Below, piece after piece: positions 1 through 64,000 of a stretch of 64,000 bases of DNA. Made by a program: the position numbers and the translations under genes. How positions within the stretch are numbered: position 1 is the stretch's first letter; each line of letters opens with the position of its first letter. The notes beneath the pieces are model-generated. The model saw only the letters and a list, made by a program, of their open reading frames with translations, did not search any database and was not told the origin of the DNA. The stretch is from positions 88,536,001 to 88,600,000 of the forward strand of contig OX597818.1 of the NCBI GenBank assembly GCA_951406725.2. The letters are read 5' to 3'. This DNA is from Octopus vulgaris. Taxonomy: Eukaryota.

Positions 1-2
1 AT

Positions 3-37
<35 letters not shown>

Positions 38-38
<1 letters not shown>

Positions 39-340
39 ACGTGATCACGTGACCGACCAAACCATCAGATGTTGTTACACATCGCTGGTTACAATGGGTT
101 CGCATTGTTTTAGCCTTCGAATGACGTCATCCCGCTGGCTAAGCGAGCAGGCCAACAGAAGAAAGAGTGGGAGAAAGAGTGGTGAAAGAGTACAGCAGGG
201 ATCACCACCCCCTGCCGGAGCGTCGTTGAGCTTTTGTGTGTTTTCGTTCAATAAACACTCACAACACCCGGTCTGGGAATCGAAACCGCGATCCTACGAC
301 CGCGAGTCCGCTGCCCTAACCACTGAGCCATTGCGCCTCC
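38..340 (-). mobile_element. tRNA-derived SINE (family A)
   Basis: Minus strand starts GGAGGCGCAATGGCTCAGTGGTTAGGGCAGCGGACTCGCGGTCGTAGGATCGCGGTTTCGATTCCC: A box TGGCTCAGTGG and B-box-like GGTTTCGATTCC, then a non-tRNA body ending in (TA)n. Confidence 0.8.
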
Positions 341-370
341 ACACACATACACACACACACACACACACAC

Positions 371-449
<79 letters not shown>

Positions 450-467
450 AAAAAATATATATATATA

Positions 468-588
468 AATACAAAATGGGACAAGAACGCAAAACACTCA
501 AATAGACGACACAAAAAATGGACAGGTCATTCGAAGCCTCTAATCTTCAATCAAGAACCGGATCATCCTCGTAATTTCGGCTGATTAT
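468..588 (-). repeat. Short interspersed repeat fragment between (TA)n tracts; second copy at about 36250-36332
   Basis: GGGACAAGAACGCA..ACA....AA..GACGA..CAAAAAA..GGAC.GG.CATTCGAA.CCT..AATCTTCA.TCA occurs at both loci, each next to a microsatellite. Strand and Penelope-tail origin are inferred. Confidence 0.6.
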
Positions 589-592
589 ATAC

Positions 593-686
<94 letters not shown>

Positions 687-791
687 TGTATATAAATATA
701 TTTAAAAACATGTATTATAAATACACACATATATGTTTGTGTGTATGCACAATATGAGCGTTGCGCTGCATGTGTGTTTATTTGCATGCAA

Positions 792-825
<34 letters not shown>

Positions 826-2962
826 GAAATTTACAGAAAAACAAAAGACGAAAATAGAGATTCAGATTGTTTTCTCTTAAACAGAGCAGGACGTTTAAAG
901 TAAGGAACGCACACGAGCTAATGTAGTGAATATTTTAGAAATAGATGTTAAAATGTTATTTTCAACGGAAGATCCCAGAGTGTGTTGGTTATACAGAGGG
1001 TGAAATCAATTGGTATTGAAACATAGATTACTTACTGATGTATTCAACGCAAAGGTAAGCCTATTTCTAATGTTCATTGCATTGTTCCTGTGTACCTTTA
1101 CTGTGAGCTTCTGGTGGTTTTGGAGCCTTGGCTCTGATTTTAGCAAGTGGTGTTATATATCCTACTGAATCTAAATTTACCTTATATTGTGTCTGTTAAC
1201 GGTGTGAACTAGCTAGCCACCTTATTATTATCGCATTAATGTCATTAATAAAGGTAATAATACTTCTTTATTTAAACTTATAAACACACACACGCACACT
1301 TATTTAAACTTAAACACATACAAACGGAAACACGTATACACAACCCAAATACATACACGCAATGACAAATATATATGCATAAATATACGCGTGTGTGTGC
1401 GTGCGTGCATGTGTGTGTCTGCATGTGTTTGTGTGTGTGTGAATGTGTATTTGTATATTTGTATTCTTATACATTTATGTATGTGTGTGTGTGTTTTTTT
1501 CTTTTTTTTTTTGTTTGAGTCACTGAACTGCGGCCACGGTAGACAATGCCTTCAATGACTTAATCGATCGCATTAACTTCAGTACATATTTCTATCAATC
1601 CATATATTTTATTAATATATATTTGTCAGATCAATAATTTTACTTTTTGAAACTGCATCGTATTTTAACGTCAACTTCGATAAAAACAGCTCCTGTGCAT
1701 CTCATTGATATTTATTCACTGATAATCCTTCTTTTTGAGCTATATGAAGCTGTAAATCTGTCTGCCAAATGTAATAGCTATGATGATAAACACAGAAAAC
1801 TAATTTGTATTTTAGACTTTATGCAATATACACATATACACCTGTTTCGGCAAATGAGTTACCGTTTTTACGTAAGCCAGTTTCTATTATTATGTAATAT
1901 GCACTCCCACGGTATTATCAGCAAAAAAAAGAAATAAAAAATATATATAATATATAAAAATGTGTATGCTTTAATATATCTAAAATGCAAATTATGTGCT
2001 AGGTATTTGGCATCGCAGAATCGATGATATCAGAGTGTAAGATTGTATAAATGTGTGAGAGGGTAATTGTAACGATGAGAAAGGTTAGTCTTCACACAAC
2101 GCCTAATATATTTTCAGCTTGATTTACGTGCATTCATTCACGATCTCTTCGACTCACATGTGGTCTTCAGTCTTTAAGGAAACTTAATGATATACGGCAG
2201 CATGGTGGGTTCGTCGAAGCAGTTGCGTAACAGAGTAAATGGCAGACGGTAAATATAGGCATGTGCAATCATGTTTTGCATGTTCTTAAACACTCGGATA
2301 CAGAAGAGACACGCTATCGAAATTGTCCCTAGAGAAAAATATTCTTCTTATAAATAAAATGAGTGATAACGCATCATTAGATTATGAAGGTAGTTATTGG
2401 ATTGTGGGTTGCATGCGTTTCTGCGTCGTTGCACGTCGTCAATTACGGACATGGAGTAATCGTTTATAGCCACTAAGAATTATATGTATGTATGCATGTA
2501 TGTATTTATATATGTATGTGTGTATGTATGTATATGTGTGTTAGTATATCTGTATGTATTTTTTCTCTTTTAATTTAGAGTCGACTTCGACTGACCACCT
2601 TTTTGGTAGCAAAATATGTTTTGAAAAGTAAACCTCATTTGGTCACACTTCATGAAAGTATCTTGGTCAGCGTTTGAGCTATTCAGCCAACCTTCGTATA
2701 AAGATGTACGGCATTTATTTGCTAGTATGTATAGTTTATACAGAGAATGTGTTATTGTTTAGCCGAAGATCAGTCATGATTAACGACACCTTTCGTTAAA
2801 GGCTTTCCCAAAGTGAACACCCTTTTAGAGTCACAACGTCCAATTTGATATATTTTAAAAAGGACAAGTAGAATATGATTTGGGAAACAGATTTAACTGC
2901 TATTTCTAGATGGCCAACTGTTAAAGCTATAGCTTCCCTGCTTTATATAAGCTTATATTGCA

Positions 2963-3345
2963 TCTCTTTACTCTTTTACTCTTTTACTTGTTTCAGTCAT
3001 TTGACTGTGGCTATGCTGGAGCACCGACTTTAGTCGAGCAAATCGACCTCAGGACTTATTCTTTGTAAGCCTAGTACTTATTCTATCGGTCTCTTTTGCC
3101 GAACCGCTAAGTTACGGCGACTTAAACACACCAGCATCGGTTGTCAAGCGTTGTTGGGGGGACAAACACAGACACACAAACATATACGCACACATATAAA
3201 TATACATATATACGACGGGCTTCTTTCAGTTTCCGTCTACCAAATCAACTCACAAGGCTTTGATCGACCCGAGGCTATAGTAGAAGTCCTGAACCCGGAA
3301 CCATGTGGCTGGTAAACAAGCTACTTACCACACAGCCGCTCCTAC
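2963..3345 (-). mobile_element. SINE family 1 (tRNA-like head, CORE-like ACCTTGGGCAAG motif in full copies, internal microsatellite, GAGTAAAA tail)
   Basis: Matches other copies in the window; tail CCAGCATGGCCGCAGTCAAATGACTGAAACAAGTAAAAGAG. This copy has an internal deletion near the head. Confidence 0.9.
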
Positions 3346-3479
3346 TGCTGTCGTGTGTGATATTGAGTACGTGTTAATGTGCTTGCTTTCCAGCGCATTT
3401 GTGCATCCATACATATGTGTGTGTATTTGTGTGTTTTGGGGGTAAAAACAAAAAGGTGTAACGTTATTCTTGCAGAATC

Positions 3480-3573
3480 AGTATTGAAACTGGTACCATG
3501 TGGATAGGAAGCAAACTTCTTACCATATAGTCACACCGTCACTTGCCGTATATGTAAATATACGTATATATAC

Positions 3574-3607
<34 letters not shown>

Positions 3608-3766
3608 ATGTGCGTCTACGTCCCCGTAACTTAGCGTTTCGGCATAAGAGACCGATAGAAGCAGTACTAGGCTTACAAAGAATAAGTCCTGGGTTCGATT
3701 TGTTCGAATAAAGGCGATGCTGCAGCGTGGCCGCAGTCAAAGGATTGAAACAAAGCAGTAAAAGAG

Positions 3767-3767
<1 letters not shown>
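3480..3767 (+). mobile_element. SINE family 1, 3' half with degenerate head
   Basis: CGTCCCCGTAACTTAGCG...GAGACCGATAGAA...GGCCGCAGTCAAA...AGTAAAAGAG. Confidence 0.8.
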
Positions 3768-3860
<93 letters not shown>

Positions 3861-4872
3861 TGTATGTATGTATGTATGTATGTATGTATGTATGTATACA
3901 CACACACACACGCATATACATGCTTATTTATGTTTTATGTATGTGTGTACCAAATAGTCATTTTACGTATATTGTAATATATACGAACACACAAGCGCGC
4001 ACGCACTCACCTAATGTACACATATATTCATACATATACATGCGTGTGCATGTGAATATGTATGCGAGTATATATATGTGTGTATGTGTGTGTGTGTGCG
4101 TGTGTGTTTGTGTGTATGTTTGTATATGTGTGTATATGTGCGTATGAATTAAACTGTCCCTATGGCTAAACTAATCCATTAGATCAACTCTAACCCCGCC
4201 ATTTCATTACATTTCATTAAAGCAAGTTAAAAATAAATACAACAATTTAAAATATATCCATCATGTGTGCATCGATGTTCCCCATATTGCCACACTTCAA
4301 ACATATATTATGTGATATGGTCAGTTCTGATATTCAGATACGTGTTTAGATAATTCGCTCTATACTGAAATCTTTAATCTAACAACCATTGATTATCTCC
4401 CTCTATCTCTTTTCCTTTCTATCTTTCTTTTTTTCTTCCTCTATCTCTCTCACCCTTCCCTCCCTCTCTCTCCTTCTCTCTCTCTCGCTCGCTATCTCTG
4501 TATATGTAAGTGTATGTGTATGTATATGTATGTATATGTAGGTAATTACAAGACTATGCATCAATGCATGTATGTAACTGTACACACATACACACATACA
4601 CAAGCACACACACACAAACACACATACAAACACACACACTCTCTCTCTCTTTCACACGCACATACACAAAAAACTCTTTCTCTTTCACACACACATATAC
4701 ACACGCACACATATATACAAACGCATATACATGTAGATATGTGTCTGTACATGTGTGTATGTGTGCGCCTCTGTATTTTTGCATGTATATGGCTGCATGT
4801 ATAGCTATCTTTCTCTCATTCTCTCTCTCTCTCTCTGTCACTCTCTCTATATATATATACATGCATATATGC

Positions 4873-4928
<56 letters not shown>

Positions 4929-5023
4929 TTATATATATGCGTTTATATACCTAAATATATGCATACTTATTAATATATACGTATGTATATGTGTGTCGAT
5001 ATGTATATATGTATATACATAAT

Positions 5024-5063
<40 letters not shown>

Positions 5064-5110
5064 TATACAAATGTATATGTGCCATCTCTATATGCATGTA
5101 TGTCTGTATG

Positions 5111-5158
<48 letters not shown>

Positions 5159-5609
5159 ACTATGTAAAGATAGATATGTACATCTATATACGTAGTGAAA
5201 TCGATTTATAAATAGACAGATATGAGTTATATATGTGTGCGTGAATAGAAGCGCGCAACTTGATGCATTCTTAAGAAGAGAAGAGAAAAGAAAAACTTGC
5301 TACAAATATACACATACACGCACACTAACAAATATAGACACACACTAACACACAGACACACAGACGCACACACATGTGTAAGAGGTAATGGAAAAAATGG
5401 TTTATCGTTATAATTCCATCAATATTCTCGTATTTCTGTTTTTCGGTATTGTCTTATTCGATGCCTCACATAAACACGTTTATAAGGCACACATGTAAGA
5501 ATGCACATTTCCACCTCCTAACACTCACGTATGAATATGCATTCATACAAATGTGTGTATATATATATATATATATATATGTATATGTACGCATGTATGT
5601 ATATATTAT

Positions 5610-5680
<71 letters not shown>

Positions 5681-5836
5681 GAATGTATTAATAGTCTCTG
5701 ACTATCTATTTTTCCTACTAGACCGCTGGTGGCAAATAATTTCTGCTGAATTTTTTTTGCTACCCTATATTGAATAAATATATATATATAGATATATATA
5801 CATATCAAATTAGGCAACAAGGATATCCAGAAGTAA

Positions 5837-5922
5837 TGCAGTACGATCGTTTCATGTAACTTCATTTAATTGAACAAGCAATCATTACACTAATTTTAAA
5901 TACAGAGCAATCTTCAGCTGCA
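5837..5922 (-). ncRNA. Type I hammerhead ribozyme motif inside a ~290 bp element (about 5800-6090) flanked by (TA)n
   Basis: Minus strand: TGCAG-CTGAAGA-[57 nt]-GAAA-CGATCG-TA/CTGCA. Stem I is a perfect 5 bp, the core is intact, stem III is palindromic and the site is GUA. Stem II is atypical. Confidence 0.7.
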
Positions 5923-6122
5923 CAAAGACATAGAATTGAATTAAATTAGAAGAGATGGACACATTAGTATATTTATACCTAAAATCTCCAAGAAGTTAAG
6001 GTGAAAGGCAAAACACATGCTATCTCACTCCAGTATAAGTGTTACTAAGTTGTCAAGAAGATATACATTGTTACAGATATGCATTATTACATTGTATATG
6101 TGTATATATATATATATACACA

Positions 6123-6143
<21 letters not shown>

Positions 6144-6153
<10 letters not shown>

Positions 6154-6570
6154 TCCTTTACTTGTTTCAGTCATTTTGACTGCGACCATGCTGGAGCACC
6201 GCCTTTAGTCGAGCAAATCGACCCCGGGACTTATTCTTTGTAAGCCTAGTACTTATTCTATCGGTCTCTTTTGCCGAACCGCTAAGTGACCGCTAAGTGA
6301 CGGGGACATAAACACACCAGCATCGGTTGTCAAGCAATGCTAGGGGGACAAACACAGACACACAAACATACACACACACACATATATTTATATATATACA
6401 TATATACGACGGGCTTCTTTCAGTTTCCATCTACCAAATCCACTCACAAGGCTTTGGTCGGCCCGAGGCTATAGTAGAAGACACTTGCCCAAGGTGCCAC
6501 GCAGTGGGATTGAACCCGGAGCCATGTGGTTGGTAAGTAAGCTACTTATCACACAGCCACTCCTGCGCCT
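6144..6570 (-). mobile_element. SINE family 1, full length
   Basis: Head AGGCGCAGGAGTGGCTGTGTGATAAG...GGGTTCAATCCC, then ACCTTGGGCAAGTGTCTT and the same tail. A 12 bp internal duplication CCGCTAAGTGAC is present. Confidence 0.9.
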
Positions 6571-7538
6571 ATATATATATATATATATATACTATAAGAA
6601 TCCCCATGACGGTAACATACTTTTTTACGAAGGCAAAGAGAAAAACAATGAATCAACACGATATATCGATATATGAAGATAATATCCAGAGATCCAATTG
6701 TAGGAAGTTTGTAAGCATCAAGTAGTCTGTGATAGGCATAGAAAATAAAAAGTGTACGGTCGGTCAGAAATAATGACAGTTTATTGACATCGAAGTCACG
6801 AGAAAATTCGATAAGCCGAAAAGTTTTTGTATAGCCCACGTTTAGCAACTAGAGTTCCTAAGAATGCAAATAAAAGTTCAAATTAAAGGAGTGGAGCAGT
6901 TAAAGTGCCGGCTGCACATGTTCCTAAGCTAGCTGACCATCTGATGTAATAACTACACAACGAGGAGTACTCAGTTTAGCTAATCATCAGGCCGAGAATA
7001 TATATATGTATGTATGTCTTTGTGTTTGTCTTTGTATCTCACCATTCCTTTACTATCGGTATTGGTTTATTTACTTACCTGTAACATAGCTATTTGGCAT
7101 AAGGGACTGATAAGATAAGTACTGAGCTTTAAAAAAAAGCCTACTGGGATCGATTAATTCGGCTAAGACACTTCAAGGCTGTGCCCCAGCATGGCCGCAG
7201 TCCAATGACTGAAACAAAGTAAAAAGTAAAAGTCAATACAAAACAAAGAAACAAATTCTAGTGCTCGTAATAGTGTACCAGCAAGACACGACCTCTGGCT
7301 GATGCCAATAATAAAATAATAGAATAAAAAAAAGATTTTTGAATCGAATTTGGTAGATGGAAACTGTACAGAATCTCTTCGGACGGTTTGTTAGGGCTTT
7401 TAGGCGGTGAGTTCTTAAACCGTCACCAATTTTAAACCCCAACAATTGCTGAGGAGATGAAGATCACAGTCTATTTTAGGACGTTTGAAGCGTTTTCACG
7501 AGGAGGCTGTCCCGTTGATCGAATCAACTGGAATACTT

Positions 7539-7956
7539 ATTTCTTTATTGGCCACAAGGGGATAAACATATAGAGGGGACAAACAAGGACAGACAAAGGG
7601 ATTAAGATGATTACATCGACCCCAGTGCGTAACTGATACTTAATTTATCGACCCCGAGAGGATAAAAGACAAAGTCGACCTCGGCGGAATTTGAACTCAG
7701 AACGTAATGACAGACGAAATACCTATTTCTTTACAACCCACAAGAGGCAAAACACAGAAGGGACAAACAAGTACAGACAAACGGATTAAGTAGAGTATAT
7801 CTACCCCAGTGCGTAACTGGTACTTATTTAACCGACCCCGAAAGGATAAAAGGCAAAGTCGATCTCAGCGGAATTTGAACTCAGAACGTAACGGCAGACG
7901 AATTACCGCTAATTATTTCGTCCGCCGTGCTAACGTTTCTGCCAGCTCGCTGTCTT
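7539..7956 (-). mobile_element. SINE family 2, dimeric copy with 16 bp TSD
   Basis: Two tandem bodies containing the ACTTTGCCTTT.ATCCTTTCGGGGTCGATAAATTAAGTACCAG-type core. TSD is ATCAACTGGAATACTT (7523-7538) and ATCAACAGGAATTCTT (7957-7972). Confidence 0.85.
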
Positions 7957-8265
7957 ATCAACAGGAATTCTTGTCGGAGTACCAGTTGATACAAACATGA
8001 AAATGGAACGAGAATTGAATATGTAAGTCTTTTAAGGAAAGGTGAATCTCGAAGTAAATAAGGCTATGAATAATAGCGTGTAAACACAGGGTTAACAACG
8101 CTTTGGTTAGTATGCACGTGTTATATCTTTTCTTTTTTTTCCTATTCAAGGGTTATATGATCCAATATTTAGACATTGTTGCTTCCAGGTTCATCCTTCC
8201 AAAAAGTACTTATTTTCTGTTCTCAAAGTTTCTAAATTCCCATAAGTATATACACATACACACAC

Positions 8266-8392
8266 ATGGTTCCGGGTTCAGTCCCTCTGCTTGGTTCCTT
8301 GGGCAAGTGTCTTCTACTATAGCCTCGGGCCGACCAAAGCCTTGTGAGAGTAGATAGATTTGGTAGGCAGAAATTGAAAGAAGCCAATCGTG

Positions 8393-8434
<42 letters not shown>

Positions 8435-8655
8435 CGCGTGTATACATTTGTATGTGCATGTATATGTGTCTTTTTGTTTGTGTTTGTTCCCCCACATCCC
8501 TTGACAACTGATGTCCCTGTAACTTAGTAATTCGGCAAAAGACACCGATAGAATAAGTACTAGGCTTACAAAGAATAAGTCCTGGGAAAGATTTGCTCGA
8601 CTAAAAAACATTTTAAGGCAGTGCTCCATCATGACCGCAGTCAAACGACTAAACA
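8266..8655 (+). mobile_element. SINE family 1, 5'-truncated
   Basis: CATGGTTCCGGGTTCAGTCCC...CTTGGGCAAGTGTCTTCTACTATAGCC...ATGACCGCAGTCAAACGACT. Confidence 0.85.
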
Positions 8656-8695
8656 ATGTGTGCATAATGACATGTGTGTGTGTGTATGTATATAC

Positions 8696-8726
<31 letters not shown>

Positions 8727-8742
8727 ATATATACACACATCT

Positions 8743-8777
<35 letters not shown>

Positions 8778-8990
8778 CACACCTCACACCTTCTTGAACG
8801 CTCTTATATAAACAGTGTCACATATTACGTACATACATTTACACTTTTATACGCATATACACACACTTGTATACAGTACACAAACAAAACCACATATACA
8901 CATATACATACATACACATACATATACATAAACCGCATATACATAAATATACACATATACATACATCTACGACACACACATATGCACACA

Positions 8991-9022
<32 letters not shown>

Positions 9023-9088
9023 GACACACATATATATATATACACATACACAACACACACACACACACACACATATATACACATATAC

Positions 9089-9130
<42 letters not shown>

Positions 9131-9142
9131 CACATATACAAC

Positions 9143-9189
<47 letters not shown>

Positions 9190-9299
9190 GCGCGCGCACA
9201 CATGTCTCCAAACAGACTATTTTGTATAAATTTCTCTGCAACCCATTATTATTTTCCCTCAGAACACTAAATACCGTTTCCTCTGGCGATGATTGTAAA

Positions 9300-9842
9300 T
9301 AGATGGGGTTGGTTAGGGGGGGACGTTACTGGTGGGTGAGGATTTGAAGGATGTAGAGGTGATGGCGACAAATACGGTAGCGGTAGTGGTAGAGGAGTGG
9401 TAGTGGTGTTGATAGTAACACTGGTAGTGTGTAGTAATGGTGGTTGTGGTGGTGGTGGTGGTGGAGAAGATGGCAGTGGTAGTGGTACTGGTGGTAGGGG
9501 TGATGGTGGTGGAGGTGATAGTGGGGATGATGGTGCCGGTTGCAGCACATAGTTGTGTTAATGGTGGAGGTGGTGGAGGTGGTGGTGGTGGTGATGGTTA
9601 GCAGTGGTGGTGATGTTGACAGTGGTAGTGCATAATGACAGTAGTGGGATGGTGGTGGTGGTGGTGGTGGTGTAGTGGTGGTGGTGGTGGTGGTGGTGGT
9701 GGTGGTGGGTGTGAAAAAGGGTTGTGAGAATGGTGGGTAGATTGTAATTCTGGTGGTAATGAGGGAGCCTCTACGTGGTCAAGCTACCGGCTAGAAATAA
9801 CAATGAAATCTCTTTCTACTACTACTACTACTGCTGCAACTA

Positions 9843-9875
<33 letters not shown>

Positions 9876-10515
9876 TACTACTACTACCATATCAATCACT
9901 TGTACCTCCACCACCACTACAACCACCACTACTACGACAATCATCATCATCACCACCGACTCAAATCAAAACTTTCACGATACCACAGCGATGACCACAA
10001 CTAATATCGCCACCACCAGCACAACCAGCACCACCAGCACCACCACCATCATCATTATCGACAGCTTCTACATCACCATATGCATACCACTGCTATCAAA
10101 ATCGAAACTTTCACCACCGCCATCTCCACAATACCATCACCACCACCAAAACCACAACCCTTATAAAACATTGTGAGGCGGCGATCTGGCAGAAACGTTA
10201 ACACGCCGAGCGAAATGCTTAGTGTTGTTTCGTCTGTGTTTACGTTCTGAGTTCAAATTCCATTGAGGTCGACTTTGCCTTCATCCTTTCAGGGTCAATA
10301 AATCAAGTACTAGTTGCGCACTATGGTCGATCTAATCGACTGGCCCCTTCGCCCAAAATGTCGGGCCTTGTGCCTAGAATAGAAAGGATTATAAAACATT
10401 AACTTACAACAACAGTGTCATTACAACTGTTGCCAACATTCAACCAAGTGCCACCATCACTACCACCAACACCTCCATTATTACCACCACCACTGCCACC
10501 ACCACCACCATCACC

Positions 10516-10547
<32 letters not shown>

Positions 10548-11000
10548 CACCATCACTACCAACACCATTGCCACCACCAAGCATCGTAATCACAACAGCA
10601 TCAACAACCACGACAAATTTTGACCGTTGCCAACCGCTCGATCAAACCTCACCACCACCACCACCACCACCTTCACCACCACCATCACCACCACCACAAA
10701 GGACAACACAACAACGTAATTGCCACCAGTACTACCACCACCACCACCACCACCACAACCAAACATCATAACGACAGAACAGGACCAATAACATCACCAC
10801 CACCAACACCACCACCAGCACCACCACCAACACCAACACCATCATGAATGTCAAGACCACCAACATCACTATCTCTATTACCTTCATTACCATCACCACC
10901 GTCACCCGTACCACCTCAGGCATCACCGCTACCACCAAACAACATAAGTAAAACAACAGTACCAATTACCAAAAACAATTCACCAAAATCTGTAGACATC
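9300..11000. repeat. Trinucleotide low-complexity island: (GGT)n, (ACT)n, (CAC)n
   Basis: Degenerate triplet arrays, interrupted by a SINE at 10173. Confidence 0.85.
10173..10388 (+). mobile_element. SINE family 2 with 12 bp TSD and an alternative 3' tail
   Basis: Head GGCGGCGATCTGGCAGAAACGTTAA...GAGTTCAAATTCC. TSD TTATAAAACATT at 10161-10172 and 10389-10400. Confidence 0.85.
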
Positions 11001-11417
11001 TTATTTCCTTATTTCCTCATTCATTCACCAAAATAATAGTTCCATGTCTTTTTTTATTGTTATCTCTATTATTTTTCAGTTTTTCATATATTTCTCTCCC
11101 ACTTTCTCTATCTCCCTTTCACTGCCTCCCATTTACTCTCTCTCTCTCTCACTTTCCCTCGTTCATTTTCTTACTGTCTTGATTTTTTTTTTCAGTTTTG
11201 TTCTTGTCTGCACAGCTACACTTTATGTATGTATGTATGTATATTTGTATGTATGTATGTATGTGTGTATGTATGTATGTATGTATGTATGTATGTATGT
11301 ATGTATGTATGTATGGATGGATGGATGTACGTATGCATGCATGTATGTATGTATGTATATATGTATGTATGTATGCATGTATGTAACTATGTATGGATGT
11401 ATACATGAATGTGTGTG

Positions 11418-11456
<39 letters not shown>

Positions 11457-11536
11457 GTATGTGTGTGTGTGTAAATAAGTAAGTACCTATGTCTTTATAT
11501 ATGTGTGTATATATCTATGTATAGACACACAGAGAC

Positions 11537-11638
<102 letters not shown>

Positions 11639-11699
11639 TCGCACACACACACCTTGATTACAAAAATAATTATCTCTCGGTTTCAATGGCGCATATATT

Positions 11700-11865
11700 T
11701 TCCACCTGGTCGCAGAATTGCTCATATTTACCAGCTGAGTGGATTGGAGCACCGTGAAAAGAAGAGTTTTCCTCAAGAAAACAACGCGTCGCCCAGTCCG
11801 GGAATCGAAACTATAATCTCACGATCATAAATCCAACACCCCTTACTACTAAGCCACAGCCCTCA
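11700..11865 (-). mobile_element. tRNA-derived SINE family 3, diverged 5' part
   Basis: Minus strand TGTGGCTTAGTAGTAAG...GTTTCGATTCCCGGAC...CTTGAGGAAAAC...GCTCCAATCCACTCAGCTG resembles the copy at 46006. Confidence 0.65.
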
Positions 11866-12044
11866 ACTGGGGCACTACCTCGATGGATTTAGTTGAATAA
11901 TTCGTACTATTTGGTTTTTAACTTATTTTATTAGTGTCTTTTGCCGAACTGGTAAACAACGGTGCCGTAGAAACCAACACTATTTCCCTCCACCCATTTA
12001 TAAATACATACATACATACATACATACATACATACATACATACA

Positions 12045-12078
<34 letters not shown>

Positions 12079-12099
12079 CATACATACATATACATATAT

Positions 12100-12334
12100 A
12101 AAATTATAAAAATAAGGATAAGATCAATATTTAAATACCGATCTTATCAGGTGGCCAGCATGAGAATGAAACCCATAAAAGGTAATAATTATTATTAAAA
12201 TTATAATTTAGGTTATCTAAGAGATACCACCACGCGTGAAATAGCAGCTAAAACTTGACTAAAATTCCTAATTCAAATTCCTAATAATGGAAATCGATGC
12301 TGACATGGGAATCCGCGAAAGCCACGTGACCGAA

Positions 12335-12335
<1 letters not shown>
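12100..12335 (-). repeat. Diverged relative of the ~230 bp unit found in the adjacent palindrome
   Basis: Shares AAGGATAAGAT..., TATCAGGTGGCCAGCATG, AAAGGTAATAATTATT, TATCTA.GAGATACCACCA and GAAATAGCAGC with 12885-13030. Confidence 0.75.
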
Positions 12336-12394
<59 letters not shown>

Positions 12395-12628
12395 GAGGAT
12401 AAAATCGTTAATTTAAAAATAAAATAACGATTTTATCAAGTGGTCAGCATGGAAAAAAAAACCTTCAAAGGTAATAATTATTAAAATTATAAATTAGGGT
12501 ATCTACGAGATACTACCATGCTGAAAATAGTAGCTATGATCTGACTCTAAAACCACTTTAATTGTCCATATATCAACACGGAGAGGAAACAAAGAGACGA
12601 GATGAAACTAGTAAAAAATTACTGGATA

Positions 12629-12686
12629 ATTCTAGATCCGGATTTCTGACTTTGCATTTATGAATGCTTTGCCTCGTCAGTAGAAT
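12629..12686 (-). ncRNA. Type I hammerhead ribozyme motif (left arm of palindrome)
   Basis: Reverse complement of 13562-13619. Confidence 0.75.
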
Positions 12687-13561
12687 ACACACAGAAGATA
12701 AGCATAAATACATATATATATATAAATACAACATACGAATACTTACATATACGAACGTATACCCACATATATATGCACGTATGCATCATGACCAGTTCAA
12801 AATGCCCGCCGTTTAATTCCATGTGAGATATGGTCAAAATATCGCCGCAGTAAACAGTGACGAAATAAATTTAAATTTAAATAAATAAGGATAAGATAGT
12901 TAATTTTAAAATAAAATAACGATTTTATCAAGTGGTCAGCATGGAAAAAAATAACCTTCAAAGGTAATAATTATTAAAATTATAAATTGGAGTATCTACG
13001 AGATACCACCATGCTGAAAATAGCAGCCATGATCTGACTCGAAAACCATTTTAATTGTCCATATATCAACACGGAGAGAAAAAAAGAGACAAGATGAAAC
13101 TAGTAAAAAATTAATTAGATCTAGAATTATCCAGTAATTTTTTACTAGTTTCATCTTGTCTCTTTTTTTCTCTCCGTGTTGATATATGGACAATTAAAAT
13201 GGTTTTCGAGTCAGATCATGGCTGCTATTTTCAGCATGGTGGTATCTCGTAGATACTCCAATTTATAATTTTAATAATTATTACCTTTGAAGGTTATTTT
13301 TTTCCATGTTGACCACTTGATAAAATCGTTATTTTATTTTAAAATTAACTATCTTATCCTTATTTATTTAAATTTAAATTTATTTCGTCACTGTTTACTG
13401 CGGCGATATTTTGACCATATCTCACATGGAATTAAACGGCGGGCATTTTGAACTGGTCATGATGCATACGTGCATATATATGTGGGTATACGTTCGTATA
13501 TGTAAGTATTCGTATGTTGTATTTATATATATATATGTATTTATGCTTATCTTCTGTGTGT

Positions 13562-13619
13562 ATTCTACTGACGAGGCAAAGCATTCATAAATGCAAAGTC
13601 AGAAATCCGGATCTAGAAT
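13562..13619 (+). ncRNA. Type I hammerhead ribozyme motif (right arm of palindrome)
   Basis: ATTCTA-CTGACGA-GGC AAA GCATT CATA AATGC AAA GTC-A-GAAA-TCCGGA-TC/TAGAAT. Stem I is 6 bp, stem II is bipartite, stem III is palindromic and predicted cleavage is after C13613. There is one extra A before GAAA. Confidence 0.75.
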
Positions 13620-13842
13620 TATCCAGTAATTTTTTACTAGTTTCATCTCGTCTCTTTGTTTCCTCTCCGTGTTGATATATGGACAATTAAAGTGGTTTTA
13701 GAGTCAGATCATAGCTACTATTTTCAGCATGGTAGTATCTCGTAGATACCCTAATTTATAATTTTAATAATTATTACCTTTGAAGGTTTTTTTTTCCATG
13801 CTGACCACTTGATAAAATCGTTATTTTATTTTTAAATTAACG

Positions 13843-13919
<77 letters not shown>

Positions 13920-13924
13920 CTGTT

Positions 13925-14105
13925 ACACTTTTACAAGTTTTAGTCATTTAATTGCGCCTTTAGTAACAGAAATCGACCCCAGATCCTATTCTTTGTAATT
14001 CTAGTACTTATTCTATCAGTCTATTTTTCTGAACCCCTAAGTTTCTGAACACACCAACATCAATTATCAAGCGATGGTGGGGGGAGACATAAGCACTGAC
14101 ACAGA
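13925..14105 (-). mobile_element. SINE family 1, diverged 3' part
   Basis: AATCGACCCC...TTCTTTGTAA..CTAGTACTTATTCTATC...AAGCGATGGTGGGGG. Confidence 0.7.
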
Positions 14106-14107
14106 GG

Positions 14108-14173
<66 letters not shown>

Positions 14174-14341
14174 TGTATATGTATGTGTGTGTGTGTGTGT
14201 GTGTGTGTATGTATATATGTATATAGATATATATGTGTGTGTATTTATAATAGCGGTCACAAAAGTGACAAAGAGTACTGACTAGCACTGCTCTTGCTAA
14301 ACATAAGAGTTGAAATAACTCGAAGCCACAAAATCAGTATT

Positions 14342-14444
14342 TTGAGTAAGTCCCTAGCGTGCATAGCTGGATCGCGTTTTCGGATTTTGATGTAGACCAT
14401 CTTAATCCTCATCAGCGGCTCTTAATGCCTAGGGTTAAACTCAA
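14342..14444 (-). ncRNA. Type I hammerhead ribozyme motif with extended stem I, in a ~340 bp element (about 14248-14590) between microsatellites
   Basis: Minus strand: TTGAGT..CCCTAG GCAT..AGCCG-CTGATGA-GGAT TAA GATG GTCTA CATC AAA ATCC-GAAA-ACGCGA-TC/CAGCT ATGC..CTAGGG..ACTCAA. Confidence 0.8.
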
Positions 14445-14604
14445 CTACCTCTGTCAATCTTATAAGAAAAACTGTTGAAAACGTGTGCTGCAAAAGAGGT
14501 GGTTGACAGTACCCTTTGTCAATTTTATGACCTCTATTGATTTTGCTTTCAGATTTTAATTGCTAATAAGCCACCCTTTTCAGTTTGTTATATATATATA
14601 TATA

Positions 14605-15325
14605 CAGGGTGGGGAAGCAAAATTTACAATATTTTGAGGCAGGGATTGAAAGACAGTGTATGACCAATCAATTTATTGAAATTCATGATAATAGAAAATG
14701 TTTTTATTCTATGTGTCGTCCTTCTTTTTCAATAACTGCCTTCACACGCTTCCTGAAACTTGCACCAGGGTTCCTCAAATATTAGGGAGACAACTTCTCC
14801 CATTCTTCTTTAATAGTATCTTTAAGAGAGTCGACATTGCTGTGTGATGTTCTATTGGTAGCATGTTCTAAAACGCCCCAAATAGCATAATCCAGAGGGT
14901 TCAGATCTGGGCTAGAAGGCGGCCATAAACACGATTCCAAAGAATTGCTAAAGTTGGATTTGCCGAAATCTTGTACTTTTTTAGCTGTGTGGGCTGGAGC
15001 ACCATCCTGTGTCCAAAAATAATTACCATCTGGGTAGTTTGCTTTAAGCCATGGCAATACCTGGTATCTCAGAGTTTTGTAGTAAGTATTAACATTGATC
15101 TTTTCATCAGCTTTGTAGAATTTTATAGGCATTTTCTTTCCATCGGAAGCCACAACACTAAAAGCCATAACTTGAGCAGGATGTTTTGCTTTGAATGTCC
15201 CCTTAACCTCAGCTGTCGAGTTTGCGATAAATCTGTCATTTCCGCAGTTCAGAACCGCATCGACAGTGAAGATCTTTTCATCTGAAAAAATCGTTACAAT
15301 GGAGGACTTTTACTTGAACCATGTA
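14605..15325 (-). mobile_element. Tc1/mariner DD37D (maT-type) transposon relic, 5'-truncated
   Basis: In-frame IFSDEKIF...QDGAPAH...WPPSSPDLNPLDY with 37 residues between the 2nd and 3rd D; premature stop at 14782; terminus TA|CAGGGTG at 14603-14611. Confidence 0.9.
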
Positions 15326-16077
15326 AAAAAATCCAATTGTTCAACTAAAATCTTTCAAGACTGTTCCAGCATGGCCGTAGTCTATTTACTAAAACAAGTA
15401 AACAAAAAAGGATAAATGTTATGGCGTTATTACCCGTCACCAAAAGAACCATTGTAATTGCGAAACTCGTTGGCGGAATATAGAAACGGTTTACCTTGTA
15501 CTCTAGTTACTCTTGCGAAAAATATGCAGTACTTTGCAAATTAGCATCGAGTTCTTTGGCCATGAATTGCTATGGATTTTCGTACACACAGACACATAAA
15601 CACGTGTGTATGTATGCATGTACAGCGAGAGAGAGAGAGAGAGAGAGAGACGGGACGAGAGATAAATGGGCTGATAAATGTTTGTGTTAAATTATGTGTT
15701 GGATTTGTGAGTATAAATGGGTGCGACAGACTCCATCTTTGCCCGTCTGTCTGTCTGTGTATTTGCTTTTACGTGAAAAAAAAAAAGAGACGTGTGGCGT
15801 TTGTAGTTATAAGACTATACGACTGCATTAGCTAATGTGTACGCTTATGTGTTTATAGATTCACAGCCAGAAATAGGCATTTACAGATATATAGACAAAT
15901 GAAGAGACAGATCAATAGCAGATTTTAACACACACATAAACAAACACATCCACATATTCATATTTGTATGTGTGTACATATATAAATGCGTTATTATGCA
16001 CCGTGTCATCTGTCTATTTAGTTATGTGTCTATGAAATTATGTGTCAGTGAATCTGCATTATATACATACGAACACA

Positions 16078-16145
<68 letters not shown>

Positions 16146-16295
16146 CCTTTTCTCTCTCTCACACACACACATATATATATATAATAATATATATTTATAT
16201 ATATGTACGTATATATATTTATAGTATATATATATATATGTATAGTAAATATGTATATATATGTATATATATGTATATATATATATGTATATATA

Positions 16296-16361
<66 letters not shown>

Positions 16362-16733
16362 TACATATATATGCAGAGAGAGAGAGAGAGAGAGGAAGGA
16401 AAAAAGAAAGAATGAAAGAGATAAGACCGAGAAGGAAAAAAATACAAGCATTTCGATATATTTTAGCCTTAATCCTTGGAATATCAATGAAATATCAGGA
16501 AGTAGGTTTGCACAGATGTTACCGCATGGAATCTTTGAAGTCGTATAACAGAATACTGTTGGACTAAATATATTGTTCATAATAATGCTGGCAGCCAACA
16601 GACCTTGAAATGGTATGACAGTTACCAAAACAGCTGAGACCATTGACCAAGGCACTTCTTCATTTCCTACCTCGCACCATCACCATCTAATACGTATATA
16701 TATATATACACATATATGATGTATGTATGTATG

Positions 16734-16768
<35 letters not shown>

Positions 16769-16988
16769 ATATATATATATATATATACATATATGTACAC
16801 ACACATTTATATCTATCTATCTATCTATATATATATATATGTGTGTGTGTATGTATATACATAAACGCACATATATATAAATGCATATATATATATATAT
16901 GTATGTATAATGCATATGCGTACATATATACTTATACATATATAAATATATACATATACACATACGTGTACATATATATATATGCATT

Positions 16989-17019
<31 letters not shown>

Positions 17020-17319
17020 AAAGTTACTATATATATATATGTGTGTGTGTATGTATGCATGTATTTGTACATATGTATGTGTGTGTGTGTGCATGTGCGT
17101 ATATGTGTGTGTGTGTAATTTTTTCTTGTTTTTTTTTCAGTTTTTCTTCTCTGTGTAAAATCTTGTTACTTTCTGGTGCATTATATGAATAAACATGATT
17201 TTGTTACACAGCAATTTCGCTTTCGTAGTCCAGTGAGGAAATTGGTAGCATGAAGTGGTTCTTCTATTGGTCGTTATGGTTCTATTGACAATTTCTGTTT
17301 CCCTTGGACTTATCAAGAT

Positions 17320-17388
<69 letters not shown>

Positions 17389-17423
17389 CAGTAGTAGTAG
17401 CAGCAGCAGAAGCAGCAGTTGTG

Positions 17424-18198
17424 ATGCCCTGATACAGTACCAGGCAGTGGCTTTCATGGCTTCTGATCTTAACCTGATCGGAAGTGTTGTCATGTATATG
17501 TTTTGTCTTGGTATAAAAGATGAGCTACAACAAATATTCCGCTTAATATCACCGGTTTGCTTGTCAGTTGTTTGACCTTAACCTGTTGGACATGTTAGCG
17601 ATATGTGTATCTCTGAACACGAGCAGAAATAGTTGGGGGAGCATCATAGCCATGTGTTGAAAGAAATTTTGGGAGTTTGAACGACTCACCCCTGGAAACA
17701 TGGGTGTTTCGTTCATCCTCCTTAAACAACGATTTTTCAGGGTGCTTTTGAGCAGGATGGGATACTCGAACTGAGGAAAATTCTGATTAGGTCTCCACCC
17801 GCAAGGTCATGCGCTGTTTATCTTATTTCTTTACTACCCACAAGGAGCTAAACAGAGAGGAGACAAACAAGGAAAGACAGACGGATTAAGTCGATTATAT
17901 CGATCCCAGTGCGTAACTGGTACTTAATTTATCGACCCCGAAAGGATGAAAGGCAAAGTCGACCTCGGTGGAATTTGAACTCAGAACGTAGTGGCAGACG
18001 AAATACCGCTAACGATTCTGCTAGCTCGCCGCCCTTATGCGCTGTTTATCTTGATATGAGATCACCATGTCGCGCACATATGGTTGTGATGCATGTGCCT
18101 GGTGTACCCTTATCATACGGGTAGCCATGATGGGTATACTGGACTTCGTATATTTTAACCCCAGTGTCACTTTGATGGCATGCGCTGCTCTCTCACTC
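17424..18198 (+). mobile_element. ~556 bp non-coding element with (TAA)n tail, copy 1, interrupted by a SINE
   Basis: Same ends as the copies at 20198 and 20825 (ATGCCCTGAT.CAGTACCAGGCAG ... CTGCTCTCTCACTC then AATAAT). Confidence 0.85.
17825..18036 (-). mobile_element. SINE family 2 with perfect 16 bp TSD
   Basis: ATGCGCTGTTTATCTT at 17809-17824 and 18037-18052. Confidence 0.9.
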
Positions 18199-18627
18199 AA
18201 TAATAACAATGATAATAATAATGATGATGAATGTTAATGATAATGATGATGATAGTGATGATGACGACGACAACGACGACGATGATGATGATTTCTTTTA
18301 CTGGTCCCAAGGAGTTGGGTATTCAGGACATTATGAAAGGACAAAATACAACGCCCGAAAAGATGACGTTTACATCGACCATAGGGAGAAACAACGGATC
18401 TAAGGATATTACAAAAAATATAAAATTAGAATTTAGAAAAAATGATTAATTATTTAATTAATCTAATTAATCAGTTTAATCAATAAATTAATTCACTAGT
18501 CGAAAGTCCAATAGCGGCGCAGTCAGTCCAGTGTAATTCCGGGAGAAACACGACACAAAAATTCCCGGTTAACTCTATAGTCCCCAAGGTAGGAAAAGTG
18601 CCTTCTTCCAGAGATGGCCAATTCAGC

Positions 18628-18711
<84 letters not shown>

Positions 18712-18723
18712 AATAATAATAAT

Positions 18724-18781
<58 letters not shown>

Positions 18782-18833
18782 GTAGTAATACTAATACTAC
18801 TACTACTACTAATAATAATAATAGTAATAATAA

Positions 18834-19977
18834 AACAGGCAAAGGAATATCTAAGTGAATTCCGAATACAACCAATTTCGGAATTAGAGATAGACATACA
18901 AGAAACAAGCACAGAAAAAGCTAAGCGCATGAAAACCCGTGCCAAAACTGCGGCCTTAGATATTCTGAATAATAAATGGCAAGAAAAACCTCTCTATGGC
19001 AAATACCCAAAGAGAGCGAATAATGCAGATATTGACAAAGCCCTGACCCATCAATGGCTAATGGCTTCTGGCCTAAAATCTGAAACAGGGGTTTATCATA
19101 GCAGCTCAAGATCAATGCCGACCAACAAGAAACTACCAGGCCAACATATTAAAGAACGGCAGTAGCCCAACATGTCGTGTATGCAGGCAACAAAATGAAA
19201 CCATTGATCATGTTGTCTCCAAATGCAGTCTTCTAGCGCCTACAGAGTACCTCAACAGGCATGATAAAGCTGCACAATATATTCACTGGGTAATTTGCAA
19301 AAACCTGGATTTGCCCCATGAAAAAAACTGGTGGGAACACAATCCACCTCCAGTGCTTGAAAATGACCACATCTCACTCCTCTGGAACTTCACCATTCAA
19401 ACTGACAGGAAGATAGATGCAAATAGGCCAGACATCATATTGAAAGACTTCAGACAAAGAACATGCCACCTCATTGATATGACTGTCCCAATCGATATAA
19501 ACGTATCTGTCAAGACCTACCAAAAACTGAGCAAATATAAAGATCTTGAAATAGAAATCAGCAAAATGTGGAAGCTGAAGACTAAAACAATACCTGTTGT
19601 CATAGGTGCCCTGGGAATGATAGCGAAAGGGACTAATTGCTACCTAACTCAGATACCAGGAAACCCCAAAATGGCAGAAATTCAAAAGATAGTGCTCATG
19701 GGAACTGCTCATATCCTACGCAAAATACTCTCTATGTAATCCCAAGGTTTAAAACAAACTTTTTTAAAATTTATTTATTTATTTATTTTACTTTATTTTA
19801 TTTCATTTTATTTATTTATTTTTTTTATTTTATTTTTATGTATTAGACATTCACTAGTACAACACCAAAAAAAAAAACCCCAAATATATGGCACAGAACT
19901 TCCTACCTGTTGTCAATTGAGGTCTCTGGGTGAGACTTGGAGCCAACTTGTACTGACATAAAGCAAAAGTCAAACAG
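18834..19977 (+). mobile_element. Dong/R4-clade RLE non-LTR retrotransposon, 5'-truncated and frameshifted, inserted in (TAA)n
   Basis: CRVC..ETIDHVVSKC zinc knuckle, YLNRHD, NRPDIIL...IDMTVP...KLSKY...PVVIGALG endonuclease motifs; stop at 19739; 3' UTR ends in (AAT)n. Dong elements are known to target TAA repeats. Confidence 0.9.
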
Positions 19978-20010
19978 AATAATAATAATAATAATAGTAA
20001 TAATAATAAT

Positions 20011-20114
20011 AAACCCAAATATATGGCACAGAACTTCCAACCTGTTGTCTCTTGAGGTCTCTGGGTGAGACTTGGAGCCAACTTGTACAGACATAAAGCA
20101 AAAGTCAAACATAG
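20011..20114 (+). mobile_element. Second copy of the last ~105 bp of the Dong/R4 3' UTR
   Basis: Near-identical to 19875-19977 and flanked by (AAT)n. Confidence 0.9.
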
Positions 20115-20130
20115 AATAATAATAATAATA

Positions 20131-20197
<67 letters not shown>

Positions 20198-20199
<2 letters not shown>

Positions 20200-20753
20200 G
20201 CCCTGATGCAGTACCAGGCAGTGGCTCTCATGGCTTCTGATCTTAACTGATTGGAAGTGTTATCATGTACATTGTTTTGTCTTGGTATAAAAGATGGGCT
20301 ACAGCAAATATTCTGCTCAATACCACAGATTTGCTTGTCAGTTGTTTGACCTTAACCAGTTGAGCATGTCCCTTAGTGGCTGACGATATGTGCATCTCGG
20401 ATCACGAGCAGAAGTAGTGGAGGAGCATCATAGCCATGTGTTGAGAGGGATTCTTTGGGGTTTGAATAGTTCACCTCTGGAAAAATGGGTGGTTCTTTCA
20501 ACATCCTTAAACAACCCTTATTCAGGGACCGTTTGAGCGGGATGGGCTACTCAACCTGAAGAAAATTCTAACTGGGCCCCACCTGCAAGGTCATGTGCTG
20601 TTTATCTTGATATGAGATCACCATGTCGCGCACATATGGTTGTGATGCATGTGCCTGGTGTACCTTTATCAGACGGGTAGTCATGATGGGTATATTGGGC
20701 TTCGTATATTTTACCCCAGTGTCACTTTGATGGCATGAACTGCTCTCTCACTC
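20198..20753 (+). mobile_element. ~556 bp non-coding element in (TAA)n, copy 2
   Basis: Full-length copy with (TAA)n on both sides. Confidence 0.9.
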
Positions 20754-20757
20754 AATG

Positions 20758-20806
<49 letters not shown>

Positions 20807-20824
20807 TAATAATAATAATAATAA

Positions 20825-21367
20825 ATGCCCTGATGCAGTACCAGGCAGTGGTTCTCATGGCATCTGATCTTAACTGATTGGAAGTGTTATCATGTACATT
20901 GTTTTGTCTTGGTATAAAAGATGGGCTACAGCAAATATTCTGCTCAATACCACAGATTTGTTTGTCAGTTGTTTGACCTTAACCAGTTGAGCATGTCCCT
21001 TAGTGGCTGACAATATGTGCATCTCTGATCACGAGCAGAAGTAGTGGAGGAGCATCATCGCCATGTGTTGAGAGGGATTCTTTGGGAGTTGAATAATTCA
21101 CTTCTGGAAAAATGGGTGTTTCGTTCAACATCTTTAAACAACCCTTATTCAGGGAGCTTTTGAGCAAGATGGGTTACTCGACCAGAAGAAAATTCTAACT
21201 GGGCCACACATGCAAAGTCATCTGCTTTTTATCTTGATATGAGATCACCATGTCGCGCACATATGGTTGTGATGCATGTGCCTAGTGTACCCTTATCAGA
21301 CGGGTATACTGGGCTTCGTATATTTTACCCCAGTGTCACTTTGATGGCATGCACTGCTCTCCCACTC
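20825..21367 (+). mobile_element. ~556 bp non-coding element in (TAA)n, copy 3
   Basis: Same ends as copy 2, with a small deletion at GACGGGTA[..]TACTGGG. Confidence 0.9.
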
Positions 21368-21401
21368 AATAATAATAATGATAATAATAATAATAATAAT
21401 G

Positions 21402-21467
<66 letters not shown>

Positions 21468-21686
21468 GTAATGATAATATACTGAAGAACGTTTAGTTTG
21501 CAGTGACGTTCTATACCTGTGGACAGTTCATTGGCTGCAAGTGAACAGCTTATGACAGAGAGACCATATACATTGTGTATCAAAGTTAGATATTTCCTAG
21601 GTAATGCTTAGGTGACAGATACATTTGTTTGATTGTTTACTTTATCAGAATTCAGAAACTTCAAGAAATATGAGTGTGTATTATTT

Positions 21687-21867
21687 TTAACAAGGGAACT
21701 CGAAGTAGATAAAGACATAACTAATAGTGTGATGAATATTGGATTAAAAAATCTCTTTGGTGGAAATAAGTTGAGGGCTACCATCAACTTATGTCCATCC
21801 AAAGAGTTCTTAACCTAATGTTCTGCACATTATTCAAGGCTTTATCTACTCCGAGCTCTATCGTTAA
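21687..21867. mobile_element. Putative TTAA-bounded MITE
   Basis: Imperfect 28 bp inverted termini (23/28): TTAACAAGGGAACTCGAAGTAGATAAAG versus TTAACGATAGAGCTCGGAGTAGATAAAG. Confidence 0.5.
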
Positions 21868-22309
21868 AACTATTTCACCAAAAAAGATGAGTGAATGTAG
21901 CAAGGATGGCACGTATGAATGACGTGCCATCCTATGAGTACGATCCTATGAACCCGGAAAATTTTAAAACAGAGAGTTACTTACTTGCAAATAAATGTGT
22001 TAACATGTGACATTATTGACCGAGGTTACCGTGGTCTTTTCCGTAGGATTTTCTTTCCACGATTAAACCTTATCTGTTTCCCATTTTACACTTTACATTT
22101 CTGTGATGCACGATCCCTATTGATCGTTTTTTTTTCTCCCTTTCACGATCCCTTTTGATCGAAAACCTACCCCACTTTTTTTTCTCCCCAAAAAGAAAAA
22201 CTCTACTTTGTAATCTGTCCCGTCTGTGTGCAACCCTGTGTGGCTAATACAGAAACATATATTCTAGTGAAAATTTGACTTACAACTAGAAACTGGACTG
22301 TAGAAAATA

Positions 22310-22798
22310 GTCTGTTTGTGAACGGACGCTGAAAGTTTTCGTCAGTTTGTGCATTAGGGAACATTTTATCTATCATAATCAGAGCTAGTAAACAGTTAGT
22401 TAACTGATATAGACGTTAGTACATTAATGAGTACACTTTTAAGCTGTTAAATGGACATCGAAAGTTTGCGCCTATCTGTGCATTTGTGAACATTTTGTTT
22501 ATTAGAGCCAAAGCAAGTACAGTAATTCCTCGCCATATCGCAGTTCACCTATCATGGTTTATTATCTAAGCTTACGTCGATTCCTCCGCGTTGTTGTGTT
22601 GCAGTTATAATAAAATAAATATACTCTTTTACTCTTTTACTTGTTTCAGTCATGTGACTGTGACCATGCTGGAGCACCACCTTCAGTCGAGCAAATCGAC
22701 CCCAGGACTTATTCCCTGTAAGCCTAGTACTTGATCTATCGGTCGCTTTTGCCAGCATCGGTTGTCAAGCGATGTTGGCGGGGACAAACACAGACACA

Positions 22799-22870
<72 letters not shown>

Positions 22871-23470
22871 CATATATACGACGGGCTTCTTTCAGTTTCC
22901 GTCTACCAAATCCACTCACAAAGCTTTGGTCGGCCCGAAGCTATAGTAGAAGACACTTGCTCAAGGTGCCACGCAGTGAGACTGAACCCGGAACCCTGTG
23001 GTTCGTAAGCAAGTTACTTCCCACACAGCCACACCTACGCCTATATATATGTCAATTATAAAAATAACCACAAACATACAGTACAGTACTGTTTCTACTT
23101 CGCGGATTTTCCTTTCGCGGGATTTTTGAAACATAACACCCGCGTTAGTCGAGTTATTACTTTACACAGTTTGTTAACGGTTACATCAGTTAGTGATTTT
23201 AGTGAGCACAAAACAAAGCTGTTAAACGGACATTGAAATTTTGCGTCTATCCTTGCATTGGTGGACAGTTTGTTTATCATAACCAGAGCAAGTAAACTGC
23301 TTGATAACGGTTATATTAGTTAGTATTACTGAAAAACACGGTTAAGCTGTTAAACGGACATTGGAAGTTTGTATCTGAGCCTTAGTGAACAGTTTGTTTC
23401 TTATAACCAGAGCAAGTAAACAGTTTGTTAAAAGCTATAGTATTTAGTACATTAGAGAACATACCACTAA
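22310..23470. repeat. Degenerate ~125 bp tandem repeat interrupted by a SINE
   Basis: GCTGTTAAACGGACATTG.AA.TTTG...GAACA.TTTGTTT....A.CCAGAGCAAGTAAAC recurs at about 22320, 22443, 23218 and 23346. Confidence 0.7.
22623..23042 (-). mobile_element. SINE family 1
   Basis: Head and tail as in other copies, with an internal deletion. Confidence 0.9.
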
Positions 23471-24338
23471 GATGTCCAGCAAACAACAAACCAGCCTGAA
23501 TAAACAGCAAAGTGTAAATCAATACATGCAACGTAATAATCAGCTCACCAACTTCTGCCAAAAGCTTTGGACTCCATATCGTCTGTTTAGCCAATAGAAA
23601 TATAAGTTAGCTTTCTATTAAAAGCGGCCCGATAATGTCTGGCGTTTCCTTCATTAATAAACCGGCCAGTTTATGGGGGGCAAAAAGGTTAGGTCTTTAC
23701 TGAAGCATCTAGCAGAGGTTTTTACGGCGTGTAATGGATGTTTGTTAGAGATTCCTCGAATCTTCACAGCATCGCAGAGAAATCTCTGCAATATGAAATA
23801 TAGCTAGCTTAATAATAAACCATCAATAATATTTGGCCAATGAATAGATCAATGGACGTTTTTCCATGAATAATCGATGGTTCAGCCCAAATCAAACATT
23901 CATCAACCCTGATTTAGTATGGAGTATCTTTTCGTATTGCTCCTCCACCCTCGCTCCGTTTCTTTCCTACTTTCTTTCTATCTTTCTTTCCTTCTTTTCC
24001 GTTTCATATATATGTGTAAGTGTGTACACAGACAAACAGATACACACCTATACATATACATACACACATATACATACATCTATAACACACACATATATAT
24101 ATACATACACATACACGCATATATATGCATTTAAATATTGCTAACTGAGAGTATATGTATATATATATATATAGACAGATAGATAGATAGATAGATAGAT
24201 ACAGACAGACAGACAGACAGACATACACACACATATATATATGATGAATAAATATAAATATGCTTGTATATGTACACACGTATACATATGTGCGTATATA
24301 TACATACATATATATATGTGAGTACGTACATATATATA

Positions 24339-24371
<33 letters not shown>

Positions 24372-24564
24372 TTGCTCACACATACCGACGGTCACTCCAA
24401 TACACACATCGATACACACAGACACACACACACACATATATATATATGCATATACATACATGGAAGCTATATATGTATGTGTCTGTGTATGTATATGTGT
24501 TTGTATATGCATATGTGTATATATATGTATGTATATGTACATGCATATATATACATACACACAC

Positions 24565-24611
<47 letters not shown>

Positions 24612-24612
24612 A

Positions 24613-24665
<53 letters not shown>

Positions 24666-24678
24666 AATAGATGTATAT

Positions 24679-24735
<57 letters not shown>

Positions 24736-24741
24736 CATATT

Positions 24742-24844
<103 letters not shown>

Positions 24845-25550
24845 TTATATTCATACACACATATACATCGCACGCTTTCTTTTTCTGTCGCCGCTTCTTT
24901 ATTGATCAGAAACATATTTCTGTCGTATCGACTATTGATTGATTGATAAATATATTTAGAACAGTTTTATATTAACCAAAAAAAAAAAAACATCACCCAC
25001 CCACACTTAACGCTAATGGAGTCTTCTGATCAAACAACTACTCCTTCCACCCCTACCATCTTACCATCATTCCATTCCCATTGCTTTTACATGTTCGCTA
25101 TGCCGACCTGGTTCCGCTTGTTCTTCTTCTTTCATTCGTTACTCCACAGAGGTGGTGTACTGCTCTCTGCTTCTCTAAAGCTACTACGACCTGGCGTAGG
25201 GAAGACGCAAGATGGTGGTTTACGTAATCATCGATGTCCAGCCTGATAAGTAACAAACTACTGAATTTTACTAATATGAAGATCTATGGGTCTAATTCCG
25301 GAACAGGCACTATCATGGCCCATTGTAAATTAAGTAACTTCTCGTAGTTTCAGTATGTAGATTTGCTCATAATTTTCGTGATTGGTTTCAAGCCTTGTTT
25401 TATATTGCCGAAGTCATGTGTGTAGTAAAGCAATACATATGTGAAAATATATTCGGGGTTCATATAACCTGACGATATCAATATTGAACCCAAATTTAAG
25501 GTGTAGAAACTGCAATAATTTATACACATTAAAATTGTATTTATGCATAA

Positions 25551-25592
<42 letters not shown>

Positions 25593-25639
25593 TATACACA
25601 GATTACGACTTAATATATATATATATATATATATATAGT

Positions 25640-25903
25640 CAATAATGATAAGGTTAAAATTAATTAATTAGTAATTAATAATTTTACCAAGCAGTGTTCA
25701 GTATGTAAAAAGACCATTTACGGTATATTTAAAACATTACTTTATATAATTAGGGTTCAGCAAAAAAATTTACTTTACCACACACCGAACTTTTAGAAAT
25801 AGCAGCCAAAGAATTTAGCTATTTCCTCTACTATAAGAAGAGTCTTTTCTAAAAGTTCGGTGTGTGGTAAAGTAAATTTTTTTGCTGAACCCTAATTATA
25901 TAA
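25640..25903. mobile_element. Short element in (TA)n with a perfect 58 bp inverted repeat
   Basis: 25742-25799 is the reverse complement of 25846-25903, spacer 46 bp. It shares motifs with the 12.4 kb palindrome unit. Confidence 0.8.
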
Positions 25904-25904
25904 G

Positions 25905-25983
<79 letters not shown>

Positions 25984-27192
25984 GATTCACAATCAAATGT
26001 GCATTAATGGCGTGTTCTGAATGAATAAGGTGACATAATTCAATGGTAGAGAGAGATCCATGAATCAGGTACTCCAAATAAGTCGGAAGGACGGGGACCG
26101 TGTGAGCGTGCAGTAAATAGTCAATTCATAAAACAGAGAAAAAACACAAAAGAAAAACGCACAAACAAACGTGATGACGTAGTACAAGCAATGTATTAAT
26201 ATGACGCTTGGAGAAGGAAGAGAGTAGTTGTTTTACGTTTCGAGTGTAGCTCTTCTTTGGAAACAGGAAAAACAACAAAGTTCAAAGGCAAAAAGAGGAA
26301 GGAGGAAAAAATCGTCAACAGTCCACGCGCGGTTACATTTCTGAAGTGACTGGAATTAGGAGGAGGAAGGAAAGTGATTTTACGGATAGGAGAGTGTGAA
26401 GATGGTCGATGTGTGTGTGTGTGTAGTAACGTGTGTATGTGGCAGTAACTGCATGTGTGTGTGTGCGTGGTAATCTGTGTGCGTATGGTGGTAACTGTGT
26501 GTGCAACACCCTAACCACTAGCTTGCGAGATCGGGTGCTGCATGGCGTTTTTGAGCTAAGCACTTCATTTCACGTTGATCCTTGACCGTTTTGTCATCTG
26601 ATATGTGGCACACGGTTCACCTGTAGAGGTAATATCGATTTGATGGGATGGGGGTGAGCTTACGTGTACACAAACATTTGATCACTATAAACAAATCATC
26701 TGTGTAGTTGTTCGGCGAGAAATTGCCGAGCTCTCATGCGTCGTCTAACGACGGTAGAATCCATGATAGAGTCCATAGAATTTTGTAATCACTTGGCGAA
26801 TTCAATACCGAGGCTTTGTTCAGCCATTATTAAGAATAAAGGTTATCGCACAAAGTACTAATCTGTATTTCGGTCTTGTTGCTCATTTTTGCTACAATCT
26901 TAAGCTTTAAATAAAATTATAATGATATGGTCTTAAACTAATTTTGCCGGTAAATTTAAACGTTTATATTAATTTAGCATTAGAATTCTTCAAGTTGTAT
27001 AAAATACTCCAGCATGGCCGCAGTCAAATGACTGAAACAAGTAAAAGAGTAAAAGAGAGAGTCTGCATTATTCGAAAGAGAAATAAATTCTGCATAAGAT
27101 GTAAAAGATAAAAATAATTTGTATGGTGTTAGCAACAAAATATTTTGTAAGAAATTGAACTTTTATCATGGGTCTTAAATTTATTTTCACCA

Positions 27193-27281
<89 letters not shown>

Positions 27282-27320
27282 AAGAGATACATGTGTGTGT
27301 GTGAGTGTGTGTGTGAGTAC

Positions 27321-27421
<101 letters not shown>

Positions 27422-27454
27422 AAGAAGAAGAAGAAGAATATGAAGAAGAATAAG

Positions 27455-28145
27455 AATTTCTAATATAGACACAAGGTCTGATATTTTGTGGGGAGGGAAC
27501 AAGTCGACTACATCGATCCCAGTGTTTGACTGGTACTTTATTTATCGGCACCGCAAGGATAAAAGGCAAAGTGGACCTTGACGGAATCGAACTCAGATCG
27601 TAGCGACAGGCGAAATACCGCTAAGCATTTTACCCGGCATGCTAACGATTCTGCCAGCTAGCCTCCTTAATAATAATAATCCTTTCTACTAAAGGTACGA
27701 GACCTGGGTCTTGTGAGGAGGGGGACAGCTGATCACCTCGACCCCAGTATTTCACTGGTACTTGATTTATCAACCTCAAAAAGATGAAAAACAAAGTCAA
27801 CCTTGGTGGAATTTGAACTCAGATCGGAGCGACGGGTGAAATACCGCTAAAGCATTTCTTCCAGTGCACTTACGATTCTGCCAGCTCACCGCTCTAATGA
27901 TGATGATGATGATGATGATGATAATAATAAATAATAATAATAGTTTCAAATTTTGCCACAAGTGCAGCAATTTTGGGGAAGGGGAGGGATGGGTCGATTA
28001 CATCGACTTCGAGCATTCAACTGGTACTTATTTTATCGACCCCGAAAGGATGGAAGGCAAAATCGACCTCGGTGGAATTTGAACTCAGAATGTAAAGATT
28101 CGGAAGCAATACTGCCGAATGCTTTGTCGGTTCTGCCGACTATTC
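27455..28145 (-). mobile_element. Three SINE family 2 copies separated by (TAA)/(TGA) tracts
   Basis: Repeated ATCGACCCC...ACTGGTACTT...GGAATTTGAACTCAGA...TTCTGCCAGCT. Confidence 0.85.
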
Positions 28146-28859
28146 TGTAAACTCCAATGCAATTCTAACAGTGAATCCTGGAAATAGAAATCTAAATCTT
28201 AGTGTCAGTGAGATGAAAAAGCCAAGCAACTGTCTTAACTCAAATCCATGAAGAACGAAAATGGAAAAGAAAAAAGAAAAAAAAGAGTGATAGATATTGG
28301 TATCACGCTGGAAGTAAGGAAGTTCTGGAATGTTCTCATATTTCGAGCTGTTTGTCCTTCATCGAAGATAAGAATAGGGAAAAGTTTGAAAATGTTTCCG
28401 TAGTCAAAACTTGTGTGCGTTATACTGGAATCATTCTGGAAATTTAAATGGAAGAAATACGAATAAAAGATAATTAGGTTTTATATTTAAGAGAACGATA
28501 GTAAAGATGTTATGGATGAGTGGCTGTGCATAAGACGCTGTTTGAATGAATGCATGCTTAAGACAATGTATGTGTTGTGTGAGTGTGTTCGTGTGTTGTA
28601 TGTATGTAACTGTGTGGGAGATGTACGATTATGGTGTGCGTGTGTGTGTGTGTGTGTGTGTTTCGTGCATATGTTATGCATCTATCCTCGTTTATCGAGG
28701 GTGTCAGGTTCCAAAATAAAACCGAGATAAATAAATCAGCGATAAATGAATAATAGCACATATGGGGGAAATACGTTTCGTTCTCTGACTCCAAGTTTAC
28801 CTGAGTATTGTGCGATGGCCAAAGGTCGTGCTTTTGGTGTCCAAGTAGAATATTTGGTT

Positions 28860-29577
28860 GAACGCCGATCCGTGTTATTACAGATACAATCAGAAAACCA
28901 CTACTTTCAAAAACAAACGTTCCAATGTTTTTGGAGTGGAGTAAAAACCTACAGAACTGGTCCCTAGAGCAGTGGCAGAATGTTATTTTACCGGACGAGA
29001 CATCCTTTGCGTTATTTCCGACCACCGGCCGAGTATTCGTGTGGAGACAGCATTTGACCCAGACTGCCTTCTTCCAGCTGTTAAACATGGAGGAGGATCT
29101 GTGACGACCTGGTGGGAGGGGGGTATATCTTGGAAATCCGCTAGTCCATAGCGGAATTAATAGTCAAGACTAAGCATTTTATCTGATAAAATCCATGCTA
29201 TGTTTCCAGAACTGTTTCCGGGGGGAAACGCAGTCTTTCAAGATGATAATGCGCCAATTCACAGAGCAGGAGTTGTTACTGATTGGTACGAAAAACGTTC
29301 TAGTGAAGTTGAACATTTTATTTGACCACCGCAGTCCCCAGACCTCAATATTACCGAATACTTTTGGTGCATTTTAGAAAATCATGTAAGGAGTCGATAT
29401 TCTCCAACCGTCATCACTACAAGAATTGCAGACAATTTTAGCTGAAGAATGGTTAAAACTGCTTTGGAAACAATTCAAACTTTGTACGAGTCCATACCTC
29501 CCAGAATTCAAGCTGTAGTTACTGCCAAAGGCCGCCCTAACCTATGAAATAATTTTGTTTGAAATTTTAAGGTATTT

Positions 29578-29580
<3 letters not shown>
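28860..29580 (+). mobile_element. Tc1-like transposon relic with DD36E spacing
   Basis: RKPLLSK, LEWSKN..W..EQWQNVILPDETSF, VKHGGGSV, QDDNAPIH...*PPQSPDLNITE (36 residues between D and E); contains stops and frameshifts. Confidence 0.85.
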
Positions 29581-29635
<55 letters not shown>

Positions 29636-29701
29636 CATATATATATATATATATATATACATCTATATACATAAGTGTTTATATATATAAATATATATAT
29701 A

Positions 29702-29765
<64 letters not shown>

Positions 29766-29915
29766 CTTAGAAATGGTATAATACATAATTGCTCTTGTTA
29801 AGTCTCTAAATACACGTATTAGAAATTCAGTATATTGTATTTTCATTGAATATATTTGATCCACGATATATATGTATGTATGTATATGCATATATATACA
29901 CATATATAAGCATAT

Positions 29916-29946
<31 letters not shown>

Positions 29947-29960
29947 CACACATGCATATT

Positions 29961-30032
<72 letters not shown>

Positions 30033-30134
30033 GATAGATAAGTAGTTCTCAACATCTATGTATATACACACAAACACACGCGCACGCGTGCGTACACACA
30101 CACGCACACACATATACATATATATATATATATA

Positions 30135-30790
30135 CAGTGTGGGTGAAAAGAAAGTAGATATTAAAAATTGGTAATGAAAGTAAATCTTCATATTTCAACG
30201 TAAGTAGCGTCAGCCAGTTTCCTTTAAAAGGCCAGGAATGGAATAAAGGACGTCGTTTGGAATATCAATGGGAACTTCTTGAGTCCCTGTCTCCAATTCC
30301 TCCAGTGTGTGAGGTCCTGTCTTGTACACCCACAAGTAAAAATCATTTGGAGTGAGATCTGAACTTCTTGGAGTTCTGGACGTCTGGACTTCTGCGGTCA
30401 CAGTCTACGTAATGGCGCTTTCACAGGCGAAAATTCAACTCTTTATGCAACACTGTACGTATTGTATGTCTTATTAGTCCACTTTCACGAGCTGCCTGAC
30501 GTTTTGGTTTTTGCGGGCAGCGATTAAACATTTCCCGCACTATTGTCACGTTCTCCACTGATTGGGATGTGTGGTTGGACGGCCATCTCTTCTTGCACAT
30601 TTCACAGAGCCTGTAGTCAACAGCTTTGCATGACAACTTTTTTATTGTCTCCGGACGTAGTGCTGCATATTTACCTATCCACGCACGCCACCATCTCTAA
30701 ACCCAAACAATGGAATCCCACACATCATAGCTTGCTGCTAACTTAGTTCGCTCCTGGACAGTCAATCGGCCGGCCATCTGGAAAATAAGA
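30135..30790 (-). mobile_element. Internally deleted Tc1/mariner relic, rosa/DD41D-like
   Basis: Terminus TA|CAGTGTG; HTH-like ENVTIVREMFNRCPQKPKRQAARESGL..TIRTVLHKEL; PRSSDLTPNDFYLW resembles WPPRSPDLTPLDFFLW. Family assignment rests on this motif only. Confidence 0.7.
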
Positions 30791-30906
30791 AATAAGACAA
30801 TAAGACAATAAGGAAATAAAAAATCCCCATTAATGTTGTCTGTTTGATACTAAAAATTCTATAAGCAATTTCTAATGCCTACTTACGTTTCACCCATCCT
30901 CTTTGA

Positions 30907-31024
<118 letters not shown>

Positions 31025-31025
31025 G

Positions 31026-31092
<67 letters not shown>

Positions 31093-31193
31093 ATATATAT
31101 ATATACACACACACATATATATATAAACATCATATGTATATACATATATAACTTGTATGTATAAGCATACACATTTGCATATATATGTGTGTG

Positions 31194-31245
<52 letters not shown>

Positions 31246-31288
31246 CATACACACACGCAAGCACACACACATGCACACACGCACGCAC

Positions 31289-31357
<69 letters not shown>

Positions 31358-31835
31358 TGTGACTGTATTTATATGTATATCATGGAAGAACTGCGGCCGT
31401 ATGTAGATGTATAGTTACACATTCATATATAACTACGAATGTGTATATGATTCTTAATAACATTGGTGGCATCCATATTCAATGTCAGACCATATTTAAT
31501 ATTCTATCGACATGCTTTTCATAAAACTCACATTCCAAGATATTAACACATCTTTGTAGAGGCCCACATTTACGTGTTGACTGGTTGCTTTATTTTATAT
31601 TCATAGCCGCCATAGGTGTAACGGTCTGCACCGCTTTATGTAAATGTAAGACGTTTTCTGTGTGGTCGGGCGCATATGTATATTTATGTATGTGTCTACA
31701 TGTACATATGTGTGCCTGTGTTGTGTTTATGAACGAGAGAACGTCCGTGAATATGCGTCTGTATGTATAATTGTGTGGGTGTAGAATTTAGGATTTTACG
31801 TCTATAAGAATGAATATTATATAGTAAGTTAGTTT

Positions 31836-31892
<57 letters not shown>

Positions 31893-31977
31893 AAGCGTTC
31901 GCGTGTAACTGAACGTTTAAACCAGTGCAATATTTTGTCTATAACTGTGGACAAATTTACATAACACTTAAATTCGA

Positions 31978-32038
<61 letters not shown>

Positions 32039-32676
32039 GTATGTATGTATATGTATGTGTGTGTACGTTAATGTATATCTGTGTCTGCGTTTGTTCATAT
32101 ATACAATAAATAGACATATATCGCACATACATACAAACACATACATGAATATATATTTCTGTGTATACATATATATATATATATATGCGTGTGTGTATAA
32201 GTATACTTGTGTATATATCAGTGCCCATCTATCTATCTATCTATTTATACATCTATGCAAAATACAATACGTACACATGTATTCATATAAATTTATATTT
32301 ATGTGTGTAAATTATACAAAGTGATACACACACACACACATCCACACACCTATACGGGTGTCAGTGCGTATCCGTGTTAGCGTAACAATCTAGGTATGTC
32401 CGATGTGCGTGTATGCGCGTGCAAGCGTGTGTGTGTGCGTGTGCTTGTCTATGTGTGTAAGTGTAAATTCTACGACAAGTTCACACAGGTGCTCGGTGCA
32501 CTTAAACAAAGCGCTATGTTTACACATCACTTTCAATTTGTTTCACTCATTCTCATATTTTCAATGAGTGTTTGTGTATGTCTGCGTGTATGTACAGATG
32601 TGTATATGTATACATTTAGATACATATACACACACACATGAATACTTACATACATACATACATAAATACATTCATA

Positions 32677-32760
<84 letters not shown>

Positions 32761-32782
32761 TAGATACATAAATACATTCATA

Positions 32783-32904
<122 letters not shown>

Positions 32905-33619
32905 TAGAATGATAGATAGATTGATAGATAGATAGATAGATGGATATGTGTGGTTTGTGAATTTGTGAATGTATGTGATTGTGTATGTGTTTGTTTGTGT
33001 GTGTGTGTGTGTGTGTTTATGTGTATGTTTGTTTGTTTGTTGTGTTTGTGTGTGTGTGTGTGTTACCTTATTGCTAAATTTTCTACTGGGAAATAAAGCA
33101 TTACAACAGCACACACACAGATGAACAAAAAAAGAAGGAAAAAGACAGTGTATATTTGAGTGTGTGTGTGTGTGTATGTGTATGTGTATCTGACTGTGTT
33201 GGTATGTACCTGTGTGGGCGTGTATTAGTATTTGCATGTGCGTTTGTGTGTGTGTGTGTGTGTTTGTATGTATGTGTGTGGACGTGTATAAGTATTTGCA
33301 TGCGTGAATGCGTGTGTGTTCCAGTGTAAATGTGAATGTGTTTTTTTTTATTGTGTGTATATCTGCATACATTTTTGTCCGTGTATATGTGTACGTATGT
33401 GCGGGCGTGTGTGCGCGTGCGCATGTGTTTAAAAAGTGTGTGTTTATGTGTTCCCATGCATGAAAATGTACATCCATAATGAATTGTTAGAGAAATGCTA
33501 GCGTTTATCATTCAAACATTTCCATCATCTTCACACCATTTAAGTGAAATATTAGTCACGTAAAACCACATCATAAACACCTTCTTACATACACACACAC
33601 ACACACACACATATATACG

Positions 33620-33696
<77 letters not shown>

Positions 33697-33759
33697 CTAT
33701 ATATGCATACAAATATATGCACACATATTTCTAGATATATATATATGTATATATATATG

Positions 33760-33883
<124 letters not shown>

Positions 33884-33914
33884 GATAGACAGAAAAAGAT
33901 ATAGATATTTATAC

Positions 33915-33950
<36 letters not shown>

Positions 33951-34584
33951 ATGCCTGTGTGTATGTATATCTTTCGACCTATCTATCCATTTATCTCTCT
34001 ATATATGTATGTATGCATGCATGTATGTATGTATGTATGTATGTATGTATGTATGTATGTATGTAGGTATGTATGTATGTATGTATGTATGTATGCACAC
34101 GTGTACATATACTCTAATACTCACCAGAAAACCCACTCAGTTATTTGTTGCCGTAAATGCATCTCCTCAGAAAATTGCTCAACATTTAAGTGAAACAAAT
34201 GTCTCAAAATGGCGTCCAATTTAACGTGAGCGTCCACAACCCTGTTTCCGCCATTATAGCAGCAATGCTATTTGGGTGTGTTTGCAGCCCGAGGACATTA
34301 GCTGAACACTTAGCGCCAAACTAAATTCATTACTGTAATTATTTCTTATAAGATTGAAGGAGGAAGTACAAGGAGAGAAGTGGAGAGAAGGATGAGGAGA
34401 GAAAGAGGTGGTGAGAAGGAGGAGGGTGAAAGTTTGAGGATGATAAGTGGTGGGGAGGATGTATCTTTGTGGGAGAGAGATAAATGGTTGTTTTGAATGT
34501 GAAATGCGGACGTTACACTCACCTATATTTGTTTTGTTTGTACGTGTATAGTAAAAGAATTGATGTATATATGTATGCATATAT

Positions 34585-34620
<36 letters not shown>

Positions 34621-34773
34621 ATGTATGTATATGTGTGTATGCATGTATATGTGTGTATATATGTATATGTGTGTATGTATGTTTCTATGTATATATGTGT
34701 ACATATATCTTGGTAGAGACTAACGTACGTACGTCTGTTTGCATGTATGTATCTATATATGTATGCGTGCTTT

Positions 34774-34820
<47 letters not shown>

Positions 34821-36099
34821 CTATGCGTGCATGTATGTATGCATATGTGTATGTATGCATGTATGTATATTTGCATGAATGAATGTATGTATCTACGTAC
34901 GTATGTATGTACGTACGTGCCAATGTATGTATGTATGTATGTATGTATGTATGTATGTACGTATATATGTATGTATGCATGCATATATGCATGTACGTAT
35001 GTATGTGTATGTGTGTGTATGTATGTGTACATGTGCGTATGTGTACGAGAGTATGAATGTGTTTGTATGTTTGGCTGCTTGTGTATGTGGGAGTTTGTTA
35101 GTGCTTGTGTGTGTTTGTGTAATTTGTGCGCGTGTTTGATGATTGAGTGTTGTGTGTAGATGCATGTGATCCCACTTTGTAACTGTAAAATTGTTTGTGT
35201 GTGTCTGTGAGTGAGTGTGTGTATGTGTGTGTGTGTATGTGTGTGTGTAAGTATGTATTATAAAAACATGTCTTTCGGACTTTATTTGTCGAAATTTTTA
35301 TGGATGGCGAAATAGCCATTTTGTAAGCTAGTAACAAAACATTTTATCTGAATTTCGGACATCATCAACATGCTAGTCTTTTAAGTGTGTATGTTCCTTT
35401 ATAATCATAAGTATCTAAAGTTTTCTTGAATGAGAGGAGATAGTCTCTAACATACAACGCTCCATCGTTAGAATGTATATAACATAAACAATATCACGTA
35501 GTGAACTTGAGAAAAGTTTCACACACTTTTACTGTTCTGCTTACAGATTGTGCTTGTAAGCAAGTTGGTTTATTTTTCTGAGAGACTAAGCATCTCCAGT
35601 GTTATGAAATATATTGCTAATCATTGCCGAACCATAAATGATTACGGTGATGAAGATAAGTCCTGACCACAGCTATTTTCTTGAGTTGGGTTATATTAAG
35701 GACGTTTGATCGGCTGAATTCCCTTTTTAACTCCTCCTGCTTATAAGGTGACTAAAATGTTTTACTCCAACGGTTCTGTAGTTCGAATATATGTGCAGTC
35801 GATGTTTGTAATGATAGCAGAGTGATGTCTGAAAAAAATATCGATGTCTTTTGTATGATGTAACACACGCGTTATGAATAAAGCACAATGCTATTGAAAC
35901 ATATGTAGACATATGTTGCACGGATTGAACTGCTAGTGACTCCTTTCGAAACTTTGGAGTCTCCACTCCCTTCAGCAAATTCACTGTACTCTTTTTATTG
36001 ATTCTATTATATGTTTGGCCGACGCAGACCAACACAAGACGCTTTGACATCAGGTTGATCATACAGATATGTGTGTATGTGTGTGTAAAGCTAGATAAG

Positions 36100-36158
<59 letters not shown>

Positions 36159-36173
36159 CTAGGTATATAGATA

Positions 36174-36242
<69 letters not shown>

Positions 36243-36333
36243 GTAAAAAGACAAACTGGGACAAGAACGCACAACATTTAGAAGACGATACAAAAAACAC
36301 GGACGGGACATTCGAAACCTTCAATCTTCAGTC

Positions 36334-36412
<79 letters not shown>

Positions 36413-36527
36413 CAGACGCACACATAGAAAGAAAATATCTTAAACACATGCACGCTAGAAAGAGCCCACATGCTCAGATACACACTCAGGTAGCCACACT
36501 TACACACACATGCAATCACTCTCATTT

Positions 36528-36616
<89 letters not shown>

Positions 36617-36739
36617 CACAGTTGACTGACCAATTAAAGTGTAATTTCACAAATGTCGGAATCAGTTCCAAAAAGACAGCTTTTCCGGACAGCTGCGGAC
36701 ACAAGTGGACACTTCTCTAGGACAGTCAGAATACCATCT

Positions 36740-37504
36740 CTGCCGACGATGATTCTACTGCTGCTGCTGCTACTGCCACTGCTGATTCTGCAATTGCTGT
36801 TGCAGCTGCTGCTGCTGCTGCTGATGATGATGCTGTTACTGCCGCTGTTGCTGCTGTTATTGTTGTTGCTGCTGATGATGATCTTGTTGTTGCTATTACT
36901 GCTGCTGCTGCTGCTTCTGATGATGTCGATGATGATGATGGTGTTGATGTTTATTGCAGTTGTTTGGGTTATAGTTTTTTATGGTTATAAACGATGGTTG
37001 TCGTGTTTTGCAGTTTTTATTAGCGTTGTCATGACAACCGTTGTTGTTGTTGTTGTTGTTGTTGTTGCTGATGGTGGGCTTTGTGATGACGGTGGTGGTG
37101 GGGCTGATGTTTGCGGTGATGGTGGAGTCGTGGTCGTGACGGCGTGCGGTGCTTGTAGTTGTGGCTGTAGTTGTGGTGGTGAGGAATGTAGTTGAGGTTG
37201 TTGTGGTTGTGATGCGGGTGGTGGTGGAGGATGCAGTGAGAATGTTGTGGAGGAGGAGGCTTTCTCGAAAGGTGGGCCACACCACTGAAAACTTCATGGT
37301 AATTTTTCGTTTAGGCTTGCCATTCAGGGAGTCCCGTGGACCGCAGTTTTCCTGTGTCACGTTTATAGCTTTATCTACTTCGAGTTCCGTCGTTAGAATT
37401 AATTTACTTCGCATCTTGTGATGATGACCATGTAACTATGAGGACGAAATGGACGACCGAGCTGCTGCTGATGGTGGTGAAGATGATGGTGGCGATGACG
37501 ATGA

Positions 37505-37538
<34 letters not shown>

Positions 37539-37900
37539 GGTGATGGTGGTGGTGGTGGTGGTGGTGGTAGTGGTTGTGTCGATGGCGGTGGTCGCGATGT
37601 TGATGGTGATGGTGGCGATGTTGATGATGATGCTGATGATGGTGGTGGTGGTGGTGGTGGTGGTGGTGGTGATGATGATGTTGATGATGATGATGGTGGC
37701 GGTGTTGATGATGATGATGATAATGATGGTGGTGATGATGGTGATGGTGGCGGTGGAGGTAGCCGTGCCGGTGGGCGTGTAGTGGTTTTGGTGGTTGTGG
37801 TGGTAATGGTGGTGCGGGGGCTGAAGGTCGGGGATGGAAATGGTGAAGGAAAAGCACTACGTCTTCTGTCTCCAGCATCACCATTGCCACCATCAACATC
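36740..37900. repeat. Trinucleotide low-complexity island (CTG/GTT/GGT/GAT)
   Basis: Degenerate triplet arrays. Confidence 0.85.
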
Positions 37901-39051
37901 TTAACCATAAAGGAAACAAATTGCCATGGAATCAAATCAAAAAGACAAAAATGCAATGATATATGGTGATTCATAGACAGACAAATGATGAGAGGAAACA
38001 TTGCGAAACGTCGTAAATTAAAAGAAAGACACAGAGATGGAAATAATATTCTAGAAAGTTAGCTATACAAATAGCAGCGGAGACGGTGGTGATTGTGCTG
38101 GAAGTAGGAGGAGACGTTATTGGCGGTGAGAGTGCTGCAACATGCAGAGGTGTGTGGTGGTGTCACATGACCGGAAGGATTGTCTCATAATTTTAGACTG
38201 TTCATAATAACCACTGGAGTCTGTTATAGGCCGACTATGGGCTTCCATGGAATTTAATCTGAGTCTTGTACAGCCATGTGATTTACGGCCCCAAAGGCAA
38301 CCATAAGAACAACAACAAGCATAACAACAGCAATAACGATAATAACAGCAGTCACGACAACAAATGCAAGAAACGAATCAAATGACAAATACAATAACTG
38401 TAATTGCGACAATTGGAACAACAACAACATCAGCAACAACTACAACAATTACAACAACTACAACAACAACAACAACAACAACGACGACACAATCGATAAC
38501 AACAAACTGACGAAACAAAACCTTGTGTCATGCTGCATAATTGTCAATCGAAACAGGTGTCGGGGGAGGGCAGATGGAAGGCTGTAGTGAAACGTAGGAA
38601 GTGGTGGTTGGGAGTAGGAGTAGTGTCAGAGAGTGAAGAGCGGTGAAGTAAAAATAAATGGGCGGTGGTGGTGGTGGTGGGGGGGTTGAAGACGTGGCGG
38701 AAGACAAAGAAAAACAACAATAGCAACAATGACAACAACAGGAAGAATAGCAATAACAACAACAACAACAACACTAATAATGGTATAAACAACAGCGCAT
38801 GGCTAGAGTGGGAGGTCGGTGGTGATGGGGTTGGGCTTGATGGATGGGTGGGTGGGGGTGGGGGCGACAAATGAAATAGGAAAATGGTTGTTACGAAATC
38901 AAATATTTACATATAATCATAGACTGGTATGTGTGCTTGTGTGTGTCTATGTGTGTGTGTTTGTGCGTGTGTGCGTGGGTGTACATGTGCGTGTGAGTGT
39001 GTGTATGTATGTGCACATGTGTGCGTCTATATATGCATGCATGTATGTATA

Positions 39052-39086
<35 letters not shown>

Positions 39087-39091
39087 GTATG

Positions 39092-39122
<31 letters not shown>

Positions 39123-39171
39123 TATATTCGTATATACATACTTAGATATATACATATACATACTTGCATAC

Positions 39172-39297
<126 letters not shown>

Positions 39298-39370
39298 GCT
39301 GAAAAACATTTCACAAATGCATTTTACCAAGCAAAGATGAGATTATGGTGGCAGGGAGAGTGAACGGAGG

Positions 39371-39438
<68 letters not shown>

Positions 39439-39886
39439 GGATAGATGGAGGGGTGAGGATAGGGGAGGAAGAGACAGAGAGGGAGAGACAGAGTGTGTGA
39501 GCTAGGAAGAGGATAGAAGAGTGAGATAGAATGAAATGTAGACACGCATACATATATATACGCACATACATACGTTAATCCATCCATACACACAAACATA
39601 CGTAGATCCATCCATCCATCCCCTCACGCATACATACATACATACATACATACATACATACATACATACATACATACATACATACATACATAGAGCCTTC
39701 CAGCCAGCCGTACCGATTGCCTGCCAGCCAGCCAGCCGGCCAACCTGCTAACCAGCCAAACTGATAGAGACAGGCAGTCAGGCAGATCATGCCCTTTAGG
39801 TGAACACTATTAGAGTATTGCAATGAAATGGTTTTAATTCCAAAGAAGCACATGAAGATGATGGAGCGCATCACTTCACTCTTTCA

Positions 39887-39930
<44 letters not shown>

Positions 39931-40084
39931 GTCTTTCTCTCTCTCCCTTTCTTTCTCTGTCTCTCTGCCACTCCCTCTTTCTCTCTTTCTGTCTTTCTAT
40001 CTTTGTTTCTCTCTCTCTCTCTCTCTCTCTCCGTCACTCTCAGTCTCATCCCTCTTTCTCTTTTCAAACTCCGAGTTTCTATAT

Positions 40085-40802
40085 TACACCACTACAACAG
40101 CAACCACTACCGACACCACCACCTCCACAACCGCCACCGCCGCCACCACCACCGCTGCCGCCGCCACCACCACCGCCGCCGCCACTGCCGCCACCGCCGC
40201 CACCACCACCACCACCACCACCACCACCATCACCACCACCACCACTACCATCACCACCGCCGCCACAGCTACCACCATCGCCAAGTGCACTACCACAACC
40301 ACCAAAACCACCATCCCACCAGTATCACCATAACCACCATCACCACTACCATCACCACCACCACCACCACCACCAATAAAAAACAACACCCACCACCAAC
40401 AACAACAGCAACACCAACACTACCACTCTCACAATCTCCACTACTGCAACCACCACCACCACCATCACTACCACCACCACCACCACCACTCTCACAATCT
40501 TCACCACTACAACTAACAACAACAGTACCACCAAAAGCACTACCACAACCACCACAACCACCACTTCTATAACAAACACTGCAATTTCACTTCTGACGGA
40601 CGCAATACTCTCAACAACAGCTTTTGTCAGAGTCACAAACGCAACACCACCACCTTACACCACTACCACTACACACTGTCACCACTATGACCACACTACC
40701 TTCACTCTTACCTACACCACCATCCCTACAATACATGCATACTACAACTAATACTACAACTATTTCTACCACTACTACTGTTGCTGCTGCTATTGCTAAC
40801 AA

Positions 40803-40841
<39 letters not shown>

Positions 40842-40990
40842 CTACTACTACACAACTACTACTAGTACTACGACTACAGCAACCACTCCCATCACGACCA
40901 CTGCGGCCAGTTCAAATACCACTACCATCAACACCACTATCATCAGTACTGCCACCATCTCCTCTACCACCGTCACCACCATCATGATCG

Positions 40991-41041
<51 letters not shown>

Positions 41042-41340
41042 TCATCACCATCATCACCACCACCACCGCCACTACCACCACCACCACTACCACCACCACC
41101 ACCACGAACTCCACGACCATTACCACCACCACCATCACCAACACCACCACATCACCAACACCACCAACATCGGCGGCGGCCACCACAAGCATTACAATCA
41201 CCATCACCAATTTGCATCGCCACCATGATCAGCACCACCGCCATCACCATCATCATGACCATTCCAGCCAACACCGCCACTACGAGTGCTACGACAACGA
41301 CGATGACAACCACCACCACCACCACCACCACCACCGCTGT
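40085..41340. repeat. Trinucleotide low-complexity island (CAC/CCG/ACT)
   Basis: Degenerate triplet arrays. Confidence 0.85.
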
Positions 41341-41759
41341 ATAACGTAACGCCAGAACAGCTTGCATCCGATGTCAGAAGTTGTCTATATGTAAATTAAC
41401 CGCAGCAGATGTAGTACGGTGCATACAAACACTTGACATACAATACACAAATACCACATATACACATACATACACACACCACTGCATCGAATTATCATTG
41501 TATAACGCCGACACCACAACCACCACCACCACCACCACCACACTACTACACACACCACTCTAAATATATACATACGTACATGCAAACATACACACTTGCA
41601 CACATGCATACATACATATATGATTGCAAACATGCATACATACATGTGTGTGTGTGTGTGTGTGTCACTCTTAATACAAGCATAAAGCACTCAATACATA
41701 ACCTAAAGCAAATTGTAATTACAGTGCTTTACTTTGATATGAGGCGAGAACATTTGAAT

Positions 41760-43070
41760 GTAGGGAACAGTCAATCATATCGATCCCGCACTTGACTGAT
41801 TGTTTACTTTGTTGACCCAAGAAAAATAAAAACACAAAAGTTGACCTTGGTGGAATTTGAACTGAGAACCCAATGAACCGTAGCTAAATATTACAACGCA
41901 TTTTCTCTGTCACTCTAAACGATTCTGCCACTTCGACTTCGAATGAATAAGCCTCTTTCTCTGTACGTTAGTTTAGGAGACGAGGGATAATCGATCACAT
42001 TGACCCCAGTGTATGACTGGAGTTAATGTGACCGACTGGGAGTCACCCACCCCGAAAGGATGAAAGGCAAGGCCGACTTCGACAGAATTTTATCTTGGAA
42101 CGTATAAACGGATGAAATGCCATTAAGCATTTTGTCCGGTGAGCCTTAACTTCGAATGCATAATCTTTTCTATTCTAGGTACAAGCCCTGAAATTTAGTG
42201 GGGAGGGGATAGTCGATTACATCGACCCCAATAGGCAACTGGTACTTATTTTATCGACCCCGAAAGAATGAAAGGCAAAGCCGACTTTTCGCGGGATTTT
42301 ATCTCGGAACCTAAAGACGGACGAAATGTCGCTAAGCATTTTGTCCGGTGTGTAAACGATTTTGCCAGCTCACCATCTTAACTTCGAATGAATAATCCTA
42401 ATCAACTCTAGGCACAAGGCCTGAAATTTTGTGGGTAGTGGGATTGCCGATTACATCGACCCCGATGGTCAACTGGTTCTTATTTCATTGACCCAAAAAG
42501 AATGAAAAGTAAAATCTACTTCGGCGAAAAGTGATCCCAGAAAGTAAGCACGGACGAAATGCCGCTAAGCTTTTTGTATAGTGTACAAACGATTTTGTCA
42601 GCTCGCCCCTTTTATTTTCGAATGAATAATGACAATGGTTTCTAATTTATTTACAAGGACAGCAATGTTTAGGGGAGAGGGTTATGGGATTAAATCGACT
42701 CTGGTACTAGATTGGTGTTTTATTTTAAACCACGGAGAAAGGAAACAGAAAGTTGACAATGGCGGTATTTGAACTCAGAATGTAACGAACCGGAAGCAAT
42801 ATCGCAAAGTATTTTGCTTGACGCTTAGCGATTCTGCCAGCACACCGCTTGCTTTCTAATTTAGTCACAAAGCCAGCAATACTGCGGGAAGGGGTCACTC
42901 GATTTGATCGACCCCACTATTAGACTGGCCCTTTATTTGATCGAAACTCCCAAAAAGATGAAAGACAAAGTTGATATTGACGGTTTTTAGAACTGAAAAC
43001 GTAATGATCCGGAAGACTTGTTGCAAATAATTTTGCCCAATGCGTTAACGAGTTTGCTAGCTCAGCACCT
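41760..43070 (-). mobile_element. Head-to-tail array of about six SINE family 2 copies
   Basis: Six repeats of the GACCCC..ACTGG..GACCCCGAAAG.ATGAAAGGCAAAG body, all in the same orientation. Confidence 0.85.
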
Positions 43071-43199
43071 TCGAAATAACTAAAACAACGAGTGAAAGAA
43101 CTGAGTTTCAGCGCTACTGCCAGCTGTACTGGCAACATGAGGAATTTAATTTTCACTGCTGTGAAATTTTAGTACAGTGAACTGGCAATATAAGAGATT

Positions 43200-45000
43200 A
43201 ATTTCCGGCATCAACAAAAGGAACTTCAGAAACGACCTCAACATGATGGGGATAATTCCAATACGAGAATTGGCTCAGACCCACGTACGTGGTTCAACAT
43301 TCTTTGTAGAAATGGCTTGAGTAACTGCAACGGTTAAGAAGTGCTGCATTGCTGCTATGCATGGAAGAATCAAGTGATTATAAGGAATAGTGTCTTCAGA
43401 TTCGAATTGTCCAACTCGCTGAAGGTCGTCTGGCAGCATACGCGATCAAAAACTTTGCACCAAATCGATTTCGGGATCACTCTGGCATGTGCAGTGATGG
43501 CTTACTGAGGACGACACTGGTCATATCATGATTCGCCACGGAGTCAATACTGATCACTGACCGAAATAGAAAAACTAAAAAAAAAATTTTTTTAAACACC
43601 CCAGAGAAAGAATTTTGACACTGTCATACTTGTCGATGCAATCTCTGCGTTAGTGTGCACCGAGTGACATCAAGCTGAATTGGGACTGTAATCATTTCTA
43701 CGACTGACCAAAGGAACTAGACACAAGGGTAAAACCATGTAGGCTATCTTTATTGCAGTGGCTGCATGATATAAATGTGAAAACTATCAAGATTTATTTG
43801 ATGAAAATGATGAGGCTATTTACACTCATATTATTAAAAAAATGAGTTCTAAGTTTCATCTAAAAAATAGGTAAAACAAACATATCCCTTCAAAGAAGCA
43901 AATATCTAAGACAAAAATCTGAAATCTAAAGGATGATATATGTGTACAAAAAACCACAATGCAACCATCAGAAGCACATATGCTTCCAAGTCGGACTCAT
44001 CAGCTTTCTTTAAAGAGTAACAATCTAACTGAGGGTACCACAGAGACAGAAGGGCGATGGACAGCTTTTCCAAGAATTATATAACGCAAAGGCCAATACT
44101 GTTATAGAATCTACTGCCAAATAGAACAATACGAAAACATGGCAAGAAACTTTTACAAGAACCTTTCATTAACGTGTAACATGTCCATAGAAATTCCTAG
44201 CGGGTCAAATATAAAATGATAATCTTGAACTCACCTGACTATAGACAGAAGAAATCCTCTTTGAGAGTTGCCAAAATGTTTTCCCAAAATCGCTAGCACA
44301 TCTGTTTGCTGTTGGTCAGATGGTCAGTAGAATTATGCTTTCCAATCTGCTAATCCTCTTTGAGAGTTGCCAAAATGTTTTCCCAAAATCGCAATCATTT
44401 TGGGAGTGACACCGGTTATGTGATCCTCATATCCTAACAGATACAAGAAAAAAATTGAGAACAGAATGCACCACATCATAAAATTTTTATCGATCCAAAG
44501 AATGCATTCGGCACTGTAAACCGTACCAATTCTGTGGGCTGTGCTGCTGGAGAGGGGTGTATCTGCAAAACAAATTAGGCTAACTGCACTGAATCAGGAT
44601 CGTGAAATGAATTCCAGTAGTAGTTAGGTCCTGATCTCGTTTCTAAAGGAATACTGATTTAAACCAGAGATGCGTCTTAACATCCATCCTTTCTGTGCTT
44701 TATCTCAGTTTTATATTCAAATAAGCTTTTACGCACCCAAGAACGTAAGAGATCCAGTTATCCTAAAGGCGGTAAACTGCTTAATATCAGAACACTGAAA
44801 CCCAATACAAAAACGCAAACGAACTCAGCGCGTGATTTCCTTTACATCGATAATTGCATCATTGTTACACATTTGGATGAGAATCAACAAGTACTTGAAA
44901 TTGAAATTAAAAGAAGCGACATGCAGCTATGACCTTTCAATCAACGACAGTAAGACAAAAATTATTCTACAGAATGTCTGGGACCGGCCTGCAGCCACAT
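43200..45000 (+). mobile_element. Degraded RTE-clade LINE
   Basis: WQHTRSKTLHQIDF at about 43431 (RTE endonuclease WxHPRSKHWHxID), FDENDEAI at about 43798, and YDLSINDSKTKII resembling the RT motif FGLTISxKKT. Confidence 0.7.
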
Positions 45001-45057
45001 CAAACATTGTCATTAGTGCGATTGCATTGTACTGCAATGCACTGAAACTGTCAAATA

Positions 45058-45587
45058 CATCGAACCTCGTTTATCACGGGTTGGGGGTGAAGATTAAAAG
45101 AACACAGTGATAAATGAATCAATGCTAAATGAATCATCTACTCACATTTTGTAAATGGAACGAATGATATATTCATTAGCATCAAACATGCGGCCCACAG
45201 TAGTGAAGTTTTCACGGTAACATATTTTCTTGATTATCTCTGCCTTTTCCAGTACAGAATACACACACCTGGACCAGGCACTTTCACATATTTTCCTGTT
45301 CCTTGATTCCATGTTGGTGGGTACCAGTACGTAAATCCATATAAAAAAAAAAACGCATCTTTGCTCCACGGTCGTGTAAACACGAGTGATGATCAGTGCG
45401 TTCTGGACAGTTGAGCATTGTGACTAGCCGATAGTGAGCGTTTTGAAGGTACAATCAGAATTCCGACTACTTACCGATCCGTGCTATCACTGACCAATCC
45501 GTGATAAGCGTAACATGGTTCACAATTGAGCATAGCGTGTTATCTCGAATCAGTGATAAATGAATCAGCTATAAACGAGGCTACATT
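45058..45587 (-). mobile_element. pogo/Tigger-like internally deleted element
   Basis: Inverted CCTCGTTTAT near both TA-flanked ends; minus ORF LEKAEIIKKI...TTVGRMFDANEYIIRSI resembles the psq-type HTH of pogo/CENP-B proteins. Confidence 0.6.
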
Positions 45588-45843
45588 TACTTAAGAAGTT
45601 ACACCACAACAGACAGAAATACATAGAATATTTCAACGATTGTGCCACACACACGACATATAGATCTTTACGAGGGGACTTCTTAGACAGTAAGGACACC
45701 CCATCGAAATCACAGTGGCTGTTTATAGTGCTATGGACAATACTTGATTTCACACATTACCGTGATCCTTAACTCTTTAGCATTCAAATTATTCCGTCAG
45801 ATGTAATGCTTATGTATTCATAGTTTTGAATTAATCATATATT

Positions 45844-46357
45844 AGGCGTAGGAGTGGCTGTGTGGTATCTAGCTTGCTTACAAACCACATGGTTCCGGGT
45901 TCAATCCCACGACGTGGCACCTTGGGCAAGTACTTTCTACTATAGCCTCGGGTCGACCAGAGCCTTGTGAGTGAATTTGGTAGACGGAAACAGAAAAAAG
46001 CCCGTCGTGGCTCAGTGGTTAGAGCGTCGAGCTTACGATCGTGAGGTTGTGAGCTCGAATCCCGGACCGAGCTGCGTGTTGAGTTCTTGAGCAAGACACT
46101 TTATTTCACTTTGCTCCAGTTCACTCAGCTGTAGAAATGAGTTGCGACGTCACAGGTGCCAAGCTGTATCGGCCCTTGCCTTTCTCTTGGACAACATCGG
46201 TGACGTGGAGAGAGGAGGCCGGTATGCATGGGCGACTGCTGGTCTTCCATAAAACAACCTTGCCCAGACTTGTGCCTCAGAGGGTAACTCTCTAGGTGCA
46301 AACCCATGGTCAGTGTCTGACCGAAGGGGGTCACTATATATATATATATATTTGTAC

Positions 46358-46405
<48 letters not shown>

Positions 46406-46634
46406 AGCATATGTTTGTGTGTCTGTGTTTGTACCCCTAACATCGCTTGACAACCGATGCTGGTGTGTTTACGTCCCCATAACTTAGCGGTTCGGCAAAA
46501 GAGACCGATAGAATAAGTACTAGCATCCAAAGAATAAGTCCTGGGTTCGATTTGCTCGACTAAAGGCGGTGCTCCAGCATGGCCACAGTAAAATGTCTGA
46601 AACAAGTAAAAGAGTAAAAAGAGAGTAAAAGAGT
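45844..46634 (+). mobile_element. SINE family 1 containing a nested family 3 SINE
   Basis: Head AGGCGTAGGAGTGGCTGTGTGG; body interrupted after AAGCCCGTCG; tail GAGTAAAAGAG. Confidence 0.9.
46006..46335 (+). mobile_element. tRNA-derived SINE family 3
   Basis: A box TGGCTCAGTGG, B-box-like GAGCTCGAATCCC, then CTTGAGCAAGACACTT...CACTCAGCTGT. Confidence 0.8.
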
Positions 46635-46749
46635 ATCTTATAGCCGTAAGATTTTACTGATGTGATTGTTTATTTTGAGAATGATATTGTAGAGTAGATA
46701 CGATAGGCCAGATCTGGTCCGTTAGAACGTAAAACAGATAGAACATATG

Positions 46750-46790
<41 letters not shown>

Positions 46791-46796
46791 ATCCTT

Positions 46797-46950
46797 CAGG
46801 AGTGGCTTTGTGGTAAGCGCCCACCAACCACTATTCTGGGTTCAGTCCCACTGCGTGGCATCTTGGGCAAGTGTCTTCTGCTATAGCCCCGGGCCGACCA
46901 ATGCCTTGTGAGTGGATTTGGTAGACGGAAACTGAAAGAAGCTTGTGATA

Positions 46951-47003
<53 letters not shown>

Positions 47004-47215
47004 TTGTGTGTCTGTGTTTGTCCCCCTAGCATTGCTTGACAACCGATGCTGGTGTGTTTACGTCCCCGTAAACACACTTAGCGGTTCGGCAAAATAGACC
47101 GATAGTATAAGTACTGGGCTTACAAAGAATAAGTCCCGGGGTCGATTTGCTCGACTAAAGGCGGTGCTCCAGCATGGCCGCAGTCAAATGACTGAAACAA
47201 GTAAAAGAGTAAAGA

Positions 47216-47217
<2 letters not shown>
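46797..47217 (+). mobile_element. SINE family 1
   Basis: Full head-to-tail match to other copies. Confidence 0.9.
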
Positions 47218-47254
<37 letters not shown>

Positions 47255-47966
47255 TGTATATATATTTGTGCGCATACACACACAAACAAACACACACACA
47301 CAAAGACACACATATTGCGTGCATAAAACCGCGTGGGTAGCATTATACGCATTATATCTGTATGCTTGTATGAATAATTTGCCGTTGTCGTCGAAGTCGT
47401 CGCCGTCGTTGTGGTTATAGAATTTAGTACCAAGCTGATCAGTTGTCATATTTAATATTATTATAAATTATAAATACCAGCAAACCAATGATGAACGTAG
47501 GTAGCACTCACTAACCACCACAACTGGTTGGTCAACTAGTATACACTATAGACTAACCAAGGAACTAGATACAGTTTGGAGAAAAATATTCTTAACAAAC
47601 AACTTAATAATCAGAACATAGAGGAAATTTGGAATTGCAAAAAGACTTTTCCAATTATGGTATACTTACTTGACTGGAAAAATGTTAAATTAAACACAAA
47701 AACATTTAACCACGGGCTAGAATGACGAGATGAACTCAATCAGTGTTTTTCGGTCGAAACTAAATAGTTGCAGGCCGACTGACTATTCGCTCGTCGTATT
47801 TGTCTATATGCGCCTGTGTATGTATATACGTATATATGTATGTGTATGTGTGTGTGCGTGCCTGTGTGTGTCTATGTGTGTGTGTATATATATATACACA
47901 CACATATATTGCATATATATGTATATATGTGTGTATATATAATGTATGTATAATATGACCGGGTTA

Positions 47967-48042
<76 letters not shown>

Positions 48043-48098
48043 GTATATATATATATACAATATAGATAGAGAAATAGATATATACATATATGTATATA

Positions 48099-49496
48099 TT
48101 GGGTCATCCCATAAATAATGCTGCTTTTTCAATTGCATGAACTAAAAGTCGGCGGGGGACGGGATAAATTACCTGAATCAATTTGCTATAAAAGCAGGTA
48201 GTAATTTTACCTTGTTATTCTTGTTTTGAAGAGTGCAGTTCGATTTTAACAGTTATTTTGTCAAAGCTATAATTGAAGTGACAAAGGAGTATATTCGGCA
48301 TATTTTACTTTATGAGTTCAATAAAGGCAACAACGCTATGGAAAGTGCGAGGAATATTAATGCAGTATATGGGGATCGGACAATAAGCGTAAGCCAGTGT
48401 CAACAAGGGTTCCAGAAATTCCGTGCCGGAAACTACAGCCTAGAAGACGAGTCTCGTCCTAGAAGATCTGTAGAGCTCGACGAAGACGTCCTACAAACAC
48501 TGGAGGAACAAAATCCTATGGTAACTGTTGAGGAACTAGCAGAGAAGCTTAGATTTGGTCATTCAACAATTCATCGACGCCTGCGTGCCATTGGAAAATT
48601 GAGTCAATGGGTTTCTCACAAAATTTACAAGTCTAATCGCGCGCAGAGAGTGAATGTGTGCTCTTCTTTGCTGTCACGTCATGAATGAACCTTTTTTTTT
48701 TATTTTTGGAACGAATAGTGACTGGTGACGAGAAATGGGTTCTCTATAAAAATGTCAAGCACCGAAGACGGTAGGGAAAGGAGAAAGACCGGCACCGCCA
48801 GGCTAAAGAAGGTCTTCACTCACGTAAGGTGTAATCTGTTTGCTGGGATGAGAAATGGGTTCTCTAAAAAAATGTCAAGCGCCGAAGACAGTTGGTAGGG
48901 AAAGGAGAAAAACCGACACCCCCAAGGCTAAAGAAGGTCTTCACCCACGTAAGGTGTTGTAATCTGTTTGCTGGGATATGAAAGGTTTAGTCCACTTTGA
49001 ACTTTAAAACCCGAACCAAACGATAACAAAAGAGATCTATTGCGAGCAGCTTGAGCGGCTTAAGTCAGCACAGAAGGAAAACGACCATCTTCGGTTTGAG
49101 GACGAAAGGTGTTCTTCCATCAGGTTAATGCTCGGCCACATACAACGAGGATGACGTTCCAAAGGCTGGAGCAGTTTGAATGGGAAACGATACCCTGCCA
49201 ACCATGTTTGCCGGACATTACCTCATCTGATGATCATTTATCCACAGTCTTCAAAATTATTTGGACGGAAAAAATATGAATTCTGTAGACGAGGTCAGAA
49301 AAGTACTAGAGGAGTATTTTTCGTCACACACAAGTGAATATAGAAAGAGGGGCCTTGCAAGTCTCCCAGATAGATAGAAAAGCATTGTAAAAAATGAAGG
49401 AGAGTATATTTTAGATTATAAAAAGGACTTAGTTGATCTTATTTTTTTAACATAAAAGATGTATAAGAAAATCGCATTATTTATGGGATGACCCAA
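48099..49496 (+). mobile_element. Full-length mariner (DD34D type) with decayed transposase
   Basis: Perfect 23 bp TIR TTGGGTCATCCCATAAATAATGC with TA on both sides; motifs WVSHKI (WVPHEL), TGDEKW, NARPHT and PDITSSD (PDLAPSD); stops, frameshifts and a ~120 bp internal duplication. Confidence 0.95.
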
Positions 49497-49574
49497 TATG
49501 TACATACAAATATGTATGTATATATATATTATATAATTAGGCTTATAAAATAAATTACTTTGCCACATACTGAA

Positions 49575-49622
<48 letters not shown>

Positions 49623-49717
49623 GAGTAGATGCGAGAGGCCAGATCTGGTCCGTTAGAACGTAAAACAGATAGAACATATGAACATATATATATATATATA
49701 TATATCTTCCTTCTCTC

Positions 49718-49842
<125 letters not shown>

Positions 49843-50339
49843 TGTATGTATGTATGTATGTGTGTGTGTGTGTGTGTGATAAACATTATCACATACATAT
49901 ACGGACACATACCTACTTAAATATGCAGCTCTGTAATAAGAATTTGTTTCCGAACCATATGTCCCCGAGTTCAGTCCCATAGCGTGGTCCGATGGGCAAG
50001 TGTAAGATGCCACGCGGTAGGACTGAACGGAAGGCTATATGGTGTGGGAATCAAACTTCTTAACCCCACATCTACGCCCGCGACCAATCCCAAATAATAA
50101 AAAAAATAAACTTTCGTTTGAGATACCTAATGATCCCACACCATAGCACCCTTTTAATTAGCAAAACCAACCACGGAATGTCGTGTGGAAATGAGAAAAT
50201 AACGCACAATGACCATGCTGCAGCATGGCCACATACGCTCTCTGGATCATGGACTTTTAGAGCAAATCTCACTATATTTGGACATACTGTCTAACGTAAC
50301 GGAACAAATTTAAACGATGCTGAAGACATACTGATGCAA

Positions 50340-50347
50340 CTGCTACT

Positions 50348-50380
<33 letters not shown>

Positions 50381-51012
50381 ACGCTGCTTCTGGTAACGGT
50401 GGTGGTAGTAGTAGTAATAGTAGCAGTAGTAGTAGCGTTGATCGTGGTAACAGTGGTAGTAATAGTAGTGGTAGTATCGTTGGTAGTGGTAACGGTGTTG
50501 GTGGTAGCAGAAGTAGTAGTGCCGTTGATCGTGGTTACGGTGGTGGTAGTAGTAGCAGTAGTAGTAGTAGTATTAGTAGCGTTAGTCGTAGTAATAATGG
50601 TTGTTGCAGTAGTACTAGCATTGGTAGTGGTAACGGTGGTAGTAGTAGAAGTACTAGCGTTGGTCGTGGTAACTGTGGTAGTAGTAGTGGTAGTAGCGTT
50701 GATTGTAGTAATGGTGGTTGTAGTATTAGTAGTAACAGCAGTAGTGGTAACGGTGATAGTAGTAGTAGTATTAGTAGTAGCGTTGGTCGTGGTAATGGTA
50801 GTGGTAGTAGTAGCAATAGCGTTGGTCATGGTAATGTTGGAAGTAGTAGCGTTGGTAGCGGTAACAGTGGTAGTAGTAGCGTTGGTAGTGGTAACGGTAG
50901 TAGTAGTAGTAGTAGTAGCGTTGGTAGTGGTAACGGTGGTTGTAGTAGTAGTAGTAGTAGCGTTGGTAGTGGTAAAGCTGGTAGTTGTAAGAGTAGCGTT
51001 GGTAGTGGTAAC

Positions 51013-51059
<47 letters not shown>

Positions 51060-51078
51060 CAGCAGCAGCGTTGGTAGC

Positions 51079-51119
<41 letters not shown>

Positions 51120-51380
51120 CAGCAGCAGCGTTGGTAGTAGTAGTAGTAGTAGTAACAGTTGGTAGTGGTAAAGCTGGTAGTTGTAAGAGTAGCGTTGGTA
51201 GTGGTAATTCATTCTCGGTAGTAGTAGGATGTCGACAGCAAAATTTGGTCCACAGGCATTAAAAGGTGGATCAGTTGATAGCAAGCGTTGAAAAATAGTG
51301 GTAACGGTGGCCACCCTAGTAGAAGTACTAGCGTTGGTAGTGGTAAAGCTGAGGTAGTTGTTAAGAGTAGCGTTGGTCAA
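50340..51380. repeat. (GTA)n-derived minisatellite, unit about GTAGTAGCGTTGGTAGTGGTAACGGTG
   Basis: More than 15 recurrences of GCGTTGGT.GTGGTAA separated by variable (GTA)n. Confidence 0.85.
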
Positions 51381-51770
51381 ATTTAGCGAACAGTAGTCAT
51401 GTAGTCAGTAGTCTTTTGAAGAAAAATGTCGGTAGCCTGTAGCTAGCTTTTTACTCTCGCAGCTTCTCATGGTTTTCCATTTCATTGTATATGATGTTGC
51501 TGTTGTTGGTAGTGGTAATGATGGTGATGGTGGTGGTGGCGGCGGTCTTGCTGTTATCCTTGCTGTTAATCTTGCCGTTGTTGTGCAGTCGCTATTGTAT
51601 TACAGGTGGTGGTGGTGGTGGTGGTGGTGGAGGTGTTCTGGTGAAGACGACCACGACGACGATGATAATGATGATGACGTTTGCGGAGGGTGGAGGTGCG
51701 GCGGCGCTCGCCGATAGGGGATGATGATCGTGGCGGAGATAGCGGCGGCATTCGCAGCGATAGTGATGAT

Positions 51771-51807
<37 letters not shown>

Positions 51808-53144
51808 GATGACTGACGACGACGATGACGAGATGATGATGATGACGATGATGATGATGATGACGATGATGATGATGACAATGTTGATGATGTTGATGAT
51901 GGTGGTGGTTGTGTTGCTATTGTCATGCAATTGTCATGCTATTGTCCCTGTCTTCATTGTTATTGGTAGTGGTGGTTTATAAGTAGCGTGGTCGTTGATA
52001 GCTGTAGTCTGTCTTCAAATAAAGAAAGAAACGAACAGAATTCGCACTATGCCGTTTGCTTTAATTTTAATTACAAATTTAGAAGTATTGTTTAATTGTT
52101 TAGGCAAATGTTTAAATTCGTATTTGTTATTGTTCTTATTTTAGTGTCTTTTGTCTGTAAATTTTTCGTTGCACAACCTGTGGTCCCTTCAGCGACTCTC
52201 CATCCTACGTGTCCCACCTGTTCTGTTTCGTCCATTCTCTCAACAAGAATTTAAGAACAATAATAAATCTGGCGGGAAGAACGAATACAAAGTGCATAAG
52301 CTTTTTTAAATCCAAAATTCATCAGGGCAGAGGCTCGTTGTCTTTACTGAGAAATGTTCTGTTTTGTTATCTCCTCTTATTCTCTTCTTCGTTTTTCTTT
52401 CTTTTACCTTGACGAAAGTCTCTGCGAAAATAAACATATCTTTTCTCTTCTTCATGGCAAAGAAATGTCTAAAAAGGTTTGTCATGTCGCCTCATAGTCC
52501 CAGTGGACAAAAGGGAAAAAGCATCGCCCCGGAGGATGGCGAAGGAAAGGCGCTGGAATAGCCACTGTAACTCATGTGGCTCACACTTGCGGATAACCAT
52601 CTTTGCTGTTCTCGGCCTGACGAACAGCGAAGCCTGGGCTGGCAGTTGAACACACCAAGTTGCCGCTGGAAAAAGGCGTCACATCATGTGGGATCCTAGA
52701 TGAGGAGCTTCAAACCACAGAAAGGGAAAATTGTCATACTATCAGGCCCTTTACCGCACCCTCAGTATAGCTTCGCTGGCCCAAGCCGGACAGGGAAGCC
52801 TGCAGTATCTGGGCCATGCTTTAGGATCTCGTTGATAGCAACATGGTGTGGAAGGCGGTTTGCACTATAGTAGCACGTCAAAAGAAACTACTATAGTAGC
52901 ATGTCGAAAGAAGGCGGTTAGCACTATAGTGAATGTCTAAAGAATCTACAGAAGCCATACAGTAGCTTTTGTGAGGCGAGAGCTTTGCTAAAGGCTTGAA
53001 TTGGTAAAGCACGTCAAATATTTTATGCATCCGGTGACTTCAGCCATTTAACGATACACGCACTTTTCTCTTTTCTTTTCCGAACCTTTTCCTCTTTCCT
53101 CTTTCTAACGAAGAGCTCCTTCTTTTACCATCTTAAGCTTTCTT

Positions 53145-53374
53145 ATTTCTTTATTGCCCACAAGGGGCTAAACATGGAGGGGACAAACAACGACAGATAA
53201 AAGGATTAAGTTGATTACATCGACCCCAGTGCGTGACTGGTACTTAATTTATCGACCCCAAAAGGATGAAATGTAAAGTCGACCTCGGCGGAATTTGAAC
53301 TCAGAAAGTAACAGCAGAAGGAATACCGCTAAGCATTTCGCCCGGCGTGCTAACGTTTCTGCCAGCTCGCCGCC
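53145..53374 (-). mobile_element. SINE family 2 with 15 bp TSD
   Basis: ATCTTAAGCTTTCTT at 53130-53144 and 53375-53389. Confidence 0.9.
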
Positions 53375-53480
53375 ATCTTAAGCTTTCTTTGAGTGTCAGC
53401 CTTATACGTTTACAGTGTACGTCCTTTGTCTTTCGTTGTTTTACCTGTTCCTTTTACTTTTACTTAATGTTTGATTTGCC

Positions 53481-53587
<107 letters not shown>

Positions 53588-53596
53588 GTATGTATA

Positions 53597-54720
53597 TAGG
53601 GGAAAGTAAGAAAAATAAACGAAAATGCACATTGTAAATCAAAAGAAGTAAAGGCTTTTTATGAAAAGTAACGAAAGATATATACAATTAGATGAACTGA
53701 GGTAGGAATAAAAGTAATAAAAGTCATTATTGTGAATTGTTAAAGAGATTCAAGCGTACATATTTCGAAAGTTACTAATCATTGCTTTGAATACAACTAT
53801 TCATTGCTTTGAATGCACACCGATTAATGAACAATGTCAGGTCTAATAGTTCCTGAGAAAAAATATTATTTGTAAGGGAGATAAGTACTTCTGGATTTGG
53901 TGCAATTATGTTAGATATAGAATTGTAAAGTGAATGGTGTAAAGGATGTATGGGGGTTACGTCGGGCGAAATGCTTAGCGGTATTTCGTCTGCCGTTACG
54001 TTGTGAGTTCAAATTCCACCGAGGTCGACTTTGCCTTTCATCCTTTCGGGGTCGATAATTAAGTACCAGTTAAGCACTGGGGTCGATATAATCGACTTAT
54101 ACCTATGTCTGTCCATGTTTGTCCCCTCTATGTTCAGCTTGTGGGTAATAAAGAAATAGGTATTATTTGAAAGGTTAGTAGTGTTCTGTATTATGTTATG
54201 TGTTCATATTTTGTTGGGGAAGATATTTATTGATGAAAGTTGCCTCTTTATTCATTCTTTGTTGCATTGAGGTGTTCTGTGAACATTGATAGAAGGGGAA
54301 AATTGGGAAATTAGGATTAAGATTCCTAGCACACCTTTCTATGTGTTCACTAACCTGTAAGTGTCTGTATTGTGGGTGGCGGATTTGTTCTTTGTGGAGA
54401 GTGGTTCTTCGACGGAGTGATATTCCTGGTTAGCCAATATAGTTGTTACCACATCCTAAGCATGTCATGGCATAGATTAGATTTTCCGAGGCACAGGCGA
54501 AATTTGATTTGATCTTAAAAATTTCACCTTGTTTAAAGTGGAATTCTGAACCCTCCAAAAGTTGGGGGCATGTTCCACAGTTAGGTCGACCACATCTTTT
54601 CACTTTTGGCTCTGTTGTTAATGGATATAGTCCTAAATTCAGTGAGGATACCCTGTTTGTAAAACATATCAGCACAGACAACGATCCTCACCGGGTTCAA
54701 GAGAAAAGTCTTACCTTGTA
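53597..54720 (-). mobile_element. Penelope-like element relic (GIY-YIG endonuclease plus 3' UTR), interrupted by a SINE
   Basis: RCGRPNCGTC..SNFACASENLIYAMTCLGCGNNYIG*PGISLRRRTTLHKEQIRHP..QVSEHIERC: Cys-rich linker, xIY...YIG motif and downstream R..H. The 3' end abuts a TA/TATG microsatellite. Confidence 0.85.
53958..54158 (+). mobile_element. SINE family 2
   Basis: GGGCGAAATGCTTAGCGGTATTTCG...GCCTTTCATCCTTTCGGGGTCGATAA...GTGGGTAATAAAGAAATA. Confidence 0.9.
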
Positions 54721-54777
54721 GCAGCTTCTTTTGGCAGGCTAAACACATCCAGCTATCTTCTTCAGTGCACAATACAA

Positions 54778-54852
54778 TGACGCATGTGCACACTGACGCA
54801 TGCGCACACTGACGCATGCGCACACTGACGCATGCGCACACTGACGCATGCG

Positions 54853-54856
<4 letters not shown>
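54778..54856. repeat. 16 bp minisatellite (TGACGCATGCGCACAC) x5
   Basis: Read directly; the first unit has one substitution. Confidence 0.95.
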
Positions 54857-54921
<65 letters not shown>

Positions 54922-55025
54922 CAATATTTCCAATTGGTTCGCTCGAACGATTGTGGTGGAGGTATTTTCGTCTCCACATGAAACCATCGGTTGCTTTGTT
55001 AGTCCACAAATAAAGTATATATGTA

Positions 55026-55063
<38 letters not shown>

Positions 55064-55489
55064 CGTGCATGTATGCATATGTATATGTGTTTAAACACAT
55101 ACATATACACATATGTGTATATAAACACATACCCGAACGCACTTACAAAAAACGCACACACGCACGCATGCACGCACATATAGATTGATTCGTCTGAAGA
55201 AGCAAATGTGCTCTGTGGAATATGGGTAAGCAACAGACACTGGACCGACTCAAATGAAAAATATAAATATTACAATGATAGATATAATACCTTTGGCAGA
55301 AGCTCCACTGTTGAAATCAACGGGTCAGGTTTCCTCCGGTATGGGGATACCTTCCTCATTCCCACCCTCCTGCCTGTCTCTGAATCCCTGTGACGAGCCA
55401 TGGGCATTGCATACTTTCCTCACTAAAAGATACGAGTGTACATACATAAATACATGTTTACATACATGCATATGCCTTGTCAGAAATGA

Positions 55490-56535
55490 TCTCAGCAGTT
55501 CGGACGCAATATACAAGTGGGCTAAGGACAATAACATGTAGTTTAATGCTGGAAAATTCCAAACTCTGCGCTACAAGCACACAACGCTGAATAAAATGCA
55601 AATAAGATACACTGGTCCAGGAGGGATTGCAATCCCTGAAACAAAATCAGAGCGCAGTCTGGGTATTGACATGAGTAATGATGCATCCTTCCAGGTGCAT
55701 GTATTAGAGTTGGCCATAAAATGTAAACGGCTGACCGGGTGGATCAGTAGAACTTCCAGAACGAGAGAGCAGAAAACCATGATGGTCTTCTAGAGGACAA
55801 TTGTCCTCATCTGTATAGACTACTGCACCCAGAGTGTAAAATTTACTGCGGAACTCGAACAATTCCACCGATGGATTATTAGTACTTTCAGAACGGGAGA
55901 GCAGAAAACCATGATGGTCTTCTGAAGGGCATTTGTCCTTGCACGTATAGACTACTGATCCCAACTATACACACTACAGAGTGTTAAATTAACAGCGGAA
56001 CGCGAAGCAGTCCACTGAAGCTACACAAAGCAGATGTCTCAATGCAACATGTCAGCTACTAGGAGAGACTGAAAAAGTTAAGATTCTACATTCTAAAACG
56101 AAGGTGCAAAAGATATGCAGTGGTGAAGAGCTTGAAAATCTTGGAAAGACTTGTGCCAAATTTTGGCAGTGAAAGTTACAACAGACTGCAGAACAAGGCA
56201 CCACTGCATAGGGCCTAACATTCTAATATTTCTCTCAGGATACAGAACCAGATACTGCAACGGTTTGGGTTTCAATGGCCCATAGCTCTTGAATTTCGTC
56301 ACAAAAAGCTTGAGAGAACTACATGGGGTGAATGTAGGCGTCTTCAGACCCAAACTGGAGCTCATCCGGTCAAGAGTTCCGGCGAACTTACCTTGCCGCA
56401 GGAAGCACAGAGAGGGCAACAAAAACATTCATTTAACAAATGCCATATATCAGAGAGAGTCTCATGTAATGGAAATGGAGCAAAGCTAATGGCGATGTCC
56501 CAGCTTCGCTGCAGCTCTCGACGCCAAACTGACCA
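55490..56535 (+). mobile_element. CR1/L2-like LINE 3' relic (RT C-terminus)
   Basis: DAIYKWAKDNNM*FNAGKF..ERSLGIDMS..F..HV...KRLTGWISRT...IDYC; internal duplication of about 130 bp (55738-55860 versus 55870-56010). Confidence 0.75.
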
Positions 56536-56612
56536 TACACACACGCAATACACACTTGTATATATATATGTATACATGTGTATATATATATGTATACATG
56601 TATATATGTATA

Positions 56613-56663
<51 letters not shown>

Positions 56664-56821
56664 GCACACAAAAACACGCACACACACACACACACATATA
56701 TATGTATGTATACATAATACCTAAAATTTTTAGATTTTTATTTGTATTAGACTTAAGCTTTGTGACTGATTCTCTCTCTCTCTCTCCAACTATACATCTC
56801 TCCCTCTTTCTCTCTTTACCC

Positions 56822-56872
<51 letters not shown>

Positions 56873-57141
56873 TAATGAGAGAGAATGAGGTGTGGGGGGG
56901 AATATGAGAGAGCGTGAATGGTTGTGAGCTGTGCTCTGAGTGCAGGAAGCAATGAAATGTCTTAAATTACGCGAACGTTTACAATGTTTTACATAACCCT
57001 CAAGGGATACATTCAACATGAGGGAAGGGAGGAGGTTTAGGGGACTCAGACACGGCTATACAGAAATAAAAAGTAATTCGGCAATTTAGACATGCATGGG
57101 TCAGGTGCCCTTTTCCGGTATGTATATATGTATACGTAAAT

Positions 57142-57197
<56 letters not shown>

Positions 57198-57295
57198 TAA
57201 GTCTGTATGCATAGGTGTCTATCTCTCTCCCTCTCCCCCTGATATCAATCTCTCTATCATCTATCGCTTTGTCTGTCTGTCTATCTATCTATCTA

Positions 57296-57393
<98 letters not shown>

Positions 57394-57420
57394 TACACAC
57401 ATATATGCATATATACATGG

Positions 57421-57451
<31 letters not shown>

Positions 57452-57557
57452 TACATATAAAACATATATATATACATTATATGCATCAGAGAATAAAAAA
57501 TATATAATGTGTATTTGTGTGTATGTATATATATATATATATACATATATACATATA

Positions 57558-57612
<55 letters not shown>

Positions 57613-57642
57613 GTATGTATATATATATATATATATACATGT

Positions 57643-57710
<68 letters not shown>

Positions 57711-58381
57711 GTGTGTGTGTATGTATATATATATATGTATGTATGAGTGTATGTATATATACAATTATTACATACATCTACATTCATATATATATATATG
57801 AATACCTATATATGTGTGTGTGTGTGTGTATTTCGATATACGCAAAAACATACACATAAATACATACATGCGCACGCACGCACACACTCGTACATTTACA
57901 TATACATAAATCCAGCCAGCCATAGATACGTACGTACATGTACGCAAGGAGGGATTGCGGTGTTCCAGTGCAATATGTAAATAAATACATCCACAGCAAA
58001 AGCTATTCGATAGTCTTGTATCATTAATAAAGTTTATTATCTTGTGTACCCTTCTGCTAGCAAACAGGGGACAGCTGACCCCTAAAGGTCTTACTTCACA
58101 GCTAAATTACCGAATTACTTTTCATTTCCCAATAGCCAGTGCAGAGTACTTAATGTTCAATTTGTCCCCTGAGGGTTTATGTAAAACATCGTAAACGTTC
58201 GGGCAATCTAAGATATTATGTAGGTCCTTACTGCCCTTGCTGATCACCACACCATCACTTTCTCTTTCTCCATGTATGTATGTATGTATGTATGTATGTA
58301 TGTATGTATCTGTCTATCTATCCATCCATCCATTCATCCCTCCCTCCATCCATCCCTCCATCCGTCTATATCTCTCTCTCT

Positions 58382-58447
<66 letters not shown>

Positions 58448-58472
58448 GTGTGTCTGTTTATCTATCTGTCTG

Positions 58473-58546
<74 letters not shown>

Positions 58547-59353
58547 AATCAATCAATCTATCTATCTATCTATCCCTTTCTATTTGTCCATCAAGCCATC
58601 TGTTTGTCTATCCCTTTATCTCTGCCTGTTATACTACACTTTCATTCCTATCGTGACCCGTCTGCAGTCTAACCACAAATACTGTGTCTCTGACACAGCA
58701 GTTTGGTTCCAGGCGTCTCTGACACAGCAGGTTGGTCCCAGGCGAAGCATGTAACAAATGTCAGTTACATAGAAGCAAATAGGCTCAGCTGAACTAGTTT
58801 CTGTTTCTGATGAGGCTATTTAGACTTCAAGAAGCAAGTGATACATGCATACATACATACATACATGCATACATACATACATACATATATACATACATAC
58901 ATACATACATACATACATACATACATACATACATACATACATACATACATACATACATACATACATACATACATACATAGGTATGTACCATCATAGAGGC
59001 TAGCTGTCCAGCCGATATAAATATCTCTTTGAAAATCAAAGAAAAAGAGGATATCACTGCTTCGAAACCTCCAGCTTCTGTATTCAGACTATGAATTTAT
59101 AAAGTTTTGTTAGTAAATGCTTAAAGGAGAATCTGGATAAACTGGGATTTTCAGAAAGAGAAACGGACTAGCTGATCCTTACATTGCAAGTGCAATCGGG
59201 GAGTGGAACAGTAAAAAATACGCAAAAATTTTTTCTCAAGTTCCAAATGTGAATTCGTCTGCGTTGACTACATCACAAAGACGGAGCCATGTATCTTTGT
59301 TAGAGAGCGGCTCCTCCTCAGTGAAATATTTATAATAATTAAAAATAGAAGAA

Positions 59354-59429
<76 letters not shown>

Positions 59430-59463
59430 TTGTATGTATGTATGTATGTATGTATGTATGTAC

Positions 59464-59558
<95 letters not shown>

Positions 59559-61849
59559 TAGATAGATAGATATATATATATATATGTGTGTGTGAGTGTG
59601 TGTGTATAAGATGACAAAAGAATGTACGATTATCTTATGAACTTGAATTGTTTATCGTTTGACATCTTGTCTTATTACTACTCCGTACTCGACGTGTTAG
59701 TTGTATTTTCAGGGGGATTTGGTTGCTATTTCTCGCGGATCAATCGGCCACGCTTTGATATAGTTTCCATGTTTATCAGTCTATGTATCACTTCGATTGG
59801 TATTGTGTTTAGATTATAGAAAATTTTAAATGTAAATACTCTTTCACTTCCACGTTGAAACAATTTTCAAACACTCGTTAAGAAATAGAGAAATCCAAGA
59901 ATTTAACAAGTGCAAAGTTTATATGTAAGAATCGATGGTTCTAAGTGTGACAAGAATACGGAATTGGTATCACAAAGAAAGGAAGCTTCATTGAAATACC
60001 TTTAAGAAACTTATATCTTCGGCTCTATGATGGGTAAGTTGAAACCAATAACATTCCATTATACTATCACACATAGAAATAGTCCATTGAAGTCGACATA
60101 GTGAAGAAGTAATCGGAAGACTTAAGTCCAAAGGAATCAGAATATCTTGGTTTTTCTACATCTGCTACTTATCAAGTGATGAAAAGAATCTTCAACATAG
60201 ATTCTTGTGACCGGACGTTGTTCACCACTTATCGAAGAATTTCATTTCGAGTAGGCGCAGAAATGTATCAAGACAGATAAGCATTATGAGTACAGGGTAT
60301 GAAGAAAATAAAGTGGAATGAATTCAAGAGCTTGATTTCAGAAAGCAGCAGAAAAAAAACAAACAAAATCATATGAGCATTGCATTCTTTATACTCCAAT
60401 GAAATAGCGGAACGAGTTTCTTAACTATACAGCTGGATTTAAACCATGTTTATACATACATATACATGCATGCATGCATACAAACATACATAGTACATAC
60501 ATGCATGCATACATACATACAGAAATACATACACATGTATGTATTAATGCATGCATACATATATACATACACGCATGCATACATTCATACATGCATGTAT
60601 ACATACATACAAAAATACATACGTACATACATGCCTGCATGCATACATACATACATACATACATACGTACATACATACATACATACATGCATGCATACAT
60701 GCATGCATGCATACATACAAACATACATACATACATACATATATACATACAAAAATACTCTGTTGTTGATGTTGAAATTCCAATGAAGGAACTTGGATCT
60801 ATTGGCAAGAAATCTTGAAATAAACTGAATAATGCCTTATACATACATACATACATACATACATACATACATACATACATACATACATAATAGTTGCAAC
60901 TCGAATTCAAGCAATGCTAGCTTTCAAAATCGTTCTCTTAAACATGATCGGTACAGATGTAGATTTTCTGTCCCTCTAAGGAACCACATCTTTTGCATCG
61001 ATATGACAACGATGGGCGCTTTTTGCATCAGGTGTTCAGCTAGCTTACCACCCACGCTGACATACACCTTCATTCAATCGCGGAATTTTTCATTGAGTGC
61101 TTTTCCCTCCCCGGCTTCGGCCACCTATTATACACCTGGCGTAATAGAGATGTTAAAAATCAAGCAATATCTGTGCCTGAAGCATTCTAAGACCTTTTGC
61201 AGAGCCAATCCTACTCTCTATGCAATTTTTGCGTTTGACTAAAAAGAATAACTGCACTATATCATTGAATGCAAACCAAGTCGCGAGTACTACATTAAAA
61301 TTTTTCTATAAAAGTGTCTAAAAGGATCTCTTACTCCCAGCTGTTGGATTACTTTTGACTTGACTAAGTTCGTCCGCCCTGGGGCGTCCAATGAAAAACA
61401 TCCTCCTTACCAAGTAAGCTTGGGAGAATTGTCGGTTTAGTCGCCAAAGGTCCAACTATGCGACATATATTACTAATATTACTCATTACTAGTAGCACTA
61501 AGAATGACCTAACATAACATATATCAACGGAATGATTAATAAACTTAATCCTGATTTAAATTGATTCGATATTGAGTTATTTACATTTCAGTGTTATTTA
61601 TTAAAAGTCATAATCATCAAATTGAAACAGAATATAACTGGAAAACATGGAGTGCCTACGGTCTTGAATCTTAGCGTACCTTTAATTGAAGCAGGGAACA
61701 TAAGCAGAAAACATCGATGGAGTACCGATAGCTCTTGAATCTTAGCGTACCTCAAAACTTAGCTTGTTAGTCATTACATGATTTAAAACTACACTCGAAA
61801 GACGTAGTGATTATTATCTGTTATTTTTAGGCTTTTAACATCAAGGAAT

Positions 61850-63060
61850 ATAGAAGTCCTGTGTAAATAACCCATATTCTCTACACCAGTGCTTCTCAAA
61901 CTATCTGATGTGGCGTACTGGCAGTTTTTTTCCAATGTACCAGAGACCGGTAATATTTCTTAGTAATATCAATTTATTCTGGAAACAATATATATATAAT
62001 GAATATAATAAAAATTTACAATTTTAAAAATCTTATATTTATTTTGTAAACAAATAAAACAATATTACATAAGCATTTTATTAGCATTTTATAACGATTC
62101 TTTCTTTTCTGGAAACTGGCCGCGTACCGGCAGCCGATAGCTCGCGGACCGACACCGGTCCGCGGACCATCACATTGAGTAGCACTGCTCTACACTATTA
62201 TATGGTGCAGAAACATAGATATTGACAAAATATCGACATGTATAAAAATGTATGCTTTGTTCTAACAGAACATCCACGTTTAAGTGGAGACAGATATTAC
62301 CACATGGTATTAATACTCTTACAGTATTAATACTCACAGTATTAATTCTCTGGTTAATCGAGACACGAACTAATCGGGACATGAGTGCCTGTTCTGGCAC
62401 CGTTTAGATATTACGTTTCGGTATCAACACCGCCTTTGTCCCTAATATGCATATTTCTAACAAGCTCGGTGACTAATCGCGACACCAGTGCCTATTCTGG
62501 CACTGTTCTCTATACATCGCTGGTGGGGAGATGAGTCGCTGCTATCTCTAGTTATCGAACGTCCACCATTGACAAGACCAGGGAAGTTCGAAATCACGTG
62601 ATCTGGTGTCTTCGGCGCAGGAGATGACGAGGATTTATCTCCTCGCTAGCGATGTTAGAAAGAGGTCATTTTGCACTAAAAGTCAATGTGAGAGTTTCTC
62701 TCGAGATATCTAGCGCAGTATAGTTTGTTCTAACTGAACGTTCAGGTTTAAGTGGGGATAGATATACAGGAATGATAAGAATGGTTTGGATAAAACACAA
62801 AACTAATGAAGAAGTACTGCAAGAAGCAACTTCAAAAGATCATTACTCTCAAGTATTAAAATAAGAAAGCTAAAGCACTTTGATGACAAAGAGCGCAAGG
62901 AAAGATAAATGGTAAACGCTCGAGGGAAAAACATAGGACAAACTGGTTTGATAACATCAAAGACTGGATTAAACTACCGTAAAGTGAAAGCATAACAATG
63001 GAACAGAAAAGACTCGAATGGAAATATTTCATATAAAACCTTCTGAGAACAGATGACATT
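61850..63060 (+). mobile_element. RTE-clade LINE 3' relic split by insertions
   Basis: IFST|LLYGAET*ILTK reads across the MITE; later RMVWIKHKTNEEVL..IRKLKHF..GKINGKRSR..WFDNIKDW. Confidence 0.7.
61887..62187. mobile_element. hAT (Charlie-type) MITE, 301 bp
   Basis: TIRs CAGTGCTTCTCAA / TTGAGTAGCACTG; perfect 8 bp TSD CTCTACAC at 61879-61886 and 62188-62195. Confidence 0.92.
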
Positions 63061-63416
63061 TATTATTGAAGACTCTTAGGTAATGAGTAGGCAGAGCAGT
63101 TCGAACGCCGAAAAAAAAATTATTTTGCTCTATTTGTTCTGGTTCTTTATGTTCTGAGTAGGTTGGGCCATTTGGTTAGAAATCTAGTACCGTCGCAGAC
63201 CAAAGCTTAATATCCAATTGTAAAATTTTCAATAAGCATCCACACACACACACACACACAAAAGATTGAACTACTGGAAGAGTCTCCGTACGTTATATCT
63301 TACCTCTTCAGAACGCTGACGGGAGCTCAGCGTTACCATATATACCTTATTTGCACAGGCATATGTAAAGTGTCCCTATTTCAGCAACACATATTCAGTA
63401 AGAATGCTTTTACTGC

Positions 63417-63862
63417 ACCGGAGTGGATGTGTGGCAAGAACTTTGCTTACCAACCAAATTGTTACAAGTATCTTCTAGTATCTTGGGCTGACCAAAACAT
63501 TGTGAGGGAGCTTGGTAGACGGAAACTGAAAGAAGCCCGTCGTATATATATATGTGTGTATGTCTGTGTGTATACACATATACATATATACACACACATA
63601 TATATATATATGTATGTATATCTGTGTGCGCGTGTGTGTGTCTTTTGTGCCCGTGTTTGTCACCCTACCACCCTACCAACTGGTGTAGGTGTGTTTAGGT
63701 CCCCGTAACTTAGCATTTCGGCATAAGAGACCGATAGAATAAGTACTAGGTTTACAAAGTATAAGTCCAAGGGGTTGATTTCTTCCTCTAAAAAAAACCC
63801 CCATAAGACGGTGCTCTAGCATGGCCGCAGACAAATGACTGAAACAAGTAAAAGACAAAAAG
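63417..63862 (+). mobile_element. SINE family 1, diverged
   Basis: GGAGTGGATGTGTGG...GGTAGACGGAAACTGAAAGAAGCCCGTCG...AGCATGGCCGCAG.CAAATGACTGAAACAAGTAAAAG. Confidence 0.85.
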
Positions 63863-63916
63863 AACACATATACAGATATATATATATGTGTGTGTGTGTG
63901 TGCGTGTGTGTGTGTG

Positions 63917-63949
<33 letters not shown>

Positions 63950-64000
63950 TTGTGTCTATGTTTTCACCCAGCATAGCTTGAGAACCAGTGTTGGTATGAT

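What the first reader, a model, noticed from the sequence alone, without database searches (positions are those of the whole stretch)
12402..13846. Near-perfect 1.45 kb palindrome carrying two outward-facing hammerheads
Seen: 712 bp arms with about one mismatch, no indels, a 21 bp spacer and (TA)n on both outer sides. The ribozyme-sense strands run outward from the centre. The ~230 bp direct repeats inside each arm differ at roughly 15 positions, so the inversion is much younger than the tandem repeat. Established: Penelope-like insertions often carry partial tandem and inverted terminal repeats. Inference: a recent fold-back insertion, and a potential cruciform or long dsRNA (ADAR/siRNA substrate) if transcribed. 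A long-read fold-back artefact is possible.
Basis: partly seen in the sequence, partly recalled or inferred. Interest (0 to 1): 0.75.

Follow-up and report, generated by a model that had tools for sequence, protein, structure and literature searches.

The report
Old ribozyme repeat, recently mirror-duplicated
This 1.45-kb palindrome is an old copy of a common non-coding jumping repeat that carries a predicted self-cutting RNA motif, and its mirror-image half was likely added much later by a local DNA fold-back copying error rather than when the repeat was first inserted.

Summary
The palindrome is in the assembly as described: 712-bp arms, one mismatch, 21-bp spacer, (TA)n flanks. Each arm is 1.5 units of a ~495-nt non-coding repeat with a hammerhead-like motif (536 exact motif hits in the genome), a Penelope-type retrozyme. 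Head-to-head insertions are routine in this family (51 of 97 sampled loci), and the scan noted them before on other DNA of this genome.

This copy breaks the family pattern. Both arms share about 14 differences from consensus, and the marker combinations tested occur nowhere else in the assembly. Yet the arms differ at 1 of 712 sites, against a median of 5% in sister loci. Both ends are 'long', whereas 33 of 38 sister loci have one long and one short end. One other sequencing run holds a contig with (TA)n joined directly to the centre, i.e. the left arm missing.

Best reading (0.5): an old single insertion, recently duplicated by a fold-back template switch between self-complementary TA tracts. 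No listed contig from five runs showed the palindromic junction, so an assembly artefact stays open (0.15). Cleavage and transcription are unshown.

The parts
12337..12391 (.). Left (TA)n tract, the insertion target and the proposed landing site of the second template switch
   Evidence: role inferred
12392..12401 (-). Family-typical 'long' 3' end, present on the left arm only (about 11 nt missing from the right arm)
12402..13113 (-). Left arm: unit positions 14-492 plus 1-233; proposed new copy
   Evidence: 'new' is inferred
12629..12686 (-). Hammerhead-like type I motif of the left arm; predicted cut between 12635 and 12634
13114..13134 (+). 21-nt spacer: 4-nt filler (13114-13117), the last 4 nt of a unit (13118-13121) and unit positions 1-13. 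Unique in the assembly; the proposed fold-back loop
13122..13613 (+). One full 492-nt unit, from predicted cut site to predicted cut site (consensus 496 nt); no stop-free frame over 70 codons in the palindrome
13135..13846 (+). Right arm; proposed original copy; carries the single derived base (13309) and the shortened end
13562..13619 (+). Hammerhead-like type I motif: 6-bp stem I, CUGACGA core, 3+5-bp stem II, extra A before GAAA, short palindromic stem III; predicted cut between 13613 and 13614
13614..13846 (+). Partial second unit (pLTR-like direct repeat)
13846..13917 (.). Right (TA)n tract
12096..12250 (-). Separate, older 5'-truncated copy of the same family (75-80% identity), beside a (TACA)n tract; not part of the palindrome

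Best explanation
The palindrome consists of two near-identical 1.5-unit copies of an abundant non-coding hammerhead-motif repeat in a TA microsatellite; the repeat was likely pasted in long ago as a single copy by Penelope-type enzymes, and the left arm was likely added recently by a DNA fold-back template switch. Proposed steps (inferred): (1) A Penelope RT/endonuclease acting in trans inserted one 1.5-mer into (TA)n, leaving TA on both sides. (2) The copy aged in place, and its two direct repeats drifted about 5-6% apart. (3) A nascent bottom strand, stalled or broken on entering the left TA tract, folded back on a 2-nt TA microhomology with a 21-nt loop. It copied its own arm out to the far (TA)n. 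Because (TA)n is its own complement, it could then re-anneal to the left tract and go on. (4) The right arm later took one substitution and lost 11 nt between two TTTAT repeats, or the new arm was copied from the other homologue. The result mimics the family's usual head-to-head insertions and is probably neutral debris.
For: Shown: arms differ at 1/712 sites while the direct repeats differ at 12/234, so the arms are at least about 6.5-fold younger. In the 12 other loci with both comparisons the rates are alike: arms 55/1171, direct repeats 85/1178. In 34 other head-to-head pairs the median arm difference is 5.3%; the only identical pair (L133, 0/93) also equals consensus there, whereas ours is 1/575 with 14-15 differences from consensus. 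Two marker combinations occur exactly only in these two arms (one further hit with 1 mismatch). The best other copies are 92% identical over the unit and 96% over its middle (40 candidates scored each). Ends are long+long here; of 38 other pairs with both ends classifiable, 33 are long+short, 4 short+short, 1 long+long. The junction 23-mer is unique in the assembly at up to 1 mismatch. Run X2 holds it exactly (34-nt contig, 13113-13146) and shows a contig with 18 nt of (TA)n directly before 13112, the predicted single-arm allele. A locus-specific double variant lies on an exact 59-nt contig in X1, so the aged copy is seen in read data. Fold-back inverted duplications with 2-8-bp inverted microhomology are known (PMC3907307, passages).
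Against: The X2 contig cannot be placed: it ends in (TA)n, so it could be a different, unassembled locus. Half of the family's sampled loci are head-to-head by ordinary insertion, so the prior favours an insertion-time origin. The model needs both arm differences to fall on the right arm, or copying from the homologue. The priming microhomology is only 2 nt. No listed contig of X1-X5 bridges left arm and spacer (tables are cut, X1 and X2 were read only 76-80%). Spacers in the human cases are 766 bp or longer, not 21 bp.
Confidence: 0.5

Rival explanations
1. Fresh Penelope-driven insertion: an aged 1.5-mer elsewhere was transcribed, and its RNA was copied into both strands of this TA site, or the cDNA folded back and primed its own second strand.
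For: Head-to-head structure is the family norm (51 of 97 loci). Self-priming at inverted junctions has been proposed for Penelope elements (PMC3846280, passages). A Penelope protein cleaves and extends both strands in vitro (PMC11167929, parts 1-2). The shortened right end would need no later deletion.
Against: No source copy is in the assembly, although the aged copy's markers appear in runs of three different samples (X1, X2, X3). The long+short rule is broken (33 of 38).
Confidence: 0.15
2. Assembly artefact: the true locus is the single arm, and a fold-back read or a polishing step produced the mirror arm.
For: The only independent junction evidence shows the single-arm form (X2). No listed contig bridges arm and spacer in five runs. 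Fold-back reads occur in Nanopore and PacBio data (PMC12870357, abstract).
Against: The two flanks are different unique sequences, not mirrored. The left arm has the consensus base at the mismatch and about 11 family-typical bases absent from the right arm, so it is not a copy of the assembled right arm. Other kb-scale head-to-head arrays are assembled with distinct arms.
Confidence: 0.15
3. Local re-insertion: a Penelope RT copied this locus's own read-through RNA into the TA tract at its own 5' end.
For: The left arm has textbook target-primed geometry: it starts at the family's long end on (TA)n and is 5'-truncated at unit position 14. It fits the single-arm contig in X2. Intact 781-aa RT+GIY-YIG ORFs exist in the genome.
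Against: It needs an RNA from one locus, among hundreds to thousands, to return to its own flank. No matching autonomous partner was found in 26 GIY-YIG stretches examined. The internal hammerhead must have stayed uncut.
Confidence: 0.1
4. An old two-armed insertion whose arms are kept alike, or one rewritten from the other, by gene conversion or hairpin-templated repair.
For: Long arms and a 21-bp spacer favour intra-strand pairing (general knowledge). The right arm ends at a TTTAT microhomology, as a re-synthesised arm might. An earlier unchecked note proposes this for another palindrome (e1-8666025).
Against: Sister pairs with short or no spacer are not homogenised (L069 20/207, L093 7/206). 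A 2.4-kb zero-spacer array on C10 has arms no more alike than its direct repeats (98.2% vs 98.3-98.4%). The X2 contig would have to be a clean one-arm deletion.
Confidence: 0.1

Closest known systems
Metazoan non-LTR retrozymes (PMC7229834: introduction and passages read; bioRxiv 10.64898/2026.07.22.740005: part 1 of 5 read)
   Same: Non-coding, AT-rich unit with a type I hammerhead motif, in partial tandem, dispersed in many copies; proposed to be non-autonomous derivatives of Penelope-like elements.
   Different: The unit is about 495 nt against about 300 nt. Each arm has one complete motif, so it fails the preprint's two-consecutive-motif criterion for an 'active' retrozyme. The core has an extra A before GAAA. 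Circular RNA and cleavage are not shown.
Inverted pLTR insertions of endonuclease-positive Penelope-like elements (PMC3846280, PMC8557442 passages; PMC4209133 parts 1-2; PMC11167929 parts 1-2)
   Same: Partial tandem plus an adjacent inverted 5'-truncated copy; (TA)n targets; a 'tail' on one end only in sister loci; opposite-strand motif pairs (100-700 bp apart in PMC4209133, 888 bp here).
   Different: No ORF. The family tail is about 95 nt against 30-40 nt. In this copy both ends are long and the arms are far younger than the element, which a one-step insertion from a template with identical repeats does not give.
Fold-back inverted duplications (PMC3907307 passages; ODIRA, PMC4689423 abstract)
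   Same: A single-copy spacer bounded by short inverted microhomology, with a recent inverted duplicate beside it.
   Different: 0.7 kb, interstitial, no deletion, 21-bp spacer, closed by a proposed second switch at self-complementary (TA)n rather than by a dicentric or a plasmid intermediate.

Membership tests
Type I hammerhead ribozyme | CUGANGA and GAAA boxes with a UH cleavage triplet | tested here: met
   (536 exact pattern hits, control 0)
Type I hammerhead ribozyme | Stem I closing the motif | tested here: met
   6 of 6 pairs in 48 of 56 motif copies; the search pattern fixed the 3' strand, so this is conservation, not covariation
Type I hammerhead ribozyme | Pair 10.1-11.1 directly before G12 | tested here: not met
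   One extra base between the GGC/GUC stem and GAAA: A in 54 of 56, G in 2. No Rfam hammerhead hit. The canonical numbering is recalled and checked against PMC4209133.
Type I hammerhead ribozyme | Short palindromic stem III (dimer type) | tested here: met
   8-nt self-complementary stretch, duplex -10.9 kcal/mol
Type I hammerhead ribozyme | Self-cleavage | not testable with these tools
   The active monomer fold scores -2.9 kcal/mol against -9.9 for an alternative fold that pairs the core
Non-LTR retrozyme | Non-coding, dispersed, tandem unit with a type I motif | tested here: met
Non-LTR retrozyme | Two consecutive complete motifs in tandem (preprint's 'active' criterion) | tested here: not met
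   One complete motif per arm; the inner cut site has only 4 nt of upstream motif
Non-LTR retrozyme | Circular RNA expression | not testable with these tools
   Only assembled contigs were offered
Penelope-mobilised element | Partial tandem, inverted 5'-truncated partner, fixed 3' ends with a one-sided tail, (TA)n target | tested here: met
   Met for the family: 51 of 97 loci head-to-head, 33 of 38 long+short. This copy departs from the end rule.
Penelope-mobilised element | Shared pLTR with an autonomous RT+GIY-YIG element | tested here: inconclusive
   No match in 20 of 148 listed GIY-YIG loci plus 6 longer stretches, one of which overlaps a listed locus
Fold-back inverted duplication | Single-copy spacer with inverted microhomology and a pre-duplication allele | tested here: inconclusive
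   21-nt spacer and 2-nt microhomology seen; candidate allele in X2 cannot be placed

The most novel reading that the evidence does not exclude
Any element that sits between two (TA)n tracts can turn into a palindrome long after insertion, by a double template switch or by a Penelope enzyme re-inserting the locus's own RNA at its own 5' end. Some 'Penelope inverted repeats' would then be secondary and still segregating, and this locus would be a caught case with both alleles available for study.
Probability: 0.4. Interest if true: 0.5.

Novelty: new member of a known kind. Interest (0 to 1): 0.3.

Why it matters
The element and its head-to-head layout are known kinds, and the scan has noted them repeatedly in this genome. 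The one point of interest is timing. If the mirror arm arose after insertion, arm identity cannot be used to date such insertions, and not every inverted Penelope structure reports the insertion mechanism. One PCR or a few long reads would settle it. The family's conserved extra A in the hammerhead core is a cheap biochemical test. Three full-text searches listed no paper evidently on either point; the key variant paper (PMC5785218) was not held, so it may already cover the core variant.

Tried and rejected
Rfam: no family at gathering score in the window. At E<=5 there were 43 hits below gathering score, mostly hairpin-shaped miRNA models, none a hammerhead; rejected as chance matches to a perfect hairpin.

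Expression: no RNA holder listed; no conclusion drawn.

Reads: only short contigs were available. No listed piece bridged left arm and spacer in X1-X5, and several locus-specific variants had no exact cover in X1 and X2. The tables are cut and contigs drop rare variants, so this is not evidence of absence. Contigs with the right-arm base at 13309 are also explained by locus L054, so they were not used. An empty-site test was not possible, because the TA tracts are longer than the contig word size.

Autonomous partner: none found; the 781-aa Penelope-like family shows no similarity to the repeat.

A peak of 5' ends at the predicted cut site: not seen. 29 of 30 listed matches continue upstream through the motif and one stops at the site.

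Two haplotypes in opposite orientation mis-joined by the assembler: rejected, because only 2 nt of overlap exist at the junction.

MITE reading: rejected, because the arms are retrozyme units with ragged 5' ends across the family.

The palindrome scan of 864 kb used hard masking and cut some structures, so it gives only a rough rate: 8 rows, one of them this locus.

The earlier-findings look-ups by sequence and by nearby place returned nothing. Supplements of papers were not read.

Full report
1. Observation. The inverted repeat is as described: arms 12402-13113 and 13135-13846, 712 nt, one mismatch (12939/13309), 21-nt spacer, between (TA)n tracts at 12337-12391 and 13846-13917. Each arm holds two direct repeats that differ at 12 substitutions and 3 gap events in 237 columns. 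The left arm has about 11 more element bases at its outer end. Of 10 hammerhead core-pattern hits in the window, only the two in the arms have a perfect 6-bp stem I; their cores start at 13568 (+) and 12680 (-). Rfam finds no hammerhead.

2. The repeat. From predicted cut site to cut site the unit is 492 nt (13122-13613); a consensus from fetched copies is 496 nt. The right arm starts 4 nt before one predicted cut site and runs about 1.5 units. No stop-free frame exceeds 70 codons. The window lies on contig C5 of a 2.8-Gb genome, probably an octopus (my inference from genome size and microsatellite load; earlier notes say the same). The first look found 2626 candidates, of which 40 were scored. 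An exact motif pattern hits 536 places and its control hits 0. In 56 motif copies stem I is complete in 48, stem II starts GGC/GUC in 39, and an extra base precedes GAAA in all (A in 54, G in 2). Stem III is short and self-complementary, as described for dimer-type motifs of Penelope-like elements (PMC4209133, parts 1-2 read). That paper's extra base lies at the 5' side of stem II. The 3'-side extra A was not found in one search, and PMC5785218 was not held. Cleavage is untested; the active monomer fold scores -2.9 kcal/mol against -9.9 for an alternative.

3. The family's insertion habit. Of 97 distinct loci (chosen by similarity or motif, so not a random sample), 51 are head-to-head, this one included. 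Copies end at two fixed points, near unit positions 150 and 245, on (TA)n. Of the 50 other pairs, 33 are long+short, 4 short+short, 1 long+long, and 12 have an end that could not be classed. This matches the published layout of endonuclease-positive Penelope-like elements: partial tandem, adjacent inverted truncated copy, tail at one end, microsatellite targets (PMC8557442 and PMC3846280, passages). It also fits both-strand extension from two internal start sites in vitro (PMC11167929, parts 1-2). Retrozymes as non-autonomous Penelope derivatives are argued in bioRxiv 10.64898/2026.07.22.740005 (part 1 of 5) and described in PMC7229834 (introduction and passages). No autonomous partner was found in 20 of 148 listed GIY-YIG loci and 6 longer stretches, so mobilisation by Penelope enzymes is inferred from the footprint. 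Earlier unchecked notes of the scan describe the same layout and end rule elsewhere in this genome. I had seen the two end points, before reading them.

4. What is unusual here. (a) The arms differ at 1 of 575 comparable columns, yet each differs from consensus at 14-15. Most of these differences are rare among about 70 other pieces, and two marker combinations occur exactly only in these arms. The best other copies are 92% (whole unit) and 96% (middle part) identical. (b) In 34 other pairs the median arm difference is 5.3%, and the one identical pair also equals consensus. In the 12 other loci with both comparisons, arms (55/1171) and direct repeats (85/1178) are about equally aged, and taking the best register biases the arm figure down. 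Here the figures are 1/535 and 11/210. The arms are at least about 6.5-fold younger than the direct repeats. (c) Both ends are long. (d) The junction 23-mer is unique in the assembly. Run X2 holds an exact 34-nt contig over 13113-13146 and a contig with 18 nt of (TA)n directly before 13112, which is the sequence expected if the left arm is absent. X1 holds an exact 59-nt contig over a locus-specific double variant.

5. Mechanism. The simplest account is an old single 1.5-mer between two TA tracts, duplicated recently by a fold-back. A nascent bottom strand ending in the first TA of the left tract pairs with a TA 21 nt back, copies its own arm to the far (TA)n, and re-anneals to the left tract because (TA)n is self-complementary. 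The ages, the uniqueness and the X2 contig are shown; the template switches are inferred. Fold-back duplications with 2-8-bp inverted microhomology are known from human cases, though with much larger spacers (PMC3907307, passages; PMC4689423, abstract). Against this reading: the X2 contig ends in TA and cannot be placed; head-to-head layouts arise at insertion in half the sampled family; both arm differences fall on the right arm; and no listed contig of five runs bridges the left arm and spacer.

6. Rivals. A fresh insertion from a source missing in the assembly (0.15) lacks its source and breaks the end rule. An artefact (0.15) fits the read-side blank and known fold-back reads (PMC12870357, abstract), but not the unmirrored flanks or the extra information in the left arm. 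Local re-insertion of the locus's own RNA (0.1) fits the geometry but needs an unlikely return. Conversion (0.1) is not seen in sister pairs or in a 2.4-kb zero-spacer array.

7. Verdict. This is a new member of a known kind: a Penelope-type retrozyme copy in an inverted layout, probably neutral. No function, transcription or editing is shown. A repeat-annotation paper on octopus has no occurrence of 'ribozyme' or 'palindrom' in its main text (PMC13282606, passages; supplements not seen). The twist, a mirror arm much younger than the element with a candidate ancestral allele, is modest but directly testable. Interest 0.3.

Noticed in passing
G000:C10 about 40118650-40122120 (L227-L228): Young head-to-head array of about 592-bp units (about 4 against 2), with a 2.4-kb palindromic core at 98.2% identity, next to a Penelope-like GIY-YIG fragment. 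Used here only as a control.
   Followed up: partly
L119-L121, e.g. L120:1937-4279 (-): A Penelope-like family with intact 781-aa RT+GIY-YIG ORFs at many places; probably recently active, not similar to this repeat.
   Followed up: partly
L013:2291-2838, L021:3194-3420, L086, L090, L107, L124, L145, L151: Other palindromes at 95-98% identity, mostly with (TA)n on one side only and tight centres, in the flanks of fetched loci; probably head-to-head stubs of other families.
   Followed up: no
window 54208-54618 (-): Fragment of a Penelope-like endonuclease region, 55% identical to the 781-aa protein.
   Followed up: partly
window 14785-15309 (-), 48230-48685 (+), 19077-19736 (+): Transposon debris: a DDE_3 domain, a Mos1-type HTH, and a weak zf-RVT match below cut-off. 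No host gene was evident among the long open frames, but exons were not searched for.
   Followed up: partly
family motifs listed: A more diverged subfamily (about 80% identical to the consensus) has an extra A on both sides of stem II, while the subfamily here keeps only the 3' one. That A also lets the core pair with the stem II 3' strand in an inactive fold, a possible off-switch.
   Followed up: partly
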